This document shows positions 1-64,000 of a stretch of 64,000 nt of DNA, piece by piece (within the stretch, counting starts at the first letter, position 1; each line of letters begins with the position of its first letter). Source of the DNA: a virus; the IMG/VR virus record IMGVR_UViG_3300030390_002408. The stretch is one strand, 5' to 3'. A program made the translations under genes and the position numbers. The notes beneath the pieces were generated by a model. The model was given only the letters and a program-made list of their open reading frames with translations. It searched no databases and had not been told where the DNA came from.

Positions 1-374
1 CCTAATTGATCATAATCCATACCAAATTCTGATTGGGCTATTTCATCATAATCCATTTCATTTAATTGAATAGGAAAATCTAATGGAACTTTTTTACCTT
101 CAAACATACCAAAATGGCCTAAGTCAGTTTCAGTTAACATTTCTAAATCATCACCTACTACATCAATAATTCCCCTAGAGTATAAAGATCTTGCTTCAGC
201 TATTAAATTAAAGTAAGATTCAGAACCCGCACGGTATAAATGGTCTGTTAGCGGCCTATCATTGTCTATATGGTATTTTAAACCCTCAGACAATATCTCC
301 TTCGGAGCTACGTTTTCATTGAGTACTAACAAAGTACTTTTAGTTTTACAAGTATTACATCCGCAATTACACAT
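1..374 (-). CDS. Late/head-associated hypothetical protein, runs off the left edge (MCNCGCNTCKTKSTLLVLNENVAP...)
   Basis: Manual translation from ATG at 374; open to window edge; TATTTATAA motif upstream; LNE motifs. Confidence 0.75.
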   Translation of the reverse strand, partial: MCNCGCNTCKTKSTLLVLNENVAPKEILSEGLKYHIDNDRPLTDHLYRAGSESYFNLIAEARSLYSRGIIDVVGDDLEMLTETDLGHFGMFEGKKVPLDFPIQLNEMDYDEIAQSEFGMDYDQL

Positions 375-397
375 ATTATTTTAATTTATTATAAATA

Positions 398-1960
398 TTA
401 TACAATTGATATTTGATTTCCCCCTGATGTTCTAAATCTGTGAGAATATTTTTTAGTATCTGTAATTTCTCCTCCTTGTACTGTATTTATATCAGTTTTT
501 AATTGGAACCCTCCAGCTTTGGAACTATTTATAATTTCAGGATCACTATTATGGGATGTAGTTGAACCTGCAGGAAATATAGTTGGGTCACTTGAAGGTG
601 AACCATCATTGTTTCCTTTTAATTTAAAAAAAGTAGGATTAACTCCTGATAGAGATAAGCCGTAGCTTACTAAATCTAAAATTGCATCCCTAGAATTATT
701 TCTTTTACTATTATCTAGTAAAAAATTCATTAATTTAAAAGAACCATATGTTGCTATTAACTGTTTTAAATCTTCAGGTAATTTATTCCAACCATCTCCA
801 GATAATTTAATATCTTCCCCTTGAACTTTATTTAAGAATTTATCTTGTTGGATTTGAGTATTTTCTTTTGCTGTTTCTATACTCCACCCAAGTTCATCTT
901 TAGTTAAGTTATATTCTTGGTCTCTTAATTTACCATCATCCCCTTTAAAATTTGCAAAGTATGATTTTGCTCTTCCAGGTTGGGATGATGATTCTTTAAG
1001 TGAAATTGAAACTAAGTCATTATCTTTACCTCCCCAATTATTTACAAATAAGCCATTTAACCCTTCTAAAGTATCTGGGATTTGGGGTGGATTTTTAATT
1101 TTAATGTAAATATCCCCAGGATTCCATTTATCTGCGGGAATTTTACATATTTGTTGACCCATTGCTCTAATTTCATTAAAGACACCATCTCGGATAAATT
1201 CTTCCCCAGGGTAATCTTGATTAACTTTTGAAGCAATAGAATAAGGATTATTAAAATTTTTAAATTTATTTACTGGGAATTTTTCTAGGTCTGAATTATT
1301 CAGGATTTTAAGTAAAGATTTAATAGCTCCTAATGCTTTACCATCTATACCTTTAAATAAAGATGAGTTATCAATAGAATCATTTAAAATATCTACATTA
1401 GATGAGATAGTTTCTTGATTAAAGGGTTGTAAATTTTTTCCACTATTTAAAATATTATACATTAGAATTACTAATCCTTCTTTTTGATCAGTATCTGTAT
1501 CGAATGGGCTTGAACCTAAACCTTTTATGTTTATTTTATATTTAACACCATCAATAGTAACATTAAATGCAGGGCCTATATCTTCATTACTAAAATTATT
1601 ATCACTTATAATATATTTTTTAGGTAAGTTTTGAGTGATTTTTTTACCAATTTCCCTTCTTTCTTTTCTATCTCTATCACCTACTCCCTTAACATAAAAA
1701 GAATAATTTTTCCCTCCACCTGTTTTTACAGTAGTAACATTATCTAAACCTGATATTGATTGGATATCTTGTTTTAATTGTATAATATTATCTGGTAAGT
1801 TAGGGGAATCTTCTTCTGATACTTCATTTAAATCTATAGGAAATCCTATTTCACTTAATATAGACTCTAACAATAAAACATCCTGATCATTATTCATGTC
1901 AGGATATCCTTTAGGAAATTTATATGCTATTTTATTTAAATATTTTGTAATACTATCCAT
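398..1960 (-). CDS. Putative PD-(D/E)XK-like nuclease with N-terminal leader ending DLNE (likely start MDSITK at 1960)
   Basis: DKWNPGDIY...VSISLKE motif; ATG at 1960 follows the upstream stop at 1962. Confidence 0.5.
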   Translation of the reverse strand: MDSITKYLNKIAYKFPKGYPDMNNDQDVLLLESILSEIGFPIDLNEVSEEDSPNLPDNIIQLKQDIQSISGLDNVTTVKTGGGKNYSFYVKGVGDRDRKERREIGKKITQNLPKKYIISDNNFSNEDIGPAFNVTIDGVKYKINIKGLGSSPFDTDTDQKEGLVILMYNILNSGKNLQPFNQETISSNVDILNDSIDNSSLFKGIDGKALGAIKSLLKILNNSDLEKFPVNKFKNFNNPYSIASKVNQDYPGEEFIRDGVFNEIRAMGQQICKIPADKWNPGDIYIKIKNPPQIPDTLEGLNGLFVNNWGGKDNDLVSISLKESSSQPGRAKSYFANFKGDDGKLRDQEYNLTKDELGWSIETAKENTQIQQDKFLNKVQGEDIKLSGDGWNKLPEDLKQLIATYGSFKLMNFLLDNSKRNNSRDAILDLVSYGLSLSGVNPTFFKLKGNNDGSPSSDPTIFPAGSTTSHNSDPEIINSSKAGGFQLKTDINTVQGGEITDTKKYSHRFRTSGGNQISIV

Positions 1961-1961
1961 G

Positions 1962-2417
1962 TTAAGCTTCTGTTTCTGTTTCTTCACTACCCCCAATATC
2001 TTCAATATCTCCTCCTAAGTCATCATCTCCACCTTCCTCTTCTTCTTCAGTTGATTGGATACCGTATCTTAAGATTCGAGAAATTGCTTCAGCAGCATGT
2101 TGTTCTTCAGGTAAATTTAATAAGTAATATTTTTTACCTTCAACTTGAGCTATCCAACTTCTTTTATTGTAAATTAAATAGAAGTTTTGATCATTTTTTA
2201 AATTAATACGAAATGTAGTTGGTCTTGGAGCTACCCAATCTATAGATGCTAGGAAATTATCAAAGTCACTAGTTAGTAAGTCAACTAAAATTGCTTTTAA
2301 TTCTGGGAATTTGGTTAACTCATCGTATTCAATAGCAGCTGTTTCTGCTTTTTGTTTACTTTTGTAAATTTGAGGAATTAGTATCCTAATTTTTTCTCGT
2401 AATTCAGCAGCTGTCAT
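1962..2417 (-). CDS. Hypothetical phage protein with acidic tail
   Basis: 151-aa ORF abutting neighbours. Confidence 0.7.
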   Translation of the reverse strand: MTAAELREKIRILIPQIYKSKQKAETAAIEYDELTKFPELKAILVDLLTSDFDNFLASIDWVAPRPTTFRINLKNDQNFYLIYNKRSWIAQVEGKKYYLLNLPEEQHAAEAISRILRYGIQSTEEEEEGGDDDLGGDIEDIGGSEETETEA

Positions 2418-4441
2418 TATTTAGATTTTTTTAATGATTCCCCAAATTGTGATGATTGAGTTCCACCTTGAGGTTTAATTAAGTCATCAGCATAAGCTAT
2501 AAGTTGTTCTACTTTCCCAAATGCAGGTGTTGCTTTAAGTTCTCCACTTTCAATGTCAATCAATTTATATAAAGCTCTTCCAGGTTTACCCTTATAAGTT
2601 GGGGATACTTTTTCTAATTCAAATCTATACTCATTATATCTAGATGGATGTTCTTTGGGCCATTCTTCTACATCTTCATTTAATGCTTTTTTTTTCAAAT
2701 TTTTAACAATTTTTTCAGCTAATTGAGAGTATTTAGACTCACCAAAAGGTGATCTACCTTCTTTCTTTTTTCGTACTAAAGCATTCCAATTAGATAAATC
2801 ATACTCATCCCAAGCTTCAACTTCTACATTATTAAATGTTTTTTCTTGACCCATAACAGGTTTTGAAGCTAAATAATGCATTTCATTTTGAGTTTCTTCA
2901 AAAAATCTATCTACTTCTTCTTGGGAAGGTATTTGAGATTTTTCTTCACTTATTGCTTGATCATAAGTTAAAGGTTTACCTCTTAATTTAGATATTTTAG
3001 CATCAATTTTATTTAATTCTCTACCATACCTGTCTGAAATTGGCCCCCCTTCTGGTTCAGCTTCTTGCTCCATATCTCGCATTAATTGATTGCGTTTTCT
3101 TTCAAGTGATGATATTTGAGCATCATTATTTTTTCCTTTGTAGGCTTTTTGAACTGCTTTACCATACTCACTACCAAAATCTTTTTTCTTATCTTTAGCA
3201 GCTCTCATCTTCATTAAAATAGGATCATTATTGTCTATTTCACTTATTGCTCCTTCTTCACTAGCAACATCAACCATAGCATCAATTTCAGGCTCTTTTA
3301 ATTCGAAGTCTAAATAATGTTTAGCTGAAGTTATCATACTTTCAGATTTAATTATTTTTGACTGCCACCAATGTGGTAGATCAACTTCTCCTTGACCTTC
3401 AAATTTATCCATCATTTGATATAACTCCATAGCATATTTTCCAATTCTATATAAATTGGCTTTTAACATATGAGGTTCATCATCTTGATGTCCTAAATCT
3501 AAGTCTTCTTTTACATTTTGATATTTAGGGATTTTGTAACTGTTAGTTTTATAATTACTATCTGCTAAATAATACTCTACATAGTTTGATGGTATTTTTT
3601 TTCCTTCTTTATTAGTTGTGAAATCAAAATCATCAAGAGTTTTTAATTGTGTTTGATTTCCATCTTTCTCAACACCTAATATAATAGAATTATATTTATC
3701 ATCTTTTGTTCCATCTGCTTTATTTACAACACCTTTATCTGCTCTTTTACCTGTTGTAAATTGCTTCATGTCAGCTTTTGCCCTTCTTTTATTAACTAAA
3801 CTAATAGGGGGTGGAGTAAGTGTTTTATCTTCTTTTATTGAAGAATGTTCTTGGGATGCTAATAAGATAGTATCTAAATCTTTATTACTCATTAGTATTT
3901 CTCCCCCACTCAATAAATCAAAACTAAATTCTTTATTTAAACCTACTTTTAATGGTGAACCTTCTAATTCAAATGTGTTAAGATAGTTATCATCAACATT
4001 AGAGGAAGTAAATGTTCCATCATTGGAAAATCTATTAAGTATGGATACTATTGAATCTAGAAACTTTTCAGGGTTTTGGTTATATTCCATTTCCATAGTT
4101 TCTCTTTCAGAATACGAATCATCAACTTCAATTTCATCAATAATAGATTTTTCTATAGCAGCACCTCTCTTTTTTTCATAGTCTGAGAGTTTACCATCTT
4201 TGTTTAGGTCTGCTTTTTTAGGATTTTGTAAAGCAGTTTTTATCATCTCTCTTAATTTTGACTTAGGGTCCATATTTTCTAGTTGTTTTTTAGCTAAATT
4301 AGTAGCACGTCCATACATAACTTTCTCAGCATCCTTACCATAACGTTTAGTAAGTTCACGTTTATTTTTTTTCATATCCATGATGATATCTTCACGTTTA
4401 GATACTTCAGCTTTTGTAAGTTTACGTTCGTTTAACTTCAT
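2417..4441 (-). CDS. Mosaic putative internal head protein
   Basis: 674 aa; EF-hand-like DLNKDGKLSDYE; many [LIV]xE motifs between segments. Confidence 0.55.
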   Translation of the reverse strand: MKLNERKLTKAEVSKREDIIMDMKKNKRELTKRYGKDAEKVMYGRATNLAKKQLENMDPKSKLREMIKTALQNPKKADLNKDGKLSDYEKKRGAAIEKSIIDEIEVDDSYSERETMEMEYNQNPEKFLDSIVSILNRFSNDGTFTSSNVDDNYLNTFELEGSPLKVGLNKEFSFDLLSGGEILMSNKDLDTILLASQEHSSIKEDKTLTPPPISLVNKRRAKADMKQFTTGKRADKGVVNKADGTKDDKYNSIILGVEKDGNQTQLKTLDDFDFTTNKEGKKIPSNYVEYYLADSNYKTNSYKIPKYQNVKEDLDLGHQDDEPHMLKANLYRIGKYAMELYQMMDKFEGQGEVDLPHWWQSKIIKSESMITSAKHYLDFELKEPEIDAMVDVASEEGAISEIDNNDPILMKMRAAKDKKKDFGSEYGKAVQKAYKGKNNDAQISSLERKRNQLMRDMEQEAEPEGGPISDRYGRELNKIDAKISKLRGKPLTYDQAISEEKSQIPSQEEVDRFFEETQNEMHYLASKPVMGQEKTFNNVEVEAWDEYDLSNWNALVRKKKEGRSPFGESKYSQLAEKIVKNLKKKALNEDVEEWPKEHPSRYNEYRFELEKVSPTYKGKPGRALYKLIDIESGELKATPAFGKVEQLIAYADDLIKPQGGTQSSQFGESLKKSK

Positions 4442-4443
4442 TA

Positions 4444-4611
4444 CTATTTACTTTCAGCTACTGATGCTTTTTTATAATCTGTAATTAGATTTTTAATAGC
4501 CATTGCTGCTTTACGAGCACGTTGTTGAGATGCTTTAGTTGTACCTACATGCTCTGCTGCTAAAGTATTGAAGTTTGCTTCAATAGCTTCAAATAATTCT
4601 TGTTTATTCAT
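4444..4611 (-). CDS. Histone H1-like Hc1-family small basic protein (55 aa, not in ORF track)
   Basis: MNKQELFEAIEANFNTLAAEHVGTTKASQQRARKAAMAIKNLITDYKKASVAESK resembles the Bacteroidota Hc1 KAAxxRARKA...KxS pattern. Confidence 0.7.
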   Translation of the reverse strand: MNKQELFEAIEANFNTLAAEHVGTTKASQQRARKAAMAIKNLITDYKKASVAESK

Positions 4612-4616
4612 AGTTT

Positions 4617-5201
4617 TTATTTTATAATTCCTGCAATTTTTAACATTTTTTTCCTTTCGTATAAATCTTCCATACTCATATCTTCTTCTAGGTCTTGGGA
4701 TTTAACCCAAAATTCATCCATCTTACCTAACATAGCAGAATCTGCTTTTCTTCTAAGATATATCCTATCACCCTCTTTTCTAGTAATTACATGGTCTTCA
4801 CCTTTATATGTTACTACCTCTTCCTCAAAATCTCCTTCAATTTCTTCATCTAATGACTCTTCTCCTGAACCTACAACATGAGATCTAGTAAAGAAAGTAA
4901 TTGAGTTTCCAATTTGATTGATTAACTTTTCATCACCTAATTCTTTAGCTGCTATTAAAGCTGATTCAAGACTGTCTTGTACTTTCTTTTCATCACCTGT
5001 TATTCCTGAGGCATCCGATGGTGGGGTTTCTTCAACTTCGATATCTTCAACTTCTTCAGTATCTTCAATATCTTCAATACCTTCAATTTCGATATCTTCT
5101 TCTTCTTTATCTTCTTTGTCGTCTTTAGCTTCAGTAACCTCTAATTGATTTTCCTCAAGCATAGCTTGACGTATCATTTCTTTTAATTCAGATTTCTTCA
5201 T
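4617..5201 (-). CDS. Acidic late protein, possible prohead core/scaffold-like
   Basis: MKKSELKEMIR N-terminus, very acidic, C-terminal MLKIAGI; late motif upstream. Confidence 0.5.
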   Translation of the reverse strand: MKKSELKEMIRQAMLEENQLEVTEAKDDKEDKEEEDIEIEGIEDIEDTEEVEDIEVEETPPSDASGITGDEKKVQDSLESALIAAKELGDEKLINQIGNSITFFTRSHVVGSGEESLDEEIEGDFEEEVVTYKGEDHVITRKEGDRIYLRRKADSAMLGKMDEFWVKSQDLEEDMSMEDLYERKKMLKIAGIIK

Positions 5202-5242
5202 TTTAATATGATTAGTTTTATTTATAAATATATAAAAAACTT

Positions 5243-5815
5243 TTATTTTTTCATCTTTCTAAGATGCTCTATAGTTTTGTCGAGGGACTCTAAAACTTTA
5301 TCTCTATTTAAACCACCATCCCACTTTTCAACATCGCCCTGTTCTGTAATAAATGAGTTATTTGATTGATTTAATTCTTCTTCAACGTATACTTTAAAAT
5401 TTTCTATAAATCCTTCTATTTCTGAATTTATGATGTTTTTCTCATATGCTTCGAATAATCCTGATTTTTTTAGATTATGTTCGAAATCAACAACACAATT
5501 AAAACACATTTTATGAATCTTATAATAATCGTCATCAAATTTATTTTTCATTTGTTTACTACAACTAGGACAAAATAGTGGAGTAATATGTTTCTTTTTT
5601 ACTTTATCTAATTTAGTAATGTTTTGTTTTATTCCATCTTTTATAGTCCATGTACGACCACTTTCTTCCCAAACATCACCTTCATCATGGAAGGTTTGAT
5701 CTTTTTTATAGCCTACACTTTGTCCTGTTTTACTTCCAGTTTTACCTTTAACTAAATTTCTTAAACGTTCAACATCTTTTTTCTTAAACTCTTTTTTTAA
5801 AACATTATCTTTCAT
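5243..5815 (-). CDS. Zn-finger-containing hypothetical protein
   Basis: CPSC...CFNC. Confidence 0.65.
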   Translation of the reverse strand: MKDNVLKKEFKKKDVERLRNLVKGKTGSKTGQSVGYKKDQTFHDEGDVWEESGRTWTIKDGIKQNITKLDKVKKKHITPLFCPSCSKQMKNKFDDDYYKIHKMCFNCVVDFEHNLKKSGLFEAYEKNIINSEIEGFIENFKVYVEEELNQSNNSFITEQGDVEKWDGGLNRDKVLESLDKTIEHLRKMKK

Positions 5816-5819
5816 ACTA

Positions 5820-6251
5820 TTATTTTTTATAACCTCTAGATAGAGTATTTAATTTGCCTTCTGTTTTTGGAGGTTGTTTAGGATCTATAACTTTAGGTTG
5901 TATGTTATCGATTAAACCTTGTATATAATCAATTTGAATTGTTAAGTGACCCTTATTAATTTTACTATTATCTATCATGTGTTTTGTGAAGGGGACAAGA
6001 GGTTTTAGCATTTCAGATTTAGGTAAAATAGAAGGAATTATATTATTTTTTAAATCTTCAATACACCTAATGTAACACTCTAAATCTTCTCTTGAATATA
6101 TATTTTCAATATATCTTTCTTTTACTACATTTAAAAATTTTTCAATATCTATCATTACTTTTTCTTCTTCAGTAAATGATGTTATTGGTTTAGGATTATG
6201 AACATTATCACCTCCCCTATAACCACCTGCTAGTTTATTTAATTTACTCAT
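5820..6251 (-). CDS. Hypothetical protein
   Basis: 143-aa ORF overlapping upstream stop. Confidence 0.65.
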   Translation of the reverse strand: MSKLNKLAGGYRGGDNVHNPKPITSFTEEEKVMIDIEKFLNVVKERYIENIYSREDLECYIRCIEDLKNNIIPSILPKSEMLKPLVPFTKHMIDNSKINKGHLTIQIDYIQGLIDNIQPKVIDPKQPPKTEGKLNTLSRGYKK

Positions 6252-9200
6252 AACCCTAATTCTTTTAATTGTCTTATAGTATCACTAGCTGATGTATGTA
6301 ATATTCCTACTCCCCCACTTGCTATCCATTGATTAATGTTATTTTCTCTATCATCAATTAATATAGCATTTTCTTGAGCATAGTTTTTCTTATTTCTTGA
6401 AAATGCTAGTTTTAAAGGTGTACCTGGTAAGTTATTTTTAACCCATAATCTTTTACCTAATCTAGACTCATTATTAACTGAAGGAGATGATAGTAGAATT
6501 GGTTTGTATTTACTAATATAATCCCAATATTCTTTTCCATCTTCCATCCAGGGCATTCCAACCCAAAATTTAACTCCAATTTGATTATCAATTAGATCCC
6601 AGAATTTCTTTTTTCCATTTTCTTTTTCATATTCAGAAGGAGAAACACCATTTGAGAATTTTTTAAATCTTCCATCAAAGTTAGTAATAACTCCATCCAT
6701 ATCAGAGTATATGATGTATTCCATATCTTTTCCTTTGGGTGAAGATACGACCTCTTCTTCAGGTATCCTAGTTTTTCCTAATTCTTCTTCTAAACCTTGT
6801 GCTAATTCTCTTGCATATTGATTTAAACCAAATGGATCTTTATTTTTCTTTTCATTTAATTTAAGCATTGAATCTATTTTTCCTTGAATTAAGGAGGTGT
6901 TAAATGAAAGAGGAAAATGAAGTTGAGATATAATTTTTTGAATTCTCTTATTATCTTTAGGGTTGTGGGATTTATAATTCATAGCACTTGAAGTACTATT
7001 TTTATCTAACATGTTTTTATAGTTTTCAACATATTCAGGAGTAACTATATCATCAACTATTTGGGGAATATTTTTTTTATCTTCATCCCACATATTCTCA
7101 ACCTCTTTATAAGACAAAATTCTAAACTTTTTTTGATTTCTTGATGAATTATGAATTTTTAATTTAATTAAATGTTTAAATTTATCTATATTACTAAGTT
7201 TTTTTAATAGTTTAAATACCTTTAAATATTCAAGATCAGATATTTGGATTTCTTTAACATAAGGAGTTAAGGGGAGAGATGAAGTTTTAATTAATTCTTC
7301 TCTTTCATCCATAGAAAACCATTTTTTTCCTTTTTTACGATGAGATTTGTTTTTAGTCTTTGCAAAAAGAATATCTTTTGTTGGGGTGATTTTAATATTA
7401 TTGGAAATTTTATCCCCATCTAAAGTAATCCTTGCATCTATATCTTCCCATTGAGAATCTCCACCAGCTAACTTAAAATTATAAAATTTGGAAACAACAT
7501 CTAAATTTTTATCCCTAGTTGTAGATATTCCTCCACTTATATTTGAAGCTTTAATATATTCATCTTTTAAAATTTTAAAAATTCCTGTATTCCCTTCAGG
7601 ATTTAAAATAGTAAAGTGATATAAATCACCTACTTGTTTAGCTTCATTTATATTTTCATTTAATACTGTATCAGTATAACCTCTAAAAGCTAAATTACCA
7701 TCCTGATAAGCTTCAGCTTCAATTGAAGTTAAATGATCATCTTCTTGTGTGTTAGTTGTAGTAATATCTTCTAATCTACCTTCTAAATTTTGAATATGGT
7801 GTATCATTTCATGAGCAAATGATCTTACTATATCTTTTGGATGTCTTCCTTCAGTAAATAAAACTATAGTGTTAGTATTAGGATCATAGTAAGCAGTTTT
7901 ACCAAAGAAATTTTTAGCATTATCTTGATTACCATGCTTGAATATTACTTTAGGTAAAGGAATAATATTCATTTTTTGATTTAACATATATTTAGTTAAA
8001 TCTTTTATTTGTTGTTTATAATCTATATTTTTAGAGTATGTAGCATTTTCATTAATTGAAGGTAAACTTAATGCTTTAGTCCTTTTAGACCATATATTAA
8101 TAATTTCCTTTTTTTCTTCAGATGTTAAATTTTGTAAATCTAAGTAATCATCAATTACATTCCTTAATGGTTTTTTTTCTTTTTTAGCTCTAAAATACAT
8201 TCCTTGTAAATTAGCATCTATTTCTTTTTCTAATTTGAAGTAATCTGATTTAGGTAAAAGTTCAGCATCAATCATATTCCTTAATGTTGAATCCTTAGCC
8301 ATGTATTTGCCTGGTTTTTCTTGGAATCCTTCACCATGAGTTAGATGTTCAATCTCATGACGTATAATATCTTTTAAATCCATAGAAATTTTACTCCAAT
8401 GTTTAGGTAAAAATTCAGGATCAATTTCAAATTCTACTGATATTGAGTCTTCTTCACTATAAGCTCCTCCATCAGTTTTATAATCATTGAAATTTGGGGA
8501 TTGCTTTAATGTAGCTTTGATTTCAATTTCATCATCTTCAAATGTGTAAGTGTTATTAAATTCAATTAATTCATTAGATATATTAGATTTCCAATTATTA
8601 AAGATATCACTTGAAATACGATTTGATATTGTATCATATCTTCCTTCGTTTAATGATTCTTTTTTTAATTCTGGGTGGAATTTCATCCAAACTTCTTCAG
8701 CATCGGGTTTAATTGACTCTCCATCAACCACTACTTCTACAGGGTAGACTTTAGCATCTTCACCATACCAATAATTTATTTTATATCCTCCTTCTTCTGT
8801 TAATTCTACAATTAAACCTCTATCATAATCTTCACTTTCAGCTTGTAAAAATATTTTTTTACCTCTAGGAAGTACTAAAGAAGTCTTATCTAAAATATCT
8901 TCGTTTAGGGGTTGTTTTTCATCTCCTACAGGGACTTGTCTAATATCTTTAGTATCATCAAAGTTTGGTGGGTAAGGATTATCAAACCCCCCAATTAATA
9001 TATTATCATTTTCTATAGAAAGATCAAATGTTGATGGTGATACATTTATAAAATAATTAAGGTAATAGTCTATCCTATCTTTTAAATCTAAAGACTCATT
9101 TAATGTTTTATTTTCGTCTACTGAAGGTGATAGAATTTGAAATACTTCTTCAATGTCATCTTTAGATAATTCAGATGGGAGGTACTTTTTAAATTCTTCT

Positions 9201-9694
9201 ACATTTCGGGTTTTGAGAGCTAATCTAGCATTAGTTCCACTCATTCCTTTATTATTAGTAACTATAGGTTTTAAAACCATATTAGGATATTTTTCCATAC
9301 CCTTTGATCTACTTCCCATATCTTTAAAATCATCTTCATTATCCTTTCTAGCTCCTATTACCCAATAAATAGATTGACCTGGGTTAGATTTAGCGTAGCT
9401 ATAAATTTCTCCAATTGGTGGTTTTTTAGAAGGGATTATTTCAACCTTCATTGGAAGATATTTAGTATAAATTTCCCACACTAAAACAGCTTCAGCTTGG
9501 TCTACCCCATCTCTTTCTTTAGATCCTACTAATATTTTTAAATTAGTTATTTCTGGGTTTTGTTGTAAGGCTGTTTTTACTACTTCAAAATGACCTCCAG
9601 TAGGGGGTTTGAATCCTCCACCATATAAAGCTACTACTTCTTCTTCGCCTTCATTTAAAATACTATCTACTAAGTATTGAGTTAATTTATTCAT
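6248..9694 (-). CDS. Multidomain polyprotein: HxGH nucleotidyltransferase-like, two HExxH zincin-like, ART-like, HAD 5'(3')-nucleotidase
   Basis: YGGGFKPPTGGH; IRHEIEH; FAHEMIHH; LYHFT/STTR/EREE; IYSDMDGV...ILIDDR. Confidence 0.75.
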   Translation of the reverse strand: MNKLTQYLVDSILNEGEEEVVALYGGGFKPPTGGHFEVVKTALQQNPEITNLKILVGSKERDGVDQAEAVLVWEIYTKYLPMKVEIIPSKKPPIGEIYSYAKSNPGQSIYWVIGARKDNEDDFKDMGSRSKGMEKYPNMVLKPIVTNNKGMSGTNARLALKTRNVEEFKKYLPSELSKDDIEEVFQILSPSVDENKTLNESLDLKDRIDYYLNYFINVSPSTFDLSIENDNILIGGFDNPYPPNFDDTKDIRQVPVGDEKQPLNEDILDKTSLVLPRGKKIFLQAESEDYDRGLIVELTEEGGYKINYWYGEDAKVYPVEVVVDGESIKPDAEEVWMKFHPELKKESLNEGRYDTISNRISSDIFNNWKSNISNELIEFNNTYTFEDDEIEIKATLKQSPNFNDYKTDGGAYSEEDSISVEFEIDPEFLPKHWSKISMDLKDIIRHEIEHLTHGEGFQEKPGKYMAKDSTLRNMIDAELLPKSDYFKLEKEIDANLQGMYFRAKKEKKPLRNVIDDYLDLQNLTSEEKKEIINIWSKRTKALSLPSINENATYSKNIDYKQQIKDLTKYMLNQKMNIIPLPKVIFKHGNQDNAKNFFGKTAYYDPNTNTIVLFTEGRHPKDIVRSFAHEMIHHIQNLEGRLEDITTTNTQEDDHLTSIEAEAYQDGNLAFRGYTDTVLNENINEAKQVGDLYHFTILNPEGNTGIFKILKDEYIKASNISGGISTTRDKNLDVVSKFYNFKLAGGDSQWEDIDARITLDGDKISNNIKITPTKDILFAKTKNKSHRKKGKKWFSMDEREELIKTSSLPLTPYVKEIQISDLEYLKVFKLLKKLSNIDKFKHLIKLKIHNSSRNQKKFRILSYKEVENMWDEDKKNIPQIVDDIVTPEYVENYKNMLDKNSTSSAMNYKSHNPKDNKRIQKIISQLHFPLSFNTSLIQGKIDSMLKLNEKKNKDPFGLNQYARELAQGLEEELGKTRIPEEEVVSSPKGKDMEYIIYSDMDGVITNFDGRFKKFSNGVSPSEYEKENGKKKFWDLIDNQIGVKFWVGMPWMEDGKEYWDYISKYKPILLSSPSVNNESRLGKRLWVKNNLPGTPLKLAFSRNKKNYAQENAILIDDRENNINQWIASGGVGILHTSASDTIRQLKELGL

Positions 9695-10489
9695 CTATTT
9701 TAAAAATTGATTAATTCTCATTTGGGCTTCTTCTTTAGACATAGTATATTCAATTACATCATCTATAAACTCATCATTTAACATTGATTGAATTTCACCT
9801 CTATCTTTGGCATTATTTTCTTCTGATTTCTTCTGTTGAGCAGGTGTTTTAGGTTTAGTTCCTTTGGGGGTAAATGGGGTTAGATATTTTTGTATTATTT
9901 TATCTATATCCTTAATCTTATCATCTAATGTATTGGCAACTGCTACAAAATTAGAGCCAAATAAATTGGCATATTTTTCTAGGTTTTGGGTTACACTCTT
10001 CCAAGTTCTCATTACAATAGCTGGAGCTAAACTTCTATCTTCACCTTTGGATTTTTCAAATCTATTTTGATTTTGTTGGAGTGATCTTTCTAAATCCGTA
10101 TAAACATAAAGCATAAATACATTGTATCCTGCTTCTTCTAACTGTAATTTTAATTCTGAAGTTTGTTTAAATGAAGCTGCTGTACCATCTAGTATAAATG
10201 ACTCTTTACCTTCAATTGTAGATTGAATATTACCTTTAAATTCTTTATTAGCATCAGCCATGGATTTAGCTTGACTACTTCTTTCTTCAGGGGTTGCATT
10301 TTTTAAATCTAATGTAATGTTAGCTTTTTTTAGCTTATCTATAAAGATACTATCAATATTTAATATTTTTATTCCCCCTAAATCTAAACCTTTAAGTACA
10401 TATCCTTTACCTGCTCCCGGGGCCCCAGCTAATATAATTGCTTTGGGGTTACCTTGAGATTCTTTTAGTAATTGAACTAAACTTATCAT
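9695..10489 (-). CDS. P-loop kinase (zeta-toxin/AAA_33-like)
   Basis: ILAGAPGAGKG Walker A; FILDGT; GYNVFMLYV; short leader MISLVQLLKE. Confidence 0.8.
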   Translation of the reverse strand: MISLVQLLKESQGNPKAIILAGAPGAGKGYVLKGLDLGGIKILNIDSIFIDKLKKANITLDLKNATPEERSSQAKSMADANKEFKGNIQSTIEGKESFILDGTAASFKQTSELKLQLEEAGYNVFMLYVYTDLERSLQQNQNRFEKSKGEDRSLAPAIVMRTWKSVTQNLEKYANLFGSNFVAVANTLDDKIKDIDKIIQKYLTPFTPKGTKPKTPAQQKKSEENNAKDRGEIQSMLNDEFIDDVIEYTMSKEEAQMRINQFLK

Positions 10490-10543
10490 TTGTTTCTTTT
10501 GTTATAAATATACGAAAGGGTATGGAGGGAAACAAAAATAGTA

Positions 10544-11314
10544 TTATTTCATTTTTGCAGTAGTTTTGAAGGATTGTTCAAATGGTTTCTGTTTTGGATT
10601 TTCTAAATCAAATAATTTTTTCACTGTAGAAAATATATCTAAATTTTCTTCATATGAACGAGGTGATTCATACATTTCCCAACCTTTACCTTGCATTTTA
10701 CCCTTAGCAGGTTTTCTTTTATTTGATTTTAACCATAAAATTCCAAACCTATCAGGACGTACCCCAAAACATTCTTCATAACATTTACCATAAATAGCTG
10801 CTTGTAAGTCATAAGTGGTTTGAAGGTGGTTTGATGTTTTAAAATCAATAATCCATATTTCCTTATTAATCTCACAAACTAAATCACACGTTCCTGCAAC
10901 TTTTAACTCATCTGAAAATAAATGTACTTCTGCTTTTAATAAAGTTGGATTATACTCTTCCCACCAATCCACAAATTTAAGAAACATTTGCCATACTTTA
11001 GGTGTGAATTGAGGATAACCGTAATCATTTAAAAAATTTAATTCTTCCCCACCTAAATAAGATTCAATCATTTCATGAACTTGGGTACCTTCTTCTGCAG
11101 ATTTTTTAACTATATAATCAGCACTATATCCTACTTTTTTTAACCAATCTTCAAAAAATTTACCTTTTGGATAGGTTCCTAAAACATGAGTTATAGATGG
11201 ATAATATTCACCATTTCTTTGATAATACCTAGAATCTGGTAGGGTGATTTGTTTTGAATCTTCTGAAATTTGGAGAATTCTTTGATGGGTAGTTTTAATT
11301 GTTTTTTTCTTCAT
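10544..11314 (-). CDS. PD-(D/E)XK exonuclease (Cas4/RecB-like phage nuclease)
   Basis: YPSITHVL; GTQVH; AGTCDL...IIDFKTS; LQAAIY. Confidence 0.85.
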   Translation of the reverse strand: MKKKTIKTTHQRILQISEDSKQITLPDSRYYQRNGEYYPSITHVLGTYPKGKFFEDWLKKVGYSADYIVKKSAEEGTQVHEMIESYLGGEELNFLNDYGYPQFTPKVWQMFLKFVDWWEEYNPTLLKAEVHLFSDELKVAGTCDLVCEINKEIWIIDFKTSNHLQTTYDLQAAIYGKCYEECFGVRPDRFGILWLKSNKRKPAKGKMQGKGWEMYESPRSYEENLDIFSTVKKLFDLENPKQKPFEQSFKTTAKMK

Positions 11315-12237
11315 ATTAATTGCAATTTCTTCCCCATAAGTTCATATTGTGTTAATGGGAAAGTATTTTGAATTAGGTTAGTAAAATGAGAGAACCCCAT
11401 TTCACTTGGATCTTTTCCTTCTAATTCTACAAGGTAAACTTCTTTACCCTCATTCATAAATTCTTCAGCGAATTTAAGTGATTGTTTCATAGCATCATTA
11501 TCTAAAGCTATGTATATTTTTTTAACAGTTGAAGTAACTATTTTTTTCATTAAGTTTTTCTGTATATTCTTGCCTAATAGCGGTATAGCATTTCTTTTAA
11601 TAGCCATGGCATCAAAGGGTCCTTCGCACAGTATCAACGGTAATTCCCAATTAATAAACAACTCAAATGGTATAATATCTCGAGATGTTTCTGGATTTCT
11701 ATATTTTATATATGGGTTTTGTTGAAATGATCTACCTGTAAAATAATTTAAATTACCTACTTCATCATATGAAGGTATAATAATCATACTAGCATATCTT
11801 CCTGTAGAGCAGAATCCTATATTATATTTTTCAATATCATCTTTAGTTACTCCTCTTTTTCTTAAATATGAAAAAGCATGTTTAGCTAAAATGTCAGTGT
11901 TACCTATTATTTTTTGATATTCTTTAGGCAATTCTAACTTTTCAAATTTTATAACTTCATTTGACTCTCTTTCTTCACCTACTAATTTAATTAATTCTTG
12001 GTGTTTTTCAAATGATGCCCCTGCTTTTTTAAACAGTTGAGATATTCTACTTCCCTTTTTATTACAAACCCAACAATGCCAAGGGTTATAACCTTTTTTA
12101 TTTTCAGTAAAATTAACTTCTAGTTTGGGTTTTGAGTGGTTACAGTAGGGACAATGATAAGCTTGATTACCTCTAGCTGTTCTTTTTCCGGGTGTTAGTA
12201 CAGAATTAACTAGATTAACTAGAAGTTCATTTATCAT
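11311..12237 (-). CDS. DNA primase (Zn finger + TOPRIM)
   Basis: CPYC..H...HCWVC; LCEGPFDA; IALDND; KDPSE. Confidence 0.9.
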   Translation of the reverse strand: MINELLVNLVNSVLTPGKRTARGNQAYHCPYCNHSKPKLEVNFTENKKGYNPWHCWVCNKKGSRISQLFKKAGASFEKHQELIKLVGEERESNEVIKFEKLELPKEYQKIIGNTDILAKHAFSYLRKRGVTKDDIEKYNIGFCSTGRYASMIIIPSYDEVGNLNYFTGRSFQQNPYIKYRNPETSRDIIPFELFINWELPLILCEGPFDAMAIKRNAIPLLGKNIQKNLMKKIVTSTVKKIYIALDNDAMKQSLKFAEEFMNEGKEVYLVELEGKDPSEMGFSHFTNLIQNTFPLTQYELMGKKLQLI

Positions 12238-12258
12238 ATGGGGGAAGATACGAATGGA

Positions 12259-12714
12259 TTATTGTGCATCCAAGTCTTTTGTGAAGAACTTTCCTAAAAT
12301 ATTATCATTAAAAAATTCATCAGGTTTTTCTAAAACTTGATAAACAAATAAATACTTAGTTTCATAATAAGTTAATAACTTTTTTGTAGGGGCAACTGAA
12401 ATTATATTTCTTGTAAAATTTTCATTAGGTTCTGTTTTTATTAATTCTAATAAAGTTTTATTTGAACCCCAATATGTTTTCCAATCAGATTCTTTTGATG
12501 TTCTCTTATATGAAGGTTTTCTCCCTTTAGTATTCTCATATAACTCTAAATCTTTTTTAGTTAATTTAACTTTTTTATTATGTACTAATACTTTTTTACC
12601 AATGTAAGATTTACCAGTAGGTGTGTGTGTTATTCTATATACAAACCCAAATGTATTATCTGGGAATTGAGTAACTTCATTGATGGTTTCTCCATTTTTA
12701 TAATTCCAACTCAT
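12259..12714 (-). CDS. GIY-YIG nuclease family protein
   Basis: GFVYRIT...SYIGKK; YWGS; C-terminal N. Confidence 0.8.
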   Translation of the reverse strand: MSWNYKNGETINEVTQFPDNTFGFVYRITHTPTGKSYIGKKVLVHNKKVKLTKKDLELYENTKGRKPSYKRTSKESDWKTYWGSNKTLLELIKTEPNENFTRNIISVAPTKKLLTYYETKYLFVYQVLEKPDEFFNDNILGKFFTKDLDAQ

Positions 12715-13757
12715 TATGTGTCAAAGTTTACAATTATTGTAGTATCCACAAATTGGGAAACAGGTACGGGCATTGATAATTTACCTACTACTAATAATTC
12801 ATTTACTTCGTTATACAGTCCTACAGTAGTTACATAAGGTGTAAATTCTGATCCTGTAGCGAAGTTATAGTATACATCATCAAAACTCCCTGATAATATT
12901 GAGGGATTTTGAGAGTAACCATACTCATTATCTAATATTCTACATTTGTATTGGTTTTCATATATTCTTACTGATGAAGAGTATGATAAATTTATTTTTT
13001 CTAATACTTGATATGTTAAATCTTCATCTATTAATCTTCCTATAGGGGCTAAGGCACCTGTTGTAAAAGTAGCTAAACCATGAGAGTAAAATATTTGCCC
13101 TACTACATCATTTAAATTTCCTATTGGTGATGATGGAGTACTAGATCCATAAGTACTTGTACCATAAGTTCCAGTTCCATATTGTCCCGTAGCAAGTAAA
13201 CCTGAGGATGTATTTGATAAAATTAAATTGCCTTCTCCATCATCTTTAATTTCATACCCATTACCTTCTGAAGAAGTGTAGTTAAATCCAAAAGTTTGAG
13301 GAACAATATTATTCCCATATAGTTTAGTAGGAATAGAAACAACAGAAATTTCACCCCCAGAGCTAGTAGGAAAATATCTTGATTGAGTTAAAGTGGTTTG
13401 TAAGTAGTTTTCATAACGAGGAGCATTTATTTCTCCAACATAATCATCATACTCAGGGGTTGCCCCGGGTATAACACTTTGGGTGGGTACTGTATCTCCT
13501 CTACTTGAACTTAAATAGTTAGAGTAGTATAGATGTTTTATACTATAGTATATTCCTGTTGTATTTTCAGGATAAACTATACCTGTAGGAGTTGAGGTAG
13601 TTGTTGAAAATAGATTTGAGGTTGGTTTTACCCCCGAATAAATTTCAATCCCAACATCTGAACCCGTAATTTGACTCCCAATAAATGTAAATTTCTTATT
13701 AGGGTCAAATGGAGTTATAGTAACATCTTTGGTTGTAAATTGTTTGTAAGCGCTCAT
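12714..13757 (-). CDS. Baseplate/tail structural protein
   Basis: C-terminal PYVTTVGLYNEVNELLVVGKLS, paralogous to the next gene; structural operon context. Confidence 0.65.
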   Translation of the reverse strand: MSAYKQFTTKDVTITPFDPNKKFTFIGSQITGSDVGIEIYSGVKPTSNLFSTTTSTPTGIVYPENTTGIYYSIKHLYYSNYLSSSRGDTVPTQSVIPGATPEYDDYVGEINAPRYENYLQTTLTQSRYFPTSSGGEISVVSIPTKLYGNNIVPQTFGFNYTSSEGNGYEIKDDGEGNLILSNTSSGLLATGQYGTGTYGTSTYGSSTPSSPIGNLNDVVGQIFYSHGLATFTTGALAPIGRLIDEDLTYQVLEKINLSYSSSVRIYENQYKCRILDNEYGYSQNPSILSGSFDDVYYNFATGSEFTPYVTTVGLYNEVNELLVVGKLSMPVPVSQFVDTTIIVNFDT

Positions 13758-13762
13758 TCATT

Positions 13763-14818
13763 TTAGAAGTCTAGTTTAACTCTTACAAGTAACTCTTTTG
13801 TAAAGTTTTTTGGTAAAGGTCTTGATAATTTGGCAACTGCTAGTAATTCGTTATTATCATTATATAAACCTACAGTTGTTATATATGAAGTTGGATCATC
13901 AACAAAACTATCAAATAATACTGCTCCTGTAGATCCTGATATAAATGATGGATTTTCTGAGTAGTTGAATTCTGCGTTTCTTGCTCTAACAAATATGAAA
14001 TTTGAAGATAAAGACTCTTCACTGTTTAATTTAAAATTTTTAGTATCATCAACAACACTAGCTGCTGAACTACTAATAGCATTAAATAATTTTCTAGGAT
14101 TTTCTTTTTTGGTATTTCCTGGATTTTGGGCTGTATTTAATGAAATACCACCATCACCTGGAATTCCATCTAAAGCTGGACCACTTAATAATATAGTACC
14201 TATATCTGGGAGGAATAAACCATATGATCCTGAATTTTCACTCCAACCTGCTGGAGAGTTGATGCCTGAAGTTTTAACCCCATCATTTATAGATCCTGAA
14301 ACTATGTTATAAACTCTACCGGCATCTGTAAATGTAACAGAAGATTGAATTGAACTATCATCAATCAAAGATAATTCATCTGAACCTACTTTTAAATGTA
14401 TTTCGGTAGCTCCGGGTAGTAATTTTTCTTTATATCTTGCTCTTTCAATACTTAAAGCATAAAAATACTCTACTTCTTGATTTCCAAAAATAAATTTAGC
14501 ATTTTCATCTCCTAAAATTAATGATCTATATTGACCATAATTAGTTCTTGTTGGAGTATTACCTACTACTAAAGGATTATAATATTGACTCCCACTACCC
14601 TTAGAATCACAATATGCTATGTCAAATTGAACAGATGACTCTGCAGATCCTGTTTCTGATTGGTATACATGATAATAAAATTGACCTGTGGTAGAGTCTG
14701 TTTGTATAGAAGAAGTAAAATAGGTTCCTAAACTTGGAGAATTATTACTCCAAACTGTTGCTGTTACAGAGTCTGTACTTACTACTAAATCTTCTGGATC
14801 GAATCTTTTAAATCCCAT
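13763..14818 (-). CDS. Baseplate/tail structural protein
   Basis: SYITTVGLYNDNNELLAVAKLSRPL...VRVKLDF. Confidence 0.65.
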   Translation of the reverse strand: MGFKRFDPEDLVVSTDSVTATVWSNNSPSLGTYFTSSIQTDSTTGQFYYHVYQSETGSAESSVQFDIAYCDSKGSGSQYYNPLVVGNTPTRTNYGQYRSLILGDENAKFIFGNQEVEYFYALSIERARYKEKLLPGATEIHLKVGSDELSLIDDSSIQSSVTFTDAGRVYNIVSGSINDGVKTSGINSPAGWSENSGSYGLFLPDIGTILLSGPALDGIPGDGGISLNTAQNPGNTKKENPRKLFNAISSSAASVVDDTKNFKLNSEESLSSNFIFVRARNAEFNYSENPSFISGSTGAVLFDSFVDDPTSYITTVGLYNDNNELLAVAKLSRPLPKNFTKELLVRVKLDF

Positions 14819-14831
14819 TTTTTAATTATTT

Positions 14832-15491
14832 TTAAAGTGATGTTTTATTTATAGATACAGGGATTTGTAATCTTGCTCCACTATCTCTACCTACTATAGT
14901 TAAAGTAGCGTATAATACTTCATTAGTACCAAATAATGTATTTATTCCTGTTGCTCTCATTGTTAATGTAGTACCAATTACTGTTTTAGAAACATTAGTT
15001 CCATTAGTAGTTGTTGAATTAAGAGCTTGTGCCTGTGTAGTATCAATTCCTGTTCCTTCAAATGATGAAAATAATCTTGCATCCGAAATTGTAAAAGTAT
15101 ATCCTGAAGATTCAAATACTTGATTACTATCTAAGTAATTGAGTGTTTGTGGAGTAAGTCCTTTTTCAGCTGTTTGTTTCAATATAATACTAGTTTGACC
15201 TAAGTCAAGTATAGGCATTTTAGCTGTCCCTCTAGGAAGTGTAGCTAATTTATATTTCATTATTTGAGTTTCATCAGGGAATGCTTCTAGGATTGGCATA
15301 TTTTCAATAGCTTCTCCATAAAATGCTGAACCTGAAGGATGTGATGGGTTGTAAATTGTGTAATCAATTTCATCATCAGATAAAGCAAATTGAGTGATTT
15401 GGAATGAACCATCTCCTCTTGCTAAGAGTTCTCTTCCTTTTTTTGTTAAAATAGCATCTATAGTTACTACTTGATTATTTAAATATCCCAT
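14832..15491 (-). CDS. Baseplate/tail-collar-like structural protein
   Basis: DAILTKKGRELLA...ITQFALSDDEIDY; late motif upstream. Confidence 0.6.
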   Translation of the reverse strand: MGYLNNQVVTIDAILTKKGRELLARGDGSFQITQFALSDDEIDYTIYNPSHPSGSAFYGEAIENMPILEAFPDETQIMKYKLATLPRGTAKMPILDLGQTSIILKQTAEKGLTPQTLNYLDSNQVFESSGYTFTISDARLFSSFEGTGIDTTQAQALNSTTTNGTNVSKTVIGTTLTMRATGINTLFGTNEVLYATLTIVGRDSGARLQIPVSINKTSL

Positions 15492-15510
15492 TACTTAATT
15501 GTTATTTTGT

Positions 15511-15519
15511 TTATAAATA
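15511..15519 (-). promoter_or_regulatory. Putative late promoter motif TATTTATAA (representative copy)
   Basis: Same motif at about 389, 5222, 10502, 25945, 28435, 31295, 40160, 45403, 63061, each 8-35 nt before an ATG. Confidence 0.7.
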
Positions 15520-15558
15520 TATAATATTTTTACTTTTATTCCAAGCTATTTTTTAAAT

Positions 15559-18500
15559 CTAATCAAATGTATTAGTTCCTTTAAGTTGTGATATTAAAGT
15601 TAATGCATTTTTCTTTTGAGTTGGTGTACAATCATTTGGTACTATATACCCTTCCCCTGTTGGAGTATTAGCTCCATCTGAGTTGATTGGTGGGGATTGA
15701 AATATAAGTACTTTATTATCAGCTTGGACTCTTCTTCTAATTGTGAAATTATAAACAAATTGCAGTTCAAGAGGGGGTGGTGGTGTTACTATTAACATAT
15801 CAAATACACTATCTGGGGTGAAATCCCAAGTGATTGCAGGGTTGGAGGGAGAACCTCCACTAAATCCCGCGGGGAAATCACCATAATTAATAGGTTGTCC
15901 TGGGGAATCATCAAAAGTTGTTCTCACATGGATTGGAGGATTAGATGATTGTCCTACCTTTAAAATAGTACAATTATATACTTCGGGGGATGGGGTATCA
16001 GGCTGCTTATTATATGTTATTCTTAATTCATCCCCAGCTTTTATGGTGAATATTTCATTAGGGTCCTCATAGGAACCCTCAAATGATTGTGAAACATTAA
16101 ATTTAAAATAGTTTTGGATTTCTTTAAAAGGTTTTTCATCATATGTTTCTGTACCAAGATCATAACCTATGTAAGGTGTAAATCCTATTGAACCTACAGT
16201 ACTTGAATAATATTCGGAATTGTATACTGGGGGTGAGGAAGAAAATCCGAAATTAGTTATCCCTCCAGGAATTGTAGTTCGATCGTATGGGAAATAAGGT
16301 AATCTTGGGAAAGGGGTTAGGAGTGTGGTATTTAGAGTATTTATTAATGCCAATGATGCTCCATTTATATGTATTTCAGTATTTGCGGGGAAGGAATTTT
16401 TAATTTGAAGAGATTGGGTTAAACTCATATTCCCTCCGGCTAAATAAAACTTATGGGCGTTTTCATAACCAAAAACTCCAGAGTAATTAGGATCTTTTAT
16501 CATCCAATATGATAAATCCTTATGGGTTTTACTAGGTGAAAATGTGGTAGGGGTAGGGTTAAGGGGGAAATCTCCATCTAAATTACCATCTCTACCTTTA
16601 ACATTTAAACAGTAACTAGCAGTTATATAATTTTGAGTAGATAAATACTCTGTTTTTGATTTTTCAGTTCCGTTAATTAAATTATATTCTAATCCACCTT
16701 GATAAATTTTATTTAATCCTATAGGTAAAATAGATAAGTCAACCCCATTTGCTGTAAGAGTATCATAACTAATTAAAGCTTCTCTACCAGGTTCAAATAC
16801 ATTACTAGTTTCATATAAATTATCATTACTACCATCTAACTTTATAATTTTAGGTATTGAGGTAGACTCTTCATCTCCTGTTATATCTTCAAAAGGTAAA
16901 CCTATTAAAGCATCAACTTTAAATAAGTAAGAGTCAAATAACTCTTTACTCTCATTTGAAGATTTAAAGTGAGCAAAGAAAATTGGATTTTTATCTACTA
17001 CTGCAGTAGGACCAAATGACTCATCTCCATTATAACTCCCAGTATCACCATTTAAAAATGTTATAGATGATGATGGATTAGTTGGAAAATTATAATCTGC
17101 ACTTTGTAGTCTACTACCTTCATATCTAGGTCTAGTTACTCTTCTCATAGTGTAATTACTATCAGGAGTATTTGCTTTAATTGCGGAATTTGTTTTAATT
17201 AAATCTAAATTGATTGGGGTAGAAGCATCAGTACTATAATCTACATCCTGTAGGAATGTGTTTGGTCTATTTAAGATAACATTATTAATAGTAGCATTAT
17301 AAATTGAATTATCAAATGGAAAAGATGATAATGGAATTTGTAATGGAGTTAGAGAAGATGCAGTAGTATTTACTAATATAATAGTTTCTGAAGGGTCAGA
17401 GAATATTTTAAAAGGGTTATAAAATAATGATTGGGTAGTTGCTGTAATAATTGAACCACTATAAGCACCATCATAAAATTCTTTTTCAGTATCTTCTATA
17501 ATAGTTTGTAAACCCAATACAGTATCAAAAGTATTATTGTAAGATTGTGTTACAGGGACAGAACCAAAAGCCTGTGAGCCCAATGGTTTTATGTCATCTT
17601 TAGCAGGAATAGAAGATGTTAATTCTAAATTTTTAAATACTAAAGGAGTATTATAATCATTTGGGTATACAGCTACTGTAGTTTTATTTGTTATACTTGG
17701 TGGAGTAAATCTATTTCGCTCCAACATATGCTGTTTAATAATAATTCCAGTAGATACACTAGTACGCGCGGGTACATAAGCTTTAATTGCCTTGAATAGT
17801 GAATTATCTACATACTTTATTAATCTAATGTAATCATAAATATTTCCTTCAGTGTACTTTTGAAAGAAATACTCTGCAGATTTTTTTAATTGTGGGTAGT
17901 AATCAGATGATGAAGATATAAATCTTGGATCTGCTAAAGCATCACTAATAAGACCATACCCAAATGCTTGAATTATATCATCATTAACATTATCTTGTGG
18001 GGAAAATGCTACTTCTAAACTTGTAATATCTTCAGTGTAACTTCTACTAATTTCATAATCTTGCTCTATACTAATAGTATTAGATAAAACATTACCAAAA
18101 TTATCATTATTAACTACCTCAATTTTGTTTGAAATTCTATTTCTAGAGCCAATTTGGGGTTGATCTAAAAAGTAGGTTTCAGTATTAGGTTGACTGAAGG
18201 TTCTTGTAGTTTCATTTTCATAATATCGAATATGATAATTACTTGAAGTTACATTCCCATCAGGATTAACAAATGATCCAGTTACTAAAAGATTAGATTT
18301 AGCTGAAACTGCAGGATGAAATGAAGTAAATGACTCTGTATGAGATGAACTTATTGAAGTTTCAAATTTATCTTCTAATTCATTTCCTAAAGGTGCTCTA
18401 AAATTAACTATATCAAATGAGCTTTCAGATCCTGTAATGTTATTTCCCTCGATACTTTCAGGATTCATTACAAAATCATTAAATACTGTTTCAGGAATAT

Positions 18501-21500
18501 CATTAGAATAATATCTAAATTCTTGGAAAGAACCTGAGAACATTTTACCTGAAGAGTTTAAAGTATGAGGGCCTACATTAGACCCACTAACTAATCCTCC
18601 TAAATAAACTCCATCATGAGACCCAGTCCCAAATTTATTCCAAGCTTCATTTATAGAAGAACTTGTAGAACCATCAATTGATATACTAGCACTTCCTTGA
18701 AATGAAATTTGATTTCTATCTTTACCATTATATGTTTTATTTTTTACATATAGGGTATAAGTTGTATTTGTAGTATGAACACTAGCTGATGGGTGAGTAT
18801 CTCTTTGTAACATTAAACTCCACCAACCATTATCATAAAGGGGTAAGTAAATATCATCTGATACTACGGTTCCACCTTCTGAAGGTGACCCTGAAATGTA
18901 AAATCTTACTACACCCCAATCTCTGTAAGTAGTATTATTAGATCCGGAGTAAGTTCCTACTGCTGATCCTGTATAGAATAAACCTACACCAAAATCAAAA
19001 TTAGTGGAAGTTTCATCCCCATCAGATTTTTTAACTGCTAATGATTGACTAAAAAATTCTCCAGCATATGATGATGTAGGGTAACCTGAAGTTTTAAATC
19101 TGAATTGTAAATTATCAGGAACAATATACTTACCATTACCAATAATAGAAACACTTATAATCTCCTCCCCTAAAGAATCATCTTGAACACTTAACCAATC
19201 AAAGGGTGTTACACTTGTTTTAATAAACTTACTATTCCAATCTCCACTTGCGGATTTATTGGCAGGTTTACTAATTAATCCATCATAAACTGAGGATGTT
19301 CTTATCTGATGACCATCAGCTGATCTGCCCCATTGATATAAATCACCATAAGAAGAGGTATCATTATAACTTGTTGCTACTTGGGTTGCACCTAGATTTC
19401 GGTCTAACCATATTTTTTGTGTAGTTGTGTTATACACAAATCCATAGGTTAACCCTAAATATTCAGTAGTTTTACCAGAATAATTATTATCATATCCAGC
19501 TTGTGTAAATGTTCCATCTACTATTAAACGAACAGATTGACCCTGTGCCCGGGATTGAGAGGTAGAAAGAGAAGTTAGATTATTGAAAAAGATGTATCTT
19601 GCATTTGAGCCTATAAGTACATCACTACTCCAATATCTACCCTGACTACCCTCACCACCTAGAAAACCACTATTGGCACTACGATTACCTGCTGATGGTA
19701 ATTTTAATACAGAGGCAAAAGCACCGTCTCTATTTAAACTCCCCCATGAGGAACTTTCATCATCCCATTCAGTTTTAGTAGGGTATCTTAAATTAATATT
19801 TATATATGATACATCAGTTATTCTATTTCTCTCAAGAGGCATCCAAGGTATAATAGCCGATGCACTTGCTACATTTTGATTAGCTATTGGTGAAAAAGCA
19901 TAACTATATCTATTATACCAATAATCATAATCATTAATATTCTTTTTATTTTTACCCCCAAATTCATTTATTCTTAATATAGTATCAGGTATACCCCAAA
20001 TATTAATTAATTGACGTAAACCAGAAACTGTACCTTTCTTTTTAACTAGGTAAGCCATATTATGGTAAAGTCTTTTGTAAATCTCTTTACTAACTTTATC
20101 AATAGGGTATGGAAATCCTTTTTCACCTAACTGCTCAACATAATATAAAAATGAGTAAGAAGGACTCCAGTAATTAACTACTGTACCATTATTAATAGCT
20201 ATGTAGTTATCAATTATTTCATTCCCCGTAGGAGGAACATAACTACCGTCTTCTTCTCCTATTAAACCCATGTAGTTATTTTGGTTATTGAGATTACTCC
20301 CAAAACCTTCATAACCTAAAGATTTAATAGCATCTTGAGATAATTTTAAAGGAATACCTTTATCTAATTCATTAGTTGTATTATTTTTTTCTGTAACTGC
20401 TTTAGTATATAACCATATCTCATCAAAATGCTGACCAGCCATATTAGAAAAATCTATATAGTTGTTATTATCTTGATTATCCCTTATAAATTCTGGGATA
20501 GTGTAGTATAGCCAATTTTGATTAGTATTGTCATATAAAGAAGCACTTAATATAATACCCCCATAGGTAGAAGATCCTTCAATATCACTCCCTAACCATT
20601 GTAATACTTCAGTACTACCTGTATTTTGTAGTGTATGTGGGAAATCTGAACCTGATACCTTAGGGTATGCTGAAGATCCTGATGTGTAAAATAGATGATA
20701 TTCATATCCATCTAAATTCTTAATAATATTTTCAATGTTATTATTAGCCGATGATAATGTTGATATTACTTGTGAAGATCCACTAGTAGATCCTGTAATA
20801 GAGGATTTAATAGTAGCTATATCATCTTCATAAGATTGAATTTGAGATACCTTCTCATAAAAATTTTCTATTCTTTTTTTAGCAGAGGAAAAATTTACAA
20901 ATTCATTAAATGTAGAGAATGAATAATTGGGTGTTATTTTAACACCTTTTTGATTTAATATATTTTGAAGGTTATTATTAGATCCAGTTGTTACAGCATC
21001 TAATAATTCAGATTTTGATTTTAATTCAGTTGAATTATTTACAAAATCCTTTATTTCTAAATTATAATTGGGACCTTTTAAATATTGTACATTATCTAAT
21101 TCTAAATTTGGTGGGGTAAAGAATTTAACACTATAGGCTTGAGTCTCTGCTATTTTAGTTGTAACATAAATTTCATCCTTTATAAAGAATGAATCAGGTA
21201 AAGCATCATATAATTTAATTAAAATTGAATATTGTTCTGTTGAAGTATCTAATAATAAATTAACACCTATGTTATAATTATTCCCTAGTGAAGAAATATA
21301 AAATTCATCAAAATACTCAGCACTATCAACTTTTGATTTTAAAATATTGAATGATGATTCTAAATCTTCATTGGATATAAAGTTAGAATTTAATTTAATT
21401 TCAGTCCTATCTGAGGATATTTCTGATATATATAGTAGATTTGTAGGTGAAGTTGATAATTCATAATTGATAAAATTATAAACAGCATATAAATCCCCAA

Positions 21501-21795
21501 TATCATATCCCCTTTTAATTAAATCATTTGAAGGGTCAATTTGAAGGATGTCAGTATCATTTAACCCTGAGGTATTTGAATTTTGTGTAATAGTCCAATC
21601 ATTATATTGGTATGAAGATTCTAAGAGAGAAATATTTGTATCATAAATAAATAATTCAACTCTGTTTTCTTCAGGTGAAAATGCTCCAGCTATATTCTCA
21701 CTTGGGATTATAGTTTGATCTGAGAGTTCAAAGCCATCATTAAATAATGAAGATGGGGTAATTTGAGATACAGATGAGGAAATTTTAAGTTCCAT
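15559..21795 (-). CDS. Giant virion structural (baseplate-associated) protein with inserted Fib_succ_major-like domain
   Basis: 2078 aa, S/T/G rich; KKKGTVSGLRQLINIWGI baseplate-like motif; insert at about 19140-19810. Confidence 0.65.
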   Translation of the reverse strand: MELKISSSVSQITPSSLFNDGFELSDQTIIPSENIAGAFSPEENRVELFIYDTNISLLESSYQYNDWTITQNSNTSGLNDTDILQIDPSNDLIKRGYDIGDLYAVYNFINYELSTSPTNLLYISEISSDRTEIKLNSNFISNEDLESSFNILKSKVDSAEYFDEFYISSLGNNYNIGVNLLLDTSTEQYSILIKLYDALPDSFFIKDEIYVTTKIAETQAYSVKFFTPPNLELDNVQYLKGPNYNLEIKDFVNNSTELKSKSELLDAVTTGSNNNLQNILNQKGVKITPNYSFSTFNEFVNFSSAKKRIENFYEKVSQIQSYEDDIATIKSSITGSTSGSSQVISTLSSANNNIENIIKNLDGYEYHLFYTSGSSAYPKVSGSDFPHTLQNTGSTEVLQWLGSDIEGSSTYGGIILSASLYDNTNQNWLYYTIPEFIRDNQDNNNYIDFSNMAGQHFDEIWLYTKAVTEKNNTTNELDKGIPLKLSQDAIKSLGYEGFGSNLNNQNNYMGLIGEEDGSYVPPTGNEIIDNYIAINNGTVVNYWSPSYSFLYYVEQLGEKGFPYPIDKVSKEIYKRLYHNMAYLVKKKGTVSGLRQLINIWGIPDTILRINEFGGKNKKNINDYDYWYNRYSYAFSPIANQNVASASAIIPWMPLERNRITDVSYININLRYPTKTEWDDESSSWGSLNRDGAFASVLKLPSAGNRSANSGFLGGEGSQGRYWSSDVLIGSNARYIFFNNLTSLSTSQSRAQGQSVRLIVDGTFTQAGYDNNYSGKTTEYLGLTYGFVYNTTTQKIWLDRNLGATQVATSYNDTSSYGDLYQWGRSADGHQIRTSSVYDGLISKPANKSASGDWNSKFIKTSVTPFDWLSVQDDSLGEEIISVSIIGNGKYIVPDNLQFRFKTSGYPTSSYAGEFFSQSLAVKKSDGDETSTNFDFGVGLFYTGSAVGTYSGSNNTTYRDWGVVRFYISGSPSEGGTVVSDDIYLPLYDNGWWSLMLQRDTHPSASVHTTNTTYTLYVKNKTYNGKDRNQISFQGSASISIDGSTSSSINEAWNKFGTGSHDGVYLGGLVSGSNVGPHTLNSSGKMFSGSFQEFRYYSNDIPETVFNDFVMNPESIEGNNITGSESSFDIVNFRAPLGNELEDKFETSISSSHTESFTSFHPAVSAKSNLLVTGSFVNPDGNVTSSNYHIRYYENETTRTFSQPNTETYFLDQPQIGSRNRISNKIEVVNNDNFGNVLSNTISIEQDYEISRSYTEDITSLEVAFSPQDNVNDDIIQAFGYGLISDALADPRFISSSSDYYPQLKKSAEYFFQKYTEGNIYDYIRLIKYVDNSLFKAIKAYVPARTSVSTGIIIKQHMLERNRFTPPSITNKTTVAVYPNDYNTPLVFKNLELTSSIPAKDDIKPLGSQAFGSVPVTQSYNNTFDTVLGLQTIIEDTEKEFYDGAYSGSIITATTQSLFYNPFKIFSDPSETIILVNTTASSLTPLQIPLSSFPFDNSIYNATINNVILNRPNTFLQDVDYSTDASTPINLDLIKTNSAIKANTPDSNYTMRRVTRPRYEGSRLQSADYNFPTNPSSSITFLNGDTGSYNGDESFGPTAVVDKNPIFFAHFKSSNESKELFDSYLFKVDALIGLPFEDITGDEESTSIPKIIKLDGSNDNLYETSNVFEPGREALISYDTLTANGVDLSILPIGLNKIYQGGLEYNLINGTEKSKTEYLSTQNYITASYCLNVKGRDGNLDGDFPLNPTPTTFSPSKTHKDLSYWMIKDPNYSGVFGYENAHKFYLAGGNMSLTQSLQIKNSFPANTEIHINGASLALINTLNTTLLTPFPRLPYFPYDRTTIPGGITNFGFSSSPPVYNSEYYSSTVGSIGFTPYIGYDLGTETYDEKPFKEIQNYFKFNVSQSFEGSYEDPNEIFTIKAGDELRITYNKQPDTPSPEVYNCTILKVGQSSNPPIHVRTTFDDSPGQPINYGDFPAGFSGGSPSNPAITWDFTPDSVFDMLIVTPPPPLELQFVYNFTIRRRVQADNKVLIFQSPPINSDGANTPTGEGYIVPNDCTPTQKKNALTLISQLKGTNTFD

Positions 21796-21808
21796 ATTTT
21801 ATGTTGAA

Positions 21809-22168
21809 TTATTTTTTTGTTAAACTTTCTACAATACTTAGAGCTTCATTTTGTCTTAGTTCTAAATTTTCTTCTCTTAATGATGATATTTCATCTAATA
21901 AAGCTTGAATTTCTTCTGAGATATTATTTACATCAGCATATTCGCTACTAGTTTTTGATAAATATTCATGAGATTCAATTTCACCTAATTTTGGAATATC
22001 ATAAAAAAATTTATCGTATAATAACCAAAAATCTTTTATGGTAGCCAAATCTAAATTAAAAAAAGAAGGATCGGGTTGAGTTATTAACTGATTAAATTCA
22101 GTATCAACTGTATCTTTAAATTTTTCCTTATTAAATACTTGTCTTTCTAGATTTGCTGATTTTTTCAT
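21809..22168 (-). CDS. Hypothetical structural-operon protein with C-terminal coiled coil
   Basis: 119-aa ORF overlapping upstream stop. Confidence 0.65.
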   Translation of the reverse strand: MKKSANLERQVFNKEKFKDTVDTEFNQLITQPDPSFFNLDLATIKDFWLLYDKFFYDIPKLGEIESHEYLSKTSSEYADVNNISEEIQALLDEISSLREENLELRQNEALSIVESLTKK

Positions 22169-23301
22169 CCTTTAGCTACTTTAAATAATATGTCTTCATC
22201 AAATACCTTAGTAGTATTGTCTAATTTAGTTTTAATTAAAATAGTATAATATCTTTCAGGTTCTAATCCACTCATATAAACATCAAAATAACTTGAGGTT
22301 TCATCTGCACTTATTTTAGTATAAGAAGAATCAAAATTAATTACAAATTCATTAGTATCTGTGTCTTTAATAGCATATGAAGATACATTTTCGGGTAAAT
22401 AATAATTTTCAGTATAATATGATGATGTTATAAATTGTCTATCTGGATATTTAGGTATGGCTGATATTCTAAATCTAGCTATACTTTCAGAATAGTATAC
22501 CCCAGTATTATTATATATGTTTATAAAACTTTCAGCTTTATTTAATATAACATTTGAAGAAGATCCAGTATTAAATATATAATCATCCCATCTAAATTCT
22601 AATTGTGGAGGGTAAATTGTGTTTGTATCGATACTAAAATATCTAAAAGTATGGGAGTTATTAGATGAAATATTAAATTCATCATTTGATCCTTGCTTTA
22701 CAATAAATCCATCATTATGGAAACCATTGCTGGAATCTATTGAATTACTCTGCCAAGTGTTAATTGTATTAGTAACATCTAATGAAATATCAATAGTATC
22801 ACTATAATTAAATGATTGAGAGGGTGTTACATCTAATCCTAAATTAGAACCTGTATACCAAGTTCCCCCTCCTATTGAGGAAGAATAAGAGGCAGTAACA
22901 TAACTACTAAATGAAGAAGTAGCCCACTCAGTTGAACCAGAAGATGCTTGGAATTTCCAACTTACACCATTTGAAGTTATTGGGGTATTTCTAAAATGGC
23001 CTGTCCCCATATTCCAACTTCCTGAAATTGGGTAGGCGTATAATTTAGTATCTGAATTTAATCCTGTTACTACAGCTGCGTAATTATTTAAATATGTTTT
23101 AAATGATGATCCTGATATCTTATTAGTTATAATATCTGAAATTTCTGTTGAAGCAAATTTAATTAAATATCTACTAATATGAGGATCTCCCAAGTACATA
23201 TAAGTTGATGCTTCTAAAATTTGGTCTAAACCTGTATTCATACTAATATTTTCAGTATAAATTGAAGCATCTTTTGTTGGGAATATTTTGTATACTGCCA
23301 T
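22165..23301 (-). CDS. Virion structural protein
   Basis: 378 aa, beta-rich; directly downstream of baseplate wedge gene. Confidence 0.55.
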   Translation of the reverse strand: MAVYKIFPTKDASIYTENISMNTGLDQILEASTYMYLGDPHISRYLIKFASTEISDIITNKISGSSFKTYLNNYAAVVTGLNSDTKLYAYPISGSWNMGTGHFRNTPITSNGVSWKFQASSGSTEWATSSFSSYVTASYSSSIGGGTWYTGSNLGLDVTPSQSFNYSDTIDISLDVTNTINTWQSNSIDSSNGFHNDGFIVKQGSNDEFNISSNNSHTFRYFSIDTNTIYPPQLEFRWDDYIFNTGSSSNVILNKAESFINIYNNTGVYYSESIARFRISAIPKYPDRQFITSSYYTENYYLPENVSSYAIKDTDTNEFVINFDSSYTKISADETSSYFDVYMSGLEPERYYTILIKTKLDNTTKVFDEDILFKVAKG

Positions 23302-23314
23302 TGTTGTTTATTTA

Positions 23315-25174
23315 TTATAAAGGTACTACTCTACCTTTAATATCGGTATTTGGAAATTTAATTTCAAAAATCATAGGATCTAATGATGGATAAACTACAT
23401 TTTTAATAGTTGCTCCAGGTATATCATAGGCATAAGTACTGTATCCATAATTTTCTCCTATTTTATTTAAAATTCTAAGATCTTGTACAGTTTGTACTCC
23501 TTCTATTTTATCTAGTAAAATAAATATATCTTTTAACATAATAGGCTCATTAACTTGCCATTTATCTATATTAAAGAAATCTGTAATAGCGTCTATACAT
23601 TTAGTAATTACTTCATTATTATTAAAATTAGGTAATACTATAATATCAAATTCAACTCCTATGTTAATAATGAAAGCATCTTTAATATTAATTTTATCAT
23701 TTACCATTCGATACTCTGAAAGGTACGTTTTTAAATTATTTTTTAATGTTGGTGACGCTGGCCTTAAACTTTTATTTATGTCATATGATAAAACATATAA
23801 ATCTAAAAGTGTTGGAAGGCTATTTTGAGATACGTCTGATATTTTTGTAGGTGCTGCAAAGGCTTTTGCAATTACCCCTAAATTAGAAGGCATAGATAAT
23901 GATCTAATTAAGTAATCCTGAGGTGTTACTGTTCTTAATTGATTTTGGAAACTACCTAAAGCATTTTGTCTTAATTCTTCAATGGTATCTCCATCTTGAC
24001 CACCATCAGCAGCTAGAGGATTATTTGATGCTAATGAATTAAAAGTAGAATTAGCTAAAGATGTATTATTTAAGTTAGGCTTAACAAAAGTAACATTAGA
24101 AGTATCTACTAATGTCATGACTCCAGAAGGTACGTTTGATGAAACCCCCCCACCTGTTAGATATCTTACTGTTAAAGTTATATTAGAAGGTGAAATTCCA
24201 TAAGTATCTGTAAATACGAAATTTACAGGTGAAAAAGCTGTTGTTAATTGAGTTCTTTCAAATGGTAATCCTGATCCTACATTATCTGGGTTGGGAACTA
24301 TTTCTTCGGTTGTGTCTCCTGTTGAACCGGCTCCAAATTGTAATTGTAAAGATCCCTCATTTAAAAATCTACTTGCAAATCTTCTTTGGACTTGTTTTAA
24401 TTGTAAAAGATAAGGAACTTCATTATCCTCATAAGCATTAGGATCATTAGTATTAGTATTTTTAATAGTATCAAATACAGCGTCTTGTGCTAAATTTGGC
24501 ACTTCATACCAAGTATTACCGTCACTATCCACCACATCTAGAATCCCTATGATATTAGCCGTATTAATATTTCTAGTATCGAATTTAACACCATTCCCAA
24601 ATGTAAAAGTTTCAGTATTTACTGTAGCTGATATTGATTTTCTTGTTTTCTTTAATAAAAATGAAGTTGGCTCATTTCCTGAAATTTCATATACTGTAAT
24701 TGTAGTAGGATCTAATGAGCTTGAAGATGAAAAATCTACAAAATCTTCAATTAAAAATCTAGTAACAGTGTTATTAGAAGAAATTTGGGTATTTTCGGGG
24801 ATTTGTAGACAATAATCAAAATCTGGGACTTGTGAGGATCCTAAAGTCTTAGCAGGTAAGGTTTGAAAAAAATCAATATTTACACGTGCTGCAGTTGTTA
24901 CTTTAGGAGTATATCCTAACATGTAAGACAAATTAAACAAATTTTGAGTTTGCCTAGCATATTGAATAAATGTTTCTTGAATTTGATTATCTAAATAAAA
25001 AGATAAAACATCCCCAACATATGATGCCATCTCCATAAATAACATCCCGGTAGAAGTGTTAGAAAAGTCATTATAAGTATTAGGGAAATATGTTTTAGAG
25101 TATTCTACTAAGGCACTTCTAAAATCATTAAAATCTCTATTAATATATTTTATATCTCGTTTTAAATCAGCCAT
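23315..25174 (-). CDS. Baseplate wedge subunit (T4 gp6 / baseplate J-like)
   Basis: YINRDF...; YVGDVLSFYLD; VRYLTGGG; GGQDGDTIEELR; QLRTVTPQDY. Confidence 0.9.
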   Translation of the reverse strand: MADLKRDIKYINRDFNDFRSALVEYSKTYFPNTYNDFSNTSTGMLFMEMASYVGDVLSFYLDNQIQETFIQYARQTQNLFNLSYMLGYTPKVTTAARVNIDFFQTLPAKTLGSSQVPDFDYCLQIPENTQISSNNTVTRFLIEDFVDFSSSSSLDPTTITVYEISGNEPTSFLLKKTRKSISATVNTETFTFGNGVKFDTRNINTANIIGILDVVDSDGNTWYEVPNLAQDAVFDTIKNTNTNDPNAYEDNEVPYLLQLKQVQRRFASRFLNEGSLQLQFGAGSTGDTTEEIVPNPDNVGSGLPFERTQLTTAFSPVNFVFTDTYGISPSNITLTVRYLTGGGVSSNVPSGVMTLVDTSNVTFVKPNLNNTSLANSTFNSLASNNPLAADGGQDGDTIEELRQNALGSFQNQLRTVTPQDYLIRSLSMPSNLGVIAKAFAAPTKISDVSQNSLPTLLDLYVLSYDINKSLRPASPTLKNNLKTYLSEYRMVNDKINIKDAFIINIGVEFDIIVLPNFNNNEVITKCIDAITDFFNIDKWQVNEPIMLKDIFILLDKIEGVQTVQDLRILNKIGENYGYSTYAYDIPGATIKNVVYPSLDPMIFEIKFPNTDIKGRVVPL

Positions 25175-25581
25175 TATTGTAATAATATATTTATGTTATC
25201 TTCAATCCCGAATAATGAGATTTCATATGATAGTAAAAAATTTACTTCATTAAGATCAGGCTCATTTTGAAATTCAATTTGTTTAACGTTTACTGTAGGG
25301 AAATATAATGCAATTTCCTCTTGAATTTTAAATTTTAAATCATCTAAAGTTGAATCTGTGATGTTTTCAAATAAAATAGATTTTAAATTAGCACCAAAAT
25401 TAGGGTTAAATACTCTTTCTCCCTTATTTGTTAATAAATAATTAATTAAATTTGCCTTAATTTGATCTTTAGTTTGATATGTGGGAACAAAAACAGCATC
25501 CCCATTTAAAGGAAAACCAAACCCTATAGCTTTTCTAGCTTCAGTGTCAATTGGAAATTTATTTGAAATTATTTTTGCCAT
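25174..25581 (-). CDS. Baseplate gp25-like (GPW/gp25) protein
   Basis: QIKANLINYLLTNKGERVFNPNFG...LFE. Confidence 0.9.
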   Translation of the reverse strand: MAKIISNKFPIDTEARKAIGFGFPLNGDAVFVPTYQTKDQIKANLINYLLTNKGERVFNPNFGANLKSILFENITDSTLDDLKFKIQEEIALYFPTVNVKQIEFQNEPDLNEVNFLLSYEISLFGIEDNINILLQ

Positions 25582-25934
25582 TATCGACCCATTAAATTTG
25601 TAATTTGATCCATACTTACACTACCTCCCCCTAATGAACCATTAATGGCATCAGCACCAGGTTGTGGGTTAAAAGATTGGACATCATTAGATGTAAAATT
25701 TAACTGTGTACCATTTAAAGCTTCTTCATACTTAGCTCTTTTATCAGCTAAACTAACTTCGGGTTGGGGTGAAGTTAAATGTTGTTGTTGTTGTTGGTTA
25801 TATTGAATATTTTCAGTTATGGGTGAAATATTCTTTTGGGATTTGAAGGATTCAAATAAAATGTCTTTCAACTCTTCTTGAATTGCTTCCTTAACTGCTG
25901 ATTTAACTATTTTTTTAAATTCTGATGATTTCAT
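25581..25934 (-). CDS. Hypothetical late protein
   Basis: 117 aa; late motif at 25945-25953. Confidence 0.65.
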   Translation of the reverse strand: MKSSEFKKIVKSAVKEAIQEELKDILFESFKSQKNISPITENIQYNQQQQQHLTSPQPEVSLADKRAKYEEALNGTQLNFTSNDVQSFNPQPGADAINGSLGGGSVSMDQITNLMGR

Positions 25935-26007
25935 ATCACTTTTGTTATAAATATTAATTTGATTAGTTTTTTATCCACTTTGAATGGGATAAGGTAATTA
26001 TAGGTTT

Positions 26008-26805
26008 TTAAATACCCAAAAGGTAATTATCTATTCTAAATTTTACCTCATCTATTAAAACCTCTAGGGAGGAAGAGAATGAATACCCGTTATCAAGAAG
26101 ATTATATAATATAACCTTTGTTTTATTTTGAGCTTTTACTCTCCTAGAGTCGAAAGAGAATTCATTTTTTGGATTATATTGGATTTCTAATTTGAAACCT
26201 TTATAAAATATGGGATTTAAGGATCCGGGTTGTAGTTGGTTTAGTAAATCCTTATTTGATGTTTGATTTTGAACAGCATTTGATAAACCCTCAATAGTTA
26301 AAGACTCAGTTAACTCATTTTGAGATATACCCTGTGATTTAATACATGAATTTAATGCAATATCTAATGAATTTAATTTTATAATTAATTTATCAATTTC
26401 TGGGAGGATACTCTTAAATACTTGAGGGATCATTTTAACTGTGCCTTTCCCATTTGTTAATAACCCCCCCAAAGTATCTAATGAGTCTGCTAATACATTA
26501 GTTACAGTTAAAGGTGTAAAGGGTACAATAGGGATAGGTAAGTATTTAATTACTTTAACACCTACTTCTAACCCTTTAAGTATACTTTCTAAAGTTTGTC
26601 CAGTTTTTGTAATACTATTTAATGTTTTTTTAATTGTAGTTAGAGTAGAAATAAATGTGTTTTTTTGAATTATTATTTTCTTTAATTCTTCTTTAGTGGG
26701 ACAACCAACTTCAAATTTTTTTATAATTTCATCAACTTTACCATCTAATTTTAAAATAGATTTAAGTGATCTTTGTACGGTTGATGCAATTAGTTTAGTA
26801 AGCAT
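26008..26805 (-). CDS. Hypothetical helical protein of the baseplate module
   Basis: 265-aa ORF abutting the gp5-like gene. Confidence 0.6.
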   Translation of the reverse strand: MLTKLIASTVQRSLKSILKLDGKVDEIIKKFEVGCPTKEELKKIIIQKNTFISTLTTIKKTLNSITKTGQTLESILKGLEVGVKVIKYLPIPIVPFTPLTVTNVLADSLDTLGGLLTNGKGTVKMIPQVFKSILPEIDKLIIKLNSLDIALNSCIKSQGISQNELTESLTIEGLSNAVQNQTSNKDLLNQLQPGSLNPIFYKGFKLEIQYNPKNEFSFDSRRVKAQNKTKVILYNLLDNGYSFSSSLEVLIDEVKFRIDNYLLGI

Positions 26806-28082
26806 TACTTAGATTTTGATATTTTTGATTTATAAGATTCAATATTTGCTATCATTTCCTTAGCTTTTTCCTCCATACCTACAGCCATTGGAGCATGACC
26901 TAAAGAAGGAGTAGCAGGAGCAATTAATATTGGGGTCTTACCCAAATAATTCCCTAATAAGGATATTTGGGTTAATAATTTTTCTAGATCAGAAAGGAAT
27001 TTATCTCCTAAAATAACAGGCTCAGTAGCATTTTTATTACCTAATAATATTTCTGGGGAGTTTATTACTGTTTGTTTTGAATCAATTGTTACACTATTAA
27101 CTGAATTTAAGTTTATAATTTTGTTAGAAGATAATAGTATTGAATCCTTTTTAGAATTAAATAATAATCTTCCAGAATTTAAAATGATTTGCTCGCTATC
27201 AAATTTATCAGCTTTTATAGGTTTTTCCTCACATGAATTATAACCCTTATTACCCTTAGGGCTAGATAGATTTATGGGGATGGATTGTGTTGATGTTATA
27301 TAAATTGAAGATAAATCTTTGTTTATATCTTCTACTTGAGGAATTAATTTTTCTTTACCATCATCATGTTGACCGTTTCTTATTATAGTTAAAGGATCTC
27401 CTTGTGATTCTTTTTTCTCACCTCTAATTCTTTCTATAATATTAAATCCCTTAGACCATGGATTATCAATTTTTCCACCTTTTATAGTAGAAGTAAATCT
27501 TATACTCTGGCCCCATCTACCCTCATACATAATATCCCCTTCAAAAGGTTGGAGGTTTTTTATATCTAGTTTTTCTTTAAAGGTATTCCCCAAATCAATA
27601 CCTTTTCCTTTATTTGTAACTCTTTTTACGGATCCTACTTCAGTTTGTTGGTAGTCTCTTTGTTGTGAGGGGGGGAGAGTTGATTTATTAATTCCATCAG
27701 GAATAGCATTATGGTGTATACTATTCCAGATATTTATAGGTTGGAAATAATACCAATCAGTTTTATTAGTATCAGTTTCTACCCCAATAGATGATAACTG
27801 TATAACATATACAATCTCATTTTCTAATGGGTAGTTTATAATATTAGGGAATAAAGGTCTAGCAAATCTACCATCGGTTTTTACTTTACTTGGGTTAGGA
27901 TGTTTAACATTTTCCCAAAATATTCCACCTATAGAATGCCACTCCCCATGAGATTTGAAAGCTTTAGGAAAAGTTTTATCATCTAAAATGCAACATCTAA
28001 CCCTTGCTGAAAGTATTAGTTTTTCATCAGATTGGGGGGTAGCATTATCGGTAGACTGTGTTCCTGTTATTCTAGTTACCAT
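26805..28082 (-). CDS. Baseplate hub/central spike (gp5/gpV-like)
   Basis: YPLENEIV; EGDIMYEGRWGQSIRF; QIILNSGRL; EPVILGD; position near gp25. Confidence 0.6.
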   Translation of the reverse strand: MVTRITGTQSTDNATPQSDEKLILSARVRCCILDDKTFPKAFKSHGEWHSIGGIFWENVKHPNPSKVKTDGRFARPLFPNIINYPLENEIVYVIQLSSIGVETDTNKTDWYYFQPINIWNSIHHNAIPDGINKSTLPPSQQRDYQQTEVGSVKRVTNKGKGIDLGNTFKEKLDIKNLQPFEGDIMYEGRWGQSIRFTSTIKGGKIDNPWSKGFNIIERIRGEKKESQGDPLTIIRNGQHDDGKEKLIPQVEDINKDLSSIYITSTQSIPINLSSPKGNKGYNSCEEKPIKADKFDSEQIILNSGRLLFNSKKDSILLSSNKIINLNSVNSVTIDSKQTVINSPEILLGNKNATEPVILGDKFLSDLEKLLTQISLLGNYLGKTPILIAPATPSLGHAPMAVGMEEKAKEMIANIESYKSKISKSK

Positions 28083-28426
28083 TATTTTCCTTTTTCGATT
28101 TGTAATCTTTCCATTTCATCTAAAAGTTGTTGTTTTTCACTTTCAGATATACCGAAATCATCACTACTACTCCCTTGATTATGAAGAACTCGTTGAACAA
28201 TGGTAGCCATTTTAATTAGCTGCTCATCATTTTTAACCCCAATCTCCATATACTCTTTAATTAGAGGTACTATTAAAGTAGCATCTCCAATTTCTTGTAC
28301 TAAAGGTTTTAATTCTGTGATTAAAGCTGTTACTTGATCTTCTCTTCTCTTCTGGTTGTTGTAGATTTCTTCAAGGATATCAGAAAATTTTTTCTTACCA
28401 AATATTAGTGAGTCTAACTGTCCCAT
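28082..28426 (-). CDS. Hypothetical coiled-coil late protein
   Basis: 114 aa; late motif at 28435-28443. Confidence 0.65.
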   Translation of the reverse strand: MGQLDSLIFGKKKFSDILEEIYNNQKRREDQVTALITELKPLVQEIGDATLIVPLIKEYMEIGVKNDEQLIKMATIVQRVLHNQGSSSDDFGISESEKQQLLDEMERLQIEKGK

Positions 28427-28459
28427 AATTTTGATTATAAATATAGGAAAAGATGACTT

Positions 28460-29263
28460 TTAAGATGGGAATATACCTGTTTCAAGGTATAGCATGTATT
28501 TTTCCTTAAAGACTTTATAGAGTTTATTTGCTATTTTTGTAATTTTAGGTGTTTTAACATCAACCATTTCACGGATATAAATGTATAAAGCTTTTTTATT
28601 AAATACATTTATATTATCTCTCTTTCTAAAAAGTTCAAGGATAGCGTCGGCAATTTTAGCATCATATTCTTTTGGGAAGAGGGTATAAATATTAGTAGTA
28701 CAATATAAAATATACTTATCCATAAAAATAAATAACCTATCATTCTCTTTATACCCCTTAAAACCTAACTCGTCATCTAAATCCTTATTATTATCCTTAA
28801 TTTTATCTATATTACTATCCATCCTAAGAGAAGAAATAAATTGGGAATTTGATGAGTCTATCTGGGAGTAGTGGTTAAGGTCATCAATGTTTATATTTTT
28901 TATTTTCTTTTTATAATTTTTATCATTATATAATATAAGCCACCTTTTAACTATAGTACCAAAATAGGAGTAAGCTTTAGCACCATTTTCAGGATTGAAG
29001 AGGTGTATTTTAGATAAAAGAAAAATTATAATTTCATGTTGTAAATCCTCTAAATTTTCTACTTCTGTATGGTAAAATTTAAAAGTATGAATTATATTTT
29101 GGGTGAGTTTAAAAAAAGGATAATGAATAAATTCTTCATAAATATTACTTTTTTCTTGACTACTAGTAGATTTATTATATCTAACAATAGCATTTTCTGT
29201 TTCCTTAGTAAAGTAATTCCTCTTTTGTTTTCCCTTAAGGTGTTTTTGAATAATATAATCCAT
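28460..29263 (-). CDS. Putative late sigma factor (T4 gp55-like)
   Basis: RNYFT...; FNPE..AKAYSYFGTI resembles the gp55 AFAYFTQI region. Confidence 0.65.
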   Translation of the reverse strand: MDYIIQKHLKGKQKRNYFTKETENAIVRYNKSTSSQEKSNIYEEFIHYPFFKLTQNIIHTFKFYHTEVENLEDLQHEIIIFLLSKIHLFNPENGAKAYSYFGTIVKRWLILYNDKNYKKKIKNINIDDLNHYSQIDSSNSQFISSLRMDSNIDKIKDNNKDLDDELGFKGYKENDRLFIFMDKYILYCTTNIYTLFPKEYDAKIADAILELFRKRDNINVFNKKALYIYIREMVDVKTPKITKIANKLYKVFKEKYMLYLETGIFPS

Positions 29264-29272
29264 TGAGTTTCT

Positions 29273-29557
29273 TTAAGATTTTTTCAATTTGAAGTCATTT
29301 AATACTTCTTGAATGCTTTTTATTGATTTAAAGAAATACCCAACTTCATCATCACTAGAAAATGTGCCCCTATGGTCTAACTTTTTTAATTTATCATCGG
29401 AGATTTCAATTACTCTAGATATTTTATCCAAGTATTCTAAATAACCTACTACTATATCTTCTGCTCTTTCATTCTTCCTTAAAAGATTTAAGGTTGTAAA
29501 TATTAGGATTACAACTAAAACCGAAAGAACAACTAAAGCTATTGTTATACCAATCAT
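29273..29557 (-). CDS. Small membrane-anchored protein
   Basis: N-terminal hydrophobic helix. Confidence 0.65.
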   Translation of the reverse strand: MIGITIALVVLSVLVVILIFTTLNLLRKNERAEDIVVGYLEYLDKISRVIEISDDKLKKLDHRGTFSSDDEVGYFFKSIKSIQEVLNDFKLKKS

Positions 29558-30333
29558 AATTTATCAATTATATTTTTTAGACCTCCACTTTCTATACTAC
29601 TAAGAGCTTTTGTTCTAGAAGAGGATTTTTTATTATCCCCCAATGTAAAACCTTTTTTTGAAGTATCCAAGTTATTTTCTTCTTTAAATTTTGGCAACCA
29701 CTCTCTTTCAAATTCTATTCGAGCAGCCATTAAATCGGCCTGGTGTAAAATAAATGGAAGAGGTGTTCTAGGTTTAGTTTCGGGCATAAATGATTTTAAA
29801 TATTTTTCATTTGCTGAATCGTATAAACCATCATGAGTCTGGATAGCAATCATTTCATTGAAAGTATATTTAATACCATGGGCTTGTAAAAGGTATAAAC
29901 CTCTATCAGGAACCGAGGCAAATGCTAATTTTTTACTATGCATATATTCTTCTCCTAATTTATCTCTTCTCCATTTATCAGTTTGGGGTATATAAGATTC
30001 ATTTTCTTCATCACCCATTTTACCTAAATCATGGTTTAAGGCTGAAAATATTAATTCTTCTTTAGTAAAAGACTCAACATCAGCACCTTCTTCCTTCCAT
30101 AATTTATACTGTTTAATAGAACATCTAATAACTCTATTAACATGCTCTACATAACCTCCTGGAAAGGCATTATGGTATTCCCTCTTATGAGCTGCAGGCA
30201 TTAATATTAATCTTTCCTGGTATTTATTATAGAAATTTAATAAATGTTCCTTTCTCTCACCTGTAATATGTTTATTAATATAATCTATGAGAGTTTCCCA
30301 TTCTTTCTGGAGTTGTTCTGCTGATAGTTTCAT
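29554..30333 (-). CDS. HD-domain phosphohydrolase
   Basis: YHNAFPGGYVEH; NHDLGK; THDG; LHQAD. Confidence 0.85.
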   Translation of the reverse strand: MKLSAEQLQKEWETLIDYINKHITGERKEHLLNFYNKYQERLILMPAAHKREYHNAFPGGYVEHVNRVIRCSIKQYKLWKEEGADVESFTKEELIFSALNHDLGKMGDEENESYIPQTDKWRRDKLGEEYMHSKKLAFASVPDRGLYLLQAHGIKYTFNEMIAIQTHDGLYDSANEKYLKSFMPETKPRTPLPFILHQADLMAARIEFEREWLPKFKEENNLDTSKKGFTLGDNKKSSSRTKALSSIESGGLKNIIDKL

Positions 30334-30350
30334 ATAACTTTTTTTAAATA

Positions 30351-30542
30351 TTAACCGTTTCTTAATGGAGTAGTATCTCTTTCAATAATTGATTTTAAAT
30401 CTTCTATAACCTCCTCAGCACTATTAATTTCATCTTTAAATTGTTTAGATGTTGATCCTGGACGGGATAATAGAAGATTCATGGTTTTTAACTTTGCTTC
30501 TAACTGCATAAATCGTCTATCAATTAATTCTTGATTTTTCAT
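30351..30542 (-). CDS. Hypothetical protein
   Basis: 63-aa ORF. Confidence 0.6.
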   Translation of the reverse strand: MKNQELIDRRFMQLEAKLKTMNLLLSRPGSTSKQFKDEINSAEEVIEDLKSIIERDTTPLRNG

Positions 30543-30663
30543 ATTACATTATTTTAATGATTATTTATTAACCTTTATTTTTAATATTTTAATAACCTTT
30601 TTTTAATTTCCATTTCCTAATTTCTGTATTTAGAAGGTATTAAGGAGAATTTACATAACCTAA

Positions 30664-31080
30664 TTATTCTTCAATTTTATCTAAGATTTTTTTAAGAAGG
30701 GCACAATTTTCATACATTTCCCTTTTTTCAAAATACATAATACCTAATTTTAGGGTCATATCTAAGTATTCATCTGATGATTTTTTTAATACTTTAATGT
30801 GGTATTCATCTTTTAGGTTTATAGATTTAATATAATCCCAAGCTCTCTGATATGTTATAAACTCCCCAGCTTCACTCATTTCATCAACATCTAAGTCTTC
30901 ATCTGAGTCTTTAAAGAATTTTACTATTTTTTTATTAAAATTGGAATTATTTAATACTAATTTTTTATACATCCCCACCCAGTATAAAGGAGAAGATTTA
31001 AAATCTACATATGGGTTTTTATCCTCATCTTCAATTCTTTCATTTTCATTGAATAATTCAAATATTTTAGATAAATTCAT
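30664..31080 (-). CDS. Hypothetical protein with C-terminal UVR-like motif
   Basis: YFEKREMYENCALLKKI. Confidence 0.6.
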   Translation of the reverse strand: MNLSKIFELFNENERIEDEDKNPYVDFKSSPLYWVGMYKKLVLNNSNFNKKIVKFFKDSDEDLDVDEMSEAGEFITYQRAWDYIKSINLKDEYHIKVLKKSSDEYLDMTLKLGIMYFEKREMYENCALLKKILDKIEE

Positions 31081-31084
31081 CTTA

Positions 31085-31273
31085 CTATACTTTATATGGT
31101 AATGGGGATTTAGTTACTCGTGCAAAGGCATACTCATATTTATCCCTAAAAGATTTATATTGATGTTTTTCTTGGGTTTTCATCTTTAAAAGTTGGGTTT
31201 GGAATTTATCTTTTAAATCTAACTCAATAAGCTGTTCTTCAACTTCCCAAAACAAGTCTTCATGTTTTCCCAT
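31085..31273 (-). CDS. Hypothetical protein
   Basis: 62 aa; TATTTATA motif upstream. Confidence 0.6.
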   Translation of the reverse strand: MGKHEDLFWEVEEQLIELDLKDKFQTQLLKMKTQEKHQYKSFRDKYEYAFARVTKSPLPYKV

Positions 31274-31333
31274 TTTCCCTTAATTAATATTTAGTATAAA
31301 TATAATTAGGATATGTGAATTATCCAAATTATA

Positions 31334-32011
31334 TTAACAAATGATAATTCTTCTTCTTGAACCTCCACCACCTGATAATCCTTTTATTTCTACTACATCT
31401 AAAGTAATAGACCCCCCAGATGCTGCTCTTACAGACACTGATCCTGCACTATGACCTGCATCTGAAGAAATTGCTCCGGCCATTATAATCTTATTTATAT
31501 TATGATTTACACAGGGTTGATTAGTTCCTGTTGGAATTTGAGCTCCACTTGTGGTGTTATAATTTGTATTCCCACTACTTGTTATTTGGATTAAACTATC
31601 ATTTTCTACAGTAATACTTTGGGTTTTTGGAGAAGATGTTATGGCTGAGTTTCCATTAACTGCTACTTTTACTCCTACTCCTCCACTATCTTTAAAACTT
31701 TTTATACATACTGATATTGGGTTGAATAATGATCCTCCAAACCCAATAACGGCATTATTTGTACCTGTTGGGGGGTCTACTAAATACCAAAAACTACTCC
31801 TTAATCCTAAGTTACCCCTACTAACATTGTAATATCGAGTTAAAGCTTGGCCCCCATATGTAAGTGAGGTGTGGTTTTGTTGATTTCCACTTGTTAATTG
31901 TACGGTTATTAATCTATTACTCCCTGCAATTTGGGTATGGGGGATAGTTTTACTATTCCCACTCATGTTAGATTTTACTACAGTACTAATACCTTTAACT
32001 GGAACTGCCAT
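31334..32011 (-). CDS. Putative virion receptor-binding/lectin-like protein
   Basis: beta-rich, LTYGGQALT, WYLVDPPTG; ends GGGGSRRRIIIC. Confidence 0.5.
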   Translation of the reverse strand: MAVPVKGISTVVKSNMSGNSKTIPHTQIAGSNRLITVQLTSGNQQNHTSLTYGGQALTRYYNVSRGNLGLRSSFWYLVDPPTGTNNAVIGFGGSLFNPISVCIKSFKDSGGVGVKVAVNGNSAITSSPKTQSITVENDSLIQITSSGNTNYNTTSGAQIPTGTNQPCVNHNINKIIMAGAISSDAGHSAGSVSVRAASGGSITLDVVEIKGLSGGGGSRRRIIIC

Positions 32012-32292
32012 TATAGTTGGTTTATGTTAGTTATTTCATTTAAATCCATATCTCCTATACTATCAGTATTTATCCGGGCCTCATGTGTATAATTAGTAGT
32101 TTCAAAAAAAATCTTTATACTAATTTCACCTATTTCTAGTTTTGTTCTATTAGCTCCTATAAATGTGCCCAAGGTTCCATCATAATCTATATTAATTTTA
32201 TTAACTAAATCAATATCTTTAGTATATCCAACAGGTGAAGTTTGTACTTCCCCGTCTTTACCTAATTCTATTTTCTCTATAATTGTTGTCAT
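32011..32292 (-). CDS. Small acidic protein (fibre chaperone/adaptor?)
   Basis: Lies between fibre-like genes. Confidence 0.45.
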   Translation of the reverse strand: MTTIIEKIELGKDGEVQTSPVGYTKDIDLVNKINIDYDGTLGTFIGANRTKLEIGEISIKIFFETTNYTHEARINTDSIGDMDLNEITNINQL

Positions 32293-32360
32293 GTCTTATC
32301 TATTATTATATAACTAATACAATATTTGTAATGTTTAAAACGAAGTTATTATCGGTGGTT

Positions 32361-34238
32361 TTAATCTTCTGTATATCTTATATCAAGACTTAAATAAACA
32401 GCTGTTCCACTTACAGTACCTGTTTCTATCCATATAAAACTATCAGCTGGAATATTAGCATTAGTTAATGAAGCAACATCTCCAGTTGATGTACTTGTGG
32501 TTGTTGTAGCACTTACTAAAGTAGTCCCTGCAGCACTTCTATCTGTTGAGTATTTTAAAGCATACTCTGTACTTGGAGATCCTCCAGTTGAAACAGCAAT
32601 TACTTCTTGTATTGTAATTGCTTCATCTGTTCTAAAAACTGTAATATCATCTGTAGCTGTGGGTTCTTGTAAGGTAAATGTTTTATTAAGAGTTTGTAAT
32701 ACAACATTATTAACTGTTAAGTTATTTCCAATTTTAGTTATACTAAACGATTGTCTAAGTGCTTGATTATTAAAATCAATAGTACCATTTCCTGAAGAAT
32801 AACATCTAATATCTATATAATCACCAACAACTAAATCAATAGGGATAGTACCATCGTCATTATCCCAACTACTTGTAGCTGTTCCAAAACCCGCAAATGG
32901 GGCATAAATTAAACCATTTTTATATAAAAATAAATGCGACCAAGAAGAACCATTATTTAAAAATATATTCGCTTGTACCAAATAAGTACCTGCACCACTT
33001 GAACCAACTGTAAATTTATGATTAGTGTTATCCCATTCACCATTTACATCAAGTGCTCCACCAGCTGGAGTGCCTGTTGTTACAAAATTTACTATTGGGG
33101 TTGTATTATTCACTGTTTGGTTTGCACCCATTGCTCCTTTAACAAGAACCTTAGTTCCCGAACCTGTTACTGGAGTTGATTCTCCTGCAATCATTTCACT
33201 AAGTTCAAGAAACGTACCTGAAGAAAGTATTGTAGTATCAGTATTTGTTGTAACCCCCCCTTCAGATAATATAATCCTAACAATATCATTAGCAGCTAAA
33301 TCAAGTATTAAATTCAAATCAGAAGATGAATTATTAGAACTACCTGCATTTCTAGCATAATGTTCTAAACTTCTATACTCCTGATTATTTGCATCAACAG
33401 CTATAGTATTATTAACTGTTACTTTCATAACAGGATCGGCCCTTTGAGTACCAATACTATTTATAGATGTCATACAATTAACCCTATACCTTCCAGCTTG
33501 ATTTACCCTAATACCATTACCGGTTATAGTAAATTTATTAGTATTACTATTTTCAGATTGAACTGTTATAGGAATTATTTGATCAGCTGTAACATAAGTA
33601 GCGGCCAATGATCCATTAACTTTTGAACCCCTACAATAATCAGCAGTACTAGAATTAACATTATCCATACCACCCCCAAATACTATTATTTCACCAACAG
33701 TAGAACTAACTCTAGTTACTTTACCTATTCTTTGAACTACAGCATTTCCTGTAGGTTTAGTATTAGTTACACCCCCAGAAGTACCTACATAAACATCACC
33801 TAAAGATAATGCTGAAGTATTTAATCCTGTGGCTTTACCAAATATAATTATAGTTCCTGTAGTAGCTTGAGCTATAGAACTTGTAGCAATACCTATTCCG
33901 GGCATTGTAGTACCCGAACTATTATCAGCTAACTCTACAGTAGTTAAATCAGCAACTACATCATAATCAGCTAGTATAACAACTTGACCTTTATTTATAG
34001 TTCCTCCAGAGTCTTTTTGTACTGATAAAGTAATAGAGTTTCCACCCCCACTTCCTCCTTCTTCAAATATAGATACTACATCTCCACTTGCATTTTTATA
34101 GTAAGGTAAGTTTGTTGCTACATCATAAAAATACACATCATTAGACACAGAACCCCAATCGGATGAACTATCTGTCCTTACTGTATATTTTACTCCAACT
34201 ACTTCTTCTAATCCACTTGTTATTGGTGTTACTGCCAT
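32361..34238 (-). CDS. Tail fibre-like protein (C1q-like beta modules)
   Basis: N-terminal 62 aa paralogous to 34440-36488; AGRYRV/AGTYLV and LVVGDYI motifs. Confidence 0.6.
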   Translation of the reverse strand: MAVTPITSGLEEVVGVKYTVRTDSSSDWGSVSNDVYFYDVATNLPYYKNASGDVVSIFEEGGSGGGNSITLSVQKDSGGTINKGQVVILADYDVVADLTTVELADNSSGTTMPGIGIATSSIAQATTGTIIIFGKATGLNTSALSLGDVYVGTSGGVTNTKPTGNAVVQRIGKVTRVSSTVGEIIVFGGGMDNVNSSTADYCRGSKVNGSLAATYVTADQIIPITVQSENSNTNKFTITGNGIRVNQAGRYRVNCMTSINSIGTQRADPVMKVTVNNTIAVDANNQEYRSLEHYARNAGSSNNSSSDLNLILDLAANDIVRIILSEGGVTTNTDTTILSSGTFLELSEMIAGESTPVTGSGTKVLVKGAMGANQTVNNTTPIVNFVTTGTPAGGALDVNGEWDNTNHKFTVGSSGAGTYLVQANIFLNNGSSWSHLFLYKNGLIYAPFAGFGTATSSWDNDDGTIPIDLVVGDYIDIRCYSSGNGTIDFNNQALRQSFSITKIGNNLTVNNVVLQTLNKTFTLQEPTATDDITVFRTDEAITIQEVIAVSTGGSPSTEYALKYSTDRSAAGTTLVSATTTTSTSTGDVASLTNANIPADSFIWIETGTVSGTAVYLSLDIRYTED

Positions 34239-34240
34239 AA

Positions 34241-34447
34241 TTAAACCATTTTACTTTCTGATAGCTCTTTAAAATTATCAAATATTATTTTTTCCGATTC
34301 GGTTAAATCTTCATAAAAAGTTACCGTTTGCTTTTGCTCCTCGTTTTCATCAATATATTGAACAATCATTCTTTGTGGAATTGATTCCTGCTCAATTTGA
34401 AAAACCGTTTGTTTTAAAGTATTTGCCATTTTTTTAAGTTTATCCAA
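34241..34447 (-). CDS. Small acidic fibre-associated protein
   Basis: 68 aa, follows tailspike gene. Confidence 0.5.
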   Translation of the reverse strand: MDKLKKMANTLKQTVFQIEQESIPQRMIVQYIDENEEQKQTVTFYEDLTESEKIIFDNFKELSESKMV

Positions 34448-36488
34448 TTAATAAATTACCAAAATTATCTGGTGTATTTGTTTGAATGTTTATCGCTTTA
34501 TTTCCTATTAAAGTTGTCATTCCTTTACCTTTTAAATTAGAAATTTTAATATTTCTGTTTACTGTCCCTGCTTGTATTGCGTGAGCACTTGCATTAACTG
34601 TAATCCCCGTACAATTTGATACAGTTCCATTATTATTACCTACATATATGCCATGCCCTAAAGCATTATTGTAAGTTGATTTTCCAACAGAATTAAAAAT
34701 ATTTCCAACTCTTAACTCTATCCCACTGGATGCTGAACTTTCCCCAATACAAAAAGAAATCTGTGCATCTGCTTGATTTACAAACATTCCAACAGTAGAA
34801 GTTGAGATACCTGTTGAATTATATGTTTTTCCTCTGTCTGTATATATTCCAACTCCTGCATCACTTTTACCAATTGAGTTGTGACACTCGCTAATAATAT
34901 TATTTAAAAATATAGCGTTTGAACTTTGAGAATAAACATTGCAGTTATAAGCTCTTGCACCTGTTAAAGTTAAAGCAACAATAGTGCCTGTGTTATATAT
35001 GTTTGTATTTTTTAAAATGCCTCCACTTGCTGTTGCAACTGCTCCAATAACTGTACAACTATACAAACCATCACCAGTAATTCTAAAAGAGCCTAAACCA
35101 GTATTTATACTTGAGCCTATCAATTTACCTGAAATAAAACCCGTAAATCCTGTATCAGTTCCATTATATATAAATTCACCACCTATAACTTTTACCCCTG
35201 ATGCAGATATGTTTAAAGTATCGGCACCGTCTGAAATAACTGTTAAACCTGTACAATCTAATTCAGCAGATTGACCAACAGTCAAACCATTCCCCCCACC
35301 ATTAGGAGTAGGACTATTTTTTTTTATTATCGTACCATTAATAAATTTCGTTTTTGTACCAACTCCATTTTTTAAAAATAAACTATTATCTGAACCGTCT
35401 AAAGTGTATGTATAGCCGTTCATGTTAATACTTACTTCAACAGGAATAGTAATTGTTACATTTCCTGTTTCTGTAATATTTCCAAACTGCTCAACTGTAT
35501 CTCCCGCACTTGCTGCAGCCATAGCTAAAGTATAAGTTGTATAATAAGTATAAAATCCACTTGTATTAGCAATTCCTAAAATACCATACCCCGCAGCCAT
35601 AGCAACCCATGCAGAACCATTATATCTTTGTAAACTATTTAAATCAGTATCAAATACCATTAAATTAGTATCTACTGGTGAAGGAATAGCATTCTTTTGA
35701 GCTGTTGTTAGCCTAGGCATTAAGAAACCATCTGTTGTGGTTGATAACTCTAACTTTTCAGATATAAGAGTATCACCTTGTAAACTTATTTTTTCAGTTG
35801 AAATAGCTGCCAAAGAACCTATAATAAAAGAACTGTTATTTACAAAACCACCAACAAAAAATCTTGTATGCTGATTGTTACTACCTGTAGATAAACCTAT
35901 CTTATGTCTTAAATTATTATTAACATCATAAAAATCAACATTTGTTTCAAGGACTGAAATTCTTGATGTCGCTGCTCCTACGCCAATAGTAACACTACCA
36001 AAAGGAGAGTACCAAGAACCACCACCAAATCTACTTACGTTAAAAATTCTTGGGTTTCCAGTTCCAACGTGACTACTATAAGCCGAGATAGCCCCCTGAG
36101 TACCATTTGATCCTAAAACAGAAATACCTCCCTCTAAATCAACTTTAAAATAAGGTACTAATCCAGTATAAACCTCTTTACAATTAACTTGAAATTGAGT
36201 ATTATTATTTCCCGTACCGTCTAAAGTTAAAGTATGAGTTGATAAACCAACTGTTCTATCTCCAGCTAAAGTACCATCAGCAGTATAGACATTACTTGAT
36301 ACTCCTCCTTCTTCAAATATTGACACAACAGTACCCCCTGCATTTTTATAATAAGGTAAACTAGTTGCCTTGTCATAAAAATAAACATTATTACCTACTG
36401 AAGTCCAATCTGAAGATGAGTCAGTTATTACAGTATATTTTATACCTTTAACTTGATTTAATCCAGATGTTACTGTTGTTACTGCCAT
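34440..36488 (-). CDS. Tailspike/tail fibre with probable C-terminal beta-helix
   Basis: GFLMPRLTTAQ...YNGSAW motif; repetitive N/C/G/I beta-helix pattern. Confidence 0.65.
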   Translation of the reverse strand: MAVTTVTSGLNQVKGIKYTVITDSSSDWTSVGNNVYFYDKATSLPYYKNAGGTVVSIFEEGGVSSNVYTADGTLAGDRTVGLSTHTLTLDGTGNNNTQFQVNCKEVYTGLVPYFKVDLEGGISVLGSNGTQGAISAYSSHVGTGNPRIFNVSRFGGGSWYSPFGSVTIGVGAATSRISVLETNVDFYDVNNNLRHKIGLSTGSNNQHTRFFVGGFVNNSSFIIGSLAAISTEKISLQGDTLISEKLELSTTTDGFLMPRLTTAQKNAIPSPVDTNLMVFDTDLNSLQRYNGSAWVAMAAGYGILGIANTSGFYTYYTTYTLAMAAASAGDTVEQFGNITETGNVTITIPVEVSINMNGYTYTLDGSDNSLFLKNGVGTKTKFINGTIIKKNSPTPNGGGNGLTVGQSAELDCTGLTVISDGADTLNISASGVKVIGGEFIYNGTDTGFTGFISGKLIGSSINTGLGSFRITGDGLYSCTVIGAVATASGGILKNTNIYNTGTIVALTLTGARAYNCNVYSQSSNAIFLNNIISECHNSIGKSDAGVGIYTDRGKTYNSTGISTSTVGMFVNQADAQISFCIGESSASSGIELRVGNIFNSVGKSTYNNALGHGIYVGNNNGTVSNCTGITVNASAHAIQAGTVNRNIKISNLKGKGMTTLIGNKAINIQTNTPDNFGNLLIG

Positions 36489-36490
36489 GA

Positions 36491-36910
36491 TTATTGTATT
36501 TTATAATATTCTTTTATACCTGTATCCAAAACACTATCAAAAGGAGTTGCCATCGTAGATAACAAGATTATGTTTTCATATCCATTATCTCTTGAATAAG
36601 GCTCATCAGTTTCAGGATCTATAGGTGTAGTTACTTCACCAGTTTCAGGATTAATATTATGTTTAGGTAAAGCTTCTCCATCAACATCGTATGAAATTTT
36701 ACCTTTTACAACTTCATATCCTGCAGTTACATCAGTAACTACTTCAATTTCACCTTCAATTTCAACATAAGTTTGTAGTCGTAAGTGAACTACAGCTTTT
36801 GGGGTTGGGTTTGAATCCATTTCTTCTTGTACTACTGCTGTATCCCTAATTAATCTTCTTTTAAGACCTGTTTTTGGGTCTGTTCCGTACTCGTAAATGT
36901 TTGCGTTCAT
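36491..36910 (-). CDS. Acidic fibre-associated protein
   Basis: 139 aa, follows the large fibre gene. Confidence 0.5.
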   Translation of the reverse strand: MNANIYEYGTDPKTGLKRRLIRDTAVVQEEMDSNPTPKAVVHLRLQTYVEIEGEIEVVTDVTAGYEVVKGKISYDVDGEALPKHNINPETGEVTTPIDPETDEPYSRDNGYENIILLSTMATPFDSVLDTGIKEYYKIQ

Positions 36911-36929
36911 TTTTATTTATTTATTTATT

Positions 36930-39900
36930 TTATCCTATTTTAATATTTCCAAAATCATCTGTAGTGTTTAGGTTTGATAAAGTTACATTTGTATTTATGG
37001 AGGTTGTAGCTCCATCAAATGTAGAATTAGCTACTTGAGTAGTTATTGCTGAAGTTGATGTAATATTATTAGCTCCTATATTATTAACTCTAAGGGAACA
37101 GTTTGTTAAAACTGTATCATTTCCACCTATTTGAACAGAGTGTCCTCCAACATTATTCCACTTTGATACAAATTCACAATGAGAAAATAATATTTTGAAT
37201 CCTGGATTAGAATTAAGGTTTGCTGCAATTCCTCCTTCACTTATTGCTGTTATTCTATTATATGAAAAACTTCTAGATGCTTGATTCCTAAAAACTTTAA
37301 TTGCATGATAACTCCCCAAATTCCTAACATACCCTTGTACACATTGTAGTGTATTTGACAAATTAAGACAAGGTAAGGTTGAAGAATTGTTTTCTGCTCT
37401 AAAATTAGATATTTCAGATGCACTGACAGTAACAGCATAATTATTACCAGTTATAGCTACAAAATCATGAGCTGAAGATGGACCAGATACTGCAATTCCA
37501 CTTACACTCTTAGCAACAAAGTTACTCAGTACTCCCCCACTTATAGCACTCCCACTATTACTTTCTACATAAAAACTTGTAGCTAAGACCCCAGTCTGAG
37601 TAGTTATACCGGATCCAGTTCCTTTAGCTAGTACTGTAAAGCCAGAAGCTTTAGCATTATTAGTTAAAAATAAAGCAGTTTGTGATGAACGGCCTATAAC
37701 CGTAAAGTTTCTAAAATTAGAATAAGACAATCTTACAGTGTTTAATGTAGCATTAGGTCCACTTTCAAAAATACTACCTCCAAAATCATACATATCTTCT
37801 AAATAACTACCTATTTGAAAGGTCATATAATTCTCATTATAAAAATACATTTTAGACATTTGTAAATTTCTTGTAGCTGTACCGTCATATTGAAGACATT
37901 TACCAGTTGTTCCATTTTCTCTTATTAAACTTCCATCTAATATAACAGTAGTTGTACCTGCAATTAACCCACCTACTGATAAACAATGTGTAGCATCAGC
38001 TTGGGTATTTTCAATCTTAAATCCGTTAAAATTTATAGTTAAATTCTTATAGTCGAAAGTTGCATCAATAATAATTCCAGCCGTGGTTGTAACATTACCA
38101 TATAAAGTAACAGTATTATAACTTCCAGCTGTTTTACAGGTATCTAATGCTGATTGTAAATTAGAATAAAAAGTAGGACTTCCATTATCTGAATCTCTCA
38201 CAACACCTATGACCCCATACCCTGCTGACATTGCTACCCATGCAGAACCATTATATCTATATAAAGCATTTAAAGTAGTATTAAATATAAGTAAATGAGT
38301 ATCAGGAGTTAAAATTGAATTCATTTGAGCTGTTGTCAAACGAGGCATTAACATACCTTCGGTTGTGGTTGTCATTTCTACTTTACCACCTAATTCTACA
38401 CCTGTTGATTTAATTAAGTGTTGAGGAGTTGTTGAATTCCAACCTAAAGCAAGAGAATTAGCAGTAGAATTTACTAATTTTTGTGTCTTATCAGCTTCAA
38501 CTCCATGACCAATTATACTTGCTCCACTAGCACCTGATTGAACCCAAGCACCTAACCCAACAGAAAATGGATTTGTAATATTATGTGCTCTACCTATTGC
38601 TGAACTATATTGCCCACTTAAAGTTCCTTCTGAACCAATCATAGATGTATAGTTTGCAGAAACAGTATTATCAACACCTAAAATTACTTGTTCATTTCCA
38701 CCTGAAGTATTATTTCCACTTCCTACTATATATCGATAATTACCTATACCTGTTAAAGTATTACTTCTACCAACAAGTCCAAAATAAAAACTTGTACTAT
38801 TTATAGAGTTAGAATGCCCTAATTGAAAACAGGTTGAAAAATCTGTATTAGTAATACTATTCCCAATCCCTAAATCAAAATACCCATCATTTGCAATTAT
38901 ACCATAAGTAGCACTATCAGCACTATTTCTGAATCTTACAATATACTCTGCCACATTATTACTTGTACTATTTTGAGCGATTAAATTGGTTTTTGATCCA
39001 CTAAAAGTCAAATTATTACTTCCAAAATCAACAACTCTATCTCCTGTTAAAACTCCATCAGCAGTATAAATTGTATCTGCTGAACCTGAAGCCGCAACAT
39101 AATCTACTACATACTCTTTATCAATTAAAGAACGATTAGTAAAATTAGCAGAATAATCATCATCATATTCAATTCCCTTTTTAGTTGTTCTATTATCCTT
39201 AAAAGTAATTGATGAAGATATATTAAAAGTTGAACCCCCTCCACCAGTTAAAAAAAGATAATCTGGATCTAAAATTAAAGCAGCCGAGTTACTCCCACTA
39301 GAATAAGTAAGATTTAAATTATCATTTCCTATAAATAAATTCCCATTCCCATTATTACCTGTAGCATTAAATTTACCTAAAGATATACCAGACTCATTAA
39401 GAGAAAGTTTTGAATTTTTAGAATTAGAAGTATTATAAAATCCTAAATCTATCGCCCCAGGAACAATATCTAATCTTGATTCCTCATTAATTGAAGGGGT
39501 TGAAGATTTTAGTTGGGCACTATTACTGGTAATATTATTAAATGATGTGGATGTACCATTTGTAACTAAATCTTTGGAATTGGAGAAAGTTCTTGAAAGT
39601 GTAGTAGTACTTGACCCACTAACAATACTCCCACTAATACTATTACTAAGAATAGAAAGTGATGAGGTATAATATAATTCACTTGGGTTAGTTATTGTAG
39701 TTAAACTTGAACTTGGAGTTATATGAAAGTTACTACTACTAACATTAAAGGTACTAGTATTCAAATTATAATCACTATTAATCTTCATTGTAGAAGAATT
39801 ACTAGCGTTATTATAAGATACTTGAAAGTATGCTTGATTTGCTTCGTATTTGGTTGTTGTAGTTGAAGTTGTATGAATAACATCTCTCCCTCCAGGATTA

Positions 39901-40124
39901 GTTGATATTTTAACTCCTTGTCCTGGGGAAGGGAATGGAAATGAACCTGCATACTGTTCTAATCCTTCTATGGTGTTAAGTTTATAATTAGTAATATTTT
40001 CATTTAGAATATTATTACCTAATGATACTTCTTTACTCCCCCCACCATTAACTTTTACTGATCCTGTTATTTCAGAGTTCCCTTTAGAGTGGAACCCATT
40101 TTTAATTATAAATTCGTTTGCCAT
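36930..40124 (-). CDS. Long tail fibre/tailspike with YadA-head-like repeats and beta-helix C-terminus
   Basis: MANEFIIKNG start; SxxIG-type repeats; shares modules with 34440-36488; late motif upstream. Confidence 0.7.
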   Translation of the reverse strand: MANEFIIKNGFHSKGNSEITGSVKVNGGGSKEVSLGNNILNENITNYKLNTIEGLEQYAGSFPFPSPGQGVKISTNPGGRDVIHTTSTTTTKYEANQAYFQVSYNNASNSSTMKINSDYNLNTSTFNVSSSNFHITPSSSLTTITNPSELYYTSSLSILSNSISGSIVSGSSTTTLSRTFSNSKDLVTNGTSTSFNNITSNSAQLKSSTPSINEESRLDIVPGAIDLGFYNTSNSKNSKLSLNESGISLGKFNATGNNGNGNLFIGNDNLNLTYSSGSNSAALILDPDYLFLTGGGGSTFNISSSITFKDNRTTKKGIEYDDDYSANFTNRSLIDKEYVVDYVAASGSADTIYTADGVLTGDRVVDFGSNNLTFSGSKTNLIAQNSTSNNVAEYIVRFRNSADSATYGIIANDGYFDLGIGNSITNTDFSTCFQLGHSNSINSTSFYFGLVGRSNTLTGIGNYRYIVGSGNNTSGGNEQVILGVDNTVSANYTSMIGSEGTLSGQYSSAIGRAHNITNPFSVGLGAWVQSGASGASIIGHGVEADKTQKLVNSTANSLALGWNSTTPQHLIKSTGVELGGKVEMTTTTEGMLMPRLTTAQMNSILTPDTHLLIFNTTLNALYRYNGSAWVAMSAGYGVIGVVRDSDNGSPTFYSNLQSALDTCKTAGSYNTVTLYGNVTTTAGIIIDATFDYKNLTINFNGFKIENTQADATHCLSVGGLIAGTTTVILDGSLIRENGTTGKCLQYDGTATRNLQMSKMYFYNENYMTFQIGSYLEDMYDFGGSIFESGPNATLNTVRLSYSNFRNFTVIGRSSQTALFLTNNAKASGFTVLAKGTGSGITTQTGVLATSFYVESNSGSAISGGVLSNFVAKSVSGIAVSGPSSAHDFVAITGNNYAVTVSASEISNFRAENNSSTLPCLNLSNTLQCVQGYVRNLGSYHAIKVFRNQASRSFSYNRITAISEGGIAANLNSNPGFKILFSHCEFVSKWNNVGGHSVQIGGNDTVLTNCSLRVNNIGANNITSTSAITTQVANSTFDGATTSINTNVTLSNLNTTDDFGNIKIG

Positions 40125-40180
40125 ATCTTTTCCCTTTCCAAGATTATGTTAGTATTTTGTTATAAATATTGAGAAGGGAC

Positions 40181-40206
40181 AAAAAAAGTCCTGCTTATGC
40201 AGGACT
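40181..40206 (-). terminator. Rho-independent terminator after the DUF932 gene
   Basis: AGTCCTGC-N4-GCAGGACT hairpin with T-run on the minus strand. Confidence 0.75.
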
Positions 40207-40231
40207 CTTAAAATTATTTTTAATGAACTTA

Positions 40232-41041
40232 TTAAACAACATAATTTAAAGCAACTTCAAACAATTCACTATTGATCTTTTGATCTTGTCTAAAGTTTTT
40301 AATTCTTCTCGCTTTACGAACTTTACCAGCTGCTATGTAATTAAACTCACCTTCAATTATTTTTTCTTGAACTACATTAAATACTGACCATAAATCATTT
40401 CCTTGATCTTCAGGTCTTGTAGGTGTAAGTAATTCTTCTAAATCAATTTTAACTCTCTTCATTTCATCTTTATTGAAACGAGTTGTCAAACACTCTTTAG
40501 CAAAATCTAAAGCTTTTTTCTGCTCAAGTTGTGTTGATTTCATCATATTCATTGATTCAACAGTTAATGGTAATTTTTCAACCATTTCTCTAATATTTTC
40601 CTGTAAATCCTCAAATGTATATCCCATATGTCTCATTTTGACAGCTTCAAATTGTGTTGTTGCTATTACAAGACCATTAGCACAAACCAATCTGTATAAT
40701 CCAGCTTGAAACTGAAATGCATTTTTCCCATCATGGGAGTTAGTTAATAAAATTTGGGGATAAACTGTATCATTGTCATCACCATTAATAACAATATCAT
40801 CATTTCTAAAAACAACTAAGTGTTTTTGATATCCTTTACCTCTACGAGCTTGGACTTCTTGAACATTAATAACATCCCATCCTAAAGTTCTCATATCATC
40901 AATAACTTTAGTTGTTGGAATGTGTGTGTAATGTTTTGAAACCTCATCACTTGGAGATTTTGTAAAAACTGAAGGTGCTTTTTTAGCAATTTCTTCATTT
41001 GTCATAAACTTGTTTGATTTAATTTCACTTGCATTTACCAT
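40232..41041 (-). CDS. DUF932/DUF945-family protein
   Basis: ILLTNSHDG; GLYRLVCANGL; LWSVFNVVQE. Confidence 0.85.
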   Translation of the reverse strand: MVNASEIKSNKFMTNEEIAKKAPSVFTKSPSDEVSKHYTHIPTTKVIDDMRTLGWDVINVQEVQARRGKGYQKHLVVFRNDDIVINGDDNDTVYPQILLTNSHDGKNAFQFQAGLYRLVCANGLVIATTQFEAVKMRHMGYTFEDLQENIREMVEKLPLTVESMNMMKSTQLEQKKALDFAKECLTTRFNKDEMKRVKIDLEELLTPTRPEDQGNDLWSVFNVVQEKIIEGEFNYIAAGKVRKARRIKNFRQDQKINSELFEVALNYVV

Positions 41042-41085
41042 AACTCTTGATTTTTAAATATTTAATAATTAATAACTCATTTCTC

Positions 41086-41138
41086 TTACACCGTGAATAT
41101 ACGAATGGTTTCCTGGGGAGCCAAATTTTATTGGCGAG
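41086..41138 (-). promoter_or_regulatory. Early promoter repeat copy (Bacteroidota sigma70-like)
   Basis: Minus strand TTTGGC-N~15-TCGTATATTCACGGTGTAAG. Confidence 0.7.
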
Positions 41139-41337
41139 GAAGCTGATTTTCTTTTCTCATTTTTTCAAAATCAGGAACTAATTCATCCCCAACCTCACAA
41201 GTCCAATTTTCAGGATCTTCATCTTCAATTCTTTTTGTGAATTGATTAATTTCCTCATCTGTAGCATTTAAATATTTTTTTAAAATACTAATAACAATTT
41301 TTTTGTCTTCTTGAATCATTTTTTCACTTATTGCCAT
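41128..41337 (-). CDS. Hypothetical early protein ending QLPRQ
   Basis: 69 aa; own promoter and AAAATAAAGGTTATG start context. Confidence 0.65.
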   Translation of the reverse strand: MAISEKMIQEDKKIVISILKKYLNATDEEINQFTKRIEDEDPENWTCEVGDELVPDFEKMRKENQLPRQ

Positions 41338-41365
41338 AACCTTTATTTTTGCGCTGCTTAATCTT

Positions 41366-41425
41366 GCAACCTTACCCCATAAATATACAATAGAACCCTC
41401 AGGAAGCCAAATTTTATTGGCGAGG
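41366..41425 (-). promoter_or_regulatory. Early promoter repeat copy
   Basis: TTTGGCTTCCTGAGG...TGTATATTTATGGGGTAAGGTTGC. Confidence 0.7.
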
Positions 41426-41890
41426 CAGTTGATGTTTCTTCATTTTTTCTAATTTTTCTTTATAGAGTAAGATTTTTAAGTGGAATGAGCATAGTATAAC
41501 TATACTGGTAACCTCTCCTAGAAGAATACTATAAGGGTATAAAAATACCGAAGCCATATATAAAATTTTAAAAATATGGAATCTTTTATTTAAAAATAAA
41601 CTATATAAACATGCAAAATAAAAACATATTGCAAATATGTTATGAGGAATTTGATATTGATACCAATTAAACCCAGTTAATAACATTAAGAAAAAACTAG
41701 GGAGTTTCCATTTCTTTAGAGAAAAGAAAAAGTAGGAGCAAATTATATTTGATACAATAAATAGAGGTTGGAATGGGGTTCCCCAATATTGTGATAAGGA
41801 ACCCATTATTCCATTATTTATTATCATTATGAAAGGAGAAATAACCGCTAAACCTATTGCAGTCAATTTTACATAAAACTCTTTTATCAC
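41414..41890 (-). CDS. Multi-pass membrane protein ending QLPRQ
   Basis: Several hydrophobic segments; SLSQYW motif. Confidence 0.65.
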   Translation of the reverse strand: MIKEFYVKLTAIGLAVISPFIMIINNGIMGSLSQYWGTPFQPLFIVSNIICSYFFFSLKKWKLPSFFLMLLTGFNWYQYQIPHNIFAICFYFACLYSLFLNKRFHIFKILYMASVFLYPYSILLGEVTSIVILCSFHLKILLYKEKLEKMKKHQLPRQ

Positions 41891-41908
41891 CTTTAAACTA
41901 TTAATTTA

Positions 41909-42871
41909 TTATACTACTGATTTAGCGGCAGATGCTATATCTTTCACTAATGTTGCTAAATCTTTACCTTTTAAAGCTGCTTTTAAACCCTTTACAGCTC
42001 CCGCCCCGGCATTTTTTAATGATGCTGCCTCTAAAGCTTCACCCCCAGCTCTAACTCCTAAAGTAAGAATTAGTAAGGCATATAAACTATCAGTTACTAT
42101 TTTTATTACTTTTGGATCATCTGTAAAAACACCCACCACTTTTTTAATTGGAAGTTTAAATAAAGACTCTAATTTATGAGTAAAATCATATATTTTTTGG
42201 GCACCTTTAGCCCCTTTTTTAAAATTACGCTTTTTCATAAATAGTCCTACCCACTTAGATATTATATTAATGAAAGTTGTACTAGCTAAAACAGTAGCTA
42301 AAACCGTTTCAACTGTGGCAAGAACATCACTTTCTTCTAATTCTTTTTTTTTTGATAATATTGACTTCATCTCATCAGCCAAGTCCTGACCTAAATCCGC
42401 TAAACTAACATCAGATGTCTCTTCAGATTCATCTAATCTTCCTCCTTCACCTTTACCCATTGAATCATCAAATTTTTCTTGGTCTTTAGATGTAAAACTA
42501 GTTAATATAGGACCAATAACAATATCTTTTTTTTCTTCATTATCCCTATAATCTTTACCCAATTCCAAGATCCCTTTTAATCCACCTTCCATGGCTTTCT
42601 CAATATCTAATTTTAACTGACCTCTAAGTCCACCTCTAATGTTTGAGATCCAATAGTGAGTAATAGGAGAGCCTTTCTTTTCTGCATCTCTTATTTGCTT
42701 CGTTAATCTATCTTTAAACGCTCCAAAAGATAATTGACTAGTTTCATTCCGGTTTTTTATTCCCCACATTGACCCTTTAAAATATCTCTCAGTTTGAACT
42801 TCCAAAAGGAATTTTAAAAAATCTTCTATTGAAGGTTTGTCTTTACTTTCGTTTAATATTCTTCTTCTCAT
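41909..42871 (-). CDS. Mosaic putative head-associated protein (likely start MRRRILNE)
   Basis: Promoter motif overlaps the track's start at 42916; ILNE/LDE/LEE junctions; hydrophobic C-terminal module. Confidence 0.55.
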   Translation of the reverse strand: MRRRILNESKDKPSIEDFLKFLLEVQTERYFKGSMWGIKNRNETSQLSFGAFKDRLTKQIRDAEKKGSPITHYWISNIRGGLRGQLKLDIEKAMEGGLKGILELGKDYRDNEEKKDIVIGPILTSFTSKDQEKFDDSMGKGEGGRLDESEETSDVSLADLGQDLADEMKSILSKKKELEESDVLATVETVLATVLASTTFINIISKWVGLFMKKRNFKKGAKGAQKIYDFTHKLESLFKLPIKKVVGVFTDDPKVIKIVTDSLYALLILTLGVRAGGEALEAASLKNAGAGAVKGLKAALKGKDLATLVKDIASAAKSVV

Positions 42872-42978
42872 TATTGGTGTTTTTATTTTATCATAAATAT
42901 ACGAATGTTTCCCCATATTTACAAGGATAAATAGGAGATACCAATTTTTCTTAGTATCTTAACACATATTATAAAATT

Positions 42979-43755
42979 ATGGGGAAGAATATTTACATAG
43001 GTGATATTCATGGTTTAGAAGTATGGAAAGATATTGTAAAAGAGCATGAAGATGCTGATAATATCATTTTTGTAGCGGATTATTTTGATTCATTTAACAT
43101 TAATGGAATGGATCAGTTACGTAATACTAAAGATATTATTGATTTTAAAAAATTACAAGAGTTAGATCCTAATAAAAAAGTCTACCTATTGATTGGAAAT
43201 CATGATCATCATTATTGGCCTGGTGTTAAAGATAGAGGAAGTACTGCAGGTTATCAAGCTTTCATGTATCCTCAAATTGAAGAATTCTTCAGAACTTATC
43301 AAGACATGTTTCAAATGGCAGTTATTATAGGAGATAAGTTATGTACTCATGCAGGTGTAAGTAGTAAGTATATGGATGATTTTGGTTATTGGACTTATGA
43401 TAATCATAAAGATGAAAGTAATGTAGCTAATTGGCTAAATGATTTACTTACATATCAACCCAACAAATTTCTATTTACTGCAGGGTATGACAAGAATAAC
43501 ACGGGATTTACCGCTAATGGTTATGGGGATGATGAATGGCAATGTCCAATTTGGATAAGACCTAAATCATTACAGAGAGTAAATAAAAATGAAGAAATAA
43601 AAAAGATGTTTATTCAAATTGTAGGACATACTCAACAAAAGTGTATTGATCTTAAGGGAAAGACCACAGGAGGAAGATATTATTATATCGATACTTTACC
43701 AAGTGGAGAGTATTTAATTGAAGAAGATAATAAATTAAGAATAGGTAAAATATGA
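42979..43755 (+). CDS. Calcineurin-like metallophosphoesterase
   Basis: GDIHG; DYFD; GNHD; THAG; VGHT. Confidence 0.9.
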   Translation: MGKNIYIGDIHGLEVWKDIVKEHEDADNIIFVADYFDSFNINGMDQLRNTKDIIDFKKLQELDPNKKVYLLIGNHDHHYWPGVKDRGSTAGYQAFMYPQIEEFFRTYQDMFQMAVIIGDKLCTHAGVSSKYMDDFGYWTYDNHKDESNVANWLNDLLTYQPNKFLFTAGYDKNNTGFTANGYGDDEWQCPIWIRPKSLQRVNKNEEIKKMFIQIVGHTQQKCIDLKGKTTGGRYYYIDTLPSGEYLIEEDNKLRIGKI

Positions 43756-44108
43756 AAGAATTAAGAAAACCTCAAATTACAGAAACATTTGCTATCAAAA
43801 CACCTACAAAAGAACTGGTATCTATAGCTAAAAGATTAACTTTTTACACAACCTCGGGGGAAGAGGATTTTAGTTTTATAAGTCTACACCATTCATGGGT
43901 AGAAATGCTTCCCTTATCGGCTAAGATAATCACAATCCAGAATACTTACCCATCTCATGGAATTAAAACTATTAAGGATCTTTTAGTAGCAAGGTTTATA
44001 GGAGAGTTACATTTAAACCTACCTGAAATTGGGAGTAATTTTGAAGTAATGGATAAAGGTCTTGAAGACATAAGGCATACAATTAAATCGTTTAAACTCG
44101 GAATATAA
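43752..44108 (+). CDS. Hypothetical protein
   Basis: ATGA overlap with upstream gene. Confidence 0.6.
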   Translation: MKELRKPQITETFAIKTPTKELVSIAKRLTFYTTSGEEDFSFISLHHSWVEMLPLSAKIITIQNTYPSHGIKTIKDLLVARFIGELHLNLPEIGSNFEVMDKGLEDIRHTIKSFKLGI

Positions 44109-44336
44109 ATGTGTATAATCGAATCAAGCAATAGAATCATGGATGAAGTTGGGTATGGTAATCTAGTGTGTTTAACACGAGGGGAAGAAGATTTGCTGGA
44201 AATTGAATTTCGAAGGGGGAAATTTCTTTTTACAAAGAATGGAAAAGCTGTGAGTAGTGTTAAAACTAAACTCACAGCTAAAAATCACATTATGGGTTAT
44301 CTTAATACTGGATTTGAATTGGATTTAATTATTTAA
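44109..44336 (+). CDS. Hypothetical protein
   Basis: ATG directly follows upstream TAA. Confidence 0.55.
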   Translation: MCIIESSNRIMDEVGYGNLVCLTRGEEDLLEIEFRRGKFLFTKNGKAVSSVKTKLTAKNHIMGYLNTGFELDLII

Positions 44337-44350
44337 TGTTTTTTTCTTTC

Positions 44351-45382
44351 TTATAAGTTATCAACCATTAACTGCATTTTTACATAATCAACGATATCTC
44401 TTTTAGCATGCTCTACCATACCGGGTTCGGTCATTGGTCCCATTTTCCATTCTTCCCAAGCGTTAATTAACATATTAATAGCTTTTTCAAACCTTGGCCC
44501 CATTGCTTCTACATACCCTCCTGCTAAATCATCAGAAACTTCATTTACTGATTTATCCATTCCCACTAAAGAATCTAATCTGTATTTCTCGGATTGTGTA
44601 ATATCCAACGGAATATACTCACTTCTTACATCATACCAATCATGTAATTTATCTTGATCTTCAAGACTAAGTACTGAAGTTGTATTTGTTATTGAGTATG
44701 TTACTTTTTCAATAAAATCATCTACATTACGAGAGGATTTGAAAGTTGAATTTAATAGATCTTTTAAATCATTATAAGCATAAGGCTCATAAATAACCTT
44801 ACCATCTTCATCTTCATATTCTCCTGTTATAGTATCAAAAACATCAGATAAAGAATCTAATTCGTTTAAAGATTTATTTTCTTTTAAAAAAGAAGAACCA
44901 TATTTTTGAGTATAAATTTGATTTGCTTCATCTTCTATTTTATCATAATTTCTTAAACTTTTTGGATCAAAAGCATCAAAATTATTTTGTTTTTTCACCT
45001 GATCAAGTATCTTTTCCCAATCTTGCCTTTCTTTAAAAGAAAAACCAAACTCTTCCCTATAGGCTTCATCTTTCATATTACCCTCTTCATCATAAAAATC
45101 TGGATTATCATATGGGTCTATATATTGTTCTTCTCTAGTTTCTTTTAATGATTTAAATTTATCTAATAGCATTTCTAATTCCTCTGGGTTATTTTTCTCC
45201 CAATTTTCCCATTTACCCTCATATTTGTCAAGTAATACTCCTGCTACTTCTTCTTGCCATTTATCCCCATATTTATTGGAGGGATCCATAAAGCCCATTT
45301 CAAGTTCAAATGCTCTATTTGCTAGATCTTCTTTTAATAGCTTACCTTCTGTTAGGAATTTTTTTAAGTCAAATTTGTCCAT
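44351..45382 (-). CDS. Late protein with shared MDKFDLKKFLTEGKLLKE leader; mosaic
   Basis: Leader identical to that of 62123-62572; late motif 45403-45411. Confidence 0.7.
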   Translation of the reverse strand: MDKFDLKKFLTEGKLLKEDLANRAFELEMGFMDPSNKYGDKWQEEVAGVLLDKYEGKWENWEKNNPEELEMLLDKFKSLKETREEQYIDPYDNPDFYDEEGNMKDEAYREEFGFSFKERQDWEKILDQVKKQNNFDAFDPKSLRNYDKIEDEANQIYTQKYGSSFLKENKSLNELDSLSDVFDTITGEYEDEDGKVIYEPYAYNDLKDLLNSTFKSSRNVDDFIEKVTYSITNTTSVLSLEDQDKLHDWYDVRSEYIPLDITQSEKYRLDSLVGMDKSVNEVSDDLAGGYVEAMGPRFEKAINMLINAWEEWKMGPMTEPGMVEHAKRDIVDYVKMQLMVDNL

Positions 45383-45423
45383 TGTGTGATTTTTAAATTT
45401 TATTATAAATATATAATTTTTTT

Positions 45424-45723
45424 TTACTTTACCATTTCTCCTTGATAAATAATGGGGAGATATTTCTTAACAAACCCTTTATAAAGTAAATTAGCTTCCA
45501 CTTCATCTCTTTCTTTAAATCCTAACATAATAAACATCAAAAAGGGTTTAACATTTATTTCTTTATCAAAGGGATCTAAGGAGTTAGGCATACCGGGACA
45601 TATATTTTTTCCGGTAAGCTCAAACAACTCATTAACCAAAGCTTGTCCAACTCTTAAATCCTTATACTTCTCTAAAGCCATTGATGTATTAACAATCAAT
45701 TTTCTAAATTTTTTTATTTTCAT
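45424..45723 (-). CDS. Hypothetical protein
   Basis: 99 aa with LRVGQ motif. Confidence 0.6.
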   Translation of the reverse strand: MKIKKFRKLIVNTSMALEKYKDLRVGQALVNELFELTGKNICPGMPNSLDPFDKEINVKPFLMFIMLGFKERDEVEANLLYKGFVKKYLPIIYQGEMVK

Positions 45724-45727
45724 CTTA

Positions 45728-46069
45728 TTAAAATGTTAATGTATAAACAATTCCCCCAGTAAATAATAATCCTCCAGTTGTCATTGCTGCTACTTGTCCA
45801 TAATTCTTATACCAAGGTAAATACCCTGAACTAACTCCATTATTAATCCTCCCTGTTAATATCCCTGCAGTAAAGAATGAAACACCTGATACCATTAATA
45901 CAACCCCAGGATGGATTCTATCATTACTAAATCTAGAGGGGGGAGTTAAGTTTAAATTTATAGGATTATTAAATCCCAAGTTACTATTTGATCGGATCCC
46001 CCCATAAGATTTAAAACCCAAAATAATTACTGCTATTGATGTTAATAGTATTTTATTAAATTTAATCAT
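45728..46069 (-). CDS. Small membrane protein
   Basis: Signal-like N-terminus and two hydrophobic segments. Confidence 0.6.
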   Translation of the reverse strand: MIKFNKILLTSIAVIILGFKSYGGIRSNSNLGFNNPINLNLTPPSRFSNDRIHPGVVLMVSGVSFFTAGILTGRINNGVSSGYLPWYKNYGQVAAMTTGGLLFTGGIVYTLTF

Positions 46070-46275
46070 TTTATTAAGTCTTCTAGATTAATATCATACT
46101 CTTCAAATGTTTCATTTATTTTTTTCCCAATCTCATCAGCATTAAATTGCCATTTATCTCGTATTATACCTTGTATTTTAAATAAGGCTAAGGCCATATC
46201 CAAGGATTTAACACACCTTAAATGAGCCATTACATCCTCCAAATCTTCTAAATCAAATTCTAATTTTGCTTTCAT
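46066..46275 (-). CDS. Hypothetical phage protein
   Basis: MKAKLEFDLED..., 69 aa. Confidence 0.65.
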   Translation of the reverse strand: MKAKLEFDLEDLEDVMAHLRCVKSLDMALALFKIQGIIRDKWQFNADEIGKKINETFEEYDINLEDLIK

Positions 46276-46333
46276 TTTTTAGTAATTATTAAAGTTACTG
46301 TCATCACTACCCAAAATACTCCCATTCCTACTG

Positions 46334-46519
46334 CTATTGACATCTTAATTTTTTTAATTGTTTAATAAATTTATTTACTTTCTTCTTTGATTTCAACTCA
46401 AAGACTCTCTCATCAGACCCACCAAATATATGTATATACGTTCCATCGCAATCTACTTCAGAGATTTTACCAAGATTAAACCAATTGTTATAACCTGGGA
46501 TTTTAATGAATTTTACCAT
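46334..46519 (-). CDS. Hypothetical early protein
   Basis: 61 aa; early promoter core at 46540-46548. Confidence 0.6.
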   Translation of the reverse strand: MVKFIKIPGYNNWFNLGKISEVDCDGTYIHIFGGSDERVFELKSKKKVNKFIKQLKKLRCQ

Positions 46520-46583
46520 AATTATTTAATTTTATTTGGAATATACGATTAAATTTTGGCTAGGCCAAGTATATTTGTATATA

Positions 46584-46769
46584 CTATATTTTGTGTACAA
46601 ATCTTTTTAAAAACTCTCCTGCTATTTCCTCCATTTTTACATGATCATTCGTAAATGCCCTTCGCATTATGCCTTGGGGGAGAGTATTTTTACTACCTTC
46701 TTTTACATTTTGGGAAAAGTTATCTTGAACCCACGTCCCAAATGCTTCTAAAACTTCTTTACTTCGCAT
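46584..46769 (-). CDS. Microgene of junction array 1
   Basis: Starts in CAAAACAAAGATG junction. Confidence 0.6.
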   Translation of the reverse strand: MRSKEVLEAFGTWVQDNFSQNVKEGSKNTLPQGIMRRAFTNDHVKMEEIAGEFLKRFVHKI

Positions 46770-46947
46770 CTTTGTTTTGGTTTAATTGTTCTAACATCAT
46801 TTCTAATGTTTCGTCTAATATAGATAGATTGTGAAACTCCTTGATATCTTTGTACGCTTCTAATGTTACTTTAGATTTTCCTTTTACAATAAACCCTGAT
46901 TCATCTGTCAATGTGATGTTAATGTTTAATTTTTCTTCTTTACTCAT
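46759..46947 (-). CDS. Microgene of junction array 1 (MSKEE...QNKDAK)
   Basis: Both ends lie in the junction motif. Confidence 0.65.
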   Translation of the reverse strand: MSKEEKLNINITLTDESGFIVKGKSKVTLEAYKDIKEFHNLSILDETLEMMLEQLNQNKDAK

Positions 46948-47134
46948 CTTTGTTTTGGTTTATATAATTATTACTAATAATATCCCAAGCAATATCACTA
47001 TTAGGTGTTTTAATTGTCATCATATGACCCATTCTCATTTTATGGTCAATTAGTATTTCACAATTATTTTTATTTAAAAAAGACATTAACATCTGATAGT
47101 CTTTATTTTTAACATTTGTATCAACTTTACTCAT
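46940..47134 (-). CDS. Microgene of junction array 1 (MSKV...QNKDE)
   Basis: Both ends lie in the junction motif. Confidence 0.65.
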   Translation of the reverse strand: MSKVDTNVKNKDYQMLMSFLNKNNCEILIDHKMRMGHMMTIKTPNSDIAWDIISNNYINQNKDE

Positions 47135-47457
47135 CTTTGTTTTATTTTATACATCTCTTTTAACCGTTCTATAATCTTTTTACTAACTATTGACATATCA
47201 ATATCTTCATGAAAAGTGAATTCTTTCTTTTTATTAACATTACCAATAACCACCTTCTCACCTTTAATCGTTGCGTATATTAGTTTACTCAATTCTTTTC
47301 TTTTTAATCTCTGTTCTAATAATTCTTTAAGAACTTCCTGCCCTTTTGGTTTTATCTTTTCTGCCGTTTTAGCATCATAGATTCCATAAATACTATTACC
47401 TAAGATTCCATAAATTTGATTCCAATTTGGATATTCTTTATTTTCTTTACTCATCAT
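47131..47457 (-). CDS. Microgene of junction array 1 (MSKE...KQR)
   Basis: Both ends lie in the junction motif. Confidence 0.65.
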   Translation of the reverse strand: MMSKENKEYPNWNQIYGILGNSIYGIYDAKTAEKIKPKGQEVLKELLEQRLKRKELSKLIYATIKGEKVVIGNVNKKKEFTFHEDIDMSIVSKKIIERLKEMYKIKQR

Positions 47458-47659
47458 CTTTTTGATTTAAATCCTTTATTTTTTTAACAACACTATTCCA
47501 AGCATTTTGTATTTGTTCATATTCTTCTGGAAAGTATTCTTCTGATATTTCTAAACCATCTACAGTTGTGAAATAACCTATACCTGGTCTAAGTGGTATT
47601 ATGTTACTACCTAATAATTGTAGGTGTTGATATTGTTCTTTAATATATTCTTTATTCAT
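47447..47659 (-). CDS. Microgene of junction array 1 (MNKE...QKDDE)
   Basis: Degenerate junction motifs at both ends. Confidence 0.6.
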   Translation of the reverse strand: MNKEYIKEQYQHLQLLGSNIIPLRPGIGYFTTVDGLEISEEYFPEEYEQIQNAWNSVVKKIKDLNQKDDE

Positions 47660-47671
47660 CTTCTTTTTTGT

Positions 47672-47878
47672 TTAAATCCAACCTAAAATTTCTTCATCAA
47701 ATTCTTCTCTTGTTCCAAAATGCTCTTTAATCCTTACTTCAAGACATTCCATTTCAAACCCATTAAACATTTGATTGATTAGTCTAGTTTCTTTTATCTC
47801 AAGGTGTTGAAGATGATTTTTTCTTCTTTTATCTAACCAAACAGTGGTTAATTCAATATATTCTCTTCGTCGTTTCAT
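47672..47878 (-). CDS. Hypothetical protein
   Basis: 68-aa ORF. Confidence 0.55.
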   Translation of the reverse strand: MKRRREYIELTTVWLDKRRKNHLQHLEIKETRLINQMFNGFEMECLEVRIKEHFGTREEFDEEILGWI

Positions 47879-47949
47879 TTTTTCCTTATTAACTCAACTA
47901 TTACTTCAATTAACATCCATGTTAAAAGTATTATTCCTGCTATCTCCAA

Positions 47950-48153
47950 TTACTTCTTTTTTAGATTCATTAAAAAATCATCTGCATATTCTCTTGCAAT
48001 TTGCTTCATTTCAACCCTCTCACCCGTAGTAATCCTAATCATTTCTTCGTGTGGTTTCTTAGGGTTAGGAAGATTTTCTGGGGTTCTAGTAAAGTTTTTG
48101 TCAACCCACTTCCATAAATTCTTCTGCTCCATTGTGTCTTTAAATTTTCCCAT
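47950..48153 (-). CDS. Hypothetical protein
   Basis: 67-aa ORF. Confidence 0.6.
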   Translation of the reverse strand: MGKFKDTMEQKNLWKWVDKNFTRTPENLPNPKKPHEEMIRITTGERVEMKQIAREYADDFLMNLKKK

Positions 48154-48159
48154 TAGTAA

Positions 48160-48375
48160 TTATGAAAACCAAATTTCATCAAATGATTTTTCTGCTTCCT
48201 CTGAAGTTTCATATACCCCAATTATTGATCGCATAGTGTTGTCTGTAGGTAAAAACTCAATTTTATTACTAATCCTTTCAACTTTAACAATGTTGTTAAG
48301 GTTTACTAGAACATCATTATATTCATCTTTTGAATTTATGTTTTTCTTTATTTTAACCTTTATAAAATTTCCCAT
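48160..48375 (-). CDS. Hypothetical protein
   Basis: 71 aa; AAGGTTATG start context. Confidence 0.6.
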   Translation of the reverse strand: MGNFIKVKIKKNINSKDEYNDVLVNLNNIVKVERISNKIEFLPTDNTMRSIIGVYETSEEAEKSFDEIWFS

Positions 48376-48387
48376 AACCTTATTTAT

Positions 48388-48588
48388 TTAATTGTTATAA
48401 ATGAATTCCATTACCTTTTCAATCCCCGCAGCTTTATTTACGTATTCTGCTGCTTTTTTTAGATGAAGATCTCTCAATCCAAATTCATCTTTTGGCATTG
48501 AATCTAACTCATTGAGTTGATCATTAGCCATTTCTAAATAACTTTTGTGCATTTGGTCTACAAACGCTTTTATTTCTGTAACTTCCAT
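48388..48588 (-). CDS. Hypothetical protein
   Basis: 66 aa; AAGTTATG start context. Confidence 0.6.
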   Translation of the reverse strand: MEVTEIKAFVDQMHKSYLEMANDQLNELDSMPKDEFGLRDLHLKKAAEYVNKAAGIEKVMEFIYNN

Positions 48589-48599
48589 AACTTATTTTT

Positions 48600-48761
48600 T
48601 TATTTTATTTTAAGTAACTTTTTTATTCTCTCCCTTTCATCTGTATCAATATCTACCAAACCATTAGACATACTTCGGTAGTAAAATTGACTTAATAAAC
48701 TAGACATTTCCTTAGCTTCTTCTGCGATTTTTTCTTTTAATTCTTTTTCTTCTTCTTTCAT
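48600..48761 (-). CDS. Microgene MKEEEKELKEKIAEEAKE... (53 aa)
   Basis: Manual translation; AAGGTTATG context. Confidence 0.6.
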   Translation of the reverse strand: MKEEEKELKEKIAEEAKEMSSLLSQFYYRSMSNGLVDIDTDERERIKKLLKIK

Positions 48762-48776
48762 AACCTTAATTTTTAT

Positions 48777-48932
48777 TTATCCATTAAAATGTGAAATTAA
48801 CTCTTTAAATTCATCTAATGTAATTATGTTTTGTTTTACCCACATATAAATCATTTTTAAGTGGTTCCCTCCATTAGATTGTTCTTTTTCTAACCTTTTT
48901 TTATAATCTTCAATTTTGTATTTATCAATCAT
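48777..48932 (-). CDS. Microgene MIDKYKIEDYKK... (51 aa)
   Basis: Manual translation; AAAGGTTATG context. Confidence 0.6.
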   Translation of the reverse strand: MIDKYKIEDYKKRLEKEQSNGGNHLKMIYMWVKQNIITLDEFKELISHFNG

Positions 48933-48949
48933 AACCTTTGTTTTTATTT

Positions 48950-49093
48950 TTAGTACAAATCTTTTAATGCACTTCTTAGTAATTTCATTATTTGCTTGTC
49001 TCTTTTATTAGTACTACCTGCTAATAATGCCAATGCTTCTTTAATAGCTTCTTCTGCGATTTTTTCTCTTAATTCTTTTTCTTCTTCTTTCAT
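48950..49093 (-). CDS. Microgene MKEEEKELREKIAEEAIKE... (47 aa)
   Basis: Manual translation; first gene behind the early promoter at about 49120-49170. Confidence 0.6.
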   Translation of the reverse strand: MKEEEKELREKIAEEAIKEALALLAGSTNKRDKQIMKLLRSALKDLY

Positions 49094-49118
49094 AACCTTT
49101 GTTTTTAATGCTCGGCGC

Positions 49119-49168
49119 TCCCTGCAACCTTACCCCTAAATATACGATTAATTTATTGGGGAGCCTAA
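49119..49168 (-). promoter_or_regulatory. Early promoter repeat copy
   Basis: TTAGGC...TCGTATATTTAGGGGTAAGGTTGCAGG. Confidence 0.7.
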
Positions 49169-49376
49169 TTATATCGCAATTGTTTTTAGTATATTTGTAT
49201 ATACTAATCGGTGGTGTAAAATCGTGTTCGAACTAAACTTACACCTAAGCCCTTTTTTTGCACCGCCACGTATCGATGGACATCAGCGCGCGATGGGTAT
49301 AATGTATATTATAATATATGCGTGCGTATGCCACAATATAGTTATATCACATTACGCAGTACGGCAAACCATAATA

Positions 49377-49406
49377 CGGGGTAGGGGGGGAATTACCCCC
49401 ATCCCG
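49377..49406 (-). terminator. GC-rich hairpin downstream of the gene ending at 49422 (probable terminator)
   Basis: cggggtagggggg-aatt-acccccatcccg imperfect inverted repeat. Confidence 0.45.
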
Positions 49407-49421
49407 AGGTTATGATTAGGT

Positions 49422-49937
49422 TTACTTTGTGATCTTAAATGCGGACTCAACCGGTCTTCTATAACCATCAAATCTATAATTACCATTATCTATTAACACA
49501 CCATCCTTAATTACTAGAGCATGCTTATGAACAATAATGAAATAAGTACCACGTGTGAACTTCTGCATGAATGACTTCACCGTATAAGCAACTGCTTTAT
49601 GTGTGTAACTCTCATTCTGAAGCGTACCACCATCTTTTGGTCTATCACCTAAGTGTCTAATATTAAATTTATTCTCCATCACCGGTGCAAATAAATCTAA
49701 TTGACCCTCAGCTTTGAATGTTACCTCATTCATCCCCTTCAATATTGGATTCACATTAAATGTACCTTGTCTATTTTTTCTCTTGAAAACATTCTTAGCA
49801 AACTCATGAGCCGTATTATAACTAATTTCAAATGCATTTGCAAATGCTCTTACAGCACAATCACCTTTTTCACTCGTAGCGATTTCATTGTTTATACTAA
49901 CTCCGTAACCTGCTTTAAATACTTTTTGATCTAACAT
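49422..49937 (-). CDS. Hypothetical early phage protein (DCAVRA...H motif)
   Basis: 171 aa; own early promoter. Confidence 0.7.
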   Translation of the reverse strand: MLDQKVFKAGYGVSINNEIATSEKGDCAVRAFANAFEISYNTAHEFAKNVFKRKNRQGTFNVNPILKGMNEVTFKAEGQLDLFAPVMENKFNIRHLGDRPKDGGTLQNESYTHKAVAYTVKSFMQKFTRGTYFIIVHKHALVIKDGVLIDNGNYRFDGYRRPVESAFKITK

Positions 49938-49983
49938 AACCTTTATTTTTAAAATTTATAATTAACAATTGTTGCTTTCCTAA

Positions 49984-50054
49984 CCCTGCAACCTTACCCC
50001 GTAAATATACGATCGCTTCCTCGCTAAGCCTACCCTCCCCGCAATTACCTTCAA
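49984..50054 (-). promoter_or_regulatory. Early promoter repeat copy
   Basis: TTGAAGGTAATTGC...TAGGCT...TCGTATATTTACGGGGTAAGGTTGCAGGG. Confidence 0.75.
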
Positions 50055-50055
50055 C

Positions 50056-50232
50056 TTACTTTCGATTGGGGTTGAATCGGGTTAACTTATAATAATGGTT
50101 AGTTAAACGATTGTACGTCCAAAATTTTTCCCTTTGCTTATTAGTCGGGGTATTATTATATGATCTCTCATCCATTTCAAAATCACTTACTAGCGCGTCA
50201 ATTACTTCTTTTCTACTACTAAATCTCTTCAT
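50056..50232 (-). CDS. Microgene MKRFSSRKEVIDAL... (58 aa)
   Basis: Manual translation. Confidence 0.5.
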   Translation of the reverse strand: MKRFSSRKEVIDALVSDFEMDERSYNNTPTNKQREKFWTYNRLTNHYYKLTRFNPNRK

Positions 50233-50245
50233 ACTATGATTTTAC

Positions 50246-51025
50246 TTACTCTGCTGACATTGGCTCTGTGTAAAGGAAACCAACCTTATTCTTTTGATCT
50301 AAACTGAAAAACAATTTATTCATCTCACCACCACGTCTGTTTTTACTAAAGAAAATACATCTACCACCCTCAACAAATTTCATATGTCCCATTCCTGTTA
50401 GCATATGTTTGAATCTATTTGATCCTGCAAACTCACCACCTTTAGTTACTTGTTGGATGATCATGAATGAAGTATTTACACCGCTTGTGTTTTCAGCTTT
50501 GTTATGACGCTCTAAAATGTTTAAAACACGTGACTCAGCGTTTTTATTTGTACCACCATGGAAATCAACAATCGTTGTACAAACTTCAGCCATTGAATCG
50601 ATTAATACAACATCGTAACCTTCAGTTAATGTTGACTCAATTACTTGAATTGGATCATTTTCAATATAATCACCTAAGAATAAAATTGGTAACGCTCCAA
50701 ATTTAGGATATCTTTTAACGTAACCGTATAAATCAATTGAATTCATCTCACCTGAAATGAATAATACTTTAGCACCTTTAGCTTGTAAATCTGCTAGCAC
50801 GTCTAACATTACTGTAGATTTTCCAACTCCTGGATCTCCAACGAATGCATAATTGGTACCTTTCATTAACCCACCTTCACTTGAAAGCATTGAATCTAAT
50901 CTACCACCTGTTTTCATAGGAATAAATAAATTATCATCAAATGATAAATTATCCATTTTTACCAATTTTGGCATTACAAATTCAACTTTCTTACTTGGAC
51001 GACCTCTTTTAACCATATTTTTCAT
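50246..51025 (-). CDS. RadA/Sms-like RecA-superfamily ATPase
   Basis: GDPGVGKST; LFISGE; VVLIDS; QVTKGGEFAG. Confidence 0.85.
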   Translation of the reverse strand: MKNMVKRGRPSKKVEFVMPKLVKMDNLSFDDNLFIPMKTGGRLDSMLSSEGGLMKGTNYAFVGDPGVGKSTVMLDVLADLQAKGAKVLFISGEMNSIDLYGYVKRYPKFGALPILFLGDYIENDPIQVIESTLTEGYDVVLIDSMAEVCTTIVDFHGGTNKNAESRVLNILERHNKAENTSGVNTSFMIIQQVTKGGEFAGSNRFKHMLTGMGHMKFVEGGRCIFFSKNRRGGEMNKLFFSLDQKNKVGFLYTEPMSAE

Positions 51026-51057
51026 AACCTTTATTTTTTTAAATTTTTAACCGCTCT

Positions 51058-51130
51058 AACCCCTCATCCCTTACCCCGTAAATATACGATCGCTCCCTAG
51101 GAAAGCCAAATCTTCTGGCAGGCGTCTTCA
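51058..51130 (-). promoter_or_regulatory. Early promoter repeat copy
   Basis: TTTGGC...TCGTATATTTACGGGGTAAG. Confidence 0.75.
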
Positions 51131-51142
51131 AGAAAAAGTAAG

Positions 51143-51237
51143 AAAAGGTGGCCTGACTTGTAACCAGATCCGTACTAATTCTAGAACCCAAACACATAGC
51201 AAAACCATTTTGCTAGCAGGTTAATGTAGCACCTTTT
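51143..51237 (-). ncRNA. Putative structured RNA A (T-arm-like hairpin next to closing stem)
   Basis: AAAAGGTG/CACCTTTT closure; TAGCAAAA/TTTTGCTA hairpin; TCTGG-TTACAAG-TCAGG. Confidence 0.45.
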
Positions 51238-51258
51238 ATTACTAGAAATTAATTAAAT

Positions 51259-51457
51259 AAACTCTCCAAGTCCTCCAAGTGGAATATCATGCCGTATGAC
51301 CATGCTTTACTATACGGTTTCAAGTCAGTTTAAAGCCTTTCCATCTACCTAACTTCAAAAGCGTTGCACCCTTGGTTGTGCCCTAATAGAGGAGGGTTGC
51401 CGATTTATTCACCCTAATTTGACCTATCACTTACTTATCCATTAGCTTGGAGAGTTT
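51259..51457 (-). ncRNA. Putative structured RNA B (~200 nt)
   Basis: Perfect 12-bp terminal inverted repeat AAACTCTCCAAG/CTTGGAGAGTTT; internal CCGTAT/ATACGG and CCCT/AGGG stems; GC above flanks. Confidence 0.5.
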
Positions 51458-51461
51458 AAAA

Positions 51462-51557
51462 TAGTAATAGTCGTATCAACTAGCATCGGTGCTTTCAAGT
51501 CTTCTAAGATACCTCTTATCTTGCGGAACCTCCCCGTAACCCTCTGCTATATTACTA
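51462..51557 (-). ncRNA. Putative structured RNA C (multibranch)
   Basis: TAGTAATA/TATTACTA closure; TAGCA/TGCTA and AAGATA/TATCTT stems. Confidence 0.45.
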
Positions 51558-51595
51558 CTTATTTTCAATTATTTAAAGAACGTAATTAATTTTGT

Positions 51596-51652
51596 ACCTA
51601 TCCCTGAATCGAACATGGGTCAGAACTAGTTCTCCTAGCAACCAGCATAGGC
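51596..51652 (-). ncRNA. tRNA-like element D (non-canonical)
   Basis: GCCTAT/ATAGGT acceptor-like stem; TTCGATT T-loop; AGAACTAGTTCT palindrome. Confidence 0.5.
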
Positions 51653-51654
51653 TA

Positions 51655-51723
51655 TTAATGAGGGGTTGGGATCGAACCAACTCGAAGGAACTGCATCTTC
51701 TTAAACCATAATTTCCTCATTAA
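51655..51723 (-). ncRNA. tRNA-like element E (pseudo-tRNA)
   Basis: TTAATGAGG/CCTCATTAA closure; GTTGG-TTCGATC-CCAAC canonical T arm; GAAG/CTTC stem with non-canonical loop. Confidence 0.55.
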
Positions 51724-51726
51724 CAT

Positions 51727-51746
51727 CAATACTTTCAATGAACTCT
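51727..51746 (-). promoter_or_regulatory. boxA-like antitermination element (second copy 51566-51583)
   Basis: AGAGTTCATTGAAAGTATTG and ACGTTCTTTAAATAATTG resemble rrn boxA (GYTCWTTRA...ATTG). Confidence 0.45.
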
Positions 51747-51756
51747 ATTTATTAAA

Positions 51757-52047
51757 TTATATCCAATCAGGGGTGGGTTTTCCAAACTCAGGTATTGCTT
51801 CAAAAAAATTATGGAAAAATGGCTCTAATGATGGGCTACCTTCCTCTATCAATAACTGATAAACCCTACCATCAAACTCAAATATTCCCTCCTCTGGGCT
51901 TACCACCTCAATTATTCCTGGAGTCATAACTCTATCTAAATAATCTGTTTCTCCAAAATCTCCTTCATTCAATGAAGTTAATTTAATATCACTTCCTACA
52001 ATTCTCATTTTCATACCTTTTTCAACACTTTTCATAACTTTTTTCAT
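51757..52047 (-). CDS. Hypothetical early protein
   Basis: 96 aa; behind tandem early promoters. Confidence 0.65.
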   Translation of the reverse strand: MKKVMKSVEKGMKMRIVGSDIKLTSLNEGDFGETDYLDRVMTPGIIEVVSPEEGIFEFDGRVYQLLIEEGSPSLEPFFHNFFEAIPEFGKPTPDWI

Positions 52048-52077
52048 AACCTTTATTTTTTAAATTTTTAATCCGTT

Positions 52078-52225
52078 TAACCCCTCAACCCCAACACCGT
52101 AAATATACGATGAATATCTCGCTTCTCCAAATCTTTCTGCAATTATCTTCAATGAACTTTTTAAACCCGTCTAACCCCTCAACCTTACCCCGTAAATATA
52201 CGGTGAAACCCCCGGGAAGCCACAT
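52078..52225 (-). promoter_or_regulatory. Two tandem early promoter repeat copies
   Basis: Cores AAATATACG (+) at 52101 and 52194, with flanking AACCCCTCAACC repeat. Confidence 0.75.
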
Positions 52226-52477
52226 TCTCCCGCGGGGATCGCGTGGGGAGTTGTGAACCGTGGGGTGTTCACAATATATACTCTTTTCGTAGAGGAGAGT
52301 TTGGGGGCGCGGTGAAAAGGGGGTAATGTCCCCAGAACTCTACCCCATCCGCTCCACCACGTGTTATCACATACTATTTGACTATACATTGTGTTTAACA
52401 CATAACACTAATCGTTTAACACACTTCATCGCCCCTATTATTTAATTCGCATTATGACACTCATTTAACGTGGAAAA

Positions 52478-52999
52478 TCATGAATGATTTCGTAATAAAT
52501 CAATTAATTGCTTCAACTCACCACTCGTCATTATTACCTCTTCATCATTTGATTCAAATATCCTATCCTTTTTTAACCCAATCTCATTAAACCAATCATT
52601 CAATTTAAATTCCTTTAAATGGTAATCTATCCCAATCCATCCCTCTGTTAAATGTTTAACTTCTCGTAGATGAGTAATATAATTAATTGCTTCTTTTACC
52701 TTATCATCCGTCCACACCCAATTACCTGTCCAAGTGGGGTTATCAGTTATGTTATTCTCCATCGTAATATTATTTTTATCATTTATTTTCTCCGTCGCTG
52801 GATTATTATCATTATTTCTCCTCTTCAACATATTGAAATTTCCTTTTGGTTCTGTTTTAGATTTTTTGATTTTTTTTAATTCTGATTCTAGTTGATATTT
52901 ATATTCTTCCCAAATTAATCTTCCTCCTTTACCCCATCTAAAAGCATGGTGACATAGTTCCTCAATTTCTTCTAATGTGAATGTTTCTTCTTTACTCAT
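52478..52999 (-). CDS. Hypothetical protein, last gene of junction array 2 (possibly fused microgenes)
   Basis: MSKEE start in junction motif. Confidence 0.55.
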   Translation of the reverse strand: MSKEETFTLEEIEELCHHAFRWGKGGRLIWEEYKYQLESELKKIKKSKTEPKGNFNMLKRRNNDNNPATEKINDKNNITMENNITDNPTWTGNWVWTDDKVKEAINYITHLREVKHLTEGWIGIDYHLKEFKLNDWFNEIGLKKDRIFESNDEEVIMTSGELKQLIDLLRNHS

Positions 53000-53205
53000 T
53001 TGTCTTTTGGTTTTAATTGATAATACTTATATGGTCCAGACCAGTTATCTTCATTATGCTCTACCATGTAAAACCAATCACCAATACTATCTAGTGTTTT
53101 AATTGCTTCATATTTCACTGGATTAACATCCTTATAGACTATCTTACCTTCACCCCTTGGTGTTGTAACTACATTTCCAACTTCATATATTATTTCTTTA
53201 CTCAT
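52996..53205 (-). CDS. Microgene of junction array 2 (SH3-like: YEVGNVVTTPRGEGKI)
   Basis: MSKE start in junction motif. Confidence 0.6.
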   Translation of the reverse strand: MSKEIIYEVGNVVTTPRGEGKIVYKDVNPVKYEAIKTLDSIGDWFYMVEHNEDNWSGPYKYYQLKPKDK

Positions 53206-53227
53206 CTTTGTTTTTGTTTAATTTCAA

Positions 53228-53401
53228 TTACCTCATCTCATCAATTTCCCTTTGGGTTACTACCACTAACTTATCCCTTTCGATATCCCACCTAACGTAC
53301 CCATCCGCTTCTAACTTGAGTAATTTTGTGAAGAAATCATTCTCGATGTGGTAATCTACTTCACCGTCGTCCATTTCATTATCTTCATTGCTGGATTTCA
53401 T
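53228..53401 (-). CDS. Microgene MKSSNEDNEM... (57 aa)
   Basis: Manual translation; ATGA overlap with upstream gene. Confidence 0.55.
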   Translation of the reverse strand: MKSSNEDNEMDDGEVDYHIENDFFTKLLKLEADGYVRWDIERDKLVVVTQREIDEMR

Positions 53402-53703
53402 ATCGTTGTCTCTCCTCTATTTGGTTCTTGGTTTAAAATGTTAATCCTATTTAAATCAGCATATATAGAAGGTGTTGAGTATGTTTTTAAGTCTATTGCT
53501 CCATACTCTTTTCTATACTTCTCATACAATACTTTTCTCTTGGATTCTAGTAATTGCATTTCTTGGGAGAGTTTAATCCACTCTTTATTTAATTCGTCTT
53601 TCGTCATCTTCTTTGTTTTTGTAGCAAATTCTGCTATTGGAATAGTTTTAGGAAATACTCTTTTAAGTATTGGTAATGATGGTCCTTTCTTTTCCTTACT
53701 CAT
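53398..53703 (-). CDS. Microgene of junction array 2 (start MSKEKKG)
   Basis: Junction-motif ATG at 53703 preferred over track start 53730. Confidence 0.6.
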   Translation of the reverse strand: MSKEKKGPSLPILKRVFPKTIPIAEFATKTKKMTKDELNKEWIKLSQEMQLLESKRKVLYEKYRKEYGAIDLKTYSTPSIYADLNRINILNQEPNRGETTI

Positions 53704-53971
53704 CTTTATTTTGTTTTTTAAAGTTCTCAATATTTTTCATGGTAACACTTATCAGGTAAGTATCCTCCATTATTTGACCCTTCTTCTTAAAGTGTTCAAT
53801 TGTTTCTATATGAGATTCTACTAATATTTTAAGTCTATTCTCAGGAGAAATATTATACTTATCAAATAGTTCCATTACTGGTTTAAATGATTCTTCTCTT
53901 ACCTTTTTTAATTCTTCTTCTAATATATTACTTAGTATATTTGCTACGTCTAATGGTTCTTCTTTACTCAT
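53696..53971 (-). CDS. Microgene of junction array 2 (MSKEE...QNKDE)
   Basis: Both ends lie in the junction motif. Confidence 0.65.
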   Translation of the reverse strand: MSKEEPLDVANILSNILEEELKKVREESFKPVMELFDKYNISPENRLKILVESHIETIEHFKKKGQIMEDTYLISVTMKNIENFKKQNKDE

Positions 53972-54027
53972 CTTTGTTTACGTTTACGTGTTTTTTCATA
54001 CTTGCCCATCAAAACTAACTTTGATAT

Positions 54028-54177
54028 CTAAGGTATATAAAGTATTGGACCACCAACTTCCTTGTAATGTTCGTCAGGCATTTCCATTTCTTCGTTAATA
54101 ATTTCTTTAGGTATAGAATCAATTAATTTATAATCTTCTTCTTTTACTTCTAATAATAAAAATTTTCTTTTACTCAT
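54028..54177 (-). CDS. Microgene MSKRKFLLLE... (49 aa; possibly truncated by TAG)
   Basis: Manual translation; frame stays open after TAG to the junction TGA at 53968. Confidence 0.45.
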   Translation of the reverse strand: MSKRKFLLLEVKEEDYKLIDSIPKEIINEEMEMPDEHYKEVGGPILYIP

Positions 54178-54189
54178 CTTTGTTTTGTT

Positions 54190-54336
54190 TTATTTCCAAT
54201 AACTTCCATCGTAAATATCACTATGGTGTTGCTCCTCTTTATTGCATATTCTACAGTGTCTCTCCACTATTCTCCCAAATTTATACTCCCATCTATGTAT
54301 GCCAATTTTACATAATATTAATCTAAGTTTTTTCAT
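54190..54336 (-). CDS. Small Zn-binding DUF1660-like protein (48 aa)
   Basis: LCKIGIHRW...HCRIC. Confidence 0.6.
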   Translation of the reverse strand: MKKLRLILCKIGIHRWEYKFGRIVERHCRICNKEEQHHSDIYDGSYWK

Positions 54337-54428
54337 TTCTCTTTTTTATTTTTATGAAATCTTCTAGCTATTTCCCATATTATAGAAAAACTAATCAACA
54401 AAACTATCTCTGCCATCATATTGTTATT

Positions 54429-54947
54429 TTACCAATTTAAAGGATCAGTTACATCTTTAGACTTTCCTGTTAGAAGATCTACTACTGCAACACATACTCC
54501 TAAACCTGTAGGAATAAATTGATATCCAAATCTTTCTCCTGATGTTACCCCCTTATGTTTGTTTATTTCTCTTTGCTCTTCAATCCACTCATTAGCTTTA
54601 TCTTGCTCTGGGATTGATACTATGAATGTTAATTCTTCCCTCTCCTCTACTTTTTTAATTTCTTTTAATTTAATTGAGTATGATGTGAAGTTTGGAACAT
54701 TTTCTTTTACATATTCCCCAACTAATTTATACCACTCCTCATCCTCAATTGAGTAAACATCCTTAATAACATACATAACTAATTCAACATCTTTAAAACG
54801 GTGTTGAGGTTGAGGGGTTAACTCACTATCTTCATATGTTCTACATTTGATTGTTAATAAATAATCTGCTTGATCCTTATCAATCTTATAATCTTCTAAT
54901 GTAACCATCTTTTTATTATTTATTTTGAGTTTGTCTAATGCTTTCAA
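54429..54947 (-). CDS. Hypothetical protein
   Basis: 172 aa; FIPTGLG...DVTD..W C-terminal module. Confidence 0.6.
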   Translation of the reverse strand: MKALDKLKINNKKMVTLEDYKIDKDQADYLLTIKCRTYEDSELTPQPQHRFKDVELVMYVIKDVYSIEDEEWYKLVGEYVKENVPNFTSYSIKLKEIKKVEEREELTFIVSIPEQDKANEWIEEQREINKHKGVTSGERFGYQFIPTGLGVCVAVVDLLTGKSKDVTDPLNW

Positions 54948-55158
54948 GTGTTAGTTTAGGCTTTATTTCTAGTAACATTTTTATACTTTCAGTTGATAGT
55001 TGAGAGTATATTTTTAATAAGTCTAAATAATAGTGTGTAGGCTCACGTTTGAATTTACCTTCTTCAAGTAATCCTATTCGTCTATATGCCCCTACATCAC
55101 TTAAAACTAAGTCACTTAATAATTTTTCTCTTTGTTGCTCTAAATATTTATCTGTCAT
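54916..55158 (-). CDS. Hypothetical protein
   Basis: 80-aa ORF. Confidence 0.5.
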   Translation of the reverse strand: MTDKYLEQQREKLLSDLVLSDVGAYRRIGLLEEGKFKREPTHYYLDLLKIYSQLSTESIKMLLEIKPKLTLESIRQTQNK

Positions 55159-55355
55159 AACTTTAAATTTTTATTTTCAGTAGGCTTAATTCTAAAATTA
55201 GCGCATTTATCAAGTATAAAATAAACAGCATTTCCACAGTCCCCATTTACATACCCATTCCCAAAATCCACCCAATGATTACCAATCTGCATTTGGAGTT
55301 TTACACCTTCTTCTATTGCTTTTACAGCTTCCCAAGCTTTTAAGTTTTCTCCCAC
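55155..55355 (-). CDS. Hypothetical protein
   Basis: 66 aa; FRIKP C-terminus. Confidence 0.55.
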   Translation of the reverse strand: MGENLKAWEAVKAIEEGVKLQMQIGNHWVDFGNGYVNGDCGNAVYFILDKCANFRIKPTENKNLKL

Positions 55356-55505
55356 CTTAATCTATTTCTAAAATTATAAATTTGATTTAATATATTTATA
55401 ATACTTGTTTATCTTCTTCCCCAAATCTCTATTTGATGAAGATGATTTAATTAATTTAATGATATACTCACTATCTAATTTGATGGTCTTTTCTTTAGCC
55501 ATTTC

Positions 55506-55796
55506 TTACTTTGATTTTTTAGTAAATAATTTCTTGATAAACAAATATCCTTTTTCAATGTAATAAAAAACACTCGTTAAAATTGCTAATCCTATTAGTA
55601 ATAATATAAACCTATTTTCCCCTTTCATAACTTTTAAATCTTTAATTACACCTTCTAAACATTTAGCTTGAGCGCACAATTTAATTTCCTTACTAACTTT
55701 TTCATCATATTGTAAAATACAATCTTTAATTTGCTCTTTAACCTGAGCTAATTCAATCTCATACTTTTCAATCAATTTATTTAATTTCTTTTTCAT
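55506..55796 (-). CDS. Hypothetical protein with C-terminal hydrophobic segment
   Basis: 96 aa. Confidence 0.55.
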   Translation of the reverse strand: MKKKLNKLIEKYEIELAQVKEQIKDCILQYDEKVSKEIKLCAQAKCLEGVIKDLKVMKGENRFILLLIGLAILTSVFYYIEKGYLFIKKLFTKKSK

Positions 55797-55799
55797 AAC

Positions 55800-55961
55800 C
55801 TATTTTTTAAAACATTTTTTCAAAATCCATTTAAGTTGAATTATTTCAGCTTTTATTGCGAATAAAACCTTTGAGTCTTTATCATACTCATCATCTTCTA
55901 CCATTCCTTTTAACCATTGTAACTGGTATTTTAATTCAGCTTTAATATTTTTCTTTTTCAT
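55800..55961 (-). CDS. Microgene MKKKNIKAELKY... (53 aa)
   Basis: Manual translation; AGGTTATG context. Confidence 0.6.
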   Translation of the reverse strand: MKKKNIKAELKYQLQWLKGMVEDDEYDKDSKVLFAIKAEIIQLKWILKKCFKK

Positions 55962-55977
55962 AACCTATTATCTTGAT

Positions 55978-56133
55978 TTAACCTACAATCCATTCTCCAC
56001 TATAAGAATATTTAGCACACCAACCTTCATTGAAGTCGATTATAATTCTATTCTTAAAATAATCTCTCTTTACAGTAACACCTTTATCACCAAATATTTT
56101 TCTATAACCTAAAACTTTGTTTTTTAACCACAT
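55978..56133 (-). CDS. Microgene MWLKNKVLGY... (51 aa)
   Basis: Manual translation; flanked by a 23-bp direct repeat. Confidence 0.55.
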   Translation of the reverse strand: MWLKNKVLGYRKIFGDKGVTVKRDYFKNRIIIDFNEGWCAKYSYSGEWIVG

Positions 56134-56139
56134 AACTTA

Positions 56140-56436
56140 TTATCTTGATTTAATATTTTCAATTTTTGTTGTTCCTGAATTTATCATTCTAAAAACCCGA
56201 TTCCAATTATTATCATCTGCTTCCCATTCAATATCATCTTTATCAAATTTAATTTGAAAATTTGAAAAAGCTTGACCATGAGTTTTGATTTTAAAATCAC
56301 CTTCACTGTTTTTTTTAAGAGAAATTTTCTCTTTATTATCACACATGCAAGAAACTAAATTGATTACAACTTCTCTTGCATTTTCTTTTACCTCTAATTT
56401 TGGAGGATTGTTAAATAAATCTCTATACTTGCTCAT
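56140..56436 (-). CDS. Hypothetical protein
   Basis: 98 aa. Confidence 0.65.
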   Translation of the reverse strand: MSKYRDLFNNPPKLEVKENAREVVINLVSCMCDNKEKISLKKNSEGDFKIKTHGQAFSNFQIKFDKDDIEWEADDNNWNRVFRMINSGTTKIENIKSR

Positions 56437-56446
56437 AACTTTTATT

Positions 56447-56737
56447 TTATACTATTTCACCAATGATTTCTCTTTTTATTCTTTTATTAATTGCTTTTTC
56501 AAAAACAATTGCAACATCCCTAACAGCATATTCTTCATCAGTAAATCCAGGACCCATTGGTATAGTGTCATATAATGATACTGAAAAATCCCTACGAAAT
56601 AAGGCACATGAAAAATCACCTATATTAAATGTGAAATAACTTCCAGCATCATTATCAAAATTTTCAGCTGAAAACTGATTTTCTAATAATTCAATAACCT
56701 CTTTGGTTTGTTGTCTTTTTAACTCTGTCTTTGTCAT
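56447..56737 (-). CDS. Hypothetical early protein
   Basis: 96 aa; first gene behind early promoter. Confidence 0.65.
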   Translation of the reverse strand: MTKTELKRQQTKEVIELLENQFSAENFDNDAGSYFTFNIGDFSCALFRRDFSVSLYDTIPMGPGFTDEEYAVRDVAIVFEKAINKRIKREIIGEIV

Positions 56738-56751
56738 AACTTTTATTTTTA

Positions 56752-56832
56752 TGTTGCGTTCCCTGCAACCTTACCCCGTAAATATACGATTGCTTCCTCA
56801 GGAAGCCTAATATTTCCGCGGGAGTCTTCAAA
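56752..56832 (-). promoter_or_regulatory. Early promoter repeat copy with palindromic spacer and 5'-leader hairpin
   Basis: TTAGGCTTCCTGAGGAAGCAATCGTATATTTACGGGGTAAGGTTGCAGGGAACGCAAC. Confidence 0.75.
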
Positions 56833-56837
56833 AAAAG

Positions 56838-57170
56838 TTAATCTAATGTTCCCTCTTTTTTAGATATTTTAAAATACTTTTCAACCCTGTTTATCTTATC
56901 CTGCTTTTTAATATAATTTTTACTATGGATTTTTTTTAAATTAAGGGTTTGGGATCTAAGATTCTCATCATTAGAATTTTTTAATTCAGTCTCTAACATC
57001 TCTAACATAGTAACTAAATCAGTATACTCTTCTAAGATTCTAGCTAAATTAGTATTTTCTTGTCCTTCCTCAATATTTAATAACCCAAATCTTAATGATT
57101 TAGTAATTCTTTGAGCCACTTCATTACATTCTTCTGCTGTAATGGTTAAAATATGTTCTAATCTATTCAT
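56838..57170 (-). CDS. MazG-like nucleotide pyrophosphohydrolase
   Basis: EECNEVAQRITKSLRFG...LEEYTDL (EExxE...ExxD). Confidence 0.65.
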   Translation of the reverse strand: MNRLEHILTITAEECNEVAQRITKSLRFGLLNIEEGQENTNLARILEEYTDLVTMLEMLETELKNSNDENLRSQTLNLKKIHSKNYIKKQDKINRVEKYFKISKKEGTLD

Positions 57171-57187
57171 AACTGTTTGATTTTTAT

Positions 57188-57418
57188 TTAAATTTCTTCC
57201 ATATCACTTATGGTTAATATTATTTCAACTGGGTTACCCAGTAAGTTTTCTAAATCTTCCACGTATTGAATATAATAAAAATTATCAGGTTCTGAAAATT
57301 CATAATTAACCCAATATTGTGTAATATCATTAGGGGATAATGGTAAACCTTTATAATCCGCTGCTAATTTTCTAGCATTTATTGCTTCTTGTTCTGTGTT
57401 GTATATATATCCTTCCAT
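57188..57418 (-). CDS. Small partner protein of the lectin-like virion gene
   Basis: 76 aa, directly downstream. Confidence 0.55.
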   Translation of the reverse strand: MEGYIYNTEQEAINARKLAADYKGLPLSPNDITQYWVNYEFSEPDNFYYIQYVEDLENLLGNPVEIILTISDMEEI

Positions 57419-57419
57419 A

Positions 57420-58616
57420 TTAGTAAATTGAATAATTTGTATTTATATCTGTTTCTATTGTGGTTTTATTAGATGTTTGGTCATTACTAAATAAAATTAT
57501 TTCTTGTATTGTACCATCTGTATAATAACTAGTACCTTGGTTATTTCTACCAATAGCAAATTTATAAGTGTTTGTCCCTGTTAAATTTTGTGTAGTTGTT
57601 TGTTGACTAATTAAAGTAGAATCTATATACATTTTTAAACCATTTGAACCTAAAAGATTAATGTTATTAAATAAAACTTGAGAACCTCTTATATCTGAAC
57701 CTACTCCGTTAAAAGCCTTACTTCCATCTATAAACATATCTAAAAGTGTGCCATTAGCATTTAAATTAAAAGCTATACCACCATTAGCGCTATATGATTT
57801 ACTAAAAATAACTGGATAAAAAGTAGTTCCTGTATTAATTTTAAATACTGAAAAATTACTTATTGCGTCTTGAATATGACCAAAAGTATTATCTGCAACC
57901 TCTAACCAATTAGAATTTGCCTTAATAAAGTTTATTGCTGGTTTACCATTTTCTAATTCAACTCCCGTTGATGAATCATAAATTTTAGGCTGATTAGATG
58001 AAGCAGTTTGGATGGCATTATTATTGGTATCACTTTGGTTATACCAAATAGTAACAAATCCATCTGTTCCACTACAAAAAGAATTTAAAGTTGTTGTATC
58101 TAATTGATTATTAACAAATCCTATGTCTTGTGTAGTGTTATCGGATGCTCGTCTTACTTGAATAGCATTCCCACTATAAGATGATTCTAATTTCCTTAAA
58201 CTAAATGCACCTGTTGAACCTGTCAAACCATTTAATGGTAAAGGAGAAGATGATACAGATATTTCAGTATCAAACTCCCCCACACCCTTTACATAGTAAG
58301 AATTTGCAGGGATTGGGGTAGAAGGTGTAAATTTAAAAGAACCCCCACTACCATATATTGATATTGAAAATCTTGTATTAGTTTGAATTAATGAATTATG
58401 ATTAACCCCCCCAGTAAAATCACTAAATACCCCGGCCATAGGAGCATTTGAAGATAAGTTTTGATTTGAAGTTGAATTCCCATCTAAGGTAAAATAACCC
58501 ACAGAGTAGGTACCAGTTGAATTTTTACTATTAGTGATAGTAAATATTTTTTCACCCTCTATGGCTTCCCCTAAAGATCCACTATTTTGAGTTTGAGCTG
58601 CTGTATATGTTGCCAT
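57420..58616 (-). CDS. Late virion protein with concanavalin/LamG (arabinofuranosidase-B-like) domain
   Basis: AFSLRKL..SYSGNAIQVRRASDN..QDIGF...VTIWYNQS; GTIQEIILF; late-like motif upstream. Confidence 0.7.
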   Translation of the reverse strand: MATYTAAQTQNSGSLGEAIEGEKIFTITNSKNSTGTYSVGYFTLDGNSTSNQNLSSNAPMAGVFSDFTGGVNHNSLIQTNTRFSISIYGSGGSFKFTPSTPIPANSYYVKGVGEFDTEISVSSSPLPLNGLTGSTGAFSLRKLESSYSGNAIQVRRASDNTTQDIGFVNNQLDTTTLNSFCSGTDGFVTIWYNQSDTNNNAIQTASSNQPKIYDSSTGVELENGKPAINFIKANSNWLEVADNTFGHIQDAISNFSVFKINTGTTFYPVIFSKSYSANGGIAFNLNANGTLLDMFIDGSKAFNGVGSDIRGSQVLFNNINLLGSNGLKMYIDSTLISQQTTTQNLTGTNTYKFAIGRNNQGTSYYTDGTIQEIILFSNDQTSNKTTIETDINTNYSIY

Positions 58617-58647
58617 TTTTTATAATAAATATTAAAAATAAATAATT

Positions 58648-58803
58648 TTACTTATTAGTATTTTCCTTTCCATCTACTATTTTTTTACAATTTACACATT
58701 GTTTATATCCGGAGTTGAATGTTTTCCATTCTTTATGTTGACATTTTTTATATCTAAAGTGGAGTTTAATACTAGATATTATACTTCCTATCCTTCTTTT
58801 CAT
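58648..58803 (-). CDS. Small Zn-ribbon-like protein (51 aa)
   Basis: CQH...CVNC, manual translation. Confidence 0.5.
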   Translation of the reverse strand: MKRRIGSIISSIKLHFRYKKCQHKEWKTFNSGYKQCVNCKKIVDGKENTNK

Positions 58804-59003
58804 ATAATAGAAATTTTCTTTTGTAAGTAATTTTCTAGCTTTTTAGTAAATTGATCCACCTCTTCATAAAATTCTAAATCTTCTTTTCTTATTAATTTAA
58901 AATTCTCATAAATGAACATATTATCTTGACATTCATATAATACTCCCAATAATAATCTTTCCATATAAAGTTGGGATTTCTCCTCTTCATCGTATTCTTC
59001 CAT
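58800..59003 (-). CDS. Hypothetical protein
   Basis: 67 aa. Confidence 0.55.
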   Translation of the reverse strand: MEEYDEEEKSQLYMERLLLGVLYECQDNMFIYENFKLIRKEDLEFYEEVDQFTKKLENYLQKKISII

Positions 59004-59005
59004 TT

Positions 59006-60073
59006 TTAATTACTTAGAGGTGCTTTAATTGTTGAGTGTGATTGATAATCTTTTATGTAAAAATCATCAGGTGTAATATAATTTATTTGTTCTATTGTTC
59101 CTTGATCAGGATTCCAAAATTCATTGTTTATTATAAGTTTTGAAAGTGGTAATGGTTCTCTAGTAAGTTGCTCTCTTGCTTGATCAATGTGATTTTTATA
59201 TAAATGAACATCTCCTAAATTACCTACTAACTCACCTGGAATCATATTAACTTCATTTGCTATAATTTCAAGTAGTAAACCATAAGATGCTATGTTGAAT
59301 GGTAAACCTAAGAAAGTATCTACCGAACGTTGATTCCACATTAAACTGATTTCTCTTTTAGGAATGTTAAAAGCATCTAATAATTCATCTGGATTATTTC
59401 TTTTATGTGTTCCTGGATATTGTTCTTGAAAGAAACTAAATCTACCTTCTGGTTTATACATATTAAATCTCTCCTCTAAACTCAATTCTCTTGTCCAAAC
59501 TTGAAATCCATAATGACAAGGTGGTAATGTCATTTGTTCAATTTCTCCAACATTCCAAGCATTAACCATTAATCTTCTTGAATCTGGGTTTGTTTTGAGT
59601 TGTTCTATTAGGTTTGAGATTTGGTCTATATTACAATCACCACCTCCACAGTAATATTCCCAATCTCTCCACTGTTGACCATAAATAGGACCTAATTCAC
59701 CCCACTTATTAGCAAACTCATCATCAGTTTTAACCCTATTAATAAATTCTTCTATAGTATCAGGCCAAACCCCTTTATATTCATTTGTCTGATTAATGTA
59801 GTTCTTAAAAGCATCACCATTCCAAATGTTACAACCATTGTCAACAAGATACTTAATATTAGTATCTCCTCTTAAAAACCATAATAACTCAGTAACAATA
59901 CCTTTCCAATACATTTTTTTAGTAGTTAGCAATGGAAATCCTTGTTTCATATCGTGTCTAACTTGTCTACCAAATACAGAAATCGTGCCTGTGCCTGTTC
60001 TATCATTTTTTCCAACACCATTAAATAAAACATCCTCTAAGAGGTTCAAATAACTTTTATCTATGTTACTCAT
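59006..60073 (-). CDS. thyA: Thymidylate synthase
   Basis: DRTGTGT; ELLWFLRG; LGPIYG; LPPCH; QRSVD; GLPFNIASY; HLYKNH. Confidence 0.97.
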   Translation of the reverse strand: MSNIDKSYLNLLEDVLFNGVGKNDRTGTGTISVFGRQVRHDMKQGFPLLTTKKMYWKGIVTELLWFLRGDTNIKYLVDNGCNIWNGDAFKNYINQTNEYKGVWPDTIEEFINRVKTDDEFANKWGELGPIYGQQWRDWEYYCGGGDCNIDQISNLIEQLKTNPDSRRLMVNAWNVGEIEQMTLPPCHYGFQVWTRELSLEERFNMYKPEGRFSFFQEQYPGTHKRNNPDELLDAFNIPKREISLMWNQRSVDTFLGLPFNIASYGLLLEIIANEVNMIPGELVGNLGDVHLYKNHIDQAREQLTREPLPLSKLIINNEFWNPDQGTIEQINYITPDDFYIKDYQSHSTIKAPLSN

Positions 60074-60166
60074 CTAAAAACTTATCTTTATTTTTATTTA
60101 TATTTAAATAAATTATTACTAATACTATTAAGACCATAGCAATTTTTACTCCTGCTACTCCTAAAG

Positions 60167-60322
60167 TCATTCTTCTAGTTTTCTAGACTTTAAATACTCT
60201 TGATAGATTTTCTCTTGATGCTCTTTAGACATAAAAACAAAATCATCATATACAATATCATCATTTACATACTCTGCAAACTTTATAGCATGTTCTCGTA
60301 TTTCCTTATCTTCTACTTTCAT
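60167..60322 (-). CDS. Microgene MKVEDKEIREH... (51 aa)
   Basis: Manual translation; ATGA overlap with uvsE stop. Confidence 0.55.
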   Translation of the reverse strand: MKVEDKEIREHAIKFAEYVNDDIVYDDFVFMSKEHQEKIYQEYLKSRKLEE

Positions 60323-61215
60323 TTTGAATAATTTACAATTGCCAATTCTTTGTGTTTAGCTTCAACTACAATATCTGGTTCTAATCCATAAGTATTGATT
60401 CTATCATAAATCAAATCAGAGTGAGCAGTTGGTTTGATCTTTTCATCTAAATGCTCCTTCCTTCTACTTTCAGAGTAATGACAACATTGTGTAATTCCCT
60501 CAGGCCATGTTTTTGAAGCTAATTTCAATGCTTCTTCTTCACTAAGACCACCAGTATTGAATTTGTGATGAAAATAATCAAAAGTAATAGGTATTCCAAC
60601 TGATTTGTAAACACCCTCATAGAGATCTTTTACACTAAACTCATTAGCAGAATCATCATTTTCAATGACTAGTCTCTTTTTGGTATTTTCATCTAGCAAT
60701 TCAAAGTTTTTGCAAAATCTTTCTAATGTTCCCTCCTTATCACCATAAAAACCACCTACGTGGATATTCACTTTATTGTAATTGCTAGGTTTGAACCCCA
60801 TCAAATCAAACTGCTCACTATGCTTATTCAAACCCTTGATGGTTCTTTGAACAACCTTCTCTGTTGGTGAAGCTAAGCAATGATAAGGACCTGGGTGCAT
60901 TGTTAGACGTTGTTTCTTTTGAGTAGCAATTTCTCCTACCTCCAACATCAATTCTTTGATTTCAGAATAATCTTTCAATTCAGTAAAATCATACTCTTCC
61001 ATCCAAGGGAATATTTGAGATGATAATCTAAATAATTTGATTCCAAATTCATTGTTCCATTTAACTATTGTTTTCAAATCTTTGACATTCTGAAGAGATA
61101 AATCTGAAACATAACTCAATCCTTTTAAGTCGAATGTTTTCCTCCTCATTGTACGATTAGTCATTATTCTACTCTTACTAAGATTCATGTTGATACAAGC
61201 GTAACCTAATTCCAT
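60319..61215 (-). CDS. uvsE: UV damage endonuclease (UvsE/UvdE)
   Basis: LGYACIN; LFRLSS; RLTMHPG; LVIENDD; FDYFHH; HYSES; AHSD; VEAKHKE. Confidence 0.95.
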   Translation of the reverse strand: MELGYACINMNLSKSRIMTNRTMRRKTFDLKGLSYVSDLSLQNVKDLKTIVKWNNEFGIKLFRLSSQIFPWMEEYDFTELKDYSEIKELMLEVGEIATQKKQRLTMHPGPYHCLASPTEKVVQRTIKGLNKHSEQFDLMGFKPSNYNKVNIHVGGFYGDKEGTLERFCKNFELLDENTKKRLVIENDDSANEFSVKDLYEGVYKSVGIPITFDYFHHKFNTGGLSEEEALKLASKTWPEGITQCCHYSESRRKEHLDEKIKPTAHSDLIYDRINTYGLEPDIVVEAKHKELAIVNYSK

Positions 61216-61230
61216 ATAACTTTTATTTTT

Positions 61231-61392
61231 TTATTTTCTAAAACTTTCCATCCACGAAGATAACACCTTCCTTGCTTCACTCCTACTTAAATCAAATGCT
61301 GATTCTAAATAAGGTCCGGCACCAAACATATTAGTAACTCCTGAATCTCTTAATAATTCTAAATAAGCGAAATACTCTTTTTCCATGTCCAT
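61231..61392 (-). CDS. Small conserved-type phage protein (LRDSGVTNMFGAGPYL, 53 aa)
   Basis: Manual translation; early promoter core at 61418-61427. Confidence 0.65.
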   Translation of the reverse strand: MDMEKEYFAYLELLRDSGVTNMFGAGPYLESAFDLSRSEARKVLSSWMESFRK

Positions 61393-61451
61393 AACTTTTA
61401 ATTTTTTTTTTATTCTTAAATATACGAATCTTACTTCACTTCTCCAAAAAA

Positions 61452-61646
61452 TTACTCATCTATCAACCCCCAATTTTCGGCATCATTTAATGATATTTCT
61501 ACCTTTAAGTCATCATCAGCAAAACCTTCATTCATACAGTAATAATTGTAACCGTATTTGTCACAAAATTTTTCCCAAGCCCCTACATAGTTTGCGTTTG
61601 ATATATCTCTTAACCTTACTTTTATTTTAATCTCACTTTTTCTCAT
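61452..61646 (-). CDS. Hypothetical protein
   Basis: 64 aa. Confidence 0.6.
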   Translation of the reverse strand: MRKSEIKIKVRLRDISNANYVGAWEKFCDKYGYNYYCMNEGFADDDLKVEISLNDAENWGLIDE

Positions 61647-61652
61647 AACCTT

Positions 61653-61847
61653 TTAATTTAATTTCATTCTTGATTTTAATACGTAATTAAGTGCTCTTAC
61701 TTTTAAACTAGCTTTATCATATTTTTCATAATCACCTAATTCAATAAAAGCTTCCATTTCTCTTTCTGATAATTCACAAATTTCAATTAGATCCATTCCA
61801 TCTAATTCAACTGCTTCTGTAATTATATTTTTATATTTACTTTCCAT
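61653..61847 (-). CDS. Hypothetical protein
   Basis: 64 aa. Confidence 0.6.
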   Translation of the reverse strand: MESKYKNIITEAVELDGMDLIEICELSEREMEAFIELGDYEKYDKASLKVRALNYVLKSRMKLN

Positions 61848-61849
61848 CT

Positions 61850-61999
61850 CTAATTTAAATTATTTTTTATTTCAACTAATAAACATTTACCATTTTCACC
61901 AGTAACTAATTTAAAATTAGTTTCAACTTTTGACTCTTCCTTTACTGTTGGGAAATTTTGAATTAAATCTTCAACCCTTATTTTTTTTCTTGCTTTCAT
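61850..61999 (-). CDS. Microgene (true start MKARKK)
   Basis: AAAATAAAGGTTATG at 61999; the track's longer start overlaps the promoter at 62030-62068. Confidence 0.55.
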   Translation of the reverse strand: MKARKKIRVEDLIQNFPTVKEESKVETNFKLVTGENGKCLLVEIKNNLN

Positions 62000-62061
62000 A
62001 ACCTTTATTTTTAATCGCTCGAACCAATCGAACACCGTGAATATACGAAAGGGAATTGGGG

Positions 62062-62099
62062 GAGGCACGCTTTTCGTTAGAAAATGTGCCTCTTTTTTT
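62062..62099. terminator. Hairpin with plus-strand T-run overlapping an early promoter
   Basis: GAGGCAC..TTTTC-GTTA-GAAAA.GTGCCTC TTTTTTT. Confidence 0.55.
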
Positions 62100-62122
62100 A
62101 ATATAATTTCAATTAATTTGTA

Positions 62123-62572
62123 TCATGTATAGTAATTTTGTGATAATCCAAAATGTCTATTCGTCAATGATGTGTCTGGTTTATTTGAAATCTTTTTTAG
62201 ATTTGATAATACACTGTCGTAGTTTTCTTGGTTATTTGCATTGAAAATTTCCATATTTAAGTCCTCTCCCTTTATTGGCATATGATAAATAACATAGTGT
62301 TCATATTTTTTCTCCTTTCTATTTGGATATTTAACCTCATAATCAATAGAAATTTTATCTCCAACATCAAAGTAATCTTTAAATCCATTATGAAATGATT
62401 TAGTTACTTCATAGGTTCCCACTACTGAACGATTTACTATTTTTTTATCTTTATCTTTTTTCTTGAAAAGATTTAAAAATTTATCTTTAAGGCCTTCATC
62501 TATTTTAGTATATTTTTCTTCTTTTAATAGCTTACCTTCAGTTAGGAATTTTTTTAAATCAAATTTATCCAT
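62123..62572 (-). CDS. Late protein with MDKFDLKKFLTEGKLLKE leader
   Basis: Leader identical to that of 44351-45382. Confidence 0.7.
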   Translation of the reverse strand: MDKFDLKKFLTEGKLLKEEKYTKIDEGLKDKFLNLFKKKDKDKKIVNRSVVGTYEVTKSFHNGFKDYFDVGDKISIDYEVKYPNRKEKKYEHYVIYHMPIKGEDLNMEIFNANNQENYDSVLSNLKKISNKPDTSLTNRHFGLSQNYYT

Positions 62573-62582
62573 TATATTTTTT

Positions 62583-63047
62583 TTATCTATGTATTTTATT
62601 TTCTTCTCCTTGAATTAATTCACCTTTTGATGTAAAGATCATAGGACCATAAATATCATAAGATTTCTTTGAATTAAAAACAACCTTCATATTATCTACT
62701 ACTTTACGCATAGCTGATAAGGATTCCATAAAAAGGAAATATTCACCTGTTCTCCTTCTATCATCAAATAAATTAACACTCCCAAATCGATTTAAATCCA
62801 TTCCAGCTGTTATTTCTTCTATCATGTTAGATAATTCAAACCTTTTAGGTTTTTTTACTTTATCATCTTCACTTTGACCAAAATCATCACGATTTATCCA
62901 TACTCCATAATAATCAGTAGCATTATTAACATTAAATCCTTCTAACCATGGTGAATAAATAGATTTAGGTTTTCTTACTTCATTCACTGATGTTATTTTT
63001 AATAATTTATTTTCAGCTAAGTATTTCTTTAAATCAAATTTATCCAT
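62583..63047 (-). CDS. Late protein with MDKFDLKKYLAENKLLK leader
   Basis: Paralogous leader; late motif 63061-63069. Confidence 0.7.
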   Translation of the reverse strand: MDKFDLKKYLAENKLLKITSVNEVRKPKSIYSPWLEGFNVNNATDYYGVWINRDDFGQSEDDKVKKPKRFELSNMIEEITAGMDLNRFGSVNLFDDRRRTGEYFLFMESLSAMRKVVDNMKVVFNSKKSYDIYGPMIFTSKGELIQGEENKIHR

Positions 63048-63076
63048 TGTTATGTTTTCGTTATAAATATATAAAA

Positions 63077-63271
63077 TTACGTGTTATTTTCATCTTTAAA
63101 CCTTAATTGTTTCTTCTTGGGTCTTCGCCGTCTTTTATCAGGATTGTCCATTTGAACTCCACATTTAATACAACGATATAGTGTTGTATCTCGATCCATT
63201 TCAAACTCTCGGCTACCACATTGATAACACTCTTCATCATCGTTATCAACAAAATTATTATACTTCATCAC
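63077..63271 (-). CDS. Zn-ribbon protein
   Basis: CYQCG...CIKCG; basic tail. Confidence 0.65.
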   Translation of the reverse strand: MMKYNNFVDNDDEECYQCGSREFEMDRDTTLYRCIKCGVQMDNPDKRRRRPKKKQLRFKDENNT

Positions 63272-63503
63272 TTATTAAATTTTCTTCTTCATTAACTTCT
63301 TCAATTGAAACATCACTAACTTCATTACAAAATAAAAACACTTCCCCCATCATCAAAACATGATCACAAACCAAGTAGTCTCTATACTCTTTAACCCACT
63401 TCATTTCAACATCACCATCACCTTTAAAGTACGATGATGGAACTTCTTTCCTCACCCAATAAAGTTTATCATTGTGCTCGAAAAACTTCCTTTTCATTTC
63501 CAT
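63258..63503 (-). CDS. Hypothetical protein
   Basis: 81 aa. Confidence 0.6.
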   Translation of the reverse strand: MEMKRKFFEHNDKLYWVRKEVPSSYFKGDGDVEMKWVKEYRDYLVCDHVLMMGEVFLFCNEVSDVSIEEVNEEENLISDEV

Positions 63504-63784
63504 TTTCCTCTTCTTTTATTTAAACCACTTTTAACTCTATCCTCAATTTCATCTGAAGTGTAATACCACCCCATTTTCATTTGACATAATCCCTCCAGTA
63601 TCTTCCATAAGTTAACACCTTTAGGATAAAACACATCATCAACCTCTTCATCACCCTTAAGTGTTGTAGGTTGAACTTCCAAATTAGAAATAAACTCATA
63701 CCATATCCATTTAAAAGGAAGGGTAACGTAGTGTCTTCTCCTCCATATTTTTCCTACTTCATTTAAATCTTGAAATCTCTTCAT
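63494..63784 (-). CDS. Hypothetical protein
   Basis: 96 aa. Confidence 0.6.
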   Translation of the reverse strand: MKRFQDLNEVGKIWRRRHYVTLPFKWIWYEFISNLEVQPTTLKGDEEVDDVFYPKGVNLWKILEGLCQMKMGWYYTSDEIEDRVKSGLNKRRGKWK

Positions 63785-63990
63785 TGTTTCGTTACTTTTC
63801 TAGTTTGATCATCATAAATAAGTATTACCATTCCTTTATAATCATCACCAACTTCTTGACCAAGGAAATTTACTTTTTTTATAAGCATTTTTTTTAGCTT
63901 AGGCCTCACTACTACTATAATATCCGAAAAAGTTGTAGTTCGATCGAAGTCAACTTGCTTTAATCTATAATATTGAGTTTCGGTAGTCAA
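63781..63990 (-). CDS. Hypothetical protein (start uncertain near window edge)
   Basis: 69-aa ORF, ATGA overlap. Confidence 0.5.
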   Translation of the reverse strand: MTTETQYYRLKQVDFDRTTTFSDIIVVVRPKLKKMLIKKVNFLGQEVGDDYKGMVILIYDDQTRKVTKQ

Positions 63991-64000
63991 ATGATTTACA

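Follow-up and report, generated by a model that had tools for sequence, protein, structure and literature searches.

Large phages carry mostly tiny ORFans of unknown role, and how such genes are acquired and kept expressed is poorly understood. The question is raised by a stretch of viral DNA of 64,000 nt (IMG/VR record IMGVR_UViG_3300030390_002408; hereafter the window), in which unrelated microgenes are joined by one repeated stop/start junction. What is this junction, and how do genes come to stand between its copies? The window belongs to an uncultured marine myovirus, a member of the Flavobacterium-phage-immuto family. Its host is probably a Bacteroidota bacterium that makes no use of Shine-Dalgarno (SD) sequences; since no isolate among the cultured phages searched carries the motif, this assignment comes from relatives only.

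Two microgene arrays built on a 26-nt junction

The junction consists of 26 nt, TTAAACCAAAACAAAGATGAGTAAAG, and is found on the minus strand in ten copies and one decayed copy, grouped in two clusters. A search with the 19-mer AAAACAAAGATGAGTAAAG, allowing up to 3 mismatches, returned nine matches, all on the minus strand (46938, 47125, 47445, 47650, 52990, 53196, 53694, 53962 and 54168), compared with 0.14 expected and a maximum of 2 in shuffled sequence. The tenth copy carries an insertion, which brings the count to the ten minus-strand copies in two arrays given by a preliminary description of this DNA. As that description also stated, each of the ten contributes the ATG of an ORF (49-173 aa). 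Several of the window copies are degenerate, with 3 mismatches.

Array 2 (52478..54177, minus strand) comprises the genes 54177-54028, 53971-53696, 53703-53398, 53401-53228, 53205-52996 and 52999-52478, of which 53401-53228 is not headed by a motif. Copy 1 (54168..54193) provides the ATG at 54177, and the upstream gene, 54336-54190, stops at the in-motif TAA at -15. At copy 2 (53962..53987, ATG 53971) the upstream gene stops 56 nt earlier, outside the motif, and at copy 3 (53694..53719, ATG 53703) it stops at the in-motif TAA (+5). The decayed eleventh copy (53598..53623, minus strand) lies in frame within gene 53703-53398 and retains an internal ATG at 53607. Copy 4 (53196..53221, ATG 53205) and copy 5 (52990..53015, ATG 52999, 3 mismatches, upstream stop at the TGA of ATGA) form the left and right edges of a cassette that is also present in a related contig, L182.

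Array 1 (46584..47659, minus strand) comprises the genes 47659-47447, 47457-47131, 47134-46940, 46947-46759 and 46769-46584. Copy 6 (47650..47675, ATG 47659, 3 mismatches), where the upstream gene ends at the TAA at -15, is the left edge of a cassette shared with L011 (A2). Copy 7 (47445..47470) has its motif ATG at 47454, with the first ATG of the ORF at 47457, and an upstream stop at TAA (+5). Copies 8 (47125..47150, ATG 47134) and 9 (46938..46963, ATG 46947) match the 19-mer exactly; their upstream genes end at the TGA of ATGA and at TAA (+5), respectively, and copy 8 is the left edge of a cassette shared with L074 (A1). Copy 10 (46757..46785, ATG 46769) contains a 3-nt insertion after the ATG (ATG CGA AGT AAA), so that its gene begins with MRSK.

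The array genes are unrelated to one another, as had been noticed before, and match no Pfam or PHROG family. The cassettes are protein-coding and under purifying selection, with a pooled pN/pS of 0.32. Both arrays end units bounded by a repeated element, CGTATATT..., and lie promoter-distally in them: array 2 in the unit that runs from the promoter-like element at 56788 to that at 52202, array 1 in the one from 49146 to 46547. The promoter-like repeat of the window, TCGTATATTTACGGGGTAAGG, which is predicted from sequence, occurs in seven copies, all outside the arrays, and no promoter-like element was found within either array. The motif is restricted to a subset of early genes and occurs at no structural gene. 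No Rfam family was detected in the window.

Stops in three frames and a start context devoid of an SD core

The motif holds stop codons in all three frames, namely TAA at -15, TGA within ATGA (+1) and TAA at +5. An in-motif stop is used at 8 of the 10 window junctions: TGA (+1) at two, TAA (+5 or +8) at four and TAA at -15 at two, the remaining two upstream genes ending outside the motif. The preliminary description was thus right that the motif supplies upstream stops, but it recognized only two frames and missed the third, the TAA at -15 that terminates two window genes. Across the fetched loci, upstream ORFs end at +5 in 64 cases, at +1 in 46 and at -15 in 40, so the three frames are used about equally. 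The dominant gene gaps at the motif are -4, -8 and +12.

Conservation was assessed on 306 unique instances from fetched IMG/VR loci. Outside the search pattern, positions -16..-13 (TTAA, 59-92%) and +3..+8 (AGTAAA, 66-96%) are conserved, and no conservation extends beyond -17 or +14 in this set; the conserved block spans -16..+9. One strand of the non-palindromic motif is A/C-rich, and neither dyad symmetry nor a hairpin was found; the junction region is predicted to be fully unpaired (fold z-score -0.18).

No GGAG or AGGAG is present within the motif. More generally, an SD core precedes only 2 of the 99 window genes, compared with 6.4 at random positions, and an A peak is found at -12. Initiation in F. 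johnsoniae is helped by A at -3, -6, -12 and -13 (PMC6847099), and these same positions are A in 92-100% of motif copies. A separate start context used elsewhere, as previously claimed, is real: AAAATAAAGGTTATG occurs in 15 copies in the window, compared with 1.5 expected.

Overlapping stop/start codons (ATGA/TAATG) are a classical sign of coupled translation. The stop that overlaps or abuts the next start at the junction, with its characteristic gaps, suggests translational coupling or restart at this point. The motif is found neither at highly expressed structural genes nor in host genomes, where a sequence that was no more than an optimal start site would be expected, so its conserved C-11, C-10, C-5 and G-1 are unexplained by initiation; they could form a binding site for some factor.

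Gain, loss, replacement and movement of cassettes at the junction

Two contigs of the window's own lineage, L182 and L184, have array flanks 85-92% identical to those of the window. Between the conserved flanks of array 2, the window contains five motif-headed genes, L182 six and L184 two. Homology with both contigs is lost directly after ATGAGTAAA at copy 1 (A5), and cassette 53205-52996 is about 93% identical in L182 (BLAST) at a different array position (A6). In the alignment with L182 and L184, an intact junction at the start of a 69-aa gene stands opposite the decayed copy, which identifies window gene 53703-53398 as a read-through fusion.

In array 1, cassette 47134-46940 is shared with L074 at 94% nt identity, and cassette 47659-47447 with L011 at 83% nt. 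These levels are reached across backbones whose structural or core genes in common are only about 72% identical in nt (L074) or 25-41% identical in aa (G001). Other contigs display a two-cassette indel (A3) and a cassette replaced within flanks that are 97-99% identical (A4). Insertion, excision and shuffling of genes at the motif, as first proposed from the window sequence, are therefore seen as gain, loss, replacement and movement of cassettes, both in L182 and L184 and in other contigs.

Across contigs, 148 of 290 internal homology ends fall within 25 nt of a motif, compared with 13.5 expected. The points where homology begins are concentrated at -20..-11 and those where it ends at 0..+14, and shared segments span from motif edge to motif edge. 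Homology ends were found at 49% of the starts of motif-headed small genes, 11% of those of other small genes and 2% of those of large genes; since the presence of the motif was the basis on which the loci were chosen, ascertainment bears on the comparison of 49% with 11%.

Distribution across phage lineages

At least 56 fetched IMG/VR stretches contain compact arrays of motif-headed microgenes, with all copies of an array co-oriented on one strand. A scan of the window and its relatives found the motif confined to arrays. Gene order also differs between relatives, so neither a kept gene order nor use as a genome-wide start context, the two findings named beforehand as fatal to the shuffling proposal, applies.

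Array-bearing phages include some with core genes 25-60% identical to those of the window and some that are unrelated. The baseplate wedge is 60% identical in G004 and G005, 33% in G002 and 25% in G001, and has no counterpart in G003; TerL identity between array-bearing backbones is 27-31%. Between G004 and G003, the best protein match is an array cassette (79% aa). The motif is absent from close relatives of these backbones and from cultured phages. Its 24-mer has 0 matches in 596 Gb of cellular genomes (185,579 species genomes), and a 20-mer has five, four of them in MAG bins whose taxonomy is inconsistent, within stretches that resemble arrays. The 370 cassettes fall into 250 families, and in 23 homologous cassette pairs neither neighbour is homologous.

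Search for dedicated machinery

Integron cassettes rely on the integrase IntI, the site attI and the cassette site attC, whose imperfect inverted repeats form a hairpin. The arrays resemble them in that co-oriented, promoterless, unrelated small genes enter and leave as whole units at a recurring site. A tyrosine recombinase (PF00589) was, however, found in none of the array-bearing records G001-G005, including the 96%-complete G004, while all control genomes matched. About 40 window proteins tested on Pfam included no tyrosine recombinase, and a serine recombinase is present in G001 only, 22 kb from the array. The repeat has no attC-type imperfect inverted repeat; instead of folding into a recombination site, it belongs to the signals for coding and translation. 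With neither integrase nor hairpin, the arrays are not integrons, and the integron-like mechanism of the preliminary description is not upheld.

No protein is common to all array-bearing genomes except generic ones such as the large terminase. Two genes that had been suggested as machinery, a RadA-like (RecA/KaiC-like) ATPase and a DUF932 gene, the latter actually located at 40232-41041, were rejected as array-specific; both are core genes that also occur in relatives devoid of the motif. Exchange probably proceeds by ordinary homologous rather than site-specific recombination.

Comparison with known junction elements

Judged by analogy, the junction is best read as a variant of two known elements, the PeSLs of T4-type phages and the SAS of mycobacteriophages. 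PeSLs (promoter-early stem-loops) are mobile regulatory cassettes through which modular shuffling takes place (PMC2839356, PMC4122927). Both PeSLs and the present junction are short conserved motifs repeated between small non-essential ORFans in the hyperplastic early regions of large myoviruses, and in both, indel and replacement breakpoints between related phages fall in the motif (here A3-A6 and the homology ends above). A newly joined gene would stay expressed in either case, with no dedicated recombinase. PeSLs, however, are intergenic and combine a sigma70-like promoter with a terminator stem-loop (PMC2839356, PMC4122927), whereas the 26-nt junction overlaps both coding regions, appears to act in translation and is common to unrelated phage lineages. 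Sequence comparison revealed no early promoter boxes in the motif, nothing being conserved upstream of the block, and no terminator stem-loop, as no pairing is predicted in or around it. Excised mini-circles, formed when neighbouring motifs recombine, are a further mark of PeSLs.

Start-Associated Sequences (SAS) of Cluster K mycobacteriophages are 13-bp elements with an AGGAG SD core, located 3-7 bp before the start; their occurrence is limited to a single phage cluster, and they have not been reported to shuffle cassettes (PMC3203893). Like the junction, they are short, asymmetric, one-orientation repeats located directly at the start codons of some of the non-structural genes, sometimes contain the upstream stop, head different gene families and are absent from host genomes, and a role in translation initiation has been proposed for both. 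In contrast to SAS, the junction lacks an SD core, includes the ATG and first codons, provides three-frame stops, forms tandem arrays and crosses lineages whose backbones share 0-33% wedge identity. The Kozak-like, SD-independent initiation of Bacteroidia is a loose preference in host genes (PMC6847099); the junction shares its A positions, low structure and missing SD, but its 26 nt form an exact word, the C and G positions fixed, that is restricted to phage microgene arrays.

The module boundary (linker) sequences of lambdoid phages are likewise short and conserved, and have been proposed as recombination points. Both these linkers and coupled stop/start overlaps are lineage-bound and far less regular than the junction, and we know of none that combines three-frame stop, start and cross-lineage identity.

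Proposed mechanism and alternative explanations

We consider it reasonably probable that the motif is an SD-less restart signal of the Bacteroidota type that doubles as microhomology for cassette shuffling. The arrays would then be promoter-distal stretches of early operons, in which unrelated protein-coding microgenes are joined by the junction. At the RNA level, the junction would stop translation of an upstream gene, no matter which of the three frames that gene is read in, and present an unstructured start, with A at -3, -6, -12 and -13 and the AUG at a fixed place, so that a ribosome could terminate and restart, or load afresh, with no promoter or SD for each gene. At the DNA level, these direct repeats of 26 bases, common to different phages, would serve as microhomology: while phages replicate or co-infect a cell, whole genes would be deleted, inserted, replaced or moved there by general homologous recombination. 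A cassette landing in an array would be terminated and expressed automatically. The motif would travel together with its cassettes and could in this way reach unrelated backbones while close relatives of these lack it.

An alternative is a signal for translation only, a strong SD-less start context with termination-reinitiation that is inherited or convergent and has no role in recombination, with mosaicism arising from selection at gene boundaries. The ATG spacing is fixed, the A positions resemble those of Bacteroidia (PMC6847099), no pairing of the motif is predicted and no promoter-like element lies inside the arrays. If crossovers fell at random and only products with intact genes survived, the same breakpoints at gene boundaries would result, and the family's other start context (class A) is itself enriched at homology ends (80 of 471, compared with 19.5 expected), so any gene junction attracts breakpoints. 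We nevertheless regard this explanation as unlikely: the identical 26 nt recur in unrelated backbones and are missing from close relatives of these, structural genes do not use the motif, its 24-mer is missing from the 596 Gb of cellular genomes, breakpoints are 4.5 times as frequent at motif-headed starts as at those of other small genes, and shared segments run from one motif edge to the next.

The exactness of exchange, in which co-oriented, promoterless, cassette-sized units come, go and move precisely at a conserved site, would suit a true site-specific cassette system, integron-like or other, acting through a dedicated recombinase or nuclease of the phage or its host. Specific recognition is suggested by C-11, C-10, C-5 and G-1, and the spread across lineages is patchy; yet the recombinase searches of the five array-bearing records and the window proteins, the single distant serine recombinase, the missing dyad symmetry and the purely generic set of common proteins make such a system very improbable. 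The same small probability attaches to an operator for a trans-acting regulator, either an RNA-binding repressor or a small RNA, with recombination as a by-product. T4 RegA is a translational repressor whose operators overlap initiation regions, and the junction resembles these in being a sequence-specific block over the start codon (-16 to +9) of a subset of early genes only. No candidate regulator is common to the array-bearing genomes, however, no Rfam family was detected in the window, and an operator leaves the equal use of in-motif stops in three frames unexplained. A bolder reading, to which we give only slightly more credence, holds that otherwise unrelated phages of marine Bacteroidota, ranging from 150-kb myoviruses up to a relative of the 634-kb megaphages, draw on a common stock of cassettes whose address label is the junction, recognized by a dedicated recombination or nicking enzyme or by a translation factor. 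If true, the integron would have a counterpart in phages in which a coding stop/start site takes the place of the folded attC.

Implications for phage early genes

Returning to the proposed restart signal that doubles as microhomology, one exact, searchable word identifies 370 cassettes in at least 250 microgene families, and single cassettes from this pool are swapped between phage lineages with almost nothing else in common. The design of the word, three-frame stops followed by an SD-less start, would explain how a newcomer is expressed immediately in hosts that ignore SD sequences. Together, these properties provide a way to inventory the mobile early genes of marine Bacteroidota phages, which are candidates for host takeover or counter-defence. 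The motif is also a natural test case for SD-independent reinitiation, and may represent a second, translational version of the modular-shuffling principle of PeSLs.

Genome context and probable host

The window has a G+C content of 30%, and almost all of its ORFs are carried by the minus strand. The encoded proteins include a thymidylate synthase, a UvdE endonuclease, a primase-like Toprim protein, a PD-(D/E)XK nuclease (10544-11314, minus strand) and a RecA/KaiC-like ATPase (50246-51025), as well as a baseplate wedge protein with 47% identity to that of the cultured Flavobacterium phage vB_FspM_immuto (immuto). We interpret the window as a genome segment from an uncultured marine myovirus in the immuto family. 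A Shine-Dalgarno (SD) core occurs within -18 to -4 at 2 of 99 gene starts (6.4 at random positions), and adenine peaks at -12, a signature of Bacteroidia start sites (PMC6847099); a host among the Bacteroidota is probable. The region had no megablast match among 50,697 phage records, and scans of the window for tRNAs and Rfam families were negative.

A Zeta-toxin-like P-loop kinase (Pfam E = 1.5e-18; 9695-10489, minus strand) adjoins the nuclease gene. Furthermore, three genes (44351-45382, 62123-62572 and 62583-63047, minus strand) have the N-terminus MDKFDL in common, and a 68-nt stretch at about 62517-62584 is 94% identical to positions 9732-9799 of metagenome contig L184, where the homologue of 45382-44351 begins. 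These sequence similarities suggest that the genes are paralogues with a conserved 5' end.

A junction motif with one start and three stops

The microgenes of the window form two rows, array 1 (46584-47659) and array 2 (52478-54177), in which nearly every gene, or cassette, is headed by a junction motif of 26 nt. A 19-mer scan of the window returned 9 matches at no more than 3 mismatches, compared with 0.14 expected, all on the minus strand and in two clusters; in a tenth copy, 3 nt are inserted. Each of the ten provides the ATG for an ORF of 49-173 aa, which confirms the repeated stop/start motif of the preliminary description. An eleventh, decayed copy lies in frame within the gene 53703-53398 (minus strand, 101 aa; internal ATG at 53607). 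There, a short motif-headed ORF continues through the decayed junction into a homologue of a separate 69-aa gene of L184 and L182, two contigs from the lineage of the window, so that the gene is a read-through fusion.

Across 306 non-identical instances from the fetched contigs, the conserved block is TTAAACCAAAACAAAGATGAGTAAAG, spanning -16 to +9 relative to the ATG. TTAA at -16 to -13 and AGTAAA at +3 to +8, both located outside the search pattern, are 59-96% conserved, and no conservation extends beyond -17 or +14. Copies are polymorphic at some positions, for example with CC or AA at -11/-10 and G or A at +4. The block holds one stop per frame, namely TAA at -15 (frame 0), TGA in ATGA, and TAA at +5. 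Of the ORFs upstream, 40, 46 and 64, respectively, stop at these codons, and the gene gaps are for this reason +12, -4 and -8 throughout. The stop of the upstream gene usually lies in the motif, as first described; three frames are in use and not two.

Distribution of the junction

Structural and replication genes of the window do not use the junction at their starts. Of the 26 IMG/VR relatives identified via the neighboring ATPase (59-81% aa identity), 24 lack the junction near the ATPase gene, and ATPase-locus relatives without the junction carry the start context AAAATAAAGGTTATG in its place. The junction does not serve as a start context for the genome as a whole. Phage immuto also lacks the junction and uses the AAAATAAAGGTTATG context.

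The exact 19-mer was found in 105 IMG/VR stretches, and at least 56 fetched stretches have 3 to 27 junction copies, all on one strand. In five large array-bearing IMG/VR records (G001-G005), the copies form a single compact cluster each, located at 20.0-23.1 kb of 125 kb in G001, largely within the final 5 kb of 103 kb in G002, and at 114.7-116.4 kb of 156 kb in G004. G003, the record of contig L032, has the largest array, with about 25 of its about 25-30 copies in the first 6.2 kb of 242 kb (241,918 bp). Identity to the wedge protein of the window is 60% for G004 and G005, 33% for G002, 25% for G001 and undetectable for G003, and large terminases are 27-31% identical between array-bearing backbones. 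To judge from a 1310-aa protein with 81.5% identity to one of the 634,780-bp uncultured phage LR745206.1, G003 is probably part of a Mahaphage-like marine megaphage. The size of LR745206.1 matches the 634-kb genome of the Mahaphage clade, for whose largest members Bacteroidetes hosts are predicted (PMC7162821). Its closest relatives, the huge phages LR745206.1 and LR756502.1, have no junction copy.

In cultured phages, a 32-nt query found no junction and only single chance matches (E >= 0.3), and a junction 24-mer had 0 matches in 596 Gb of prokaryote genomes. A 20-mer had five matches in prokaryote genomes, four of them in stretches with 2-5 junction copies. The stretches concerned (L172-L176) have 30% GC, and their MAG bins, labelled Microbacteriaceae, Promethearchaeia, Campylobacteraceae and Aenigmatarchaeota, are taxonomically inconsistent; we read the stretches as most likely mis-binned phage DNA rather than as evidence on the host. 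A literature search for the motif string returned nothing relevant. Its distribution over backbones, close relatives and cellular genomes therefore identifies the junction as a phage-only, array-only word that is patchy within lineages and shared across them.

Cassette exchange at junctions

In the flanking genes, L182 and L184 are about 86-92% identical to the window at the nucleotide level. Between a conserved 48-aa gene (54336-54190) and a conserved non-coding stretch, the window has 5 motif-headed genes, L182 has 6 and L184 has 2. All three are ~92% identical as far as ATGAGTAAA of the first junction and unrelated directly beyond it (alignment A5), in agreement with the earlier proposal that cassettes are inserted, excised or shuffled at the motif. 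The cassette 53205-52996 is ~93% identical (BLAST) to L182 1122-1337 from junction to junction, with unrelated DNA on either side (A6), and lies after the MKSS gene in the window and before it in L182. L184 keeps only the last gene of array 1, with all the others replaced.

Exchange extends to more distant genomes. L074 (record G005) carries the cassette 47134-46940 at 94% identity, compared with ~72% for a structural gene common to both, and G001, with core proteins 25-41% identical, carries 47659-47447 at 83%; both homologies span junction to junction between unrelated neighbors. Only 19 of 244 G004 proteins match G003, and the most similar of all is an array cassette (79%). Elsewhere, L095 has two extra cassettes flanked by junction copies relative to L057 and L027 (A3), and one cassette is replaced by two between L070 and L083, with 97-99% identity on both sides (A4).

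Between motif-bearing loci, HSPs with an identity of 80% or more have 290 internal ends, and 148 of these fall no more than 25 nt from a junction, compared with 13.5 expected (maximum 22 in 200 randomisations). Starts coincide with homology ends for 49% of motif-headed small genes, 11% of other small genes and 2% of large genes. Homology starts are concentrated at -20 to -11 and homology stops at 0 to +14. Homologous cassette pairs include 23 with neither neighbor homologous versus 32 that are syntenic. The loci behind these figures were themselves gathered via the motif, and short common cassettes inevitably end at both junctions.

The 370 motif-headed ORFs represent 250 families, including 179 singletons, and paralogues are almost absent from within any one array. 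This bears out the description of the microgenes as mutually unrelated and led us to reject array growth via tandem duplication. The pooled pN/pS of 27 homologous cassette pairs is 0.32, and the cassettes therefore encode proteins under purifying selection. A Pfam and PHROGs search of all array genes found no family above threshold; a role in anti-defence or host takeover is only a guess.

Start contexts, promoter-like elements and non-coding elements

The second start context, AAAATAAAGGTTATG / AAAAATAAAGGTTATG, has 15 minus-strand copies in the window compared with 1.5 expected (e.g., 41335-41349, 49935-49949, 51023-51037, 52045-52059 and 61997-62011 for AAAAATAAAGGTTATG). AAAAATAAAGGTTATG also occurs in the ATPase-locus relatives (L106-L131), G004 and immuto (15 versus 4 in the control) and is absent from G001-G003; the AAAATAAAGGTTATG context is found only in the immuto family, throughout which it occurs. 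At -3 and -4, it carries G instead of A, unusual for a Bacteroidia start site, and it is also enriched at homology ends (80 of 471 versus 19.5 expected).

A promoter-like element, TCGTATATTTACGGGGTAAGG, has 7 minus-strand copies in the window versus 0 expected (41084-41104, 41370-41390, 49992-50012, 51069-51089, 52090-52110, 52183-52203 and 56769-56789), each located 30-60 nt ahead of a AAAATAAAGGTTATG-context gene, and its core CGTATATT has further sites at 46540, 49139, 61419 and 62040. The element includes TATATTTA, close to the Bacteroidetes -7 box, TAnnTTTG. It appears to delimit early transcription units. Within units running from one element to the next, arrays 1 and 2 occupy the distal end, and neither array contains an element.

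Within the non-coding region 51040-51750, a 146-nt element (51427-51572) is 90-98% identical in L179, L181, L183 and L184, and 94.5% identical in G002, despite the low wedge identity of that record. Relative to the ATPase gene, its position is upstream in the window, L179 and L181, and downstream in L183 and L184. The element has no Rfam match and folds no better than shuffled sequences (z = -0.16); the sole match of a permissive Rfam scan across 49000-52600 was a snoRNA-like one attributed to chance (E = 0.14). It may be a mobile non-coding module. Another non-coding stretch (49187-49339) has 70-72% identity in many family members (L055, L069, L104, L108, L109, L111-L113 and L120).

Proposed recombination and translation roles of the junction

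The preliminary description had likened the arrays to integron cassettes. This reading was rejected, as its defining tests failed: the five array-bearing records, one of them 96% complete, contain no tyrosine recombinase, and the junction site is non-palindromic and predicted to be unpaired. A resolvase is present only in G001, far from its array, and about 40 window proteins tested include no recombinase. The ATPase and DUF932 (40232-41041) genes, suggested as machinery, are both core genes that also occur without the motif. In a search for a trans-acting factor that compared G004 with G001-G003, the G004 proteins matching both G003 and G001 include the large terminase and two without a Pfam match, and none of them lies at the arrays; generic proteins apart, no protein is common to all array-bearing genomes. 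The missing tyrosine recombinase, the non-palindromic, unpaired site and the lack of a common protein therefore favor cassette shuffling by general homologous recombination. The 26-bp direct repeats, which co-infecting phages also share, would serve as microhomology, and the PD-(D/E)XK nuclease and the ATPase are candidates for a general recombination function.

A promoter was rejected as the main reading of the junction, since nothing is conserved upstream of -17 and the ATG spacing is invariant. Four features argue for a probable translational role: this invariant spacing, the equal use of the three in-motif stops, the A at -3, -6, -12 and -13 as in Bacteroidia start determinants, and the lack of structure in the junction together with arrays free of internal promoters. 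The C and G positions that are fixed go beyond a generic A-rich start site and leave room for a putative binding factor.

The closest known systems are the promoter-early stem-loops (PeSLs) of T4-type phages and the Start-Associated Sequences (SAS) of Cluster K mycobacteriophages (PMC3203893). PeSLs follow the same shuffling principle, with the same recombination logic demonstrated experimentally (PMC2839356), but are promoter-terminator units. SAS are start-linked repeats like the junction, but are SD-based, occur within one lineage and have no link to shuffling (PMC3203893). Particular to the present case is an SD-less junction with stops in three frames that is identical across unrelated marine phage backbones.
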